4,389 bases of DNA from the IMG/VR virus record IMGVR_UViG_2531839666_000025, positions 1 through 4,389 of that record. One strand, 5' to 3'. Position 1 is the first letter of the stretch. Each line of letters begins with the position of its first letter. Below, one piece after another: positions 1-4,389 of this stretch. The notes under the pieces were generated by a model. The model had not been told where the DNA came from. It was given only the letters and a program-made list of their open reading frames with translations, and searched no databases. This stretch comes from a virus (lineage: Duplodnaviria > Heunggongvirae > Uroviricota > Caudoviricetes). The position numbers and the translations under genes were made by a program.

Positions 1-673
1 TTATTCCTGTGCCCAGCCAACCCTGTATGCCAGGATCTCATCCGCACTGCTCAGCGATTCCAGGTCCTTCTTCATGGTGCGCTGGCGAATGTGGATTTCC
101 ATCCCTTTAGTGAACATCGCCTGCTCTGCCGCTTCACTCAGCGCAATAAGCTCTTCTGCTGTCACCGGCACATCATTGTTTTCCGCATCCGTCCAGAAAA
201 ACGCCTCCGGCAGTTTCCCCGCTTTCGCTGCCGCCACCGACGGCTCAAGACGCGTCTGCGTTGACTTCCCGTAGTCCCATTTACGCCCATTGTGCTCAAA
301 CGTGTAGTTCGCCGCTTCCATCTCATTACGCCAGGCGTTAATTTCATCGCCCTTCATCCCGCGCGCTTTCTCCGCGGTCAGCAGGTCCGTGATTTTCTCC
401 CCGTCAAAAACCCCAGCGCCCCGAGATGTCAGCTTTGCGGTTTTCTTCCGTATCCGCCACCTCCACCACACTCTGGCCCACTGGCCACAGAACTGACGCC
501 ACCCTGCCGATGCCGGTAATGACTCCGGCACTGTTATAAACCACCTTCAGCGTCTCTGCTGAAAATAACGACTGACACTCATACCAGTCCTGACCATCCT
601 CTGATTTCAGGTACATCGCACCCGGCACATCCGGATTTTCCGGCGTGTATTGTCTGAAATTCTTTATGTGCAT
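1..673 (-). pseudogene. tfa: Tail fibre assembly protein (P2 gpG / Tfa chaperone family), reading frame broken by a 1-nt indel; intact equivalent would be about 223 aa
   Basis: Two overlapping minus-strand ORFs (673..404, 89 aa; 531..1, 176 aa) together resemble one Tfa. The first matches my recollection of the P2 gpG N-terminal region (SEDGQDWYE...KVVYNSAG...SVVEVADTEENRKADISGRWGF). The second matches the conserved C-terminal region of the tfa at 2905..3495 (INAWRNEME...RLEP...FFWTDAENNDV...). ATG at 673 is preceded by GGGAGGA with an 8-nt spacer; stop at 1..3. Confidence 0.75.
406..414 (-). other. Homopolymer tract (plus CCCC/AAAAA, minus TTTTTGGGG) where the tfa-1 frame switches
   Basis: Minus strand reads TGG GGT TTT TGA (W G F stop) in the upstream frame and GTT TTT GAC GGG GAG AAA (V F D G E K) in the downstream frame. 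Removing one T from the T5 run gives a continuous ...GRWGFDGEKITDLL... matching P2 gpG ...GKWMFKDGAVV... as I recall it. Confidence 0.7.
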
Positions 674-714
674 CTGTAAGTCCTCCCGGTTACATATCTG
701 ACAGGTGATGCGCT

Positions 715-2448
715 TTATAACGAAAAATACTCACGCCCCGGCGCTCCTGACGACACATACTCACCAACACCAACGGTGCGCCAGTGAGAGCCATCAAACG
801 TCATCTGCAGCGGCCTGTAGTAAATCGTTGTAACACGGCTGACGCCGCCCTGAGTGTTCCCCGAAAGCCCTGTAATGACTGAACCATCAGCCAGATTAAC
901 TGACCAGCCATGGTCCCCCTCCTGCAACTCATACGTTACCGGATTCCCCAGCCTGAAGCCCATGACACGACTCTTCCCGTCATCTCCTGATGCCCCCGGC
1001 GGCCCCATCGGCCCGGTTTCTCCACGCTCACCTCTGGGACCGGGGTCGCCTTTCTCCCCTTTCGGTCCCTGCGCTCCCCGCGGACCAGCGGGGCCTGTTG
1101 CTCCCGTTTCACCTTTCGGACCCTGTGCTCCGGGGTCGCCTTTCTCTCCTTTCGGACCGGGAACACCACCTCCTGCTGCAGCCTCTTCTGCCTTTGTTTT
1201 CGCTTCATTTGCCACATCCATTGCCGCCTTCACGGCCTTCGGCGTGGCTGCCTTTGTTTCGTCATTACTGCCAGTATCACTGCTTAACTGCACCACACCT
1301 TTCTGCGTCGTGCTGGCATCCCGCTGGCTGACCGTATCCGGTTTGTTTTTTGTGCTGTAATCCACCCGCCAGTGGAAATACTGTGTGTCGCCGTAAACCG
1401 TACAGGTACAGACCGTGCCATTAATAAACCCCGTTGCACCGTATTCGCCAATGGTGACCCGGACTATGGCAGCCTCATACGTCCCCATCACCTCAATGAC
1501 ACAGCCACCCAGATTGAGTTTTCCCGGTCCGACATCCGTGATGACTTTATTCATTGACGCAGGCAGTGATGCCTTCATCATCCAGTAAGGCTGGTCAAAT
1601 GCCCCTTTTTCTTTCAGCCAGGCGACAAACTCGCTCGTGGTCCATTCACCGGCCCCCGTATGAATGTCCCGCCCGTATACTCTGGCTGCTCCCACGGTGT
1701 TCAGAAACTTCACCTTATCCGGGATATCGTCACCGTTTTTCGCTTTCTCCAGGCATCCGTCCGCTTTGTCCATTGCCGCTTTCACCGCTTTCGGGGTGGC
1801 TGCCTTCGTTTCATCATCACTGTCCGTTGCGCTGCTTAACTGCACAATTCCCTTCTGTGCCGTCGTCGCATCCGGTCCTCCCGGCTCGCCTTTTTCGCCC
1901 TTCTCTCCCCGTTCACCTTTCACACCCTGAAGCCCCTGTGGTCCTGTCTCACCACGCTCACCCTTTGGCCCCCGCTCGCCGGTATCGCCTTTTGGCCCGG
2001 GAATACCCTGCGGCCCGGTGTCCCCCTTATCCCCCTTCGGTCCCCGCGCATTCTCTGCCCGTTTTTTTGCCTCCTCCGCACTGGCTGCGGACGCTTCCGC
2101 ACGTTTCAGGATTTCCGCTGCCACCGCTTCCAGCTCTGCAAGGGCTTTCGGGTAATACTGTGCGTCTTCCAGGTCCATCAGAAATTTATTCAGCGTTCCC
2201 GGTGCAGAATCCGCCTTCACCAGAATGTCACCCACATATGACGGCGCGTACCCTTCCGTGTTCAGCGTCACCCGGTACAACCCCGGCTCAACATCCATAC
2301 TGTAACTGCCGGTTTCCCCCGGCTGACCATACGCCACCGTGGTGACAATCACCGTCTCCGTTGTGCGGCGCGCTTTCAGCTCTATCGTGCATCCCGGTAC
2401 CGCTTTTCCCGTACCATCCTTCAGCACACCCGATATTCTGACTGTCAT
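715..2448 (-). CDS. stf: Side tail fibre protein, 577 aa: lambda Stf-like N-terminal domain, two collagen-like Gly-X-Y tracts, two tail-fibre repeat motifs, a central globular domain and a short C-terminal domain
   Basis: N-terminus [28 protein letters not shown] resembles lambda Stf [28 protein letters not shown] (from memory). Uninterrupted Gly-X-Y at aa 136-192 and 428-491. Motif [30 protein letters not shown] occurs twice (aa 196-228, 380-412). ATG at 2448..2446 preceded by GGGGGA; TAA at 717..715. Confidence 0.9.
976..1167 (-). repeat. Collagen-like Gly-X-Y coding tract 2 (about 21 triplets, stf aa 428-491)
   Basis: Translation [64 protein letters not shown] with Gly at every third position. 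The proline-rich plus-strand ORFs here are its antisense shadow. Confidence 0.9.
1213..1311 (-). repeat. Tail-fibre repeat motif, copy 2 (stf aa 380-412), a diverged direct repeat of 1765..1863
   Basis: [33 protein letters not shown]. At DNA level, ...ccattgccgccttcacggccttcggcgtggctgcctttgtttc... here parallels ...ccattgccgctttcaccgctttcggggtggctgccttcgtttc... in copy 1. Confidence 0.85.
1765..1863 (-). repeat. Tail-fibre repeat motif, copy 1 (stf aa 196-228)
   Basis: [33 protein letters not shown]; same motif as in lambda Stf ([28 protein letters not shown], from memory). Confidence 0.85.
1873..2043 (-). repeat. Collagen-like Gly-X-Y coding tract 1 (about 19 triplets, stf aa 136-192)
   Basis: Translation [57 protein letters not shown] with Gly at every third position. 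Confidence 0.9.
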
Positions 2449-2453
2449 GGATT

Positions 2454-2459
2454 TCCCCC
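2454..2459 (-). promoter_or_regulatory. Probable Shine-Dalgarno sequence of stf
   Basis: Minus strand GGGGGA followed by AATCC then ATG (2448). Confidence 0.5.
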
Positions 2460-2461
2460 AT

Positions 2462-2496
2462 AAAAAAACCGCAGTACCGGTTTCCCGGCCTGCGGT
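2462..2496 (-). terminator. Intrinsic (rho-independent) terminator, probable 3' end of the hok-like transcript
   Basis: Minus strand ACCGCAG-GCCGG-GAAA-CCGGuA-CUGCGGU followed by UUUUUUU: outer 7-bp stem, inner 4-bp CCGG/CCGG stem, GAAA tetraloop, then a T7 run. The T-tract ends 13 nt before the stf ATG. Confidence 0.7.
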
Positions 2497-2559
2497 AAAA
2501 TTTGTGGTTTGTTGGTGTTAAAACGGTGCCATCCGGCTGACCACCCTCAGCAACCGGTC

Positions 2560-2582
2560 GGCGGGGGATATTCTCCCCCGCC
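2560..2582. repeat. Perfect 9-bp GC-rich inverted repeat with a 5-nt loop, in the 3' untranslated region of the hok-like gene
   Basis: Plus strand GGCGGGGGA-TATTC-TCCCCCGCC (2560-2568 pairs with 2574-2582). No adjacent T-run on either strand, so it is more likely a structural or stability element than a terminator. Confidence 0.5.
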
Positions 2583-2590
2583 ACGGTTTC

Positions 2591-2731
2591 TTACTGCTTA
2601 CACTGTAAGAACGCCGCAATCTCCGCGCCCGCTATCCGGAACCGGAACTCGCACAGTGAACTGTGGGTGATCCAGATAATGAGCACTACCGTGATACAAA
2701 TCACGGTGGTTTTTAACGGTTTTTGCGACAT
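2591..2731 (-). CDS. hok: Hok/Gef-family type I toxin, 46 aa (small single-pass membrane peptide)
   Basis: Hand translation of the minus strand gives MSQKPLKTTVICITVVLIIWITHSSLCEFRFRIAGAEIAAFLQCKQ. It has a hydrophobic helix (TVICITVVLIIWIT) followed by the Hok hallmark SLCE..R.....E(I/V)AAF..(C/Y)K; compare R1 Hok ...[28 protein letters not shown], recalled from memory. ATG at 2731..2729 preceded by AAGGAG with a 9-nt spacer; TAA at 2593..2591. Not in the supplied ORF track. Confidence 0.8.
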   Translation of the reverse strand: MSQKPLKTTVICITVVLIIWITHSSLCEFRFRIAGAEIAAFLQCKQ

Positions 2732-2740
2732 AAACGCTTG

Positions 2741-2746
2741 CTCCTT
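2741..2746 (-). promoter_or_regulatory. Shine-Dalgarno sequence of hok (AAGGAG) with an adjacent anti-SD
   Basis: Minus strand CCUCUCC-GUAAAA-GGAG-CAAGCGUUU-AUG. The CUCC immediately upstream can pair with GGAG (plus-strand palindrome ctcc-ttttac-ggag, 2741..2754). Confidence 0.6.
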
Positions 2747-2876
2747 TTACGGAGAGGCGCTAACCTTTCACTTGCTTAGGATGAATGGTCAGGCCTCGGG
2801 TTAAACATGAATGTTTGTCCGGGGCCTTTTCACATCCGGCCTTCAGGTGTTCCCTCCGGCCATCAGCCAAAGGCAC

Positions 2877-2898
2877 CCGTGCATAATGTACGGTTTTT
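2877..2898 (+). terminator. Candidate plus-strand intrinsic terminator, possibly the 3' end of an antisense (Sok-like) RNA; speculative
   Basis: Plus strand CCGUGCA-UAA-UGUACGG (7-bp stem with one G-U pair, 3-nt loop) followed by UUUUUAUU. It lies antisense to the predicted hok leader, immediately beyond the tfa-2 stop. No convincing promoter found upstream. Confidence 0.3.
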
Positions 2899-2904
2899 AT
2901 TCTG

Positions 2905-3495
2905 TTACGTAAATACCGGCTCCTCACTCCCCCAGCCGGGCTGATAGCACAGTACATCACGGTATCGCGTCATCCCCGCAATCTCCTGTTTCATCTGTCG
3001 CTGTCTTTCGTGGATCCTGAAACCGTGCGCCACCATCGCCTGTTTCATGGCAACACCCAGCGCCTTCAGTTCATCAGCGTCTACCGCCACATCATGATTA
3101 TCCGCATCTGTCCAGAAAAAACGTTCCGGTAAATGTTCTGTCACTGCAAGCACGGGCTCCAGACGGCTCAGTGAGCGCTTACCTGCATCCCAGCGTCGCC
3201 CCTGCCATTCAAACACAATTTCTTTATTTTCTTCCTCATTTCTCCAGATGTTAATCCTGTCGCATGCCTTCTCTTTTTCCTTTTCCAGCATATCCTGACT
3301 TTCACGCCACGGTGTCACCGCTCCATACTGACCACCGGCAATGGCGGCAAACAGTTCACGCCATATCACATCGGGATCATGCGGCATCACAACGATATCC
3401 ATCCAGCACTCCCCCGACGGTAACTTCATTTCAGCATGAATGTTTCCGCTTTCGTCATACCTCGCATGACGGATTTCTGTAACGATCTCCGGCAC
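2905..3495 (-). CDS. tfa: Tail fibre assembly protein (Tfa chaperone family), 196 aa, apparently intact
   Basis: C-terminal two-thirds (DRINIWRNEEE...RLEPVLAVTEHLPERFFWTDADNHDVAVDADELKALG...) is paralogous to tfa-1; the N-terminal about 85 aa differs. GTG start at 3495..3493, 9 nt after the upstream stop, preceded by AAGGGGGG; TAA at 2907..2905. Confidence 0.88.
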   Translation of the reverse strand: MPEIVTEIRHARYDESGNIHAEMKLPSGECWMDIVVMPHDPDVIWRELFAAIAGGQYGAVTPWRESQDMLEKEKEKACDRINIWRNEEENKEIVFEWQGRRWDAGKRSLSRLEPVLAVTEHLPERFFWTDADNHDVAVDADELKALGVAMKQAMVAHGFRIHERQRQMKQEIAGMTRYRDVLCYQPGWGSEEPVFT

Positions 3496-3504
3496 AATCC
3501 CCCC

Positions 3505-4389
3505 TTAAAGCACATGAACCTTCTCATTTCCTGCCCGGAATAACGTGCCACCGTTACATAGAACGCTGATCGTCACGCGACAGTTATAATTCAGGGGGTT
3601 ATGAAAGGCGCGCACGTAACGATACCGGACATAAATCCGGTTGCGGTTTCCCCTCCCCTTTGCCGGAAGCGTGAATCTGTAAATCCAGTCATAATTTTCC
3701 CACACCTTATGCTTCAAATTCCCGGGCCCCCATTCTCCTGACGACCAGACAGTGGCAATTCCACCATCTGCACTATCAGTGCCGACACTGACTTCCCACC
3801 AGGCAGAAACAAGACCAGGATTGCCCTCAGCTCTGAAGGCTATCTTCATGTTAACATCAAAAAAACGATCGAAGTTTTCCCCGTCAACATTCAGAAAAGG
3901 GATCCATTCGTTATCTCTCTCCTTTACACCATCCCGTGAGCTGACACCACTGAACACAACTTTATTGATTTCAAACAGGGAGCGGTAATAAACATCGCCA
4001 AGAATATTACCGGCATCCACTGTTCCTTTAACGACGCAGTTTTCTGCAATGGTCACGTTATTCAGCGTGCCCGAGTTCGCACTGATATGTCCGCTGATGT
4101 CCGCATTACGGGCCGTCAGCCTGCCGTCCGGCGTCAGGGAGAACGTCGGGGGATTGCCGGACGAGGTGATGCTCACCGCAAACAACCGCTTCAGGAACAC
4201 ATCGTTCATGAACAGCTGATTCCCCTGCGCCACAAACAGCGGCGTGGTGTTGCCGTTCTCCGGGTTAATCATCGCGATACGGTCCGCCTGCAGCAGTATA
4301 TTGCTCAGGGGCTGGCCATCAGCATCCTCAATCCCCGCACCTATACCGGCAACATACGGAATGCCGTTTTTTGTTTCTGCACCTTCAGC
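3505..4389 (-). CDS. J: Host specificity / central tail fibre protein (lambda gpJ-like), C-terminal 294 codons; N-terminus lies beyond the window
   Basis: The frame is open from the window edge ([17 protein letters not shown]...) through the track ORF to TAA at 3507..3505. The segment [22 protein letters not shown]...[38 protein letters not shown] matches my recollection of lambda J ([18 protein letters not shown]...[41 protein letters not shown]). The last about 190 aa do not resemble the lambda J C-terminus. Confidence 0.8.

Follow-up and report, generated by a model that had tools for sequence, protein, structure and literature searches.

A one-base frameshift in the tfa chaperone gene of a lambdoid prophage, from miscall or mutation

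Just downstream of a side tail fibre gene (stf), a 4,389-nucleotide stretch of viral DNA (positions 1 to 4,389 of the IMG/VR record IMGVR_UViG_2531839666_000025; here called the window) carries two overlapping reading frames, each covering part of a Tfa-like protein. The locus could thus hold two short genes or one gene in two pieces, and in the latter case the break could lie in the DNA or only in the assembled sequence. A preliminary description of the window regarded the tfa gene as split by one extra base in a run of five T residues (T5). Our reading of the ORFs and the alignments with orthologues bear this out. Both ORFs derive from a single ancestral gene; which run carries the indel, that no relative examined shares it, and which domains the gene encodes are likewise established. 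In the following, we examine how this gene is organized, where else the T5 allele occurs, and how the extra base may have arisen.

Organization of the tfa locus

All genes of the window lie on the minus strand. The first encodes the C-terminal portion of J, the tail tip protein (3505..4389; Pfam Phage_Tail_Tip), and is directly followed downstream by an intact gene for a second DUF4376 protein of 196 amino acids (2905..3495; Pfam), which is on record in exactly this form in 268 blocks. An intact hok/gef toxin ORF of 46 amino acids (2591..2731) is located between the J module and stf. The latter encodes an intact side tail fibre of 577 amino acids (715..2448) with a Pfam phage_tail_N domain and with Phage_fiber_2 and Collagen repeats, and the broken tfa gene (1..673) lies just downstream on the same strand. 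A gap of 41 nt, which contains a Shine-Dalgarno sequence, separates the stf stop codon (715..717) from the tfa start codon (ATG 673), and the fibre is the presumed client of the tfa chaperone. The stf product contains two collagen-like Gly-X-Y blocks and a duplicated segment of about 35 amino acids (...TTQKG(I/V)VQLSS...). Its C-terminal tip (window about 820..990) carries frame-preserving indels and shows the greatest variability among relatives.

The C-terminal region of J and the gene for the 196-amino-acid protein directly after it form one module (2905..4050), carried by many draft assemblies (the 268 blocks mentioned above). Complete RefSeq E. coli genomes and phage records did not cover this module together with the rest of the window, the best coverage being 74% in both. 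The module looks like an alternative receptor-binding end of J that comes with a Tfa-like helper of its own.

At about 2461..2496, directly preceding the stf ribosome-binding site, the minus strand holds a strong hairpin followed by seven U residues (ACCGCAGGCCGG-GAAA-CCGGUACUGCGGU UUUUUUU; -25.6 kcal/mol, z = -3.6). It resembles an intrinsic terminator at which the hok transcript would probably end; a simple terminator scan missed it. A promoter and terminator scan revealed nothing of relevance to the T5 site. Rfam at gathering thresholds returned no family anywhere in the window, the hok/gef region included, and NCBIfam profiles gave no matches.

The upstream part of tfa, ORF A, encodes 89 amino acids (404..673, minus strand) with a Tfa-like N-terminal domain of the fibre-binding type. 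It starts at ATG 673 and ends with ...ADISGRWGF at a premature TGA (404..406). The preliminary description credited this product with a good ribosome-binding site, and a GGAGG motif is indeed present at 682..686, 8 nt upstream of the start codon. The stop codon is created by the T5 run at 406..410, the site of the extra base, which is preceded on the gene strand by four G residues (411..414), giving G4T5. The plus strand therefore reads A5 (406..410) and then C4 (411..414); the label C4A5 given to the site earlier named the right place in reversed order.

A second minus-strand frame, shifted by +1 relative to ORF A, is open from position 531 to a TAA at 1..3 (a 176-amino-acid ORF if counted from GTG 531). 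The rest of the tfa gene, with the C-terminal DUF4376 domain, lies in this frame at 1..405 (134 codons plus TAA), and its codons across the break read ...GTT TTT GAC GGG GAG.... Expression of the 176-amino-acid ORF from GTG 531 was rejected, as this codon has no Shine-Dalgarno sequence. Translation may be able to reinitiate at an in-frame ATG that lies 48 nt further on and corresponds to residue 106, close to where DUF4376 starts, though probably with low efficiency.

The two ORFs are one gene

Removal of one base from the T5 run changes the junction to ...ISGRWGFDGEKITDLL... and joins both ORFs in a protein of 223 amino acids, confirming the earlier proposal that one T less would yield a single Tfa-like protein. 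A megablast search of positions 1..720 against 5,426 complete E. coli genomes yielded near full-length matches in 134 records. Among the 40 matches listed, 39 were one base shorter than the query and annotated as a single "DUF4376 domain-containing protein"; the remaining one, H26 (NCCP 13963), reaches full length through its own insertion elsewhere and has T4 at the tfa site. The best listed RefSeq match is a CDS of 672 nt that encodes 223 amino acids (WP_203062542.1). Phages phiSTEC1589-Stx1c and 1720a-02 also possess an intact single gene, with 98.7% and 96.9% amino acid identity, respectively, to the restored protein. When the window was aligned with intact orthologues, the only indel fell exactly in the run, with T5 in the window and T4 elsewhere. 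The comparison with orthologous tfa genes suggested in the preliminary description thus gave a single difference in length, and the arrangement named there as speaking against a frameshift, two ORFs that are normally separate genes, was not what the orthologues showed: they are intact, single coding sequences for 223 amino acids.

Profile comparisons gave the same result at the protein level. The restored protein matches PHROG 11571 over positions 1-223 of 223 (E=2.9e-149), and ORF A matches positions 1-89 of the same profile. With PHROG 136, "tail fiber assembly protein", the E value was 2e-30 for ORF A and 6.9e-33 for the restored protein. The alignment with the Tfa protein gpU of phage Mu (5YVQ_B) covers residues 2-120 (E=2.3e-16) and runs across the break, where GRWGF-DGE of the restored protein stands opposite GKWMFKDGA of Mu.

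Residues 1 to about 98 of the restored protein match a Tfa-type N-domain. This part shows 55-61% identity to gpG of the P2-like Salmonella phages PSP3 and FSLSP004, 37% to gpG of P2 itself, and also matches U' of P1 and U of Mu. Residues 104-210 match Pfam DUF4376 with 66.1 bits (cut-off, 25). The Pfam family Caudo_TAP (PF02413) stayed below its gathering cut-off (20.1 versus 22.1 bits) and was matched at profile positions 2-57 only. By its profile matches, the family is thus best described as a Tfa N-domain plus DUF4376, without a clean Caudo_TAP match. The C-domains of the tfa product and of the window's other DUF4376 protein (196 amino acids) share 47% identity; the N-domain is not common to the two, which fits a modular picture.

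The frameshift is positioned at the boundary of the fibre-binding N-domain and the DUF4376 C-domain, and the 89-amino-acid product therefore corresponds to the fibre-binding domain alone. As summarized from North et al. [quoted passage not shown] In the Campylobacter CJIE1 prophage and in Alteromonas phage V22, the fibres depend for their function on DUF4376 proteins that are encoded downstream of the fibre genes (PMC7882524, PMC7289586). By analogy, the window's tfa would encode a two-domain chaperone whose Tfa/gpU/gpG-type N-domain binds the fibre tip and whose DUF4376 domain drives fibre multimerisation. As the sequence is written, the ribosome-binding site would yield the N-domain of 89 amino acids alone, with DUF4376 out of frame.

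The window gene agrees with known Tfa chaperones (Mu gpU, PDB 5YVQ; P2 gpG; P1 U'; lambda Tfa) in its place directly downstream of a fibre gene, in its homologous N-domain and in a two-domain layout with a C-terminal DUF4376 domain. It differs from them in its out-of-frame C-domain and sub-threshold Caudo_TAP score. The H-fibre chaperone of Campylobacter CJIE1 and gp27 of Alteromonas V22 resemble it in having a C-terminal DUF4376 domain and in lying downstream of a receptor-binding fibre gene. In contrast, their N-domains and hosts are different, and the role in fibre function is experimental for these two proteins and deduced from sequence for the window's tfa.

Distribution of the T5 allele and a second indel in J

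We analyzed whether the T5 run exists elsewhere. All 35 fetched related loci that carry the site have G4T4, and T4 is also found in all 40 of the listed E. coli genome matches. At 149 homologous places in 65 complete E. coli genomes, an 81-mer of the window spanning the T5 site was never matched exactly, and the 30 listed matches to it were 80 nt long in the record without exception. In IMG/VR, a 27-mer with T5 gave no matches and the corresponding 26-mer with T4 gave 26. The T5 27-mer was also absent from the JGI metagenomes. A collection of genome contigs gave no matches with T5, nor did it with the T4 control, and so carries no information on the allele. The products of 89 and 176 amino acids were absent from the record, covering 153 billion gene positions; the exact products of the J fragment (255 amino acids) and of stf (577 amino acids) were absent from it as well. 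Since every relative checked has T4, the shift is neither a conserved recoding signal, nor a natural two-gene arrangement, nor a phase-variable tract. For the same reason, a slippage-prone site, which the preliminary description had listed among the possible causes, is effectively excluded as a conserved feature.

A private lesion in the same tfa gene is found in the RefSeq complete genome NCCP 13963 (NZ_CM167683.1), with an additional A of its own at window position 490-492. Its match has the same length as the query because of this base, and PGAP annotates the gene as frameshifted. Independent single-base frameshifts, or miscalls, thus occur in this gene in at least two assemblies, the window and NCCP 13963. 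Across 12 sequences spanning 1..2898, singleton 1-nt indels were observed only in these two, both times in tfa.

The window also contains a second homopolymer indel, which the preliminary description did not mention. At 4374..4376, within gpJ on the minus strand, the plus strand has T3, and 24 of 26 relatives have T4. The indel shifts the gpJ frame, so that the part of J at 3505..4389 no longer agrees with the frame in which J is read upstream. This upstream reading continues across the site in relatives; in the window the upstream frame, placed by homology as only 13 nt of J precede the indel, runs for 15 residues and then meets a stop. Among the ten close relatives, i.e., loci with an identical 196-amino-acid neighbour, J is one intact ORF in nine. 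The tenth (GCA_000752455.1, CCVO01000099.1) is an assembly rich in frameshifts; its J is in two parts and its longer, rearranged stf region is split into many short ORFs, as might be expected of poor assembly quality or of a repeat that was misassembled. None of 292 homologous places in 135 complete E. coli genomes contained an exact match to the window's 81-mer at the J indel. A similar J, one nucleotide short and broken at the same spot, was found solely in an IMG/VR contig (locus L014).

Comparison with the closest of these ten loci (L008, 98.8%) revealed 52 substitutions and only two gaps, namely the T5 run and the missing base at 4374..4376. Measured against 37 related loci, the window has a single private substitution, a synonymous one at position 721. 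None of the 37 shares the exact form of either of the two single-base homopolymer indels.

Origin and meaning of the extra base

The change would be a private expansion by one base, T4 to T5, at the domain boundary of tfa in one sequence. We consider it about an even chance that the extra T is a homopolymer-length miscall in the assembly and that the real gene is intact, and lean slightly towards this reading over mutation. The change in length is confined to a homopolymer and to one assembly. According to the megablast of complete E. coli genomes, a single genome can hold the region in up to 7 places, and several near-identical copies of a prophage module favour consensus or polishing errors, which makes a miscall likelier. 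Both indels disrupt tail genes, tfa and gpJ respectively, which the closest relatives have in intact form. Furthermore, the variants specific to the window are mostly indels with few substitutions, an excess that rests on very few events, given that the window was picked for having a frameshift. As in known assembly homopolymer errors, runs are changed by plus or minus one base, twice within 4.4 kb of a multi-copy prophage, and substitutions are almost absent. However, the runs in the window are only 3-5 nt long, shorter than most error-prone tracts. Nanopore errors typically affect tracts longer than 4-5 bases, and runs of this length are seldom miscalled in Illumina assemblies. Genuine frameshifts are, moreover, common in tail genes of lambdoid prophages, the tfa of NCCP 13963 being one example, and the similarly broken J of the IMG/VR contig could mean that the second indel site is a real mutational hotspot.

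Somewhat less probable, with a chance a little below even, is a genuine and very recent pseudogenisation. Replication slippage would have turned T4 into T5 in a decaying prophage in which J was broken by a second slippage. The remaining product, the N-domain of 89 amino acids, might still bind the fibre tip; with the multimerisation domain missing, side tail fibres would not be assembled. Both lesions are single-base homopolymer changes, as is usual for indels that arise spontaneously. That one module contains two broken tail genes is in line with relaxed selection in a defective prophage, and independent frameshifts are seen elsewhere, in the same gene (NCCP 13963) and at the same J site (the IMG/VR contig). 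Also, the rest of the window is clean with respect to substitutions, and stf, hok and the gene for the 196-amino-acid protein are intact, which does not suggest a generally noisy assembly. On the other hand, two frame-breaking indels face only one private substitution, whereas spontaneous indels in E. coli are about ten-fold rarer than substitutions. The absence of the T5 allele from every other collection searched also argues against mutation.

A precedent for such a lesion exists in laboratory lambda PaPa, in which, compared with Ur-lambda, a single-base frameshift in stf abolishes the side fibres. As in the window, the lesion is of a single base and strikes a lambdoid phage in its side-tail-fibre module. 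In the window, though, the chaperone is hit instead of the fibre, and the allele is a singleton known from an assembly only. J is also broken, which, unlike loss of stf, would be lethal to the phage.

If the T5 run is real, the sequence that it creates could also be read through, a possibility we regard as improbable. In the frame of the 89-amino-acid ORF, the codons are UGG GGU UUU UGA C, and the shift needed to enter the DUF4376 frame is +1. The site GGGG-U-UUU-UGA-C would then act as a prfB-like stop at which +1 slippage remakes wild-type Tfa at a few percent, giving a leaky hypomorph. As in prfB (RF2), a pyrimidine-UU-U run overlaps UGA-C, here with the slippery codon UUU, a G-rich tract lies just upstream, the frame has to change by +1, and the new frame opens with GAC. 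In E. coli, prfB has CUU UGA C; the UUU variant, TTTTTGA, occurs in 21 genomes, and a C after UGA weakens termination (PMC12421855). By analogy, with the weak UGA-C stop in the A site, tRNA-Phe would slip from its UUU codon to the overlapping UUU and pair there, and decoding would resume at GAC. The product of such a slip would be exactly the wild-type protein of 223 amino acids (...W-G-F-D-G-E...), and tfa would be hypomorphic rather than null.

Several features speak against such leakiness. Counted from UUU, the two upstream GGGG tracts lie at distances of 1 nt and 9 nt instead of 3 nt, and frameshifting is reduced when any part of the prfB motif is altered (PMC12421855). The local RNA fold showed no stable or stimulatory structure (z = -0.46). 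Unlike the prfB signal, the site is conserved in no orthologue and arises only from the private extra T; the orthologues are in frame with T4 (T5 in none of 35 related loci), so the site cannot be a selected signal. Recoding here can only be, at most, an accidental leakiness of a private allele and no programmed feature. Two other routes were considered and rejected. A -1 frameshift on G_GGU_UUU would enter the wrong frame (L-T-G...), and transcriptional slippage needs a run longer than 5 nt.

It is highly improbable that the ORFs normally exist as two genes or that the T run is a phase-variable switch: some PHROG families comprise the N-domain only (about 96 amino acids) or the C-terminal end only (70 amino acids) and the break coincides with a module boundary, but the close orthologues are all single 223-amino-acid ORFs, and a tract that has four T residues in all relatives and five only in the window is too short for contingency.

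The T5 site is an ordinary one-base frameshift, caused by a sequencing error or a recent inactivating mutation, in a gene of a known kind, and no new biological feature. It opens no new biological question, and the accidental prfB-like context is mildly interesting at most; the value of the finding lies in annotation and quality control. In annotation, the locus should appear as a single, frameshifted tfa (DUF4376) gene instead of two genes, and it should be flagged together with the frameshift in J, 4 kb away. Should both lesions be errors, they are a warning of homopolymer problems in repeated prophage regions of the assembly. If the leaky reading were true, this would be a natural frameshift mutation that is largely self-suppressing through the very sequence it creates. 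If both lesions are real, the prophage would have no functional tail tip or side fibres and would be defective, which would bear on the spread of its cargo.

Follow-up and report, generated by a model that had tools for sequence, protein, structure and literature searches.

Gene order and operon setting

The window, by which we mean the whole 4,389-nt stretch of phage DNA analyzed here, carries every one of its sizeable genes on the minus strand (Table 1). Read in that direction, it opens with the 3' part of the tail tip gene J, which runs off the window and is found at full length upstream in one relative (L121), and it continues through a DUF4376 gene, a small hok gene, and the side tail fiber gene stf to the assembly-type gene tfa. 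The reading frame assigned to stf is the genuine gene, as the Pfam domain phage_tail_N spans residues 1-134 of its product end to end (E 3.7e-40); its N-terminus aligns to that of lambda Stf, which shows that the start codon is correctly placed.

Table 1. Features of the window, with positions counted from its first letter and listed in the direction of transcription of the minus-strand genes.
Feature	Position	Strand	Basis or remark
J (tail tip) gene, 3' part, runs off the window	3505..4389	minus	Pfam Phage_Tail_Tip, E 1.9e-19
DUF4376 (tail-fiber-assembly-like) gene between J and hok, 196 aa	2905..3495	minus	Pfam DUF4376, E 2.2e-17
Candidate hok promoter, TTTACG-17-TACATT	2913..2885	minus	8/12 consensus match; -35 overlaps the DUF4376 stop codon
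Predicted full-length hok mRNA, ~417 nt	2878..2462	minus	Fold and Rfam; 5' end inferred from the Rfam match
Candidate Sok antisense RNA, hairpin 2791..2826 followed by UUUU	2773..2830	plus	Placed by analogy to plasmid R1 hok/Sok
Candidate Sok promoter, TTGCTC-17-TAACCT	2738-2743 and 2761-2766	plus	Inferred
hok toxin ORF, 46 aa	2591..2731	minus	Pfam HOK_GEF PF01848, E 2.4e-11, 43.5 bits against a cut-off of 22
Predicted terminator hairpin, 12 bp, one bulged A, GAAA loop	2497..2469	minus	ViennaRNA fold
U7 tract, abutting the hairpin stem directly	2468..2462	minus	Sequence
stf leader, 13 nt, Shine-Dalgarno-like GGGGGA at 2459..2454	2461..2449	minus	Sequence
stf, side tail fiber, 577 aa; phage_tail_N, collagen repeats, Phage_fiber_2	715..2448	minus	Pfam
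tfa (DUF4376, tail-fiber-assembly-type), split by +1 T	1..673	minus	Pfam; alignment to relatives

The wider setting of these genes comes from other genomes. A search of 5,426 complete E. coli genomes and 50,697 phage records found no copy of the whole window; the best coverage was 74% and lacked the 3' end of J and the DUF4376 gene. The layout containing DUF4376 was found solely by looking up the exact protein in draft genomes, where it lies at the right end of a lambdoid prophage in the order tape-measure H-M-L-K-I-J-DUF4376-hok-stf-tfa, followed by chromosomal genes. Phage 1720a-02 and about 120 complete E. coli genomes carry the hok cassette directly between J and stf. This gene order places the locus at the distal end of a lambdoid late operon, with a hok cassette occupying the slot between J and stf. 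In RefSeq relatives, the gene at this position already bears the annotation 'Hok/Gef family protein', and our literature search found no published description of hok in the J-stf slot or of the junction it forms.

The single sign of decay in the 4.4-kb window is found in tfa, which is intact at 223 aa in relatives (L120-L124) and is split here by an insertion of 1 nt in a T-run at about 404-410, T5 here vs T4 in an alignment with phage 1720a-02 and E. coli KY177. This lesion is what would recommend the view that the prophage is decaying, having lost its late promoter or Q, and that stf and tfa are permanently silent. We consider such a history quite unlikely, as hok, stf, the DUF4376 gene, and the 3' end of J are all intact open reading frames, a full tail gene set is present in the draft genomes that have this layout, and the additional T could equally be a homopolymer sequencing error.

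The hairpin between hok and stf

Between hok and stf, the minus strand reads, 5' to 3', ACCGCAGGCCGG GAAA CCGGU A CUGCGGU UUUUUU A UGGGGGAAAUCC AUG, in which the final triplet is the stf start codon (2448..2446). Nine of the 12 stem pairs in the ViennaRNA fold are G-C and one is G-U. The isolated hairpin has a folding energy of -21.2 kcal/mol (z = -4.66), which none of 200 shuffled sequences equaled, and its 71-nt context folds at -27.4 kcal/mol (z = -4.2). Exactly 13 nt separate the last U of the U7 tract from the ATG. An earlier note on this DNA had described a 12-bp interrupted stem with a GAAA tetraloop and a U7 tract ending at 2462, which proved accurate in every detail of sequence and fold, and it had correctly placed the stf ATG 13 nt past the terminator with a ribosome-binding site between.

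Standard terminators are defined as a hairpin followed immediately by a U-tract of 7-9 nt (PMC9388147), and the stable, GC-rich hairpin found here, with an abutting U7 that falls within that definition, has the form of an intrinsic (Rho-independent) terminator. We thus regard the element as a genuine-looking predicted terminator, one that would be expected from established lambda biology to stop ordinary RNA polymerase efficiently. The hairpin is conserved among hok-stf loci, in which its sequence variants still fold, with energies from -18.6 to -23.8 kcal/mol. A simple terminator scan passed over it, probably on account of the bulged A, as such a scan would look for an ungapped stem. Together with the G-U pair, this bulge could make termination less efficient.

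The terminator is oriented with the genes: it points along the direction of transcription because the plus-strand copy of the hairpin has merely UAAAAUUUGU as its tail. A bidirectional terminator is ruled out by this same tail and by the lack of any plus-strand gene needing one. A further structure in the 71-nt fold, a small second hairpin (UUAUGGG/UCCAUGA) in which the stf AUG would be occluded, was also set aside, being weak and absent from lambda and from more distant relatives.

The hok/Sok-type cassette and its boundaries

The sequence upstream of the hok reading frame may correspond to the leader of known hok/Sok systems. On the hok-sense strand, a full-length match to the Rfam sok family (RF01794) covers 2878..2720; it scores 55 bits (E 1.2e-10), slightly short of the gathering score of 59. 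On the assumption that the transcript begins where this match does, the RNA from 2878 to 2462 has a minimum free energy of -185.4 kcal/mol (z -7.5), and both the minimum-energy and the centroid folds pair a 5' arm at about 2877..2858 (GGUGCCUUUGGCUGAUGG...) with an fbi-like 3' arm at about 2543..2525 (...CAGCCGGAUGGCACC). Between the fbi-like arm and the terminator hairpin lie 28 unpaired nt. In hok systems, the full-length mRNA is folded back through its tac and fbi elements and is activated by slow processing from the 3' end (PMC9841398); the closure of 5' and 3' ends predicted here, with a terminator beyond fbi, matches the full-length hok architecture reported in that work. The candidate Sok RNA on the opposite strand folds at -23.6 kcal/mol (z -2.9).

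The resemblance to plasmid R1 hok/Sok and the hok mRNA family extends from the Hok/Gef reading frame and the leader match, which lies just under the gathering threshold, to the tac/fbi-like closure, the stable hairpin after the stop codon, and an intrinsic terminator a few tens of nucleotides past fbi (PMC9841398). Unlike R1, the cassette described here sits in a phage tail operon rather than in a plasmid stability locus, its hok has a GGAG ribosome-binding site of its own 9 nt upstream, and no obvious mok with a standard start accompanies it. We found no clear mok frame of that kind; the overlapping frame is open from 2765, and its sole start-like codon is a TTG at 2699. Because of this, regulation of the cassette may not be exactly R1-like and may differ from that of R1 hok in detail.

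In strain UTI89, a P2-like prophage carries a diverged hok copy whose terminator lies equally far past fbi and has the outer stem CCGCAG/CUGCGG in common with the one here, which argues that the terminator belongs to the hok cassette and travelled with it. The assignment of the hairpin to a hok cassette, made in the earlier note from the sequence alone, thus finds support in the UTI89 copy as well as in the Hok/Gef reading frame, the sok-family leader, and the predicted closure of the mRNA. Comparison with other layouts locates the edges of the cassette. At the upstream edge, homology with the usual J-hok layout starts between the -35 and -10 elements of the candidate hok promoter, and the equivalent promoter in that layout is TTGCCG-17-TACAGT. 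At the downstream edge, the P-EibA prophage, which has lom in the slot and a terminator in the same place before stf, becomes homologous to the window at the T-run; TTTTTTTATGGGRGAAATCYATGACAGT is in common, and the stems are unrelated.

Genes that are added to phage genomes as transcription units with their own promoter and terminator, and that are expressed from repressed prophages, are known as morons (PMC3594210). Across relatives, the J-stf slot contains hok, lom, a lipoprotein-type gene, an internally deleted hok remnant, or nothing, so that the hok cassette is present, absent, or replaced between conserved genes, and it carries its own terminator. Its GC content, 0.50-0.55 vs 0.52-0.60 in the flanks, shows no clear step. 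A distinct base composition is a usual feature of morons and not a required one. In our reading, the hok/Sok-type cassette fits the definition of a moron, provided that the candidate promoter is active as lambda biology would lead one to expect. It resembles the lambdoid morons described earlier (HK97 gene 15 and others; Juhala et al. 2000 as summarised in PMC3594210) in being an extra unit between late-operon genes, with a candidate promoter and a terminator of its own and present only in some relatives; those morons are active in the repressed prophage, and late transcription runs through them (PMC3594210). It differs from them in showing no clear G+C difference from its flanks and in having a promoter that is so far a candidate.

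The J-stf junction among relatives and the expression of stf

A terminator before stf is not peculiar to hok-bearing loci. Our sample of 76 viral-contig loci, whose encoded proteins are related to the Stf N-terminal domain at identities of 45% or more, yielded 29 distinct 80-nt sequences upstream of stf, and all 29 have a hairpin of -8 kcal/mol or lower followed by a T-run, vs 13 of 374 random 80-nt windows from the same loci (3.5%). The T-run ends 11-17 nt from the stf ATG in 26 of the 29. About nine unrelated stems are represented, comprising hok-type variants, lom-type variants, a lambda-type stem, and several others, and the stf leader with its ribosome-binding site is conserved in hok-, lom-, and no-insert-type loci. 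One of the 29 sequences (L066) is disrupted by an insertion sequence, and its AT-rich hairpin is probably irrelevant. In some loci (L006, L012, and others), only the -10 element of the hok promoter, the tac arm, the fbi arm, and the terminator are kept, with the rest between them deleted. In L109, L110, and L113, a J-type gene ends 60-78 nt before stf and the terminator is all that lies between, with no insert. Among the relatives sampled, then, a predicted terminator before stf is ordinary and appears to be the default design of the family.

Phage lambda itself provides a close parallel. Past the lom stop codon in its genome (NC_001416, terminator at ~19612-19639), the sequence runs AGCCCGCCGGAACCGGTGGGC-TTTTTT-G-TGGGGTGAAT-ATG(stf). 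It contains a 9-bp hairpin and a T6 that ends 11-13 nt before the stf ATG, the range reflecting an interrupted T-run. Lambda and the window thus have in common an insert in the slot between J and stf, and then a GC-rich hairpin and a T-run, after which a short leader holding a GGGG-type ribosome-binding site leads to the stf ATG. The lambda insert, lom, is the classical occupant of the slot (PMC7067206) and a moron expressed in lysogens (PMC3594210, PMC7067206); stf and tfa are late genes. The two differ in cargo, an outer-membrane protein in lambda and a type I toxin-antitoxin system here, and in the sequence of the hairpin, which in lambda is unrelated (AGCCCGCCGG..CCGGTGGGCT). Luk and Szybalski are said to have described, in 1983, t'J terminators past J in lambda, and our literature search on lambda terminators past J found nothing.

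How stf is transcribed depends on whether it has a promoter of its own. Our scans covered the sigma-70 consensus. They found no sigma-70-like site on the minus strand of the hok-stf interval, either at the threshold of the tool or at a relaxed 8/12, and the candidate hok promoter was the only site of at least 8/12 on the minus strand from 2960 to 2440. With no promoter-like site before it, stf probably lacks a promoter of its own, in keeping with the earlier suggestion that there is no room for one between the terminator and the gene. Scans limited to the sigma-70 consensus would pass over a promoter that overlaps the hairpin or belongs to a class other than sigma-70, and such a promoter would make the terminator irrelevant to stf. 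We find this extremely improbable: with just 13 nt from the U-tract to the ATG, the -35 and -10 elements would fall in the hairpin, and the sequence of the hairpin is wholly different among hok-, lom-, lambda-, and no-insert-type loci, which have only the T-run and the ribosome-binding site in common. Because the stem sequences are unrelated between junction types, the hairpin DNA cannot hold a conserved stf promoter.

We propose instead, with a probability of roughly 80%, that the hairpin is a moron terminator that sets the 3' end of the hok mRNA and insulates stf and tfa from the hok promoter in the lysogen, and that polymerase modified by Q passes it in lytic growth. Ordinary RNA polymerase that initiates at the hok promoter in the lysogen would stop at 2462; termination there would give the hok mRNA the defined 3' end required for tac/fbi fold-back and slow 3' processing, and it would keep hok transcription out of stf-tfa. 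In lytic growth, polymerase arriving from the late promoter and carrying Q would ignore the hairpin and U-tract, and stf would be translated from its own ribosome-binding site just past the U-tract. Read-through of internal terminators by polymerase carrying Q is textbook biology. Q-loaded polymerase keeps the terminator hairpin from forming and, being processively termination-deficient, can continue for tens of thousands of nucleotides, and all late genes depend on Q, as the late operon starts with a terminator (PMC9388147). Q-dependent antitermination of the lambdoid late operons therefore offers a way past a standard hairpin and U7 of the kind seen here (PMC9388147), with Q, its binding element, and the late promoter located outside the window. 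Because the locus lies at the distal end of a lambdoid late operon, antiterminated read-through is the expected route to expression of stf and tfa, and the inference drawn in the earlier note that these genes depend on an antiterminated late transcript is sound in that context, given that no promoter-like site lies between hok and stf. The related suggestion that the hok cassette is what makes stf conditional on antitermination finds no support in this form: a terminator is also present with lom, with the hok remnant, with other inserts, and with no insert, and late genes depend on Q in any case. Dependence on antitermination would thus be the default of the family and not a consequence of the hok insertion.

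The proposed insulation need not be complete. The hok promoter faces stf with nothing else between, and the stem of the terminator has a bulge and a G-U pair, so that partial termination might allow a constitutive hok promoter to support low expression of stf and tfa in lysogens. This seems very unlikely to us, since an energy of -21 kcal/mol and a perfect U7 are features of efficient terminators and the variants in relatives all remain within the range of stabilities given above. We also know of no role for side tail fibers in the absence of virions, which we count against such leakage.

Alternatively, the terminator may act as an attenuator that stops part of even Q-modified transcription, in which case stf and tfa would be expressed below J and the core tail genes and the conserved position of the hairpin would reflect tuning of stoichiometry. 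The three loci with a terminator at the J-stf boundary and neither a moron nor a lysogenic promoter point toward a function linked to stf itself. These hairpins could equally be remnants of lost inserts or stops for stray transcription by polymerase without Q, and the processive resistance of Q-loaded polymerase to standard terminators (PMC9388147) speaks against attenuation, which we consider unlikely.

A bolder reading is that selection has kept the terminator 11-17 nt ahead of the stf ATG as a checkpoint common to the whole family, even where no moron is present, with a replaceable stem and a fixed T-run and ribosome-binding site. Such a checkpoint would gate stf and tfa to Q-modified polymerase, and the boundary between hairpin and T-run would serve as a preferred recombination joint for swapping morons such as hok and lom. 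We offer this as a tentative idea that is somewhat more likely to be wrong than right.

The kind of element described here is already known, as a moron terminator inside a Q-antiterminated late operon is textbook, and our findings open no new regulatory question. What may be modestly new is the comparative pattern: across lambdoid phages, a terminator appears to stand before stf at an almost constant distance, its T-run and the ribosome-binding site being conserved and its stem interchangeable. Taken alone, the junction in this window is of little importance, and its value is as a clean example of how a cassette expressed in the lysogen may reside in a late operon without switching on its neighbors. 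The observation that the lambdoid J-stf junction almost always has a predicted terminator directly before stf may help in annotating the transcription units of prophages and in predicting which of their genes stay silent in lysogens. It may also guide the engineering of side tail fiber swaps, in which the terminator would have to be either kept or deliberately removed when stf is replaced.

The J region and the tail fibre assembly genes

The receptor-binding 3' part of J and the adjoining DUF4376 gene have no near match among 5,426 complete E. coli genomes and the phage collection examined; the exact 196-aa DUF4376 protein is present in 268 blocks of draft assemblies. This segment appears to be a variant of J accompanied by a chaperone-like partner of its own. 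At the other end of the window, tfa, the DUF4376 gene downstream of the side tail fibre gene stf, is split by one additional T in a T-run (T5, where phage 1720a-02 and E. coli KY177 have T4), such that a premature TGA is created. In draft-genome relatives tfa is intact, at 223 aa. The split copy is either a pseudogene or the product of a homopolymer sequencing error.

Features in the window and in two other loci
Locus	Position	Strand	Feature	Details
Window	404-410	-	T-run in tfa
Window	2446-2466	-	small hairpin	UUAUGGG / UCCAUGA; ~-6 kcal/mol
Window	2877-2893	+	7-bp hairpin, then TTTTTATT	overlaps hok promoter -10; -8.6 kcal/mol, z -1.5
Window	2930-4020	-	3' J part and DUF4376 gene	DUF4376 gene tail-fibre-assembly-like, wedged between J and hok
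L066	~1-1500		two ORFs upstream of stf
L117	2380-2520		diverged hok copy

Hairpins at the stf start and the hok promoter

The small hairpin at the start of stf could pair the AUG with part of the ribosome-binding site. Relatives that have lom in place of hok between J and stf retain it with a G-C pair turned into G-U, but it is absent in lambda and in more distant loci. On the opposite strand, the hairpin at the hok promoter is weak, and could block antisense transcription, in the direction of Sok, from entering the DUF4376 and J genes.

Altered hok cassettes and stf loci elsewhere

In L066, a locus with a 5'-truncated stf, the two upstream ORFs are oppositely oriented and probably resemble IS66-family accessory proteins; an insertion appears to have removed the usual terminator together with the stf start. 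The diverged hok copy in L117, a prophage of E. coli O145:H28 RM12581, is positioned after an Ail/Lom gene and has no terminator after fbi, the 3' arm of the hok mRNA. In place of the terminator, the fbi sequence holds the start of an annotated 133-aa ORF, which itself contains a terminator-like hairpin (GCCTGCCTTAAAAAGCAGGCGTTTT).

An internally deleted hok cassette is found ~100 nt upstream of stf in L006, L012, L014, L016-L019, L027, and L030. What is left upstream of the deletion is the promoter -10 (TACATTAT) with the 5' arm GGGTGCC; these run almost directly into the fbi arm GGCACCC and a terminator that has a GUAA loop and T8. The remaining unit of ~95 nt, a promoter and terminator without the toxin gene, may encode a small RNA or may be just a scar. 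In two otherwise near-identical loci, the hok ORF is frameshifted, in L020 just after the start codon (A4 versus A5) and in L025 by a change near the C-terminus. These frameshifts suggest that the hok toxin has been repeatedly inactivated.

Follow-up and report, generated by a model that had tools for sequence, protein, structure and literature searches.

Layout of the fibre gene and its genomic setting

The window, by which we mean the whole stretch of 4,389 nucleotides that was analysed, contains an intact gene of 577 codons assigned to a side tail fibre. The C-terminal part of J lies upstream of it and a gene encoding a DUF4376 protein downstream. The features referred to below are as follows, in positions of the window:

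715–2448, minus strand: side tail fibre gene, intact ORF of 577 aa plus stop (Pfam; upstream sequence)
2044–2448, minus strand: PfN anchor, aa 1–135 (PF08400; 9e7m_Ta)
1873–2043, minus strand: first collagen tract, Col1, aa 136–192, 19 Gly-X-Y triplets (57 aa, about 16 nm), ending in GEPGGP
1744–1872, minus strand: Pf2 copy 1, aa 193–235 (PF03406)
1321–1743, minus strand: central domain ("knob"), aa 236–376, 141 aa (homology to 8ju3_A)
1192–1320, minus strand: Pf2 copy 2, aa 377–419 (PF03406)
1168–1191, minus strand: helix/linker after Pf2 copy 2, up to aa 427
970–1167, minus strand: second collagen tract, Col2, aa 428–493, 22 Gly-X-Y triplets (66 aa, about 19 nm)
718–969, minus strand: C-terminal tip domain, aa 494–577, 84 aa, divergent and PfC-like
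1–673, minus strand: DUF4376 gene, presumed fibre chaperone (PF14301, E 2.8e-18)
1217–1321 and 1769–1873, plus strand: arms of a DNA direct repeat, 105 nt, 80% identical, 552 bp apart
1217–1227 and 1769–1779: GCGGCAATGGA, 11 nt, junction of a natural deletion allele

A Shine-Dalgarno-like motif, GGGGGA, is located 5 nt 5' of the ATG of the fibre gene, and at a RefSeq locus with 98% identity the CDS is annotated at equal length (1734 nt). Pfam assigns the full phage_tail_N profile (PF08400, E 3.7e-40) to residues 1–134, two stretches of Phage_fiber_2 (PF03406, E 3.1e-35) and two of Collagen (PF01391, E 1.1e-18), and the protein matches the PHROGs tail fibre family phrog_366 with E 1e-121. Searching Rfam gave no matches, and a promoter and terminator scan revealed nothing relevant. 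The module order, PfN–Col1–Pf2–central domain–Pf2–Col2–C-terminal domain, is the one given by the original prediction, which had estimated the central domain at about 150 aa; the domain is present and measures 141 aa. The arrangement had also been called mirrored. This holds for the order of the modules and not for their orientation, as all of them are direct.

The N-terminus consists of a collar domain of approximately 91 residues, a linker and, according to a low-confidence model, an Ala/Glu/Lys-rich helix (aa 99–134) that abuts Col1. It matches the N-terminus of Stf in the tail tip of phage Ur-lambda (9e7m_Ta) with E 7.2e-28 by sequence and 61% identity by Foldseek; this domain forms a collar around the tail tip in Ur-lambda (PMC12617516). 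The N-terminal match to lambda Stf was also the only one when the AlphaFold model was compared with the PDB by Foldseek. Computed as a monomer by AlphaFold2 from an alignment of 46 sequences, this model has a mean pLDDT of 36, with only the tip reaching 60–83, and is unusable; thus, the folds proposed for knob and tip are deduced from sequence homology.

In relatives of the locus the genes follow the order J, (hok), stf, DUF4376 at the end of a prophage, with the tail genes L, K, I and J upstream of the fibre gene and host genes beyond. The fibre gene also occurs in the phage genome records 1720a-02, phiSTEC1589-Stx1c and P13771, and E. coli genomes harbor many paralogous copies in up to 6 places per genome. 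The PfN type of the window is shared by 388 places in complete genomes. The earlier assignment to the side tail fibres is in good agreement with the Stf collar-type N-terminus (61% identity), the location between J and the DUF4376 gene, and the occurrence in phage records. That collagen-like prophage fibres exist in pathogenic E. coli, as had been remarked as well, is established knowledge from the EPcl proteins (PMC3368898).

In Alteromonas phages, proteins with a DUF4376 domain serve as chaperones of the tail fibres (PMC7289586, PMC10579305). In the window, the DUF4376 gene is split into ORFs 404–673 and 1–531 by one extra A at positions 406–410, as revealed by comparison with the intact 223-aa gene of locus L001; it is likewise intact in loci L008, L016 and L018. 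Since the chaperone gene is frameshifted, the window copy may not make a working fibre. However, the additional A lies in a homopolymer run and could be a sequencing error.

The duplicated Pf2 motif and the central domain

The central domain is homologous to a part of the variable region of Mu S', and likewise to P2 H, P1 S' and P7 S. Against residues 175–324 of Mu S' (8ju3_A) the domain E-value is 1.2e-30, and the match on the fibre extends over residues 193–372. Residues 193–370 recur contiguously, with about 50% identity, in P2 H, PSP3, Yersinia P2-like phages, Mu-type fibres and lambdoid stf genes. A tblastn search with the central domain retrieved 73 phage records, and a representative search yielded 273 central-domain clusters at 50% identity. 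Of 150 cluster representatives, at least 38 have Pf2 directly before the central domain, and only 5 have it on both sides. Scanning contigs with the Pf2–knob–Pf2 cassette returned six weak loci, mostly Pf2-only, and in none of them the full architecture outside E. coli.

According to the original prediction, both the fibre repeats and the collagen tracts are diverged direct repeats at DNA level. This applies to the Pf2 copies, whose arms of 105 nt are 80% identical at a distance of 552 bp. The similarity of the collagen tracts, the starts of which are 876 bp apart, does not exceed the Gly-X-Y background: the best local alignment between Col1 and Col2 DNA scored 14, a value attained in 207 of 500 trials with shuffled Gly-X-Y units. 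We consequently discarded recombination between Col1 and Col2, and among the alleles read none had fused collagen tracts lacking the whole Pf2–knob–Pf2 block.

When segments of 43 codons are compared, 23 of the 39 base differences between the Pf2 copies fall on third codon positions, pointing to protein-level constraint on Pf2. The amino acids of the copy 1 core are identical to the single Pf2 of O157:H7 EPclB, while copy 2 together with its linker is nearly identical to the single Pf2 and linker of P-EibA ORF-401. The Pf2–knob–Pf2 spacing is a constant 184 aa in all 120 homologues listed.

A natural counterpart without the knob is P0390/L008, known from one draft assembly only (E. coli O146, GCA_018100305.1). 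It represents an exact in-frame 552-bp Pf2 × Pf2 deletion of a window-like gene and differs from the deletion constructed in silico from the window gene by 20 mismatches in 1144 nt (98.3% identity). Its junction falls inside the shared 11-nt GCGGCAATGGA, with 0 mismatches in the 167 nt around it. An import of this junction from an EPclB paralogue is less likely, as these 167 nt are 93.6% identical to EPclB and 100% identical to the two halves of the window gene. With its single Pf2 between two collagen domains and no other domain, P0390 agrees with EPclC in this feature. The predicted deletion of the central domain is thus borne out by comparison of alleles, both by P0390/L008 and by ORF-401, which has the same anchor without the domain.

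On these alignments, the knob can apparently be removed in frame by recombination between the Pf2 copies. Whether such Pf2 × Pf2 events proceed as loss or gain is a direction we infer from sequence comparison. The longest exact repeat shared by the copies is 14 nt, which is short for RecA-type recombination, so that these events must be rare. Were the duplicated Pf2 a standing recombination joint, by which the knob is lost and regained and the distal stalk and tip are swapped in lysogen or phage populations at measurable frequency, fibre architecture and host range would be switched at a low rate with no need for an invertase; we regard this as very improbable.

Variation of the distal stalk and the tip

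Col1 is nearly fixed, with 19 triplets in nearly all of the 120 homologues listed. Its terminal motif corresponds to GxPGGP, a conserved interruption in the first collagen domains of EPclB and EPclC (PMC3368898). One allele reveals a 40-aa deletion within Col1 between short PGP/GGP repeats. [KR]G[ED] motifs occur nine times in Col1 and seven times in Col2.

Col2 ranges from about 10 to 72 triplets in related alleles, with modes at 36, 48 and 60. A tandem unit of 108 bp, present in 4 copies of 95% identity in a 688-aa sister allele, drives this length range. In the allele of the window, Tandem Repeats Finder detected no tandem array, and the longest exact repeat inside Col2 is 17 nt, where codon shuffles reach up to 15. 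The length changes of the shaft that the original prediction had anticipated are therefore found across the family, in which, judging from the alleles compared, the distal collagen stalk changes in steps of 3 aa and of 36 aa (108 bp).

The tip is presumed to be a trimerisation and receptor-binding domain, and it contains hypervariable loops between conserved RLGN and YRPLQ motifs. Its match to the PfC profile PF06820 covers positions 3–61 of 64 at E 0.0089 and 16.8 bits, with a cut-off of 25; five of nine related tips match the same profile at E <= 1. Aligned with the PfC of EPclB, it has RLG, ITG, LQ and W motifs in common. As a single sequence the tip gave no match in the PDB, while a profile of it matched the unmodelled C-terminus of the phiTE short tail fibre with E 1e-4. 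A proposed likeness to the C-terminus of Mu S' yielded a weak match only (E 770) and is not supported. The homologues retrieved with a 201-aa query from Pf2 copy 2 to the C-terminus, by a search that seems to limit hits to about 1.75 query lengths, all measure 352 aa or less, are mostly contig-end fragments and carry no information on architecture. Of 5,426 complete genomes, only 7 contain the exact tip type of the window. At least three tip types occur among related alleles, and by these comparisons the tip is swapped among them across the population.

Working model, alternatives and relation to known fibres

Taken together, the gene very probably encodes an Stf-type side tail fibre of a lambdoid E. 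coli prophage, with the mode of action and mosaic origin set out here. Trimerisation, the triple helix, the receptor and the dependence on a chaperone are features we infer from homologues. Three chains would form one fibre, whose N-terminal domains (approximately aa 1–91) would become part of the tail-tip collar in the manner of Ur-lambda. Next would come a short coiled coil (aa 99–134), a collagen triple helix about 16 nm long, and a knob composed of Pf2, the Mu S'/P2 H-type domain and the second Pf2. Beyond the knob, another short helix and a collagen stalk about 19 nm in length would end in the small PfC-like tip, which would trimerise and bind the host receptor, its folding probably aided by the DUF4376 protein encoded directly downstream. 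Such a fibre would accelerate adsorption or widen its range ahead of the step at which the central fibre J binds its own receptor.

Regarding its origin, the protein is, as the comparison of alleles shows, a mosaic of an EPclC/EPclB-type Col–Pf2–linker–Col fibre and a Pf2-plus-knob cassette from the P2/Mu/P1 fibre pool. Pf2 would be present twice because the cassette was joined at a Pf2 motif, and the "symmetry" of the gene is best read as a by-product of this joining rather than as a designed feature.

Three other explanations have to be weighed against this one. The most serious of them, which we nonetheless deem rather unlikely, regards the two-fold arrangement as functional instead of historical: each collagen helix would need its own flanking module for trimerisation or registration, Col–Pf2 and Pf2–Col would be selected as a unit, and the knob would serve as a hinge or a second receptor-binding site. 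Indeed, a short Ala/Glu/Lys-rich helix directly precedes each collagen tract, Pf2 borders each of them, and the spacing of 184 aa is invariant in the 120 alleles listed. Along this line, Pf2 of lambda Stf (aa about 355–395) ends the proximal rod just before the hinge at 394–422 (PMC12617516), and rotary-shadowed EPclB displays a middle globule at the position of Pf2 (PMC3368898). However, one Pf2 between two collagen domains suffices in EPclB and EPclC, most knob-bearing fibres have Pf2 on one side only, and an in-frame knob-less allele exists.

We attach little credence to the view that the locus is a decaying remnant in a defective prophage that yields no functional fibre, the repeats being a fossil of past shuffling. 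The frameshifted chaperone-type gene of the window, the position at a prophage end beside host genes in relatives, and the many paralogous copies in E. coli genomes (up to 6 places each) would fit such decay, but the 577-codon ORF is intact, near-identical alleles possess an intact chaperone gene, and the extra A may be a sequencing artefact of the homopolymer. Moreover, the fibre is present in records deposited as complete phages, including Stx phages, and the share of third-position changes between the Pf2 copies argues against relaxed decay. Finally, it appears extremely improbable that the prophage expresses the protein as a collagen-like adhesin or virulence factor of the bacterial surface, comparable to streptococcal Scl, and not as a part of the virion: collagen-like proteins do serve as adhesins in some pathogens and STEC isolates are enriched among the best matches to the gene, yet the N-terminus of its product is formed by the Stf collar domain, the part that attaches to the phage tail, the gene resides inside the tail module between J and the fibre chaperone-type gene, and Pfam and PHROGs give only phage tail fibre domains.

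Side tail fibres set the adsorption speed and strain range of Stx and other lambdoid phages, and their variation thus bears on the spread of virulence genes in E. coli. A single gene here displays three well-known modes of fibre evolution, namely tandem change of a collagen stalk, swapping of the tip, and the acquisition or removal of an entire domain at a conserved motif.

Among known systems, V22 gp27 and A5 gp9 of Alteromonas phages resemble the downstream gene in their C-terminal DUF4376 domain and in being encoded directly after the fibre gene; as proteins they have no more than the domain family in common with it, and the window copy is frameshifted. Mu S' (gp52, PDB 8JU3), P2 H, P1 S' and P7 S share the contiguous Pf2 and ~140-aa cassette with 42–52% identity. 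In contrast to the fibre of the window, they are baseplate fibres of myoviruses with other N-terminal attachment domains and without collagen, and in Mu, P1 and P7 the homologous segment is situated in invertible DNA. A Mu/P1-type inversion switch was rejected, as the window contains no invertase and no long flanking inverted repeats (the longest being 21 nt at 76%). Stf of Ur-lambda (9e7m; PMC12617516) has in common the collar domain (61% identity over ~90 aa), the Pf2 motif and the gene position after J. Its shaft, however, consists of an Ala/Ser-rich coiled coil instead of collagen, its OmpC-binding distal part resembles T4 gp37, and its chaperone is Tfa (orf-194), whereas the downstream gene of the window matches DUF4376 only and no Tfa-type (Caudo_TAP) domain. 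Furthermore, lom is located between J and stf in lambda, and hok takes that place here.

The closest similarities are found in the EPcl proteins, of which EPclA is trimeric and triple-helical with a trimerising PfC, the trimer having been demonstrated in EPclA only (PMC3368898). Features of this class found in the window protein are PfN, uninterrupted (Gly-X-Y)n domains and the location in a prophage tail module. EPclB (O157:H7 Z1483/ECs1228 type, an Stx2 phage fibre) shares the Col–Pf2–Col core, and the window tip is distantly similar to its C-terminal PfC. Its single Pf2 combines the copy 1 core with the copy 2 linker, matches the natural deletion allele in every amino acid, and is of a type found in more than 300 complete genomes. 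EPclB differs in having another N-terminal part that includes a PCoil coiled coil, collagen domains of greater length (157–190 and 114 aa) and a canonical PfC, and in lacking the knob.

EPclC, of the architecture PfN–Col–Pf2–Col with a non-PfC tip (P-EibA ORF-401, 479 aa; PMC3368898), is more similar still: PfN is >90% identical over aa 1–135, PCoil is lacking (Col1 of the window starts at aa 136, directly after PfN), two collagen tracts are present with the first 19 triplets ending in GxPGGP, Pf2 and the AKTKAEEAA linker before Col2 are nearly identical to window copy 2, and a DUF4376-type gene (ORF-191) follows downstream. In contrast, ORF-401 has one Pf2 and no 141-aa domain where the window protein has two Pf2 flanking a Mu S'-type domain; its first collagen domain runs on past the GGP interruption to 117 aa in total, and its tip is of another type (...LFQRIV). 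On sequence grounds, the window protein thus belongs to the EPcl class of Ghosh 2012, nearest to EPclC, and differs by the added Pf2 and knob cassette. The published EPclA–D scheme gains one architecture; the mechanism is not new, and the protein is of a familiar type, with an arrangement of domains that is modestly new.

Module layout and DNA repeats of the fibre gene

The ATG of the fibre gene is preceded by a GGGGGA motif 5 nt away, and a RefSeq CDS of likewise 1734 nt, entitled 'prophage tail fiber N-terminal domain-containing protein', is present in a 98% identical locus of E. coli JNEC-KY176. Pfam matches of the fibre protein comprise phage_tail_N at aa 1-134 (E 3.7e-40), two stretches of Phage_fiber_2 (Pf2; E 3.1e-35) and two stretches of Collagen (E 1.1e-18). 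Direct residue counting yields the layout listed below, so the module order and coordinates of the original prediction are correct.

Features of the fibre gene (modules by direct residue counting) and its neighbours
715-2448, minus strand: side tail fibre, uninterrupted reading frame of 577 codons
aa 1-135: N-terminal anchor (PfN)
aa 136-192: collagen tract Col1, 19 Gly-X-Y triplets
aa 193-235: Pf2 copy 1
aa 236-376: central domain (knob), 141 aa
aa 377-419: Pf2 copy 2
to aa 427: Ala/Glu/Lys-rich linker following Pf2 copy 2
aa 428-493: collagen tract Col2, 22 Gly-X-Y triplets
718-969: C-terminal domain (tip), 84 aa
1-673, minus strand: chaperone-type DUF4376 gene (Pfam), downstream of the fibre gene
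2591-2731, minus strand: Hok/Gef family toxin ORF, 46 aa, flanked by the J module and the fibre gene

The modules had been described as mirrored. Their order is indeed mirror-like, but all of them stand in direct orientation, and the short Ala/Glu/Lys helix just before each collagen tract, Col1 and Col2 alike, likewise follows a direct rather than a mirrored order. [KR]G[ED] motifs occur nine times in Col1 and seven times in Col2.

Two diverged pairs of DNA repeats had been proposed, of which only the Pf2 pair stood. The Pf2 copies form a direct repeat of 105 nt (1217-1321 versus 1769-1873) with 80% identity, 552 bp apart. Within the 43-codon segments, 23 of the 39 base differences fall on third codon positions; of the 26 codons that differ, 14 are synonymous. 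The copies are thus old and maintained by selection at the protein level. In contrast, the collagen pair does not rise above the shuffle background: the best local DNA score between Col1 and Col2, whose start points are 876 bp apart, is 14 and was attained in 207 of 500 shuffles of Gly-X-Y units. Thus, the two tracts have no specific kinship beyond their shared Gly-X-Y coding. In the window allele, the longest exact repeat shared by the Pf2 copies measures 14 nt and that within Col2 17 nt; codon shuffles give up to 15 nt. Tandem Repeats Finder detected no tandem arrays in this allele.

Allelic variation and origin of the architecture

The window protein, shortened in silico by a Pf2 x Pf2 deletion, served as query for knob-less alleles. 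Its best match, P0390 from the E. coli O146 draft assembly GCA_018100305.1 (380 aa, 99% identity, 97% coverage, one alignment), is truncated solely because the contig ends inside PfN. The gene equals the in-silico deletion in length, differs from it at 20 of 1144 positions, none of them between 533 and 699, and switches from copy 1 to copy 2 inside the shared 11-nt GCGGCAATGGA (window 1769-1779 and 1217-1227). Similarity of P0390 to EPclB, the collagen-like fibre of O157:H7 type, is lower (93.6%); the chaperone gene is intact at this locus. The predicted deletion of the central domain via the repeats is therefore matched by a natural allele: among 98% identical alleles the knob is present or absent with the junction inside the Pf2 repeat, as seen in a single draft assembly. 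Loss of the knob would be the more parsimonious, albeit unproven, direction compared to gain, because the knob-less form is one single-member cluster on one contig, whereas the knob occurs in 120 of 120 best homologues.

These best 120 homologues, all from E. coli, share a Pf2-to-Pf2 spacing of 184 aa without exception, and Col1 comprises 19 triplets in almost every one. The allele that clearly deviates, P0006 (535 aa, complete genome), has a 40-aa in-frame deletion between IPGP and PGGP; in the alignment to aa 150-190 of the window protein, its end points fall on short repeated Pro-Gly-Pro/Gly-Gly-Pro codons. Changes of shaft length, as anticipated, are evident in Col2, which spans 20-72 triplets in the same homologues. 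In the full set of retrieved proteins, Col2 comprises 10-26 triplets in combination with the tip type of the window and 12-72 triplets, with modes of 36, 48 and 60, in combination with the ...LFQRIS tip. In the 688-aa allele P0010 (locus L004, 5350-5778) Col2 consists of a 108-bp unit in 4.0 copies that are 95% identical. This tandem unit accounts for the 36-aa steps of Col2, and the array in sister alleles for the protein length classes of 580, 616, 652, 688 and 717 aa. The corresponding length of the distal stalk would be ~17 to 62 nm, with 0.286 nm counted for each residue. The window allele belongs to the short forms and lacks the 108-bp array.

Contig-end fragments make up many database entries of the fibre family, suggesting that it breaks short-read assemblies. 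In the draft GCA_000752455.1 (L017), the same fibre region was called as many short ORFs, suggesting either numerous frameshifts or low assembly quality there.

The tip is ~57% identical to the next allele, the remainder of the protein >90%. It aligns with the PfC domain of EPclB through common RLG, ITG, LQ and W positions; its match to PF06820 is weak and below the cut-off (E 0.0089). Tip relatives retain this framework and vary in the loops between RLGN and YRPLQ, as would be expected of a receptor-binding end. A homologue search with the tip alone yielded only short fragments. Among 5,426 complete genomes, the window tip type occurs at 13 places in 7 genomes, mostly of human STEC isolates, the knob at 183 places in 94 genomes and the PfN subtype at 388 places in 165 genomes.

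Pf2 copy 1 and the knob match Mu S' (8ju3_A; 193-254 to 111-172 and 225-372 to 175-324; knob E 1.2e-30). The contiguous cassette aa 193-370 recurs with 42-52% identity in P2 H, PSP3 and Yersinia P2-like phages as well as in P1 S', P7 S, D108, SfMu and some lambdoid stf genes; 273 clusters at 50% identity carry it, mostly in the interior of 300-1400-aa fibres. Of 150 knob-bearing representatives, at least 38 have Pf2 directly upstream of the knob and 5 have it on both sides; PfN together with collagen on both sides is confined to the window family and one other cluster.

A related fibre is ORF-401 of P-EibA (EPclC, 479 aa), whose PfN is >90% identical to that of the window protein. Its first 19 collagen triplets, ending GxPGGP, are the same, but its collagen then continues; its only Pf2 is almost identical to copy 2 and shares the AKTKAEEAA linker with it. 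Further on come another collagen domain and a tip unlike that of the window protein; the central domain is lacking. The single Pf2 of EPclB combines a core equal to copy 1 in amino acids with the linker found after copy 2, and this Pf2-linker unit is present in >300 complete genomes at ~97% DNA identity.

In the simplest reading, a 'Pf2 + knob' cassette, drawn from the fibre pool of P2, Mu and P1, would have joined a 'Col-Pf2-linker-Col' fibre at the Pf2 motif, which would explain both the two Pf2 copies and the mirror-like order. That mosaic tail fibres swap parts at conserved motifs is well established, as reportedly described by Haggard-Ljungquist in 1992 and Sandmeier in 1994. For a phage specialist nothing here is unexpected; almost all points of the original prediction held, and the natural deletion allele neatly confirms it.

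Neighbouring genes

DUF4376 proteins are tail fibre chaperones in the Alteromonas phages V22 and A5 (PMC7289586, PMC10579305). Compared to a 98% identical locus, where this gene is intact and encodes 223 aa, the downstream DUF4376 gene of the window is split into ORFs 404-673 and 1-531 by one extra A in the run 406-410; it is either a pseudogene or affected by a homopolymer sequencing error.

The segment 2899-4021, comprising the distal 171 aa of the central fibre J and an extra 196-aa DUF4376 gene (2905-3495), stands in place of 545 bp in the closest complete genome. Megablast against 5,426 complete E. coli genomes gave no match to this 1.1-kb segment, and tblastn against 50,697 phage records gave none to its J end. 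However, 268 blocks of the assembly collection contain the 196-aa protein, on draft contigs of up to 200 kb. All four contigs among the matches listed agree in the gene order DUF4376, hok, collagen/Pf2 fibre gene, and a second DUF4376 gene lies downstream of the last; J was called in L018. The segment resembles an orphan receptor-binding end of J accompanied by a chaperone of its own. Lambda and P-EibA have lom at the position of the Hok/Gef ORF, for which no Sok-type RNA was detected at Rfam thresholds. Rfam, promoter and terminator scans added nothing, and a scan of species-representative genomes gave nothing useful.

Putative fibre assembly and relation to known systems

For residues 1-91 the match is chain Ta of 9e7m, an in situ structure of the Ur-lambda tail tip (E 7.2e-28), with 61% identity according to Foldseek. 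The Stf collar of Ur-lambda is built from the first 91 residues of twelve subunits at the gpV-gpM junction; it holds four trimeric side fibres, and adsorption is 10-30 fold faster with them (PMC12617516). While homology of the parts, gene context and allele variation are demonstrated here, we infer a trimeric fibre that would join the tail-tip collar through PfN, with the knob between two putatively charge-stabilised collagen spacers and a PfC-like tip that would contact the receptor; the DUF4376 protein probably folds this tip. The predicted outline of three globules on two stalks resembles published images of EPclB (PMC3368898). The AlphaFold monomer model is of poor quality. The lambda Stf hinge is located at 394-422 (PMC12617516), and because lambda Pf2 (aa ~355-395) ends the proximal rod just before it, the Pf2-knob-Pf2 block may by analogy be a joint.

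Paired Pf2 modules may be functionally needed, but this is weakened by fibres with one Pf2 and by the knob-less allele. The extra A in the chaperone gene makes it possible that the window copy is decayed and non-functional; the intact fibre ORF and the occurrence of relatives with intact chaperones in phage genome records argue against it. A role of the fibre protein as bacterial adhesin is not supported.

That collagen-like prophage fibres are known in pathogenic E. coli holds true: EPclA-D are published as EHEC prophage collagen-like proteins, with copies whose collagen lengths vary in multiples of three residues, and for EPclA a trimeric state, a collagen triple helix and trimerisation by the PfC domain were demonstrated (PMC3368898). 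The window protein has the general EPcl features. It differs from EPclC, defined by a single Pf2 and nothing else between the collagens, and it has only modules in common with lambda Stf and Mu S'. Its PfN-Col-Pf2-knob-Pf2-Col-PfC-like order is absent from the published EPclA-D, yet common in databases.

Follow-up and report, generated by a model that had tools for sequence, protein, structure and literature searches.

The gap between two tail genes of an Escherichia coli lambdoid prophage very probably holds a type I toxin-antitoxin module of the hok/sok type, inserted as an autonomous moron between J and the side tail fibre gene stf. This J-stf slot is the one occupied by lom in phage lambda. 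The window, i.e. the whole stretch of DNA analysed, is 4389 nucleotides long, and the gap covers its positions 2449..2904 (456 bp), from the start of stf at 2448 to the stop codon of a DUF4376 gene at 2905. Profile matches bear out the statement of the earlier note that tail genes lie on both sides. Downstream, stf (715..2448, minus strand, 577 aa) matches PF08400, PF03406 (Phage_fiber_2), and PF01391 (Collagen). Upstream, the DUF4376 gene (2905..3495, minus strand; PF14301, E 2.2e-17) is tail-fibre-assembly-like and follows J, whose C-terminus (3505..4389) matches PF09327. All the elements that had been placed in the gap were found there, including the hok coding sequence (2591..2731, minus strand; 46 aa plus stop, MSQKPLKTTVICITVVLIIWITHSSLCEFRFRIAGAEIAAFLQCKQ).

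The toxin gene and its slot

The assignment of the 46-aa ORF to the Hok/Gef family was upheld by a profile search, in which it scores 43.5 bits on PF01848, well above the curated cutoff of 22 (E 2.4e-11), over profile positions 8-42 of 42. In a peptide alignment, the invariant family residues C12, T14, L26, E28, E37, and A39 are present, and C27 aligns with the cysteine of the family LCE motif, a column in which HokB has Y; C44 was read from the sequence. The residues of the window Hok correspond to those reported as conserved across Hok, namely C16, T18, L30, C31, E32, and E41 (bioRxiv 10.1101/2025.08.07.668861). Kyte-Doolittle hydropathy also supports the hydrophobic helix described earlier, as a transmembrane-like helix at residues about 6-24 (15-residue mean 2.2-2.5 over residues 5-24, by hydropathy only). 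Scores against the NCBIfam HokA equivalog (38.2 bits, cutoff 89) and the NCBIfam Hok family model (37.2 bits, cutoff 73) are below the cutoffs. By its sequence, the window Hok is not HokA and falls in a separate 46-aa subfamily. In the catalogue of Escalera-Maurer et al. (bioRxiv 10.1101/2025.08.07.668861), it shows no substantial difference from Hok cluster 79: it is identical to the representative, 79_1563, at 45 of 46 positions, with 79_1563 ending in R and the window peptide in Q. This catalogue covers coding sequences only, and the J-stf slot, Sok, and the absence of mok are undescribed in it for cluster 79. The representative was one of 45 homologues tested for toxicity and is absent from the 3 reported as non-toxic (bioRxiv 10.1101/2025.08.07.668861); since it was tested and does not appear on that exclusion list, 79_1563 can be taken as toxic.

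Comparison with related prophages, which the earlier note had suggested as a check for an insertion, favours its view of a discrete cassette over a degraded tail gene, and none of the outcomes that the note had named as refuting this view turned up. In one relative (L012), whose stf N-terminus is 89.5% identical, the J-stf slot is filled by an Ail/Lom gene in place of hok, and its homology with the window resumes at the T-run of the terminator; in another locus (L001), as in the window, hok occupies the slot. The terminator stem is found only in the J-stf-slot version of the cassette, the lom-carrying relative having another stem, with the T-run and the stf leader common to both. The lom gene of phage lambda is alike in its slot, its orientation, and its own terminator directly before the stf start, but its cargo is an outer-membrane protein and not a toxin-antitoxin module. 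The conserved hok core is about 380 bp long and ends at about 2521, just past the 3' fold-back-inhibition (fbi) element, in all contexts; the same core adjoins ogr in P2-like prophages and, in an Stx phage, lom. The cassette qualifies as a phage moron between late genes, with its own terminator, a putative promoter placed by homology, and replacement in some relatives.

The ORF might also be read as a chance frame that arose in a tail gene's degraded 3' end or in spacer DNA of no function, but its small size is all that favours this reading. The reading is already refuted by the Pfam match, by an independent Rfam match to the hok leader (E 1.2e-10), by a whole-length alignment with the K-12 hokB and hokC loci, and by a related prophage in which a lom gene cleanly takes the place of the region, and its probability is negligible. 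The suggestion that the cassette would be co-inherited with host-range determinants proved weak, given that at least two different J C-termini occur with it and that a homology breakpoint lies at the upstream edge of the cassette. The DUF4376 gene is missing from the commoner J-hok-stf arrangement. The arrangement of the whole window reaches a coverage of at most 74% in any complete E. coli genome or phage record and is found only in draft assemblies.

The hok mRNA and the Sok antisense RNA

The predicted full-length hok mRNA (2462..2878, minus strand) is 417 nt long, with its 3' end at the terminator, where the earlier note had put the unit at about 440 bp. The Rfam hok leader RF01794 gives a full-model match at 2878..2720 (159 nt; 55 bits, just under the gathering score of 59), model position 1 aligning at 2878, and the GGGUGCC 5' end of the mRNA is conserved and common to K-12 hokB and hokC. 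The putative hok promoter, on the minus strand, is composed of a -35 TTTACG at 2908..2913, a weak match to the consensus that overlaps the DUF4376 stop codon, and a -10 TACATT at 2885..2890, placed after a 17-nt spacer and 6 nt ahead of the +1 G at 2878. The former lies where the J-hok, Stx-phage, and P2-like contexts have a conserved TTGCCG/TTGCCC, and the latter aligns with TATAAT of K-12 hokC and with TACAGT, TAAATT, or TAGATT in relatives. A consensus promoter scan of 2400..2960 found no sigma-70 site, so that the promoter calls for both hok and Sok rest on homology.

The full-length mRNA has a minimum free energy of -185.4 kcal/mol (z -7.5) and folds with 5'-3' closure. Both the MFE fold and the RNAalifold consensus pair a tac-like 5' element (2862..2877, minus strand) with the fbi element (2525..2541, minus strand), which includes an invariant GGCACC at 2530..2525. 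In an alignment of 37 loci, this 5'-3' helix (helix 1, 16 pairs) is paired in 95.7% of cells with 3 compensatory pairs, and another long-range helix, between columns 123-137 and 356-370, shows 4; slid controls for the whole structure gave 37-43% paired. The AAGGAG ribosome-binding site noted earlier is present at 2746..2741 (minus strand), 9 nt upstream of the ATG, and is sequestered in a local hairpin by a conserved CCUCUCC (helix 9, 87% paired across the 37 loci). Just past the hok stop codon lies a GC-rich hairpin (2560..2582, minus strand; dG -21.9 kcal/mol, z -5.2) whose GGGG/CCCC core is invariant in the 37 loci, the outer pairs being unaligned in about half of them; it corresponds to helix 17, with 73.8% of cells paired. 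A plus-strand terminator-like match at 2560..2582 is this same hairpin read from the opposite strand, and another at 2877..2893 was dropped, being without conservation in relatives. Folding confirmed the intrinsic terminator that had been claimed for the cassette (2462..2496, minus strand; stem 2496..2468, U-run 2468..2462): a 12-pair hairpin is followed by U7, with a dG of -21.6 kcal/mol and a z of -5.2, and none of 200 shuffles was as stable. Owing to a bulge in its stem, the hairpin escaped the consensus terminator scan.

On the plus strand, a Sok antisense RNA of about 62 nt is predicted at 2774..2835 by homology with K-12 sokC and sokB, from whose annotated genes both of its ends were transferred by alignment. 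Its predicted terminator has a stem at 2792..2826 (hairpin of -21.5 kcal/mol) and a U-run at 2827..2830. The putative Sok promoter (2738..2766, plus strand) would comprise a -35 TTGCTC (2738..2743), a 17-nt spacer, and a -10 TAACCT (2761..2766); it matches the consensus at 6/12 positions and was missed by the promoter scan. Read on the hok strand, the -10 motif is GGTTAG in 36 of the 37 loci and GGATAG in the remaining one (L061). The equivalent TAACC is the element that was mutated to obtain a promoter-less sokW (primers YO-421 and YO-597; PMC8621323).

The hokB/sokB and hokC/sokC loci of K-12 align with the window over their whole length, with the predicted Sok in the same columns, and the boxes GGGUGC, AAGGCCCCG, CCGAGGCC, and GGCACC are common to all. 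HokB and HokC have 33-37% amino acid identity with the window Hok, and mokB and mokC are annotated in K-12. The hok/sok system of plasmid R1 is alike in its small membrane toxin, its mRNA of roughly 0.4 kb, which 5'-3' pairing closes, its fbi element with a terminator hairpin after it, its sequestered hok Shine-Dalgarno sequence, and its roughly 60-nt cis-antisense Sok with a promoter in the leader (predicted in the window). By contrast, R1 Hok has 52 aa instead of 46, with about 30% amino acid identity, R1 has a mok frame where none is recognisable in the window, and R1 is a plasmid whereas the window derives from a single-copy prophage. The hokW-sokW locus of Sakai prophage 5, a lambdoid (Stx) phage, was demonstrated in experiments to be a toxin-antitoxin system of type I (PMC8621323). 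It is likewise a prophage-borne hok/sok, and the -10 motif of its Sok is also TAACC (PMC8621323), but HokW is a 51-aa HokC-like peptide (MKQQKAM...) from another locus than the 46-aa MSQK... peptide. An Stx-phage locus 78% identical to the cassette was considered as a candidate for hokW and ruled out by the primers of PMC8621323, which identify HokW as the different 51-aa peptide. Some phage records label the 46-aa MSQK... peptide "MokW-like host killing", but this peptide is not to be equated with HokW.

Absence of mok and variation of the Sok target

In plasmid R1, translation of hok depends on mok. In the window, no mok frame was recognisable in any of the three frames, even with non-canonical starts allowed. 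The counterpart of the K-12 mokB and mokC ATG in the alignment is ATC/TCA (2782..2784), with no ATG, GTG, or TTG, and a TAG at 2762..2760, conserved in 37/37 loci, closes the frame equivalent to mok. An ATT at 2786, 7 nt past a conserved GAGG box and at the mokB/mokC ATG site, was rejected as a mok start, not being conserved in relatives, and no upstream short ORF is conserved across the related loci. The whole 46-aa Hok subfamily is without mok.

One reading of this absence is that the cassette is an inactive relic, which retains the form of hok/sok but is untranslatable without mok, akin to the chromosomal hok loci of K-12 that mediate no killing, and hitch-hikes in the tail region. The missing mok start codon and the conserved in-frame TAG speak for it, as do the frameshifts of hok in 2 of the 37 related loci and the report that chromosomal hokA, hokB, and hokC mediate no post-segregational killing (bioRxiv 10.1101/2025.08.07.668861). 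However, mok is missing subfamily-wide and its absence is hence not a lesion of the window copy, while the hok ORF is intact in 35 of the 37 loci, with dN/dS values against relatives of 0.09-0.58, below 1. Furthermore, pairing in the long-range mRNA helices and in the Sok-target hairpin is preserved by compensatory changes, conservation of the core extends to three unrelated phage contexts, and the 45/46-identical 79_1563 was tested and is not listed as non-toxic (bioRxiv 10.1101/2025.08.07.668861). We consider a relic improbable and a hok/sok-type toxin-antitoxin module the better account of the cassette.

The Sok-target stem-loop of the hok leader (2760..2792, minus strand) is a local hairpin in the Rfam model, and its stem is hypervariable. 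All 20 of the 20 sequence variants fold to the same stem-loop. Within the clade of at least 95% identity, 17 of about 50 variable columns lie in 2768..2789, and 16 cassettes with at least 95% identity elsewhere show 5 different stem sequences, each of them compensated. Prophages residing in the same genome gave a mixed picture, with different variants in one pair (L016/L039) and the same variant in two others (L025/L034 and L038/L041), and this lends no support either way to the idea that co-resident variants always differ. It is conceivable, if unlikely, that the 46-aa MSQK... Hok may work without Mok and that the Sok-recognition hairpin may be under diversifying selection. In such a case, refolding of the mRNA and Sok-triggered decay would directly govern hok translation.

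Distribution, proposed mechanism, and role

The cassette is carried by 472 of 5426 complete E. coli genomes. The claim that its toxin gene would be missed by standard annotation was largely wrong, PGAP giving the label "Hok/Gef family protein" in all the RefSeq E. coli matches listed. In 6 of the 6 draft assemblies examined, hok had been called as a gene and matches PF01848, and the exact 46-aa peptide occurs in the protein collection under the same name on at least 1000 contigs. The entry WP_000078852.1 ("Hok/Gef family protein", 46 aa) is the PGAP annotation at a locus 99.6% identical in DNA, the link being made via the locus and not by peptide comparison. Among submitter-annotated phage records, some leave hok unlabelled or "hypothetical". 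The novelty implied by the earlier note is absent too: hok loci carried by prophages are already well covered in the literature (PMC8621323; bioRxiv 10.1101/2025.08.07.668861), and Hok is enriched in prophages according to a 2026 preprint (bioRxiv 10.1101/2025.08.07.668861). The exact cassette is widespread and already annotated and catalogued, hence ordinary. Literature searches found no paper on hok specifically in the J-stf slot.

In the mechanism that we propose, the weak promoter would drive the 417-nt hok mRNA (2878..2462), in which 2877..2862 would pair with 2541..2525 and the hok Shine-Dalgarno sequence would lie inside its local hairpin. If the cassette behaves as R1 does, the full-length mRNA would be stable and untranslated, and Sok (2774..2835, plus strand), made from a promoter inside the hok leader, would pair with the leader stem-loop, silencing the processed hok mRNA and marking it for decay. 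When Sok is not replenished, 3' trimming of the hok mRNA would lead to its refolding and translation. The supply of Sok would end on loss of the prophage, or when an infecting phage or induction stops transcription. The 46-aa Hok has a single membrane helix at its N-terminus and, in its C-terminal part, two cysteines; by analogy it would enter the inner membrane and collapse the membrane potential. The cassette has its own terminator and lies in the orientation of the late operon; late tail transcription would have to pass this terminator, and Q antitermination, as in lambda, is the presumed means. As to the role of the cassette, prophage retention or addiction is a tentative proposal, and a part in abortive-infection defence is possible on a still weaker footing. 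Help in lysis, as reported for hokW, appears unlikely, and a purely selfish cassette more unlikely again. The parts in prophage maintenance or superinfection exclusion raised by the earlier note are likewise speculative.

As a discovery, the cassette carries little weight, being one among thousands of prophage-borne hok loci and in effect toxicity-tested already. The absent mok, together with the hypervariable Sok target, may be of interest to toxin-antitoxin specialists if confirmed. Were the Sok-recognition hairpin indeed under diversifying selection, its divergence would keep the antidote of each prophage private, and the loss of one prophage would still be punished though a sister prophage with a similar cassette stays in the cell. 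The locus offers a clean example of a type I toxin-antitoxin module in the classic lambda lom slot, moving among lambdoid, Stx, and P2-like phages, and it exemplifies how homology breakpoints between host-range modules (the J C-terminus, the tail-fibre chaperone, and stf) coincide with the edges of the cassette.

The Hok peptide in the gap upstream of stf

All tail genes of the window lie on the minus strand: the C-terminus of J (4389..3505, PF09327), a DUF4376 gene that resembles tail-fibre-assembly genes (3495..2905), stf (2448..715; PF08400, Phage_fiber_2 and Collagen) and a second, downstream DUF4376 gene (673..1). The earlier note had placed a Hok/Gef toxin cassette in the 456-bp gap (2904..2449) between the upstream DUF4376 gene and stf, and every element that it listed was found at its position, including a 46-aa ORF (2731..2591, minus) with an AAGGAG ribosome-binding site 9 nt 5' of the hok ATG. 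A profile search supports the family assignment (Pfam, 43.5 bits, cutoff 22, E 2.4e-11). The peptide has a strongly hydrophobic helix (residues about 6-24), and the conserved Cys, Thr, L-C-E, Glu and second Cys of the Hok family are all present. Matches to the NCBIfam HokA and Hok-family models all fall under their cutoffs, so the peptide is not HokA itself. For comparison, 79 loci from viral contigs were gathered together with E. coli and phage loci, and 37 distinct sequences were aligned. Purifying selection acts on the hok ORF, which is unbroken in 35 of these 37 loci and has a dN/dS of 0.09-0.58.

hok mRNA, Sok and the absence of mok

The predicted hok transcript (2878..2462, 417 nt) folds at -185.4 kcal/mol (z -7.5) and ends in the terminator proposed in the earlier note, a hairpin followed by U7 at 2496..2462 (-21.6 kcal/mol, z -5.2). 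Its predicted 5' end (2877..2862) pairs with 2541..2525, immediately 5' of the terminator, and such 5'-3' fold-back pairing is a hallmark of hok mRNAs. On the hok strand, 2878..2720 covers the full Rfam model RF01794 (55 bits, gathering score 59, E 1.2e-10); this model is named "sok", yet its consensus is in the hok sense and finishes at the AUG. The K-12 hokB/sokB and hokC/sokC loci can be aligned to the whole cassette region, and a -35-like box accompanies the cassette, TTTACG in the window and TTGCCG or TTGCCC elsewhere. RNAalifold recovered the 5'-3' helix from the aligned loci. With pairs taken from the window fold, the 16 pairs of this helix are 95.7% paired and three have changes on both sides, as do four pairs of a second long-range helix. 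The entire structure is 85.8% paired, versus 37-43% with partners slid by 1-3 columns; the 85.8% is biased upward because the structure derives from one of the aligned sequences. The compensatory pairs are stronger evidence for the mRNA structure than the paired percentage.

Opposite the hok strand, a terminator-like hairpin with a T-run (2877..2893, plus) overlaps with the -10 and +1 positions of hok. Its role could be to keep antisense transcripts from extending into the DUF4376 gene, or it may be due to chance, since its stem is not kept in the related locus L001 or in the Stx-phage version.

Through the hokB/hokC alignment, the annotated K-12 Sok RNAs map to plus-strand 2774..2835, with a predicted 3' end made of a hairpin (2792..2826) and UUUU. 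A putative Sok -10, TAACCT (2761..2766), is retained in 36 of 37 related loci; according to the PMC8621323 primers, sokW was silenced by mutating the same -10 motif. Within the clade of sequences at least 95% identical, 22 nt (2768..2789) hold 17 of the approximately 50 variable alignment columns, and these 22 nt correspond to the 5' tail of Sok and the stem that Sok targets. This stem exists in five variants among 16 sequences of the clade, its arms being altered in concert and the hairpin preserved, and all 20 Sok-target variants of the 37-locus alignment fold into the same hairpin. Co-resident cassette copies carry different variants in some cases and identical ones in others. Other short hypervariable patches are located at 2829..2834 and 2569..2573, in a cassette otherwise at least 95% identical between prophages. 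The former, at the Sok 3' end, assorts independently of 2768..2789, which suggests recombination. The hypervariable Sok target may reflect selection for private Sok specificity.

A mok frame, a defining feature of the R1 system, is lacking in the cassette. In the alignment, ATC/TCA (2782..2784) stands opposite the ATG start codon of mokB and mokC, the corresponding frame runs into a TAG (2762..2760) in 37 of 37 loci, and no short upstream ORF conserved among the related loci was found. We interpret this absence as a subfamily trait rather than decay, as it is common to the entire 46-aa subfamily, which remains constrained. It lowers confidence in a translation control identical to that of R1. 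Escalera-Maurer et al. (bioRxiv 10.1101/2025.08.07.668861) likewise remark on the difficulty of recognising Mok in the various Hok clusters. What is observed are the sequence elements and how well they are conserved, and the dynamics are modelled on the R1 paradigm: the hok mRNA would be stable but closed, and an unstable Sok would pair with the leader stem-loop (2792..2760). Once the Sok supply ended, 3' trimming of the hok mRNA would lead to its refolding, its translation and membrane depolarisation.

A discrete insert between tail genes

Comparison with related prophages bears out the proposal that the cassette is a discrete insert, in a slot that shows three arrangements. Most relatives have the order J-hok-stf-tfa (L001, phage 1720a-02). 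In the window and the draft assemblies L004-L009, J ends in a different C-terminus and is followed by an additional DUF4376 gene, with a BLAST homology breakpoint at 2898 that adjoins the upstream edge of the cassette. In a prophage with an 89.5% identical stf N-terminus, an Ail/Lom outer-membrane gene occupies the same slot, and homology to the window is not regained before the T-run of the terminator and the ribosome-binding site of stf. In phage lambda, this slot is occupied by lom. Elsewhere, the conserved core of the hok cassette (about 2898..2521) recurs at about 73-80% identity; its neighbour there is ogr, at the terminus of P2-like prophages, or lom, in Stx phages with short tails. The cassette has the behaviour of a moron, being an autonomous unit of transcription within the late operon. 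Its orientation is that of the tail genes, and its terminator precedes the stf start codon by 14 nt, so transcription of the late operon has to pass through the cassette; we infer that this would occur by Q-type antitermination, as in lambda.

In P2-like prophages near fabB-yfcJ-flk, a hok core about 80% identical lies directly after ogr (L013 5048..5188, L014 5051..5191) and adjoins variable cargo, either TagO-like and zinc-ribbon proteins or a Com regulator and a DNA methyltransferase. The replacement module of the window (2899..4054), composed of the last 180 or so aa of J and the extra DUF4376 gene, looks like a swap of a receptor-binding domain and chaperone with its breakpoint at the hok cassette edge. 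At megablast sensitivity, it had no match in 5426 complete E. coli genomes or the phage collection; its 196-aa protein has 268 indexed blocks in the assembly collection, where the six places displayed are NCBI draft assemblies. Two collagen-like Gly-X-Y blocks are present in the stf protein, together with a 16-residue motif, the Phage_fiber_2 repeat, in two near-identical copies. Numerous duplicated or rearranged BLAST segments in the stf region of assembly L005 suggest repeat-driven expansion or misassembly. One additional T in a T-run (T5 in the window versus T4 in L009) causes a frameshift near 406..410 in the downstream DUF4376 (tfa) gene, which thereby falls into two ORFs that overlap (404..673 and 1..531, minus); its L009 counterpart is unbroken (223 aa). 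Either the frameshift is an error in sequencing the homopolymer, or the stf chaperone gene has recently become a pseudogene.

Distribution and known relatives

The cassette is present in 472 of 5426 complete E. coli genomes (at least 80% coverage), with up to seven matching places per genome. The exact peptide is held in the protein collection as "Hok/Gef family protein", on at least 1000 contigs. The expectation that annotation would miss the gene thus fails for PGAP, which uses this name, and is borne out only by some of the phage records annotated by their submitters ("none" or "hypothetical"). Hok homologues were catalogued in 3852 prophages and 2501 phages, with enrichment in prophages, and 79_1563 (Table S2), 45/46 identical to the window peptide, belongs to a set of 45 homologues assayed for toxicity; the only non-toxic members of this set were three peptides other than 79_1563 (Escalera-Maurer et al., bioRxiv 10.1101/2025.08.07.668861).

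The hokW-sokW system of Sakai prophage 5, a prophage-borne hok/sok that has been characterised by experiment, helps lysis after induction (PMC8621323). Identity of the 46-aa gene with HokW was rejected, HokW being encoded at a different locus and being a 51-aa, HokC-like protein. The RefSeq phage records NC_029120 (L003 4070..4210), NC_049917 and NC_049343 label the 46-aa Hok "MokW-like host killing"; the peptide so labelled is Hok, neither Mok nor the 51-aa protein of Sakai prophage 5. The observation and the identification are both correct, and the feature is of low interest because it is already known. The lack of mok and the local hypervariability of the Sok target could interest specialists.

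Follow-up and report, generated by a model that had tools for sequence, protein, structure and literature searches.

The ends of a mok-less prophage hok mRNA very probably pair in a tac/fbi-type fold-back

The pairing of the two ends of the hok mRNA of plasmid R1, the tac-fbi fold-back, was reportedly described by Thisted in 1995 and by Franch, Gultyaev and Gerdes in 1997. The tac/fbi/ucb scheme of this mRNA from the hok/sok (parB) locus has been set out in the literature (PMC9841398, PMC3851714). Long-distance pairing between the 5'- and 3'-regions is found in the mRNAs of other type I toxins as well, among them AapA/IsoA of H. pylori, dinQ and tisB (PMC6733600, PMC5066626; T1TAdb, PMC8594479). 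Common to these systems and to the one considered here would be an end-paired, inert primary transcript that nucleolytic processing converts into a translatable and antitoxin-sensitive form; however, their sequences and toxins are unrelated and several of them are activated by 5'- rather than 3'-processing, so that the resemblance is one of logic only. The hok cassette that follows lom in Stx phages of the VT2-Sakai/Sp5 type, and that is annotated as 'Hok/Gef family protein' or 'MokW-like host killing', is possibly identical with the hokW-sokW system of Takada et al. 2021, in which HokW has 51 amino acids as opposed to the 46-aa ORF (PMC8621323). That study describes no fold-back for hokW-sokW, reports shorter hokW RNAs in this Stx-phage relative, and finds that the Stx-phage hok promotes lysis and phage release.

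Here we consider a hok cassette on the minus strand of a viral DNA stretch of 4,389 nucleotides, hereafter the window. A sequence-only reading had noticed an imperfect inverted repeat that brackets the toxin ORF, and had proposed that it serves either to keep the full-length mRNA inert through 5'-3' pairing or to mark the ends of a small inserted element. The 46-aa ORF encodes a Hok/Gef toxin (Pfam PF01848, HOK_GEF; 43.5 bits against a cut-off of 22; E = 2.4e-11); a product 100% identical to it is encoded on 12 viral contigs, and relatives with 93-98% identity are named Hok/Gef family protein in NCBI/RefSeq records. Over the leader, the full Rfam model RF01794 (sok/hok-leader; model positions 1-157) aligns on the hok-sense strand over 2878-2720 with 55 bits (E = 1.2e-10), a score below the gathering score of 59. 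It is highly probable, in our view, that the two arms of the repeat are the 5'-end (2878-2862) and a 3'-UTR segment (2541-2525) of the minus-strand hok mRNA, and that they close an RNA of about 415 nt as a fold-back of the tac/fbi type. The features of the cassette are as follows.

2885-2913, minus strand: putative hok promoter, with a -35 TTTACG at 2913-2908, a 17-nt spacer, a -10 TACATT at 2890-2885, and then 6 nt to G2878; placed by conservation.
2862-2878, minus strand: 5' arm (tac equivalent), GGGUGCCUUUGGCUGAU, nt 1-17 of the hok mRNA; placed by the start of the Rfam alignment, folding and covariation.
2821-2829, minus strand: internal box (ucb equivalent), AAAGGCCCC, with which the 5' arm pairs instead when the 3' arm is gone.
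2794-2797, minus strand: GAGG, kept in nearly every member, in the place that the mok Shine-Dalgarno sequence takes in R1.
2766-2789, minus strand: hypervariable leader hairpin, the presumed Sok recognition region; from allele comparison.
2738-2830, plus strand: putative gene for a Sok-like antisense RNA, with a -35 TTGCTC at 2738-2743, a 17-nt spacer, a -10 TAACCT at 2761-2766, and RNA from about 2774.
2791-2827, plus strand: terminator hairpin of the Sok-like gene, with a U tract at 2827-2830 (-21.5 kcal/mol, z = -2.65).
2591-2746, minus strand: hok Shine-Dalgarno sequence AAGGAG (2746-2741) and hok ORF of 46 aa, with its AUG at 2731 and a stop codon ending at 2591; from Pfam.
2560-2582, minus strand: very stable GC hairpin in the 3'-UTR, GGCGGGGGA-GAAUA-UCCCCCGCC, nine pairs, eight of them G-C.
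2525-2541, minus strand: 3' arm (fbi equivalent), GUCAGCCGGAUGGCACC; placed by pattern search, folding and covariation.
2462-2496, minus strand: intrinsic terminator, hairpin 2496-2469 and U tract 2468-2462, predicted in the full-length fold.

This layout resembles that of R1. A Hok/Gef toxin ORF is preceded by a G-rich 5'-element with two alternative partners, a 3'-UTR element in the closed form and a box upstream of GAGG in the open form (one nucleotide of the 5'-element then being unpaired), a very stable GC hairpin lies between the stop codon and the 3'-element and is followed by a terminator, and the long-range helix is supported by covariation; the leader also carries a putative antisense gene, equivalently placed, in which a -35 and a -10 stand 17 nt apart and a terminator hairpin follows. 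The differences are that the toxin has 46 aa here and 52 aa in R1, that the cassette is a moron within a prophage tail-fibre region rather than a plasmid stability locus, that a mok gene is missing, and that a 28-nt spacer separates the 3'-element from the terminator. In R1 the 3'-element is nearly adjacent to the terminator, and trimming would presumably remove about 80-95 nt here as compared with 39 nt in R1. The Stx-phage cassettes share with the window about 77-78% nucleotide identity over 2898-2521, the 5' GGGUGCCUUU and 3' GGCACC ends, the leader architecture, and a 46-aa Hok that is 65% identical; they likewise have no conserved mok start codon, and stops occur in all three frames in most variants. 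In their inner arm there is one additional C:G pair (CGGCUGA/UCAGCCG), their internal loop reads AUAU instead of GGAU, and a terminator after the 3' arm is missing from this clade.

We infer a hok mRNA of about 415 nt that starts near 2878, ends near 2462 and is subject to 3'-trimming. The RF01794 alignment places model position 1 at 2878, and GGGTGCC is preceded, at a distance of 6 nt, by a -10 box of the form TAnAnT in nearly all contexts (L095 is the one exception), while a TTGnnn -35 box is found 17 nt upstream of the -10 in most contexts. A generic sigma-70 consensus scan of 2400-3000 flagged no promoter, and it is therefore conservation that positions both the hok and the Sok-like promoter. 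The tfa-like gene upstream has its stop codon at 2907-2905, and its final codons overlap with the hok -35 (2913-2908); the entire cassette lies in sense orientation within the late tail operon. At the other end, the Stx-phage cassettes cease to be similar at 2521, 4 nt past the 3' arm, and the terminator follows 28 nt past this arm, just before the start codon of the stf-like gene at 2448; it has the same relative position in most clades. The notion that the 3' arm is itself part of the terminator was rejected, as the two are distinct, the terminator hairpin coming 28 nt later. The GC hairpin at 2560-2582, whose pairs show 3-5 double-sided changes each in the consensus structure (columns 321-351), is likely to be the stop point for 3'-trimming.

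The repeat lies where the sequence-only reading had put it: a pattern search for TCAGCC-N(2-5)-GGCACC returned exactly two sites in the window, TCAGCCGGATGGCACC at 2525-2540 on the minus strand and TCAGCCAAAGGCACC at 2863-2877 on the plus strand, whereas 0.01 sites are expected by chance (200 shuffles). The arms are about 323 nt apart and have the Hok/Gef ORF (2731-2591, minus strand) between them. The two arms of 6 bp that had been described are both present, but as RNA the pairing is longer, since nt 2-17 of the transcript (2877-2862) form 16 pairs with 2525-2541, including U-A, U·G and U·G, with one bulged U (2531). It had also been cautioned that a match of this size might well arise by chance, and for an arbitrary repeat this is fair: an interrupted 6+6 inverted repeat of some kind occurs in 15% of dinucleotide shuffles of 2440-2970. 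The pair studied here is missing from the 25 longest pairs reported by a generic inverted-repeat finder. A coincidental complementarity in a G+C-rich stretch of 450 nt is nevertheless scarcely credible for this particular pair. Its 5' arm begins 1 nt past the putative transcription start, and the pairing sits at the exact 5'-end of the transcript; the 3' arm segment is the best downstream partner of the first 20 nt (-31.2 kcal/mol), and an equally good partner arose in 4 of 1000 shuffles only. Moreover, the pairing is kept in 97 of 97 homologous transcripts and has undergone compensatory changes, both in a mini-alignment of transcript ends and in an RNAalifold consensus, so that here conservation and covariation dispose of chance.

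By computation, the pairing is thermodynamically dominant, present in every homologue examined, kept by compensatory changes and constrained on the sense RNA strand only. The reading of the repeat as a 5'-3' fold-back of the minus-strand hok transcript is thus borne out by single-sequence folding, by a de novo consensus and by compensatory changes. The global fold of the full-length transcript has a minimum free energy (MFE) of -185.4 kcal/mol (z = -8.5) and includes the fold-back; the arm pairs are present in the MFE structure, with probabilities of 0.81-1.0 in the predicted full-length RNA. Among 97 distinct homologous transcripts, drawn from viral contigs, from contigs encoding relatives and from E. 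coli genomes, all 97 have at least 10 of the first 19 nt paired to the last 30 nt in the MFE structure (median 15). A DNA-pattern scan of the genome contigs gave four loci only.

Compensatory changes are present across 42 distinct end pairs, in an ungapped, end-anchored alignment for which the tested structure was drawn by eye from these same sequences. In the true register, 87.5% of the cells are paired, as compared with 36-51% in slid registers, and double-sided changes occur at 10 of the 17 pairs; they amount to 108 cells versus 42 in shuffles, and none of 500 shuffles reaches 108. Cognate 5' and 3' partners bind more tightly than swapped ones (-26.1 versus -23.3 kcal/mol; permutation p ~1.5e-4), the statistics of both the swap and the covariation shuffles ignoring relatedness among the homologues. 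RNAalifold, run on a MAFFT alignment of 21 full-length transcripts, finds the helix de novo (columns 1-7/381-387 and 10-13/374-377), with 8-11 double changes each. The sequence of the inner arm is wholly different between clades and complementarity is retained. The outer 7 bp, GGGUGCC/GGCACCC, are nearly invariant and hence without covariation; as they served as the anchor in the collection of homologues, part of their conservation in the alignment is built in by this choice, and a few homologues (L045, with G3A, L094 and L038) carry uncompensated changes in this outer helix. Read as sense RNA, 87.5% of the cells are paired as opposed to 78.4% on the antisense strand, and G·U cells make up 10.6% on the sense strand versus 1.5% on the antisense strand. 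Since only the hok-sense strand tolerates G·U, what is constrained is the RNA and not the DNA.

This strand-specificity also bears on the second proposal made for the repeat, which in its explicit form would have a transposase or recombinase recognise the arms, at the DNA level, as terminal inverted repeats of a small IS- or MITE-like element. That the cassette is mobile is clear: it occurs after J, lom, a tfa-like gene or ogr (in P2-like prophages) and before com (in Mu-like ones), it is present in tandem copies (L033), and the 3' similarity between the most distant contexts stops within about 4 nt of the arm. The conserved unit nonetheless runs past both arms. Homology between contexts reaches 20-35 nt upstream of the 5' arm and covers the promoter, of which the -10 box 6 nt upstream, and usually also the -35, travels with the unit; in the window, this homology starts at about 2898, within the spacer of the promoter. 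Past the 3' arm, the terminator begins after 25-35 nt and ends after about 60-70 nt in most clades. The breakpoints that can be compared do not coincide with the arms either, since phage PhiR12_5, in which the interior of hok is deleted, retains both outer arms, the promoter and the terminator, and in PhiR5_1, which carries lom, shared sequence starts only at about 2474, within the terminator. Target-site duplications flanking 2878/2525 were not seen on inspection of the window and the other contexts, and a transposase is absent. Finally, replacement of the inner arm between clades with complementarity maintained, and G·U pairs on one strand only, are what one expects of an RNA and not of a protein-binding DNA site. 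We therefore regard the element-termini proposal as very improbable. A DNA cruciform or a recombination site was rejected on the same strand asymmetry of G·U.

The fold-back is not the only pairing available to the 5' arm. When the RNA is truncated at 2545, G1-G3 and G5-U10 pair in the MFE structure with the internal box at 2829-2821, and U4 is bulged; this tac-ucb stem is the outer helix of the Rfam consensus. Across 21 homologues, 94% of the tac-ucb cells are paired, and nt 10 and 11 of the tac element show double-sided changes in seven sequences each, so that these two nucleotides covary with both partners, the 3' arm and the internal box. Removal of the 3' arm is thus predicted to move the 5' arm to 2829-2821 and to rebuild the leader so that a new hairpin presents the variable region presumed to be the Sok target. 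In the same models, the conserved GAGG (2794-2797) exchanges its partner, the GGCC of the ucb region in the full-length fold, for GCGCCUC in the truncated fold, and its predicted unpaired probability drops from 0.25 to 0.03.

The translation signals of hok itself respond far less. The predicted unpaired probability of its Shine-Dalgarno sequence is 0.33 in the closed and 0.43 in the truncated RNA, and the AUG is paired in both; as accessibility shifts so little, translational gating is not evident from thermodynamics. A local, conserved CCUCUCC element occludes the Shine-Dalgarno sequence, a long-range helix holds the AUG, and both of these interactions persist in the truncated fold. One may ask whether the structure, although real, serves mainly in protection against exonucleases or in insulation from read-through transcripts of the late operon, with control left to the local anti-SD hairpin and to Sok. 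The persistence of the CCUCUCC element and the AUG helix speaks for such a role, as do the missing mok frame, the position of the cassette on the tail-gene strand between the tfa-like and stf-like genes, and the fact that the fold-back is also credited with mRNA stability in the R1 literature (PMC9841398). Against it stand the conserved and covarying alternative partner of the 5' arm, the ucb equivalent, and the predicted refolding of the whole leader, with burial of GAGG, upon loss of the 3' arm. Leader refolding combined with a second covarying partner is the signature of a switch and not of a static clamp, and we consider a mainly non-gating role improbable.

The -35 position of the putative Sok-like gene and the complement of its -10, AGGTTA, are maintained across clades (TTGnnn-17-TAACCT, plus strand). 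Five alleles of the hairpin at 2766-2789 are found among 21 otherwise near-identical cassettes, and its stem is retained in each; these near-identical cassettes differ almost only in this small hairpin, which is probably the Sok recognition site. A mok frame was not found: in the window, as in 37 of the 57 distinct leaders listed, the stretch from GAGG to the hok AUG has a stop in each of the three frames, and no start codon follows GAGG in this hok subfamily. A more distant hok, the 'far' copy of L039, does carry a mok-type frame. The locus is therefore a mok-less relative, a member of the family by its toxin and by the homology of its mRNA that stands outside the three-gene definition derived from R1. 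Since mok is absent, the textbook route from Sok via mok to hok cannot apply to these cassettes, mok translation is no possible target of Sok or of the fold-back, and any translational gating must act on the Shine-Dalgarno sequence and AUG of hok itself.

By analogy with R1 (PMC9841398 and references therein), the closed form of the mRNA would be stable, inefficiently translated and a poor target for binding by the antisense RNA. Exonucleases working slowly inward from the 3'-end up to the GC hairpin at 2582-2560 would then, as in R1, remove the terminator, the spacer and the 3' arm, and the refolded RNA would be either bound by Sok and destroyed or, if Sok is gone, translated into the membrane toxin. 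That the fold-back holds the mRNA inert until such 3'-processing is thus carried over from R1 to a mok-less subfamily, and we infer it on this basis. A further and rather unlikely possibility is that, in a mok-less prophage hok, the opening and closing of the helix directly sets access to the Shine-Dalgarno sequence, the AUG and the hypervariable Sok-target hairpin, and that antiterminated read-through RNA formed upon induction buries the 5' arm without a free 3'-end nearby, which would open a second, induction-specific route to the toxin. Such a route would be in line with the support of lysis and phage release by the Stx-phage hok (PMC8621323).

The kind of fold-back described here is already known, and the one real departure from it is the absence of mok; the general picture of hok regulation is left unchanged. 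The allelic variation of the presumed Sok-target hairpin suggests selection against cross-talk between co-resident copies. The inverted repeat is a functional RNA feature and not the scar of a mobile element, and the unit of about 415 nt can be annotated as one regulated toxin transcript. With it, a large family of phage-borne cassettes, present in Escherichia, Salmonella, Serratia and Yersinia, joins the plasmid and K-12 hok loci as carriers of the covariation-supported tac/fbi/ucb switch.

The imperfect inverted repeat that brackets the hok reading frame very probably marks the 5' end and a 3'-UTR segment of an mRNA that closes upon itself, and this predicted closure is conserved, covarying and strand-specific. 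All genes of the window are encoded on the minus strand; the arms of the repeat are given below together with the corresponding elements of the plasmid R1 hok mRNA.

Features of the window (all minus strand)
4272-3505: tail fibre, C-terminal part
3495-2905: tfa-like assembly gene
2913-2908: inferred hok promoter, -35 TTTACG, at conserved position
2890-2885: inferred hok promoter, -10 TACATT, at conserved position
2878-2862: 5' arm (tac equivalent)
2829-2821: internal box (ucb equivalent)
2731-2591: Hok/Gef toxin ORF, 46 aa (Pfam PF01848, 43.5 bits)
2541-2525: 3' arm (fbi equivalent)
2496-2462: intrinsic terminator of the cassette, directly before the stf-like start at 2448
2448-715: stf-like side tail fibre with collagen-like repeats
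673-1: second tfa-like gene, split

The Rfam model RF01794 ("sok") aligns over its full length to the hok-sense strand at 2878-2720 (E = 1.2e-10; 55 bits, the gathering score of 59 being slightly higher), with the consensus start GGGUGCUU placed on G2878. The region is matched in 1,530 of the 5,426 complete E. coli genomes, and at 98.7% by phage 1720a-02; in this phage, in strain SMBL and in most close relatives, the hok cassette lies between J and stf. The stf-like gene (715-2448, minus strand) carries two collagen-like Gly-X-Y repeat blocks and an internal duplication, in which a 13-residue motif and the Q(K)G(I/V)VQLSS preceding it are each present twice. The second tfa-like gene (1-673, minus strand) consists of two overlapping frames, 673-404 and 531-1, with a C-terminal part that shares 47% identity with the intact tfa-like gene (3495-2905); its split is probably due to a frameshift around 404-531, either in a pseudogene or through a sequencing error.

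The sequence-only reading had located the repeat on the plus strand at 2525-2540 (ggtgccatccggctga) and 2863-2877 (tcagccaaaggcacc), exactly where both segments are found. Its caution about chance is fair for an arbitrary repeat, as an interrupted 6+6 inverted repeat of some kind occurs in 15% of dinucleotide shuffles of 2440-2970, but the position of the 5' arm at the inferred transcript start is special. The first 20 nt of the transcript find a partner at -31.2 kcal/mol, a value equalled in only 4 of 1000 shuffles, and a pattern search for TCAGCC-N(2-5)-GGCACC returns one site per strand in the window (chance expectation 0.01). A -10 hexamer (TAnAnT) is situated 6 nt upstream of GGGTGCC in nearly all contexts examined, locus L095 being the sole exception, and a TTGnnn -35 element is present 17 nt upstream of the -10 in most of them. 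Similarity to other contexts starts only at ~2898, so that the -35 hexamer of the window is contributed by the last part of the tfa-like gene. In most clades, an intrinsic terminator follows 25-35 nt beyond the 3' arm; the positions of the inferred promoter and terminator therefore predict a primary transcript of ~415 nt.

The full-length hok RNA has a minimum free energy (MFE) of -185.4 kcal/mol (z = -8.5), and the fold-back pairing that had been proposed is recovered in its predicted structure: nt 2-17 pair with 2525-2541 through 16 pairs and one bulged U (2531), with pairing probabilities of 0.81-1.0. When the RNA is cut at 2545, and thus lacks the 3' arm, the MFE structure differs; the partner of G1-G3 and G5-U10 is then AAAGGCCCC at 2829-2821, with U4 bulged, and the Rfam consensus has this helix between the 5' arm and the internal box as its outer helix. 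A new hairpin is also formed from GAGGCC (from ~2797) to GCGCCUC, with the variable patch 2789-2766 making up its loop and upper stem. The predicted folds mirror the R1 hok mRNA, in which tac pairs with fbi in the full-length RNA and with ucb in the truncated RNA (PMC9841398; PMC3851714). Both folds also keep a predicted helix between the hok start region AUGUCGCAA (2722-2730, minus strand) and UUGCGGCGU (2608-2616) within the codons of the conserved AAF motif; it is fully conserved in 21 homologues (columns 154-162 with 269-277 of the MAFFT/RNAalifold alignment), a conservation that by itself cannot prove structure as both sides are coding.

For the covariation analysis, 217 loci were gathered from viral contigs, the encoding contigs of Serratia, Yersinia and Salmonella proteins, E. 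coli chromosomes and four species-representative genome contigs; they yielded 97 transcripts and 47 end pairs of distinct sequence. Across the homologues, GGGUGCC/GGCACCC in the outer arm is nearly invariant; the inner arm has a clade-specific sequence with complementarity kept.

Inner arms of the fold-back among the homologues (5' side with 3' side)
GGCUGAU with GUCAGCC: window type
CGGCUGA with UCAGCCG: Stx phages, one extra C:G pair
UUUCGGCU with GGCCG(A)UAA, GGUCG(A)AAA or GGCUG(A)AAA: P2-like prophages
CGACGC with GCG(A)UCG: Salmonella-type
CGAUGC with (AC)A(A)UCG: Salmonella-type
CGACU with GGUCG
GGAGCUG with UAGC(U)UUC: distant 53-aa hok

In an ungapped alignment anchored at the two ends only (42 distinct rows; a tested helix of 17 pairs), covariation bears out the fold-back: 87.5% of the cells are paired, versus 36-51% in registers shifted by 1-3 columns on the 3' side. 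Both-sided changes are found in 10 of the 17 pairs and amount to 108 cells, as opposed to 42 ± 5 in shuffles that ignore the relatedness of the sequences, none of the 500 reaching the observed value. Cognate arm partners beat swapped ones (permutation p ~1.5e-4), and the fold-back is part of the MFE structure of each of the 97 distinct transcripts. RNAalifold, run without a prior structure on 21 full-length transcripts of <93% identity, returned the closure as columns 1-7 with 381-387 and 10-13 with 374-377, with 8-11 double-sided changes in each pair of the latter. The outer helix served to locate the transcript ends, and the helix under test was itself drawn from this set of sequences; neither choice affects the control with slid registers, the de novo prediction or the finding that inner arms are replaced clade by clade. 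In locus L065, a ~43-nt duplication spanning the 3' GC hairpin and the next GGUUG segment extends the distance from stop codon to 3' arm from ~65 to 106 nt, with the fold-back arms intact.

A DNA repeat recognized by a protein, or a cruciform, is argued against by the asymmetry of the strands: on the hok-sense strand 87.5% of the cells pair, 10.6% as G·U, compared with 78.4% and 1.5% on the complementary strand. This sense-strand excess of G·U pairs therefore indicates that the constraint acts on the minus-strand transcript.

The repeat had alternatively been read as the termini of a small inserted element. The hok cassette is indeed mobile as a phage "moron": the unit of promoter, hok and terminator is found after J, after lom (Stx phages), after the tfa-like gene (the window), after ogr (P2-like prophages) and before com (Mu-like prophages). 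Yet the arms do not delimit it, as the unit also takes in the promoter before the 5' arm and, for most clades, the terminator beyond the 3' arm. In the hok-less phage PhiR12_5 (PV340554.1; L219 1440-1600), the promoter is followed by GGGTGCCTTTGACTGACGGCACCC, a spacer, the terminator and then stf; GGGTGCCTTTGACTGACGGCACCC is a direct fusion of mRNA nt 1-19 with the final 5 nt of the 3' arm. This scar is a clean internal deletion of the toxin interior that retained both outer arms and left a 7-bp hairpin. In phage PhiR5_1 (PV340545.1; L220 760-960), lom occupies the J-stf slot, and similarity to the window resumes at ~2474, inside the terminator. With the arms inside the unit, the breakpoints of both phages elsewhere than at the arms and no flanking duplication visible around the hok cassette, the repeats are not insertion boundaries.

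The slot taken by lom in PhiR5_1 is that of hok in close relatives of the window such as phage 1720a-02, and the 3' half of the lom terminator and the stf ribosome-binding region are common with window 2474-2449; it appears that either moron, hok or lom, can fill the J-stf position. Cassettes also occur in tandem, three in L033 (342-695, 836-1190, 1335-1710) and two or three per array in L035, L039, L092 and L119; each copy has its own promoter, fold-back arms and terminator, and the inner arm and variable leader hairpin differ within an array. In L061 (141-1391), an IS3-family insertion sequence (orfA, 112 aa; orfB, 272 aa, transposase-like) splits the hok leader of a Stx-phage cassette, parting 5' arm and promoter from the remainder. 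The enterobacterial hok coding pattern on two Firmicutes-assigned contigs (L096 2370-2389, a Planococcaceae MAG; L098 6063-6082, a Vagococcus isolate, with a complete P2-type cassette) probably reflects assembly contamination, not transfer.

The alternative pairing of the 5' arm with the internal box is formed by 94% of the cells in 21 sequences, and tac positions 10 and 11 covary with both partners. A stable, covarying GC hairpin lies between the stop codon and the 3' arm, and a Sok-like antisense unit is predicted from a terminator hairpin and conserved promoter-like hexamers. By analogy with R1, the closed hok mRNA would be inert and long-lived; trimming of its 3' end back to the GC hairpin would remove the 3' arm, the 5' arm would then shift to the internal box, and the refolded leader would either be degraded after capture by Sok or, once Sok had decayed, be translated.

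No mok frame, which in R1 overlaps hok and is translationally coupled to it, is present in the window hok subfamily: after the conserved GAGG (window 2732-2797 and homologous loci) there is no start codon, and stop codons occur in all three frames in the window and in most members (37 of the 57 distinct leaders listed). The hok gene has a strong Shine-Dalgarno sequence of its own (AAGGAG, 9 nt upstream of the AUG), whose predicted accessibility rises only from 0.33 to 0.43 on opening, and the AUG is predicted to remain paired within a long-range helix. The more distant hok on L039 does possess a mok-like frame, which terminates in AUGA at the start of hok.

Among 21 otherwise near-identical window-type cassettes, variation is concentrated in the leader hairpin 2766-2789 (minus strand; hok mRNA nt 90-113), which has five alleles, the stem being kept in each by paired changes. 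This patch overlaps the presumed 5' tail of the Sok-like RNA and the region directly downstream of the Sok-like -10 box, an overlap suggesting that toxin-antitoxin recognition has diversified among co-resident copies. Immediately upstream of the internal box, at 2826-2834, there is a further patch with two alleles (GGAUGUGAAAAGG or GGAAAGACGAAGG).

Within the hok mRNA family, the fold-back is a defining trait that covariation supports (Gultyaev, Franch and Gerdes 1997, as cited in PMC1635323; PMC9841398), and 5'-3' long-distance interactions are among the descriptors used by T1TAdb for the annotation of toxin mRNAs, those of the Hok/Sok family included (PMC8594479). For the hokW-sokW locus of Stx phages, toxin-antitoxin function and shorter RNA species have been reported, in a paper with no description of a fold-back or mok (PMC8621323); HokW has 51 aa (PMC8621323) versus the 46-aa ORF aligned here, and we liken the loci as related without equating them. 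Apart from the lack of mok, its sole notable departure, the fold-back of the window is a well-supported addition to the known kind of hok mRNA.

Follow-up and report, generated by a model that had tools for sequence, protein, structure and literature searches.

How is a hok toxin gene expressed, and how is it held in check, when the leader frame through which it is usually controlled is missing? The hok/mok/sok loci are the textbook example of an antisense RNA acting through a coupled leader open reading frame (ORF), and translation of mok is described as mandatory both in reviews (PMC4147584) and in a 2022 saturation-mutagenesis study (PMC9841398). The question is raised by a stretch of viral DNA of 4,389 nucleotides (IMGVR_UViG_2531839666_000025:1-4389, the window hereafter), for which a preliminary description had offered two readings: that control has shifted to direct structural occlusion of the hok ribosome-binding site, or that mok was inactivated by a nonsense mutation, leaving a silenced locus. 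In this study, we examined the window together with its relatives and with the characterized loci of plasmid R1 and E. coli K-12.

The window carries an intact hok/sok cassette among the tail genes of a lambda-like prophage of E. coli. Every gene is on the minus strand, and the order from upstream to downstream is gpJ-type tail tip, DUF4376, hok, side tail fibre and second DUF4376:

4389..3505, minus strand: gpJ-type tail tip protein, C-terminal part (Pfam Phage_Tail_Tip)
3495..2905, minus strand: DUF4376 protein
2731..2729 (ATG) to 2593..2591 (stop TAA), minus strand: hok coding sequence, 46 aa, MSQKPLKTTVICITVVLIIWITHSSLCEFRFRIAGAEIAAFLQCKQ
2448..715, minus strand: side tail fibre, 577 aa, with collagen repeats
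673..1, minus strand: second DUF4376 gene

The cassette sits between tail genes, with the gpJ-type tip and DUF4376 genes on one side and the side tail fibre gene on the other, and has its own terminator and a predicted promoter that matches 8/12 positions; it is a 'moron', an insert independent of the lambdoid prophage tail genes that flank it. The DUF4376 gene immediately upstream of hok is frameshifted in the window, and the window's own prophage may therefore be degenerating. Close orthologs, one of them in phage 1720a-02, are likewise flanked by gpJ and the side tail fibre gene and carry the annotation 'Hok/Gef family protein' (WP_000078852.1). By megablast, 117 complete E. coli genomes contain a near-identical copy of the 511-nt region over 80% or more of the query, and 1530 of 5426 have some match, short partial ones counted, at up to seven places per genome. 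The locus also matches 203 phage records, mostly of Stx phages; a paralog of ~78% identity adjoins lom in 933W, VT2-Sakai and most Stx phages, and the cassette is found in functional Stx phages, e.g. 933W and Sp5/VT2-Sakai.

To place the window among its relatives, we collected 86 related loci from genomes and viral contigs with a two-sequence alignment as query, which gave 57 distinct mRNAs from Escherichia, Salmonella and Citrobacter; a search of viral contigs for relatives of cluster-76 found none. The toxin belongs to the Hok/Gef family (Pfam HOK_GEF, PF01848, E=2.4e-11, 43.5 bits against a cut-off of 22), and the NCBIfam models score it below threshold (HokA 38 against a cut-off of 89; Hok 37 against 73). 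The 46-codon hok frame is intact in 51 of the 57 distinct clade sequences, and pairwise dN/dS values of 0.15-0.58 point to purifying selection on it. A 2026 preprint reported that 42 of 45 Hok homologs tested were toxic and three were not; among those called toxic are 79_1563, which is the Hok of the window with the single substitution Q46R, and 72_1589, a Hok of the 933W type. Since hok is under purifying selection and a one-residue variant is reported to be toxic, the locus is not a relic.

The known systems used for comparison (R1 hok/mok/sok, or parB, and K-12 hokB/mokB/sokB and hokC/mokC/sokC) encode toxins of the same Pfam family. Around hok, the window has the following elements:

2908..2913, minus strand: predicted hok promoter -35 box, TTTACG, overlapping the stop codon of the upstream DUF4376 gene
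2885..2890, minus strand: predicted hok promoter -10 box, TACATT, 6 nt before G2878
2462..2878, minus strand: predicted full-length hok mRNA, ~415 nt, from GGGUGCC to the terminator U-tract
2862..2878, minus strand: tac, the 5' end element, whose predicted partner is fbi in the full-length RNA and ucb once the 3' end is trimmed
2819..2829, minus strand: ucb, the upstream complementary box, AAAGGCCCCGG, pairing with GAGGCC (closed) or tac (trimmed)
2792..2797, minus strand: GAGGCC, homologous to the R1 mok ribosome-binding site by alignment with R1, hokB and hokC
2754..2797, minus strand: Sok-target hairpin, -21.4 kcal/mol, whose loop CCUAAGCAA fits YUNR (pyrimidine-U-any-purine, a U-turn)
2760..2762, minus strand: TAG, invariant in 57/57 distinct leaders
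2751..2760, minus strand: GCGCCUCUCC, comprising dcb (which can pair with GAGGCC) and the anti-SD (which can pair with the hok site), conserved in the clade
2741..2746, minus strand: hok ribosome-binding site AAGGAG, 9 nt (2740..2732) before the ATG
2598..2759, minus strand: -1 frame overlapping hok, open, with no usable start
2559..2583, minus strand: GC-rich hairpin after the hok stop, -21.9 kcal/mol, z=-4.5, conserved with compensatory variation
2525..2541, minus strand: fbi, the fold-back inhibitory element, containing GGCACC and pairing with the 5' end (folds and covariation)
2462..2496, minus strand: intrinsic terminator of the hok mRNA, a hairpin followed by U7, -21.6 kcal/mol, z=-5.2
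2738..2766, plus strand: predicted Sok promoter, with -35 TTGCTC (2738..2743), a 17-nt spacer and -10 TAACCT (2761..2766)
2774..2830, plus strand: predicted Sok-like antisense RNA, ~57 nt, with an 18-nt single-stranded 5' tail, a terminator hairpin and UUUU

The hok and Sok promoters of the window are predictions by homology. The hok -35 box matches 4/6 positions, with 17 nt between it and the -10 box; its counterpart in orthologs, equally distant, is TTGCCG, and their -10 column reads TACAGT, TAAATT or TAGAAT. A consensus promoter scan requiring at least 9/12 positions recovered neither the hok nor the Sok promoter, a cut-off that the R1 Sok promoter, as read from an R1-type record, would likewise miss. 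The layout of the predicted Sok promoter resembles that of R1 in the same record (TTGCGC, 17 nt, TATCCT), the complement of its -10 box, AGGTTA, is invariant or nearly so in the 57 leaders, and in the 933W type the -35 box is TTGACT. The Sok RNA itself has a predicted fold of -21.5 kcal/mol (z=-3.3), and its length and position, taken from predicted ends, agree with annotated sokC (59 nt) and sokB (57 nt). At the level of sequence, then, the window encodes a cis-antisense Sok with a promoter and terminator of its own. In an RNA-seq/Ribo-seq paper on EHEC, the entries are Rfam 'sok' entries, none of them clearly for the 46-aa clade; we take RNA ends, Sok expression and 3' processing in the clade to be as in R1.

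Support for the RNA elements comes from both folding and covariation. The Rfam hok leader model (RF01794) aligns over its full length to 2878..2720 of the window, on the strand of hok, with 55 bits (E=1.2e-10), which falls short of the gathering score of 59, and to other clade members with 35-46 bits, so that the clade as a whole scores 35-55 bits against 89-118 for the mok-containing loci R1, hokB and hokC. Pairing of the two mRNA ends is predicted between 2877..2862 and 2525..2541, with compensatory changes at three successive pairs, each in 9-24 sequences; in columns 11-13 with 412-414, GC is replaced by CG in 23 sequences and by AU in 9, and CG is replaced by GC in 21. The Sok-target hairpin is more stable than any of 200 shuffles (z=-5.0; 0/200 as stable), and compensatory changes are numerous in its upper stem (columns 100-104 with 114-119), even as the stem is hypervariable among loci that encode an identical Hok. 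Across the tac:fbi and Sok-target structures, ~86% of cells are paired, compared with 30-58% when the 3' partners are slid by 1-3 columns. The terminator lies directly before the tail-fibre start at 2448 and is conserved in close orthologs, and the GC-rich hairpin at 2583..2559, which could halt a 3' exonuclease, by analogy with R1 likely marks the 3' end of the processed, active mRNA.

The two alternative pairings of GAGGC, with ucb in the closed state and with dcb in the open state, are seen in the predicted folds and are further supported by a joint triple change in three loci (L050, L053 and L059), in which ucb carries GGUC, GAGGC has become GAGAC and dcb reads GUCUC. This change keeps both alternative pairings and at the same time degrades the ribosome-site consensus. 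Pair counts for GAGGC in the MAFFT alignment were blurred by a one-column misalignment (CCCGAGG versus CCGAGG), and direct inspection was used in their place. The R1 reference sequence, which has 100% identity to plasmid records, was aligned with K-12 hokB and hokC. Shared by the window and these three loci are the 5' GGGUGC end and the 3' GCACCC element paired with it, ucb, GAGGC, dcb GCCUC, AAGGAG, the GC hairpin after the stop and the placement of Sok, with its -10 box opposite (A/T)TAGC. The window thus keeps every RNA element of the R1 paradigm, namely its own promoter and terminator, tac:fbi, ucb, GAGGCC, dcb, the Sok-target hairpin and the antisense Sok, except the mok leader frame: R1, hokB and hokC have mok, whereas in the window all three frames are stopped before the hok site.

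These stops (UAA 2778, UGA 2770, UAG 2762 and UAA 2749) fall between GAGGCC (2797..2792) and the hok site, and after GAGGCC the window offers no ATG or GTG for a mok leader ORF. The preliminary description had based the absence of mok on the -1 frame, as the frame typical of mok, reporting a TAG at 2762..2760, no ATG or GTG after it, and an open frame as far as the TAA at 2600..2598. The TAG and the open frame are as described, whereas the lack of start codons is not, given that GTG is present at 2654..2652; the frame also holds an in-frame TTG at 2699..2697. Both codons lie far downstream of the hok ATG, so neither can be the start of mok. The idea of a frame typical of mok is itself a loose one, since RefSeq places mokC in the frame of hokC, and the mok frame is therefore not fixed even in canonical loci. 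As a gene in its own right, the long open -1 frame (2759..2598) was rejected: it has no start upstream of hok, and it ends after 27 codons in 30 of the 57 distinct clade sequences.

Nor is the TAG the recent nonsense mutation that it had been suggested to be. In the ortholog alignment it is invariant in all 57 leaders, its flanks (AGGTTAGCGCCTC) are invariant or almost so across the clade, and a homologous TAG is present in R1 (GGATAGCC) and hokB (CTTAGCC). Its frame relative to hok varies: 33 leaders have it in frame with hok, 22, the window among them, in the -1 frame, and two in the third frame. Among near-identical loci, gain or loss of a single nucleotide in the spacer that precedes the hok ATG (GCGTTTATG versus GCGTTATG) is enough to shift it. 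Of its three bases, two are complementary to the TA with which the predicted Sok -10 box (TAACCT) opens and one to the adjoining base, and the TAG is a by-product of that box.

No clade member has a conserved mok start, contrary to what would be expected had orthologous loci retained an intact mok. The distance from GAGG to the TAG is 31-34 nt in the 57 distinct leaders, in all three phases and through hypervariable sequence, and no ATG, GTG, TTG or near-cognate codon between the two is conserved. ORFs that begin with ATG, GTG or TTG and reach the hok site are lacking in 30 of the 57 leaders and are scattered and unrelated in the others, and neither a reading frame nor a spacing between GAGGCC and the hok site is conserved across the clade. 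Other upstream ORFs (AUG-UGA at 2836, ATG at 2808 and a GTG near the 5' end) were considered and set aside as sporadic, unconserved and mostly without a ribosome site. As a positive control, the identical ORF scan recovered mok in a HokA-like locus, with its ATG at -58 and a ribosome site/GAGG before it; the R1 mok ATG is likewise at -58. A sister cluster, L097 (MSQNLL...), also has no leader ORF. From the leader sequences, it is almost certain that mok is missing throughout the clade that encodes 46-aa Hok proteins (MSQK...AAFLQCKQ).

With mok absent, the ribosome-binding site of hok itself becomes the focus. The AAGGAG at 2746..2741 with 9-nt spacing to the ATG is present as first described, and so is the in-frame TAA at 2749..2747 that closes the hok frame 18 nt upstream of the ATG. 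A strong site of this kind is not the peculiarity it was taken for: R1 hok and K-12 hokC carry the identical AAGGAG followed by 9 nt, which makes it the norm of the family, and in hokB the spacing in the alignment is 7 nt. In most clade members it is 8 nt. The CUCC at 2754..2751 can indeed pair with GGAG at 2744..2741 across a 6-nt loop, GUAAAA (-5.2 kcal/mol), as had been proposed. Taken by itself, this 4-bp hairpin exceeds chance only weakly (z=-3.5, with 2/200 shuffles folding equally well), and its main support is conservation in the 57 distinct leaders. It extends to a hairpin of -11 kcal/mol at 2761..2733 (z=-1.85; 10/200 shuffles). In the alignment, pairs between the anti-SD and the hok site are either conserved or altered on one side only, and since two-sided changes do not occur, covariation speaks neither for nor against this pairing. 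In R1, hokB and hokC, a small hairpin stands between dcb and the hok site. The clade has lost it, so that its anti-SD directly adjoins the hok site and its Sok -35 box extends into the spacer between that site and the ATG.

Predicted folds indicate how this arrangement could serve as a switch. In the full-length RNA (2878..2463), tac pairs with fbi, ucb with GAGGCC, and GCGCCUCUCC with the hok site region; in the trimmed RNA, tac pairs with ucb and GAGGCC with 2760..2754, leaving 3 bp on the hok site. Opening AAGGAG in the window is predicted to cost 6.5 kcal/mol in the full-length RNA, 3.1-4.8 kcal/mol in trimmed RNAs with eight different 3' ends, and 5.4-7.5 kcal/mol in trimmed RNA with the Sok target blocked; explicit co-folding with Sok again gave the closed hairpin on the hok site. 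The site is closed in the full-length and Sok-blocked predictions. Closed and open states are predicted in 23/23 clade representatives, in which blocking the Sok target raises the cost of opening the site by 1.1 to 4.8 kcal/mol. In four mok-containing loci, the same rise is +0.1 (R1), -1.0 (hokC), +1.0 (hokB) and +1.7 (L098), so that with the last of these the contrast between clade and controls overlaps. The hok start region (-20..+13) costs 8-15 kcal/mol to open in the clade against 17-22.5 in mok-containing loci, i.e. it is predicted to be 5-10 kcal/mol easier to open, and the hok AUG is paired with 2620..2612 in all three predicted states. These free-energy differences are modest, and thermodynamic prediction is unreliable for RNAs of more than 300 nt.

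The folding results, the mok-containing controls and the compensatory triple change all fit direct structural occlusion of the hok site, which is the mode of control that the models favour. We propose that the full-length mRNA would be locked by tac:fbi, by ucb:GAGGCC and by GCGCCUCUCC, held on the hok site region in the -11 kcal/mol hairpin. Trimming from the 3' end back to the stable GC hairpin would free tac, which would capture ucb; GAGGCC could then pair with GCGCCUC and draw the anti-SD off the hok site, with 3 bp remaining, and as a consequence ribosomes could load directly on hok. Sok would pair with 2830..2774, GAGGCC included, setting GCGCCUCUCC free to return onto the hok site, and RNase III probably cuts the Sok:mRNA duplex too. 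The old mok ribosome site would thus have been kept not as a landing site for ribosomes but as an RNA pairing partner, an 'anti-anti-SD' that holds the anti-SD off the hok site. The pairings in these steps are supported by predicted folds and covariation; their on/off effect on hok translation is what we infer from them. This refolding mechanism is the best available inference from the models, in which hok translation is probably switched by RNA refolding alone and not by the coupled translation of the textbook. Overall, a mok-less hok/sok cassette in which hok is switched by refolding, free of coupled leader translation, is the best explanation of the locus, and we consider it somewhat likelier to be right than wrong.

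The alternative that survives best is that Sok acts through degradation only, in which case there would be neither a leader ORF nor functional refolding; the Sok:mRNA duplex would be cut by RNase III, the message would decay, and trimmed mRNA would otherwise be translated constitutively. The stretch that pairs with Sok, 2830..2774, lies 28 nt or more upstream of the hok ribosome site, so direct blocking of this site is not possible. For R1, it is established that RNase III cleaves Sok duplexes (PMC9841398; PMC4147584), and the mok-less sister cluster L097, for which no switch is predicted (6.0 versus 5.8), agrees with such control and counts against refolding. However, R1 hok still works in plasmid maintenance in an rnc mutant, for which reason the translation block is regarded as the main mechanism there (PMC4147584). 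Within the clade, conservation of the anti-SD beside the hok site, a triple change that preserves both GAGGC pairings, and the open and closed states predicted for every representative also count against degradation as the sole mode of control, which we regard as unlikely.

A second alternative is that a cryptic short leader ORF has taken the place of mok. In the window, an AUU at 2786..2784, 7 nt after GAGG, could open a frame of 8 codons that stops at the UAG 2762..2760, before the anti-SD, such that the translating ribosome would melt the hairpin and hand over to hok. In the window subtype the AUU is ideally spaced and in frame with the UAG, and, judging from known ribosome footprints, a ribosome stopped at 2762..2760 would cover 2759..2751. 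Such an ORF would also fit with R1, where translation up to the hok site is decisive (PMC9841398). Yet in the L021, L052 and L025 types, whose Hok is identical but whose target stem differs, neither a start nor a near-cognate codon stands at the AUU position; the 933W type lacks such codons altogether, GAGG and UAG occur at distances in all three phases, and L050 has GAGA for GAGG; this alternative is accordingly rather improbable. The remaining one, that mok was lost through the TAG or otherwise and that an untranslatable hok persists in a silenced, decaying passenger, draws on the loss of toxicity caused by premature mok stops upstream of hok in R1 (PMC9841398) and on the frameshift in the neighbouring DUF4376 gene, and is very hard to credit against a TAG that is ancestral and independent of frame, an intact hok with dN/dS <1, RNA elements that are all conserved with compensatory changes, the lack of any conserved mok start, and a cassette that resides in functional Stx phages and encodes peptides near-identical to toxic ones.

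The window locus is a mok-less form within the known hok/sok family, and control by refolding, as we favour it here, has parallels outside that family. The aapA/IsoA system of Helicobacter pylori and the bsrG/SR4 system of Bacillus subtilis are type I systems with no leader ORF, in which the toxin ribosome site is hidden by an anti-SD in alternative folds, as proposed here. For bsrG, Jahn and Brantl reportedly found in 2013 that binding of SR4 at a distance triggers refolding that tightens the occlusion. Neither system has sequence homology to the window, and their antisense RNAs overlap the coding region or 3' end, whereas that of the window binds the 5' leader, like that of R1. AapA has been contrasted explicitly with hok (PMC9841398). 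One point against our model comes from R1 itself, where pairing of GAGG with dcb also forms in the active RNA, yet translation of mok is still required (PMC9841398).

No description of a mok-less hok lineage was found in the literature searched, older subscription papers being outside the reach of the search. A 2026 survey of 32,532 hok loci deliberately left out mok because its prediction 'is not trivial', and T1TAdb records leader ORFs only where they have been described or annotated. If our reading is true, a widespread natural lineage that has all the other RNA elements and an active toxin but no mok would mean that the leader ORF is dispensable, and the clade would provide a natural system in which refolding can be separated from ribosome-mediated unfolding. 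Taken further, and here our belief falls a little short of our doubt, a large and mostly prophage-borne branch of hok/sok, with 46-aa toxins (MSQK...FLQCKQ), members in Stx phages such as 933W and megablast matches in as many as roughly one in four complete E. coli genomes, may have dispensed with mok altogether. The former mok site would serve throughout this branch as an RNA 'anti-anti-SD', Sok would repress by refolding alone, and the hypervariable, always compensated target stem would let several cassettes coexist in one genome without cross-talk.

The setting in Shiga-toxin phages adds to the interest of the cassette, in that another hok locus in such phages has been linked to phage release (PMC8621323). 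That locus, hokW-sokW of Sakai prophage 5 (Takada et al. 2021, PMC8621323), is likewise a prophage-borne hok/sok, and its study shows that cassettes of this kind can function as type I systems, aiding lysis after induction. We considered whether the window locus is the published hokW and rejected this: HokW is a different gene, of 51 aa as opposed to 46 aa, HokC/D-like and located elsewhere in the phage, and the 46-aa hok beside lom or the tail fibres is a separate, unnamed locus. Existing annotation is of limited help in recognizing it, in that the Rfam and NCBIfam thresholds miss the clade and 'MokW-like' names mislead. In NC_029120, the label 'MokW-like' sits on the 46-aa hok, an instance of loose naming.

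The stem of the Sok-target hairpin in hok mRNA varies among loci whose Hok proteins are identical. In the window (2765..2790) and the corresponding columns of related hok loci (L018-L052), at least four versions of it were found, exemplified by CAUUCAU/GUGAA, UUUCGAU/AUUGAA, GUUCUUC/GAAGAA and UUUCUUCU/GUGGAA, and every version is internally compensated. Cassettes of hok occupy up to 7 places per genome, and the variety of stems looks like a diversification of Sok specificity, by which several cassettes in one genome would avoid cross-reacting. Damaged hok copies are a small minority. One locus (L052) carries one additional G, within 1117..1221, that moves hok into the -1 frame (...AGRGDCGVLTV*); another (L044) starts with GTG instead of ATG and has a 20-nt deletion in its 5' stem; and a third (L081) has a tandem duplication of ~41 nt, at ~1360..1400, that spans the GC hairpin downstream of hok.

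The frame of mok is not constant across the family. In the RefSeq annotation of E. coli K-12, mokC (16751..16960; 352..561 of our K-12 locus, L007) lies in the same frame as hokC (16751..16903) and is therefore an N-terminal extension of it, unlike mokB and the mok of R1, which lie in the -1 frame. In addition to the 46-aa clade, the leader ORF is absent from the representative of a sister Hok cluster (L097; IMG/VR contig 2648501177_000008, 310..512), which encodes a 48-aa Hok, MSQNLLAIIVLC..., so the disappearance of mok may predate the 46-aa clade and extend beyond it. The hok site region of this sister locus sits within a different, 8-bp hairpin, CUCUUUAC/GUAAAGAG, and a Sok-dependent switch is not predicted for it.

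The source of the predicted hok -35 box differs between prophages. When window 2898..2960 was compared with L001, L002 and L004, homology to most orthologs began only at ~2898; upstream of this point lies a DUF4376 gene in the window versus the end of gpJ in the other loci, and the predicted hok -35 box reads TTTACG in the window versus TTGCCG in the orthologs. Different prophages therefore draw this box from different flanking DNA. On the opposite strand to hok, a terminator-like hairpin with a T-run (CCGTGCATAATGTACGG TTTTTATTCT; 2877..2893, plus strand) overlaps both the predicted -10 box and the predicted start of hok transcription, and could act as a stop for Sok read-through or for other antisense transcription.

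Database names for the 46-aa hok locus beside lom are inconsistent, since it is labelled 'MokW-like host killing' in the RefSeq phage record NC_029120.1 (L005 1670..1810), carries no annotation at the same place in the 933W record (L006), and is distinct from the published hokW, a different gene of 51 aa. The Rfam model RF01794 is named 'sok antitoxin', yet it matches the hok leader in sense orientation (window 2720..2878). Its scores for the clade, 35-55 bits (window, L003, L006, L013 and L050), all fall below the gathering score of 59, such that standard Rfam annotation misses the clade; NCBIfam Hok models likewise score under their own cut-offs.

Elsewhere in the window, the downstream DUF4376 (tail-fibre-assembly-like) gene (673..1, minus strand) is broken into two ORFs by one additional homopolymer base at 406..410, where the window has A5 (plus strand) versus A4 in L001, an ortholog that is otherwise 97% identical. 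The break reflects either a genuine frameshift, in a prophage undergoing decay, or an error in sequencing. The side tail fibre gene (715..2448) encodes two collagen-like Gly-X-Y stretches and two Phage_fiber_2 repeat copies, arranged around a central domain, which suggests internal duplication of the shaft.

What the first reader, a model, noticed from the sequence alone, without database searches (positions are those of the whole stretch)
2732..2904. Antisense (Sok-like) partner not located; only a weak plus-strand terminator candidate
Hok-family loci are expected to carry a short antisense RNA against the leader. I could not identify a convincing plus-strand promoter in 2700..2880. The only candidate 3' end is the hairpin plus U-tract at 2877..2898. 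The locus may be antitoxin-less (inactive, or regulated differently), or the antisense promoter is too divergent to recognise by eye.
Basis: inference. Interest (0 to 1): 0.4.

Follow-up and report, generated by a model that had tools for sequence, protein, structure and literature searches.

The report
Missed Sok antisense RNA gene found

Summary
The interval is the leader of a hok toxin gene (2591-2731, minus strand), which sits between tail genes of a lambdoid prophage. However, it overlaps the hok -10 hexamer and transcription start, and it is strong in only 1 of 32 related variants. A canonical Sok gene was overlooked:
- -35 TTGCTC at 2738-2743, a 17-bp spacer, and -10 TAACCT at 2761-2766.
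- Predicted start at T2773/G2774.
- A 19-nt single-stranded 5' tail.
- A hairpin at 2791-2827 (about -21 kcal/mol), followed by UUUU ending at 2830.

This layout matches Sok of plasmid R1, SokB/C/X/E of K-12 and SokW of phage 933W, which has the same -10 hexamer. A covariance model built only from five annotated Soks hits 2774-2835 on the plus strand (24.8 bits, E about 2e-6). Across 56 variants, the -10 is the most conserved non-coding segment. The hairpin covaries and is more stable on the Sok strand in 56 of 56.

Rfam's "sok" model actually describes the hok-sense leader, which explains its minus-strand hit. One departure from the canonical system is that no conserved mok reading frame exists. 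Expression was not tested. This is an ordinary, unannotated member of a known family, so interest is low.

The parts
2738..2743 (+). Sok promoter -35 hexamer, TTGCTC. It overlaps the hok Shine-Dalgarno GGAG (2744..2741) on the other strand.
   Evidence: It occupies the same position as the -35 of other Soks: R1 Sok TTGCGC, SokB TTGCCG, SokX/E TTGCCT and SokW TTGCCT. The TTG is nearly invariant in 56 variants.
2761..2766 (+). Sok promoter -10 hexamer, TAACCT, 17 bp after the -35.
   Evidence: It is identical to the -10 of sokW of phage 933W. Substitutions around the -10 element of sokW unmasked HokW toxicity (PMC8621323; primer sequences). It has the lowest entropy of all non-coding segments, 0.04 bits. 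The family pattern TTGC-N19-TAWCCT occurs once in 118 of 134 fetched loci, including R1 and 933W.
2773..2835 (+). Predicted Sok antisense RNA, about 58-64 nt. The 5' end is at T2773 or G2774 and the 3' end near 2830-2836.
   Evidence: A covariance model built from R1 Sok and SokC/B/X/E hits 2774-2835 on the plus strand over its full length, at 24.8 bits and E about 2e-6. There is no minus-strand hit there. The start is placed 7 nt after the -10, as in annotated sokB/X/E/W. Both ends are inferred, not measured.
2773..2790 (+). Single-stranded 5' tail of Sok, the recognition region. Its first 8 nt are complementary to the apical loop of the target hairpin.
   Evidence: It is unpaired in the centroid fold. 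It is the most variable part of the cassette, at 1.0 bits, with 30 distinct tails in 56 variants.
2791..2830 (+). Sok terminator: a hairpin at 2791-2827 followed by a U-run ending at 2830.
   Evidence: It folds at -21.3 kcal/mol with z = -4.3. On a model-fitted alignment, 7 of 15 pairs show changes on both sides and the lower helix is 97% paired. Conserved U-G and G-U wobbles make the fold more stable on this strand than on the complement in 56 of 56 variants, by a mean of 6.8 kcal/mol.
2720..2878 (-). hok mRNA leader (the Rfam RF01794 match). The mRNA 5' end is predicted at G2878.
   Evidence: The match scores 55 bits, E = 1.2e-10, over the full-length model. RF01794 lies on the hok-sense strand in K-12 (one search compared).
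2754..2797 (-). Sok target (sokT) hairpin in the hok leader. Its apical loop CCUAAGCAA contains a YUNR motif (CUAA).
   Evidence: It folds at -20 kcal/mol and forms in the isolated leader. It is kept, with compensatory changes, in 33 distinct variants, and the loop holds YUNR in 28 of them.
2591..2731 (-). hok toxin gene, 46 aa, with Shine-Dalgarno GGAG at 2744..2741.
   Evidence: Pfam HOK_GEF, E = 2.4e-11. RefSeq annotates the identical gene as a Hok/Gef family protein.
2877..2898 (+). It is not part of Sok.
   Evidence: It is real in this allele. Only 1 of 32 variants reaches -8 kcal/mol and most are weaker than -5.
2885..2913 (-). Predicted hok promoter: -35 TTTACG (2913..2908), a 17-bp spacer, -10 TACATT (2890..2885), and +1 at G2878.
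   Evidence: Read directly from the sequence. A TA(C/G)A(T/A/G)T hexamer is kept at the same distance from GGGTG in relatives. The promoter is inferred.
2525..2539 (-). Fold-back (fbi-like) element that pairs with the hok mRNA 5' end (2878..2861).
   Evidence: In the minimum-energy fold of the 417-nt transcript, the 5' end pairs with this segment. The fold scores z = -7.5.
2462..2496 (-). hok transcription terminator: a hairpin plus U7, just upstream of the tail-fibre start codon at 2448.
   Evidence: Terminal hairpin and U-run in the fold and in the sequence.

Best explanation
The interval holds a complete Sok-type antitoxin gene, antisense to the leader of the prophage hok gene.

Shown from the sequence and comparisons:
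- A promoter, TTGCTC-17 bp-TAACCT, lies at 2738-2766.
- The RNA it would make runs from about 2773/2774 to about 2830-2836 on the plus strand.
- That RNA has a roughly 19-nt unstructured 5' tail and a single long terminator hairpin (2791-2827) with a short U-run.

Inferred by analogy with R1 hok/sok:
- The 5' tail contacts the YUNR-containing apical loop of the target hairpin (2754-2797) in the hok mRNA.
- Pairing then spreads into a duplex of about 58 bp covering leader nucleotides about 49-106.
- This duplex blocks Hok synthesis and marks the mRNA for RNase III cleavage.
- Full-length hok mRNA is additionally kept inert by pairing between its 5' and 3' ends.

There is no mok frame here, so repression cannot work by blocking mok translation. 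How the duplex, which ends about 25 nt upstream of the hok ribosome-binding site, silences hok is unresolved.

The hairpin at 2877-2898 is the hok -10/+1 region read on the opposite strand. At most it is an allele-specific back-up stop for read-through transcripts.
For: - **Toxin and leader.** Hok is confirmed by Pfam. The hok leader is recognised by RF01794 at E = 1.2e-10. RF01794 proved to be hok-sense: in K-12 the annotated sokC/B/X/E lie inside its hits on the opposite strand (one search compared).
- **Promoter.** Its hexamers, 17-bp spacing and distance to the RNA start match R1 Sok, SokB, SokX, SokE and SokW. The -10 TAACCT is identical to that of sokW, where substitutions around the -10 element unmasked HokW toxicity (PMC8621323).
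- **Independent model.** A covariance model built from five annotated Soks, none from this subfamily, hits 2774-2835 on the plus strand over its full length, at 24.8 bits and E about 2e-6.
- **Fold.** The hairpin folds at -21 kcal/mol, z = -4.3.
- **Conservation.** In 56 distinct relatives the -10 entropy is 0.04 bits.
- **Covariation.** The hairpin has 7 of 15 covarying pairs.
- **Strand asymmetry.** The hairpin is more stable on the Sok strand in 56 of 56 variants.
- **Target.** The target hairpin with a YUNR loop is maintained.
- **Fold-back.** The hok mRNA 5' and 3' ends pair in the predicted fold.
Against: - No transcript data exist. The 5' and 3' ends and the expression itself are inferred.
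- The hexamers match the sigma-70 consensus at only 6 of 12 positions, and the generic scan reports no promoter.
- The minimal promoter pattern is expected about once per window by chance.
- The U-run is only 4 nt long.
- Every conserved Sok feature is also hok-leader sequence on the other strand: the -35 overlaps the hok ribosome-binding site, and the -10 overlaps the 3' arm of the target hairpin. Conservation alone therefore cannot separate the two strands. Only the wobble-pair asymmetry does.
- RF01794 scores below its gathering threshold (55 against 59 bits).
- The absence of mok means the R1 mechanism cannot be transferred in full.
Confidence: 0.85

Rival explanations
1. A long Sok isoform. 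Plus-strand transcription from the same promoter runs through the weak U4 terminator and ends at the first reader's hairpin plus U5 (2877-2898), giving an RNA of about 125 nt that covers the whole hok 5' leader.
For: The hairpin and T5 are real in this allele. The Sok terminator U-run is short. The 134-nt plus-strand stretch folds well, z = -3.1.
Against: - Only 1 of 32 variants has a hairpin of -8 kcal/mol or stronger there, and most are weaker than -5.
- All annotated Soks end just after the first hairpin, despite similar short U-runs.
- The sequence is explained by the hok -10 hexamer and +1 on the other strand.
Confidence: 0.1
2. An antitoxin-less or decayed locus. The conserved plus-strand features only mirror constraints on the hok mRNA leader (ribosome-binding site, target-like hairpin, fold-back elements), and no functional antisense RNA is made.
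For: The generic scan finds no promoter. All Sok features overlap hok-leader elements. RefSeq and phage records annotate no sok here. RF01794 is below its gathering score.
Against: - U-G and G-U wobbles make the hairpin better on the plus strand in 56 of 56 variants. They would be A-C mismatches in the hok mRNA.
- The -10 hexamer is the most conserved non-coding segment and is identical to the sokW -10.
- The Sok-only model hits the plus strand.
- An intact toxic hok with its own promoter and ribosome-binding site but no antitoxin would be hard to maintain at up to 7 copies per genome.
Confidence: 0.05

Closest known systems
hok/sok (parB) of plasmid R1
   Same: - A Hok/Gef toxin.
- The antisense gene lies inside the hok leader.
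- The promoter is of the same type: TTGC..-17 bp-TA.CCT (R1: TTGCGC/TATCCT).
- The RNA has a 5' single-stranded tail, one long hairpin and a short U-run, about 60 nt in all.
- The hok leader has a target hairpin with a YUNR loop.
- The hok mRNA 5' and 3' ends pair.
   Different: - There is no mok reading frame. In R1, mok starts 58 nt upstream of hok and runs 70 codons.
- Hok is shorter, 46 aa.
- The locus sits among prophage tail genes rather than on a plasmid.
- The Sok tail sequence is unrelated.
Chromosomal sokB, sokC, sokX and sokE of E. coli K-12
   Same: The promoter layout and the distance from the -10 to the annotated 5' end are the same. The 5' end motif is similar (UGCU.AGG in SokB against UGCUUAGG here), as is the core of the lower stem (GGCCUCGG...CCGGGGCC).
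   Different: RF01794 scores 104-118 bits for hokC, hokB and hokX against 55 here. mokB and mokC are present there. The upper stem and loop differ.
hokW/mokW/sokW of Stx phages 933W and Sp5 (Takada et al. 2021, PMC8621323)
   Same: It is prophage-borne. The -10 hexamer TAACCT and the 17-bp spacer are identical. Antitoxin function was shown experimentally for sokW.
   Different: It is a different locus, not the orthologue.
- HokW starts MKQQKAM and is 51 aa long.
- mokW is present.
- It lies elsewhere in the phage genome.
- The Stx-phage relative of this window is a second, unstudied hok next to lom, about 78% identical.

Membership tests
[quoted passage not shown] | An adjacent Hok/Gef family toxin gene on the opposite strand | tested here: met
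   Pfam PF01848, E = 2.4e-11, 43.5 bits against a cut-off of 22.
[quoted passage not shown] | The antisense gene lies inside the hok leader, between the hok +1 and the hok ribosome-binding site | tested here: met
   The Sok model hit at 2774-2835 (+) lies inside the RF01794 leader hit at 2720-2878 (-). sokC, sokB and sokX lie inside their hits in the same way.
[quoted passage not shown] | Sequence and structure similarity to known Sok RNAs: a 5' tail, one long hairpin and a short U-run, about 55-65 nt | tested here: met
   The covariance model from 5 annotated Soks scores 24.8 bits, E about 2e-6, full length, on the plus strand only. The fold is -21 kcal/mol.
[quoted passage not shown] | A Sok-type promoter at the conserved position | tested here: met
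   TTGCTC-17 bp-TAACCT at 2738-2766, compared with R1, SokB, SokX, SokE and SokW. The generic sigma-70 scan is negative.
[quoted passage not shown] | A target stem-loop in the hok mRNA that presents the complement of the Sok 5' end in a YUNR loop | tested here: met
   Predicted hairpin at 2754-2797 with loop CCUAAGCAA. The loop holds YUNR in 28 of 33 variants. This is in silico only.
[quoted passage not shown] | Fold-back pairing of the hok mRNA 5' end with a 3' element (tac/fbi) | tested here: met
   The minimum-energy fold of 2878..2462 pairs the 5' end with 2539..2525, z = -7.5. This is in silico only.
[quoted passage not shown] | A mok reading frame that starts in the Sok target and overlaps hok (translational coupling) | tested here: not met
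   No ATG/GTG/TTG frame in the leader runs past the hok start in the window or in 48 of 80 variants. The R1, hokB and hokC controls all have one.
[quoted passage not shown] | An Rfam RF01794 match at or above the gathering score | tested here: not met
   55.0 bits against a gathering score of 59, though E = 1.2e-10 and the full model is matched. The model describes the hok-sense leader, not Sok itself.
[quoted passage not shown] | The antisense RNA is transcribed and neutralises Hok | not testable with these tools
   No transcript or toxicity data exist for this subfamily in the records or papers searched.
hokW/sokW locus of Sp5 and 933W | Orthology to the experimentally studied locus: HokW starting MKQQKAM, mokW present | tested here: not met
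   Primer and record sequences show a different toxin and the presence of mokW at another genome position.

The most novel reading that the evidence does not exclude
This tail-region prophage hok/sok subfamily works without mok. Sok would then silence hok by a route other than blocking a coupled leader frame, for example RNase III cleavage or loss of a ribosome standby or activating structure. The hypervariable Sok 5' tail and target loop would act as an address code that keeps the many co-resident and tandem cassettes (up to 7 per genome) from cross-talking.
Probability: 0.3. Interest if true: 0.4.

Novelty: new member of a known kind. Interest (0 to 1): 0.15.

Why it matters
The practical value is for annotation.
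- This widespread prophage hok cassette matched 1,530 of 5,426 complete E. coli genomes at some level. It carries an unannotated Sok gene.
- Its score falls just under Rfam's threshold.
- Rfam's "sok" model is oriented on the hok strand. Automated annotation will therefore either miss the antitoxin or place it on the wrong strand.

Biologically it shows the locus is a complete toxin-antitoxin pair, not an orphan toxin. The missing mok frame and the hypervariable recognition tail are modest leads on how hok/sok specificity and control diversify in prophages.

Tried and rejected
- **Generic promoter scan.** The sigma-70 consensus scan found nothing. I did not take this as evidence of absence, because bona fide Sok promoters share the same weak hexamers.
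- **Wrong label for the Stx-phage relative.** I first called the Stx-phage relative of the window (L002) "hokW" and treated Takada et al. 2021 as direct evidence. The primer sequences and the 933W record showed that hokW/sokW is a different locus. I corrected this. Only the identical -10 hexamer and the general precedent carry over.
- **Leader reading frames.** I looked for a mok or a conserved short leader frame. The candidates in the window are an ATG at 2812..2810 (10 codons) and a GTG at 2771..2769 (3 codons), and some relatives have a long frame starting 130 nt upstream of hok. None is conserved, so I rejected them.
Rejected on conservation grounds.
- **Literature.** A search for 'CssrC' gave nothing relevant. 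The supplements of the sokW paper are not held.

Full report
**Context**

All genes in the window lie on the minus strand and belong to the tail region of a lambdoid prophage. In order they are:
- the C-terminal part of the tail-tip protein J (3505..4272);
- a DUF4376 tail-fibre-assembly-like gene (2905..3495);
- a 46-aa Hok/Gef toxin gene (2591..2731; Pfam HOK_GEF, E = 2.4e-11);
- a collagen-repeat tail fibre (715..2448);
- a second DUF4376 gene.

Near-identical cassettes occur in E. coli prophages and in phage 1720a-02. There the toxin is annotated as a Hok/Gef family protein or as hypothetical, and no sok is annotated. Relatives about 78% identical lie next to lom in Stx phages.

**Checking the observation**

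The hairpin CCGTGCA-TAA-TGTACGG (2877-2893) with its T-run (2894-2898) is real. It folds at -8.6 kcal/mol with z = -2.1. A generic sigma-70 scan finds no promoter in 2400-3000.

It folds at about -21 kcal/mol with z = -4.3, and is followed by UUUU ending at 2830.

**What Rfam says, and a caveat**

RF01794 ("sok") matches 2720-2878 on the minus strand over the full model, at 55 bits (gathering score 59) and E = 1.2e-10.

I tested the model's orientation on K-12. Its hits at hokC, hokB, hokX and hokE are always on the strand opposite to the RefSeq-annotated sokC, sokB, sokX and sokE, and those genes lie inside the hits (one search compared). RF01794 therefore models the hok mRNA leader, and the real Sok is encoded on the other strand within it. 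For this window that predicts a plus-strand gene at roughly 2771-2835.

**The Sok gene**

I compared promoters of annotated Soks on the Sok-sense strand:

| RNA | -35 | spacer | -10 |
|---|---|---|---|
| R1 Sok | TTGCGC | 17 | TATCCT |
| SokB | TTGCCG | 17 | TAAGAT |
| SokX | TTGCCT | 17 | TAACAT |
| SokE | TTGCCT | 17 | TACCAT |
| SokW (933W) | TTGCCT | 17 | TAACCT |
| window | TTGCTC (2738-2743) | 17 | TAACCT (2761-2766) |

- In sokB, sokX, sokE and sokW the annotated 5' end is the seventh or eighth base after the -10. That places the start here at T2773 or G2774.
- The -10 is identical to that of sokW. In that system, substitutions around the -10 element of sokW unmasked HokW toxicity, and sokW supplied in trans partly restored growth (PMC8621323).
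- The minimal pattern TTG-N20-TANNNT occurs only once in the window, at this site, but about one match is expected by chance. The argument therefore rests on position and conservation.
- The family pattern TTGC-N19-TAWCCT occurs exactly once in 118 of the 134 fetched loci, including R1 and 933W.

**Independent model test**

I built a covariance model only from R1 Sok and SokC, SokB, SokX and SokE. It hits the window at 2774-2835 on the plus strand over its full length, at 24.8 bits and E about 2e-6. There is no minus-strand hit at that place. The predicted RNA has a 19-nt tail, UGCUUAGGAUGAAUGGUCA, then the hairpin, then UUUU.

**Comparative evidence**

I collected relatives with a pattern anchored in the hok C-terminal codons, so the sok region was not pre-selected. 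This gave 125 copies and 55 distinct sok regions.
- The -10 hexamer is the most conserved non-coding segment, at 0.04 bits. The 5' tail is the most variable, at 1.0 bits.
- Every one of 56 variants folds into the tail-plus-hairpin shape. The fold is always more stable on the Sok strand than on the complement, by a mean of 6.8 kcal/mol, because of 2-4 G-U pairs.
- On a model-fitted alignment, 7 of 15 pairs change on both sides. The lower helix is 97% paired. A U-G wobble is present in 36 of 39 distinct sequences. Those wobbles would be A-C mismatches in the hok mRNA, so this is strand-specific evidence for a selected plus-strand RNA.

**hok-side anatomy**

- The isolated leader folds into a target hairpin (2754-2797) whose apical loop, CCUAAGCAA, carries a YUNR motif and is complementary to the first 8 nt of Sok.
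- The hairpin is kept, with compensatory changes, in 33 distinct variants.
- In the full 417-nt transcript (2878..2462), the 5' end pairs with 2539..2525. The transcript ends in a hairpin plus U7, and the fold scores z = -7.5.

These features match the R1 architecture as I know it from the Gerdes-laboratory literature. That comparison rests on my own knowledge, not on a paper read here.

On the minus strand this stretch reads TTTACG-17 bp-TACATT-6 nt-GGGTGCC. That is a plausible hok promoter followed by the mRNA 5' end.

Among 32 variants of this segment, the TA(C/G)A(T/A/G)T hexamer and its distance to GGGTG are kept. The hairpin is not: only the window's allele reaches -8.6 kcal/mol, and 30 of 32 are weaker than -5. 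It is therefore not the conserved Sok 3' end. At most it stops read-through transcripts in this allele.

**Mechanism**

Shown: the promoter-like site, the RNA shape, its complementarity to leader nucleotides about 49-106, and conservation with strand asymmetry.

Inferred: transcription itself, the exact ends, loop-tail initiation of pairing, duplex formation and RNase III cleavage.

One defining R1 feature fails. No mok frame overlaps hok in the window, in the Stx-phage relative, or in 48 of 80 variants, whereas R1, hokB and hokC all have one. The leader frame is closed by TAG at 2762..2760, which is the complement of the Sok -10. How Sok silences hok here is therefore open.

A correction to my own work: I first equated the Stx-phage relative with the published hokW. 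Primer sequences and the 933W record show that hokW/mokW/sokW is a separate locus. I found no experimental work on the window's subfamily. A recent survey of Hok diversity deliberately left Sok and Mok unanalysed (10.1101/2025.08.07.668861).

**Verdict**

The antitoxin partner is present and ordinary. The finding records a reading miss, not a biological anomaly. It is an unannotated new member of a known kind, and interest is low. The mok-less leader and the hypervariable Sok tail are the only mildly unusual points.

Noticed in passing
window 2720-2878 (-); L004, L005, L008, L010: Rfam RF01794 'sok antitoxin' is modelled on the hok-mRNA sense strand. Its hits lie opposite to the RefSeq-annotated sokC, sokB, sokX and sokE and are about 157 nt long, against about 60 nt for Sok. 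Annotation taken from it puts sok on the wrong strand (one search compared).
   Followed up: yes
window 2732-2878 (-): No mok reading frame. All frames are closed between the Sok target and the hok ribosome-binding site, and TAG at 2762..2760 is the complement of the Sok -10. The same holds in the Stx-phage relative and in 48 of 80 variants. R1, hokB and hokC controls have mok.
   Followed up: partly
window 2777-2790 (+): The Sok 5' tail, which is also the loop side of the target hairpin, is the most variable stretch of the cassette. It scores 1.03 bits against 0.55 at hok third-codon positions, with 30 distinct tails among 56 variants. This may be diversification of the recognition sequence.
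   Followed up: partly
L031 12937-14011; L114 131-734; L027 4344-5199: Some viral contigs carry two or three tandem hok/sok cassettes about 0.5 kb apart, each with a different Sok tail. E. coli genomes hold up to 7 matching places.
   Followed up: partly
window 1-673 (-): The DUF4376/tail-fibre-assembly gene downstream of the tail fibre is split into two overlapping frames. The cause is one extra A in an A-run near 402-406, compared with the intact 223-aa gene of L001. This is a frameshift, a pseudogene or a sequencing error.
   Followed up: yes
window 2899-3495: Homology of the hok/sok cassette to relatives stops at 2898. This window has an extra DUF4376 gene (2905..3495) between J and hok that L001 and phage 1720a-02 lack. 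The tail region is mosaic.
   Followed up: no
L014 (Vagococcus sp. contig), L012 (Planococcaceae MAG contig): The same enterobacterial prophage hok cassette appears on contigs labelled as Firmicutes genomes. This is probably assembly or binning contamination.
   Followed up: no
L002 1570-1859; L134 334-608: Stx phages carry two distinct hok loci. One is the studied hokW/mokW/sokW. The other is an unstudied lom-adjacent hok related to this window, variously labelled 'MokW-like host killing', 'host toxic membrane protein' or hypothetical.
   Followed up: partly
window 2448-2500 (-): The hok terminator (a hairpin plus U7) ends 13 nt before the tail-fibre start codon. The whole cassette is co-oriented with the late tail genes. 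Late read-through transcription would therefore cross the hok gene and run head-on into the Sok promoter. This is an inference only.
   Followed up: no

What the first reader, a model, noticed from the sequence alone, without database searches (positions are those of the whole stretch)
2905..4389. Tfa-type chaperone gene directly downstream of a J-like central fibre with a non-lambda C-terminal domain
In lambda, as I recall, J is followed by lom and then stf-tfa, and J needs no Tfa-type chaperone. Here the J-like protein keeps the conserved FVAQGNQ...NDVFLKRL...NVTIAENC segment, but its last about 190 aa are different and are followed 9 nt later by a tfa whose N-terminal domain differs from tfa-1. 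This suggests the receptor-binding end of the central fibre was replaced by a fibre-type module that brought its own chaperone, implying a different receptor and a mosaic junction near 3990..4040.
Basis: partly seen in the sequence, partly recalled or inferred. Interest (0 to 1): 0.55.

Follow-up and report, generated by a model that had tools for sequence, protein, structure and literature searches.

The report
J tail-tip domain swapped with chaperone gene
A lambda-like E. coli prophage has swapped the receptor-binding end of its central tail fibre (J) for a rare, unrelated domain that arrived with its own small fibre-chaperone-type gene, a two-gene cassette that probably changes which bacteria the phage can attack.

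Summary
All genes are on the minus strand. The last 294 aa of a genuine lambda-type J protein (3505-4389) are followed 9 nt later by a 196-aa gene (2905-3495). Then come hok/sok, a collagen-like side fibre and a second, frameshifted chaperone gene.

J matches lambda J 869-997 at 67% identity. Similarity then stops, and the last ~160 aa match no lambda sequence. Against the closest E. coli prophages (98% identical flanks), exactly 2899-4021 is replaced: the last 172 aa of J, the spacer and tfa-2.

This J end is absent from 5,426 complete E. coli genomes and 50,697 phage records. Five diverged lineages carry it (E. coli and four Salmonella). Each has a DUF4376 gene directly after J.

tfa-2 is a DUF4376 protein, a family with experimentally shown fibre chaperones. 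It is not a lambda Tfa (Caudo_TAP) relative.

Every detectable homologue is the end of a J protein, and distant homologues (~28% identity) have no chaperone gene.

Best reading, at 0.6 confidence: a two-gene receptor-binding cassette with a cognate chaperone or cap. This is a new variant of known kinds and of moderate interest.

The parts
4022..4389 (-). Conserved J stalk segment (central straight fibre, Phage_Tail_Tip). It is shared with lambda J and with neighbouring E. coli prophages. The gene continues upstream of the window.
   Evidence: Pfam PF09327 and NCBIfam lambda_TipJ match. 67% identical to lambda J 869-997. 97.6% DNA identity to E. coli KY176 J.
3505..4021 (-). Variable C-terminal receptor-binding end of J: the last 172 aa plus the stop codon at 3505-3507. 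Lambda similarity ends at about 3991. The predicted fold is an all-beta jelly-roll-like sandwich.
   Evidence: No match in 5,426 complete E. coli genomes or 50,697 phage records. Close homologues occur only in E. coli and Salmonella J proteins. AF2 model pLDDT 76, pTM 0.75. Fold hits are to fibre-tip, TNF-like and CBM jelly rolls at TM 0.3-0.42. GC is 47.6% against 56% in the flanks.
3496..3504 (-). 9-nt spacer between the J stop and the tfa-2 start. It carries a G-rich Shine-Dalgarno-like run (TAA GGGGGGATT GTG).
   Evidence: Read directly from the sequence. No promoter-like or minus-strand terminator-like site lies between the genes.
2905..3495 (-). tfa-2, a 196-aa DUF4376 protein. It has a variable N-terminal beta domain (about residues 1-64, 3304-3495) and a conserved helical DUF4376 domain (residues 74-174, 2974-3276).
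   Evidence: Pfam PF14301 E 2.2e-17. phrog_1141 matches over the full length, E 5e-57. AF2 pLDDT 92. 70 homologue clusters found.
2899..4021 (.). The swapped two-gene cassette (J C-terminal domain plus tfa-2). It is bounded by DNA 98% identical to prophages that carry a 545-bp block with a J end only.
   Evidence: blastn of the window against L001 and L002. Annotation of L001.
2591..2878 (-). hok/sok-like type I toxin-antitoxin module. The Hok/Gef ORF is at 2591-2731 and the sok-like RNA match is at 2720-2878. It lies in the conserved flank and is not part of the cassette.
   Evidence: Pfam HOK_GEF E 2.4e-11. Rfam RF01794 at 55 bits, just under the gathering score of 59.
715..2448 (-). Collagen-like side tail fibre, 577 aa.
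   Evidence: Pfam phage_tail_N, Phage_fiber_2 and Collagen. 98% DNA identity to KY176.
1..673 (-). tfa-1, a side-fibre chaperone with a Tfa-like N-domain and a DUF4376 domain. In this window a +1 frameshift splits it into ORFs 404-673 and 1-531.
   Evidence: Alignment to intact 672-bp genes shows one extra T in a T run. PHROG and Pfam hits.

Best explanation
The window holds a two-gene receptor-binding cassette in a lambda-like E. coli prophage. Homologous recombination in the conserved J stalk (near 3991-4022) and just downstream of tfa-2 (2898/2899) exchanged the ordinary J end for a rare ~160-aa jelly-roll-type domain plus a translationally coupled DUF4376 gene.

The proposed mechanism is an inference. 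tfa-2 trimerises through its conserved helical DUF4376 domain. It uses its variable N-terminal beta domain to grip the C-terminal domain of the three J chains. This nucleates or stabilises trimer folding from the distal end, and tfa-2 may stay on as a removable cap. DUF4376 and Tfa chaperones are reported to work this way on side fibres.

The new J end then sets a receptor specificity different from LamB-type J proteins. tfa-2 belongs to a family that normally serves side fibres, so here a side-fibre-type chaperone has been recruited to the central fibre.
For: **Shown**
- The cassette boundaries enclose exactly the J end and tfa-2. Relatives with 98%-identical flanks and side fibre lack tfa-2, so the side fibre does not need it.
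- Five lineages have J ends only 42-87% identical to each other: E. coli and Salmonella L003, L004, L020 and L129. Each has an intact DUF4376 gene between a 13-nt overlap and 17 nt after J.
- J-end identity tracks identity of the tfa N-domain (Pearson 0.96) and not that of the tfa C-domain (Pearson 0.57, Spearman 0.29). For the window, L003 and L020 the nearest N-domain relative is another J-adjacent protein, with narrow margins for the window and L004.
- tfa-2 carries PF14301 and a confident two-domain model.
- The 9-nt spacer has an SD-like run and no intervening promoter-like or terminator-like site.
- A Yersinia pestis J with yet another C-terminus is followed 2 nt later by a DUF4376 gene.

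**From the literature**
- DUF4376 proteins encoded downstream of fibre genes are needed for functional fibres in Alteromonas phage V22 and in a Campylobacter prophage. They were proposed to act as transient caps (PMC7289586, PMC10579305, PMC7882524).
- The Tfa model has a variable N-domain that binds the fibre and a conserved C-domain that trimerises. The Pam3 chaperone caps a TNF-like tip (PMC9608196).
Against: - No direct test of a J-tfa-2 interaction was possible.
- Distant J-end homologues (P0079 group, ~28% identity) have no DUF4376 gene downstream. The fold therefore does not always need such a partner.
- The N-domain correlation could come from physical linkage alone. The N-domain DNA lies next to the J end, and the 10 pairs compared are not independent.
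- The tfa-2 N-domain is only slightly closer to J-adjacent proteins (36-39%) than to side-fibre-adjacent ones (33-35%).
- The tfa-2 model has no significant match to any solved structure, TfaMu included.
- Phage A5 fibres fold without their DUF4376 partner (PMC10579305).
Confidence: 0.6

Rival explanations
1. tfa-2 is the receptor-binding adhesin itself, or a co-adhesin. It stays bound to the J tip in the virion and contacts the host. This would resemble T2/T6 gp38 on gp37, pb5 on pb4 in T5, or the small proteins encoded downstream of J in small siphoviruses.
For: - The locus directly downstream of J-like genes is where separate tip proteins are encoded in other siphoviruses (PMC11990801, PMC12309495).
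- TfaMu is reported to remain on the Mu fibre (PMC7882524).
- Adjacency is tight and conserved.
Against: - Most of tfa-2 is the conserved DUF4376 helical domain, which is shared at 48% identity with the side-fibre chaperone tfa-1. That is not expected of a specificity determinant.
- Its variable part is only ~64 aa.
- J already ends in a full-sized jelly-roll domain that resembles fibre tips and sugar-binding modules.
Confidence: 0.15
2. tfa-2 is a hitch-hiker with no role for J. It would be a leftover of the recombination that brought in the J end, for example from a donor in which a side fibre was lost, or a spare chaperone for the side fibre.
For: - About 64 of the ~90 tfa-2-like genes found in unbiased scans follow phage_tail_N side fibres, not J.
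- Distant J-end homologues lack it.
- DUF4376 genes recombine freely. The L020 C-domain is 80% identical to a side-fibre-adjacent gene.
Against: - The gene is intact and keeps its position in five lineages, with protein divergence down to 30-40% identity. This argues for selection.
- Relatives with the same side fibre and tfa-1 do without it.
- Spacings from a 13-nt overlap to 17 nt fit co-translation with J.
Confidence: 0.15
3. One reading: the J end is a side-fibre tip that was grafted onto J together with its chaperone, for instance by a deletion fusing J to the distal part of stf.
For: - The chaperone family is otherwise a side-fibre family.
- The predicted fold resembles trimeric fibre tips, including Bd1399, the cyanophage A-1(L) short-fibre domain and TNF-like folds.
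Against: - All sequence homologues of the domain are J termini.
- No similarity was found to 11 clusters of side-fibre tips that precede tfa-2-like genes (hhalign probability below 1%), nor to three individual fibres.
- The best viral fold hits include J-type central-fibre proteins.
Confidence: 0.1

Closest known systems
Lambda gpJ (tip attachment / host specificity protein J)
   Same: Same protein family and the same place in the tail operon. The stalk segment is 67% identical to lambda J 869-997. Full-length relatives have the gpJ domain architecture. The exchange point is where the receptor-binding domain begins.
   Different: Lambda J ends in an Ig-like domain that binds LamB (PF12421; PMC11101478) and is followed by lom. 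This J ends in an unrelated ~160-aa domain with no PF12421 match and is followed by a DUF4376 gene.
DUF4376 fibre chaperones: Alteromonas phage V22 gp27 and A5 gp9, and the Campylobacter CJIE1 H-fibre partner
   Same: The same Pfam domain sits in the C-terminal part, with a variable N-terminal part, and the gene lies immediately downstream of the receptor-binding gene. Those proteins were shown to be needed for functional fibres, or were proposed as transient caps (PMC7289586, PMC10579305, PMC7882524).
   Different: Those serve lateral or baseplate fibres of myo- and podoviruses and tailocins. Here the upstream partner is the central fibre J of a siphovirus.
Tfa family (Caudo_TAP, PF02413): lambda Tfa, Mu U (TfaMu), P2 G
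   Same: The proposed logic is the same: a small protein encoded after the fibre gene, with a fibre-binding N-domain and a trimerising helical C-domain (PMC9608196). tfa-1-type relatives combine PF02413 and PF14301 in one protein.
   Different: tfa-2 has no PF02413 match, no similarity to lambda Tfa, and no sequence or Foldseek match to solved Tfa structures.
Separate tip proteins encoded downstream of J-like genes (T5 pb5; caps in Dhillonvirus, Traversvirus and small BASEL siphoviruses)
   Same: A gene directly after the central-fibre gene is likely to act at the fibre tip (PMC11990801, PMC12309495).
   Different: Those J proteins lack a terminal binding domain, and the partner is an Ig-like or 'hand-like' binder. 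Here J keeps a terminal domain and the partner is a chaperone-family protein.
Pam3 gp24-gp25 (myocyanophage fibre and chaperone)
   Same: A TNF-like jelly-roll tip capped by a trimeric chaperone with beta 'tentacles' and a helical bundle (PMC9608196). This is the nearest structural analogy to the pairing proposed here.
   Different: It is a side fibre of a myovirus. No sequence relationship was shown.

Membership tests
Lambda-type tip attachment protein J | Domain architecture FNIII-A_GpJ, Phage-tail_3, Ig_J, Ig_J_second, Phage_Tail_Tip | tested here: met
   Only Phage_Tail_Tip is visible in the window. Contigs 99% identical over the overlap give a 1184-aa protein with the full architecture.
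Lambda-type tip attachment protein J | Position after the tape-measure, M, L, K and I tail genes | tested here: met
   Loci L005 and L006. The same order is seen in the Salmonella loci.
Lambda-type tip attachment protein J | C-terminal Ig-like receptor-binding domain (PF12421 Ig_GpJ_C) | tested here: not met
   No PF12421 hit. No similarity to lambda J after residue 997. Phage 1720a-02 J, with the same stalk, does have PF12421.
Lambda-type tip attachment protein J | NCBIfam lambda_TipJ whole-protein score at or above 1950 bits | not testable with these tools
   Only a 294-aa fragment lies in the window. It scores 216.8 bits over model positions 895-1024.
DUF4376 fibre chaperones (PF14301) | PF14301 domain above the gathering score | tested here: met
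   63.9 bits against a cut-off of 25, residues 74-174.
DUF4376 fibre chaperones (PF14301) | Encoded immediately downstream of the receptor-binding fibre gene | tested here: met
   9 nt after J. The same holds in four Salmonella lineages and, with another J end, in Yersinia.
DUF4376 fibre chaperones (PF14301) | Two modules: a variable N-terminal domain and a conserved helical C-terminal domain | tested here: met
   AF2 model with beta strands at 7-36 and long helices at 67-89 and 140-174, pLDDT 92. The N-domain is 30-39% identical and the C-domain 40-54% identical across the J-adjacent lineages.
DUF4376 fibre chaperones (PF14301) | Required for folding or activity of the partner fibre | not testable with these tools
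   This needs co-expression or genetics. No multimer prediction was available.
Tfa / Caudo_TAP (PF02413; lambda Tfa, Mu U) | PF02413 domain, or detectable similarity to lambda Tfa or TfaMu | tested here: not met
   No PF02413 hit. BLASTP against lambda orf-194 gives nothing. A profile search of PDB sequences gives nothing. The Foldseek PDB search gives no hit at E below 0.001.
Side tail fibre (Stf, phage_tail_N) as the identity of the upstream gene | phage_tail_N N-terminus, collagen or fibre repeats, and a tip homologous to known Stf tips | tested here: not met
   The upstream gene is J. Its end has no similarity to Stf tips.

The most novel reading that the evidence does not exclude
A side-fibre-type DUF4376 chaperone has been recruited to the central tail fibre. 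J receptor-binding domains of this kind would then travel as two-gene cassettes (domain plus cognate chaperone or cap). This would have happened at least twice, once in E. coli/Salmonella and once in Yersinia. It would be the first case of a lambda-type J that depends on a trans-acting fibre chaperone. It would also mean that J-swap engineering has to move both genes.
Probability: 0.5. Interest if true: 0.55.

Novelty: new variant of a known kind. Interest (0 to 1): 0.42.

Why it matters
The end of J decides which outer-membrane structure a lambda-like phage uses to commit to infection, and J-end swaps are a standard way to retarget phages. In lambda, J assembles without a fibre chaperone (established lambda tail-assembly genetics).

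If this J end needs, or is capped by, its neighbouring DUF4376 protein, two things follow. Host-range prediction from J alone would be incomplete for such prophages, many of them in Shiga-toxin-type E. coli backgrounds and Salmonella. Engineering would also have to transfer the pair.

The locus also illustrates how receptor-binding modules and their helpers move as units between side and central fibres. The receptor itself is unknown. The jelly-roll model's resemblance to sugar-binding modules hints at a glycan target, but only weakly.

Tried and rejected
- **Lambda-type J end in disguise.** BLASTP and hhalign against lambda J 990-1132 found nothing. The motif resemblance I noticed by eye (FDR, PAxGRGN) got no statistical support.
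- **Solved relatives of the J end.** A profile search of PDB sequences gave no hit. Foldseek gave only generic jelly-roll matches at TM 0.3-0.42.
- **Side-fibre tip origin.** BLASTP against three fibres, hmmsearch against all upstream ORFs, and hhalign against 11 tip clusters were all negative.
- **Relation to the J end it replaced, or to the Yersinia J end.** None found.
- **tfa-2 as lambda Tfa or TfaMu.** Rejected.
- **tfa-2 as a Cor/Llp-type exclusion lipoprotein, which is often encoded after J.** Rejected by inspection. It has no signal peptide or hydrophobic segment, and it is a DUF4376 protein.
- **More lineages.** IMG/VR returned only the distant P0079 group. JGI metagenomes returned nothing. 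Phage records returned nothing.
- **'J' label for L088-L090.** Discarded as an artefact. Those tfa genes are nearly identical to side-fibre-adjacent ones.
- **AFDB50 fold search.** Not available.
- **Census limits.** The protein censuses probably undercount full-length J proteins. The clustered databases returned only short gene calls, so 'rare' rests mainly on the DNA and tblastn searches.

Full report
**1. What is in the window**

All coding is on the minus strand. Read in the direction of transcription, the genes are:
- The last 294 codons of an ORF that runs off the window (3505-4389).
- A 196-aa ORF (2905-3495).
- A 46-aa Hok/Gef ORF (2591-2731), with an Rfam sok match at 2720-2878 scoring 55 bits against a gathering score of 59.
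- A 577-aa collagen-like side fibre (715-2448), with phage_tail_N, Phage_fiber_2 and Collagen domains.
- A second DUF4376 gene, tfa-1 (1-673). Here it is split by one extra T in a T run, compared with intact 672-bp genes in E. coli KY176 and phage 1720a-02.

**2. The upstream gene is J**

- The fragment matches Pfam Phage_Tail_Tip and NCBIfam lambda_TipJ positions 895-1024.
- It is 67% identical to lambda J 869-997.
- Draft E. coli contigs 99% identical to the window over the overlap give the whole 1184-aa protein. It has the gpJ architecture and sits after the tape-measure, M, L, K and I genes.

**3.

- Similarity to lambda J ends at residue 133 of the fragment, near window position 3991. Nothing after that is significant by BLASTP or hhalign, and there is no PF12421 hit.
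- Against the closest complete E. coli genomes, window 1-2898 is 98.2% identical and 4022-4389 is 97.6% identical.
- The 1123 bp between those stretches replace 545 bp that hold only a different J end.
- Against phage 1720a-02 the right breakpoint is at 3991. That phage's J carries the ordinary Ig_GpJ_C domain.
- The left breakpoint (2898/2899) lies 6 nt beyond the tfa-2 stop codon. The exchanged unit is therefore exactly the J end, the 9-nt spacer and tfa-2.
- Its GC content is 50%, against 56% in the flanks.

**4. Rarity of the J end**

- The 1181-bp block has no megablast match in 5,426 complete E. coli genomes.
- Among 50,697 phage records it has only weak hits to the DUF4376 part of tfa-2. 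A tblastn search with the J end finds nothing there.
- Protein searches found an E. coli cluster and Salmonella clusters at 43-51% identity.
- An exhaustive HMM search of 1.8 billion representatives added one real distant relative, P0079 (E 1.2e-4). It is a J-like protein carrying Phage-tail_3 and Phage_Tail_Tip.
- IMG/VR holds only that distant group, and JGI metagenomes hold none.
- Caveat: the clustered protein databases returned short gene calls rather than full-length J proteins, so these censuses undercount.

**5. tfa-2**

- It carries PF14301 (DUF4376) at residues 74-174 and matches phrog_1141 over its full length.
- It has no PF02413 hit, no similarity to lambda Tfa, and no sequence or Foldseek match to any solved structure.
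- It shares only its C-terminal 124 residues (68-191) with the tfa-1 type, at 48% identity.
- The AF2 model is confident (pLDDT 92). It shows a small N-terminal beta domain with one helix, followed by a helical domain with a 35-residue helix.
- The literature supports a chaperone role for this family:
  - V22 gp27 is essential for active fibres.
  - A5 gp9 was proposed to be a transient cap.
  - A Campylobacter H-fibre needs its DUF4376 partner (PMC7289586, PMC10579305, PMC7882524).
- The Tfa model in PMC9608196 assigns fibre binding to the variable N-domain and trimerisation to the conserved helical C-domain.

**6. Linkage of the J end and tfa-2**

- Five lineages carry this J end: E. coli and Salmonella L003, L004, L020 and L129.
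- In all five, J is an intact ORF of 1148-1184 aa, and a DUF4376 gene lies between a 13-nt overlap and 17 nt downstream.
- Across the ten lineage pairs, J-end identity (42-87%) correlates with tfa N-domain identity (30-80%; Pearson 0.96, Spearman 0.88). It does not correlate significantly with tfa C-domain identity (Pearson 0.57, Spearman 0.29).
- This fits co-evolution of the J end with the N-domain. It also fits plain linkage, because the N-domain DNA adjoins the J end, the C-domain visibly recombines with other DUF4376 genes, and the pairs are not independent.
- Relatives with 98%-identical side fibre and tfa-1 lack tfa-2, so the side fibre does not need it.

**7. Where tfa-2 comes from**

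- In unbiased scans of GTDB genomes and IMG/VR, I classified the ORF upstream of each tfa-2-like gene. Of the genes that share the tfa-2 N-domain, 64 follow phage_tail_N side fibres and 23 follow other ORFs. Many of those 23 are short fibre-tip ORFs.
- Only one follows a real J. That is Yersinia pestis NCTC5923, where a 1545-aa J with yet another C-terminus is followed 2 nt later by a 210-aa DUF4376 gene.
- tfa-2 therefore belongs to a side-fibre chaperone family. Placement after J is uncommon and seems to have arisen more than once.

**8. Where the J end comes from**

- Every detectable homologue is a J C-terminus.
- No similarity was found to tips of side fibres that precede tfa-2-like genes, to the J end it replaced, or to the Yersinia J end.
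- The AF2 model is an all-beta jelly-roll-like sandwich (pLDDT 76, pTM 0.75, only five sequences in the alignment).
- Its best solved matches are:
  - Bdellovibrio Bd1399;
  - the birnavirus VP2 jelly roll;
  - the cyanophage A-1(L) short-fibre binding domain;
  - TNF;
  - CBM4 modules;
  - a chain of the T1 tail tip.

  All have low TM scores of 0.3-0.42.
- The best viral models are a Klebsiella phage tail-fibre fragment (21% identity) and a Vibrio phage J central-fibre protein.
- The fold class differs from the Ig-like lambda domain described in PMC11101478. The matches are too weak to name a family.
- The distant P0079-group J proteins (~28% identity in this domain) have no DUF4376 gene downstream. 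That counts against an obligatory chaperone for this fold.

**9. Interpretation**

- The best-supported reading is a two-gene receptor-binding cassette in which tfa-2 is the cognate chaperone or cap of the new J end (confidence 0.6).
- Shown: the cassette boundaries, the conserved adjacency, family membership, and the fact that tfa-2 is dispensable for the side fibre.
- Inferred: the physical interaction, the folding role, and the change of receptor.
- Rivals:
  - tfa-2 as a retained adhesin (0.15);
  - tfa-2 as a functionless or side-fibre-related hitch-hiker (0.15);
- I found no paper describing a Tfa or DUF4376 gene paired with a lambda-type J. That library is incomplete, so the absence is weak evidence.

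**10. Verdict**

It is a new variant of known kinds (J-end swapping combined with a DUF4376 fibre chaperone) and of moderate interest.

Noticed in passing
window 1-673 (-), insertion in the A run at about 404-409 (+ strand): tfa-1, the side-fibre chaperone gene, carries a +1 frameshift relative to intact 672-bp genes in E. coli KY176 and phage 1720a-02. It is either a homopolymer sequencing error or a real pseudogene. No cassette-bearing contig reaches this gene, so this could not be cross-checked.
   Followed up: partly
window 2591-2878 (-): A hok/sok-like type I toxin-antitoxin module lies between tfa-2 and the side fibre. The Hok/Gef ORF scores E 2.4e-11 in Pfam, and the Rfam sok match scores 55 bits, just under the gathering score of 59. 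Salmonella loci L004 and L020 carry hicAB at the equivalent spot, so this intergenic site looks like a hot spot for toxin-antitoxin morons.
   Followed up: partly
L026 331-5603 (Yersinia pestis NCTC5923): A 1545-aa J protein with a C-terminus unrelated to the window's is followed 2 nt later by a 210-aa DUF4376 gene. This looks like an independent second case of J followed by DUF4376.
   Followed up: partly
L111-L126 (IMG/VR prophages, AT-rich, host not determined): One J backbone carries at least three alternative ends. The first is the P0079-type domain, distantly related to the window's. The second is an unrelated ~170-aa end. The third is a truncated J followed by 348-aa and ~515-aa ORFs. 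L122 also has a DUF4376-like tblastn match about 630 nt downstream of J, with no long ORF called over it.
   Followed up: partly
L020 716-1306 compared with L003 10894-11496 and 13207-13836: DUF4376 genes are themselves mosaic. The L020 J-adjacent gene has an N-domain 72% identical to the L003 J-adjacent gene, but a C-domain 80% identical to the L003 side-fibre-adjacent gene.
   Followed up: no
window 1217-1321 and 1769-1873: There is an internal ~105-bp duplication at 80% identity within the collagen-like side-fibre gene. It corresponds to the two Phage_fiber_2 repeats that flank the central domain.
   Followed up: no
L018 and L019 2507-3592 (Salmonella): Other Salmonella J proteins (~1040 aa) are followed by 116-aa and 241-aa ORFs with no Pfam match. 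This recalls the small Ig-like and 'hand-like' tip proteins described for Dhillonvirus and Traversvirus (PMC12309495).
   Followed up: no
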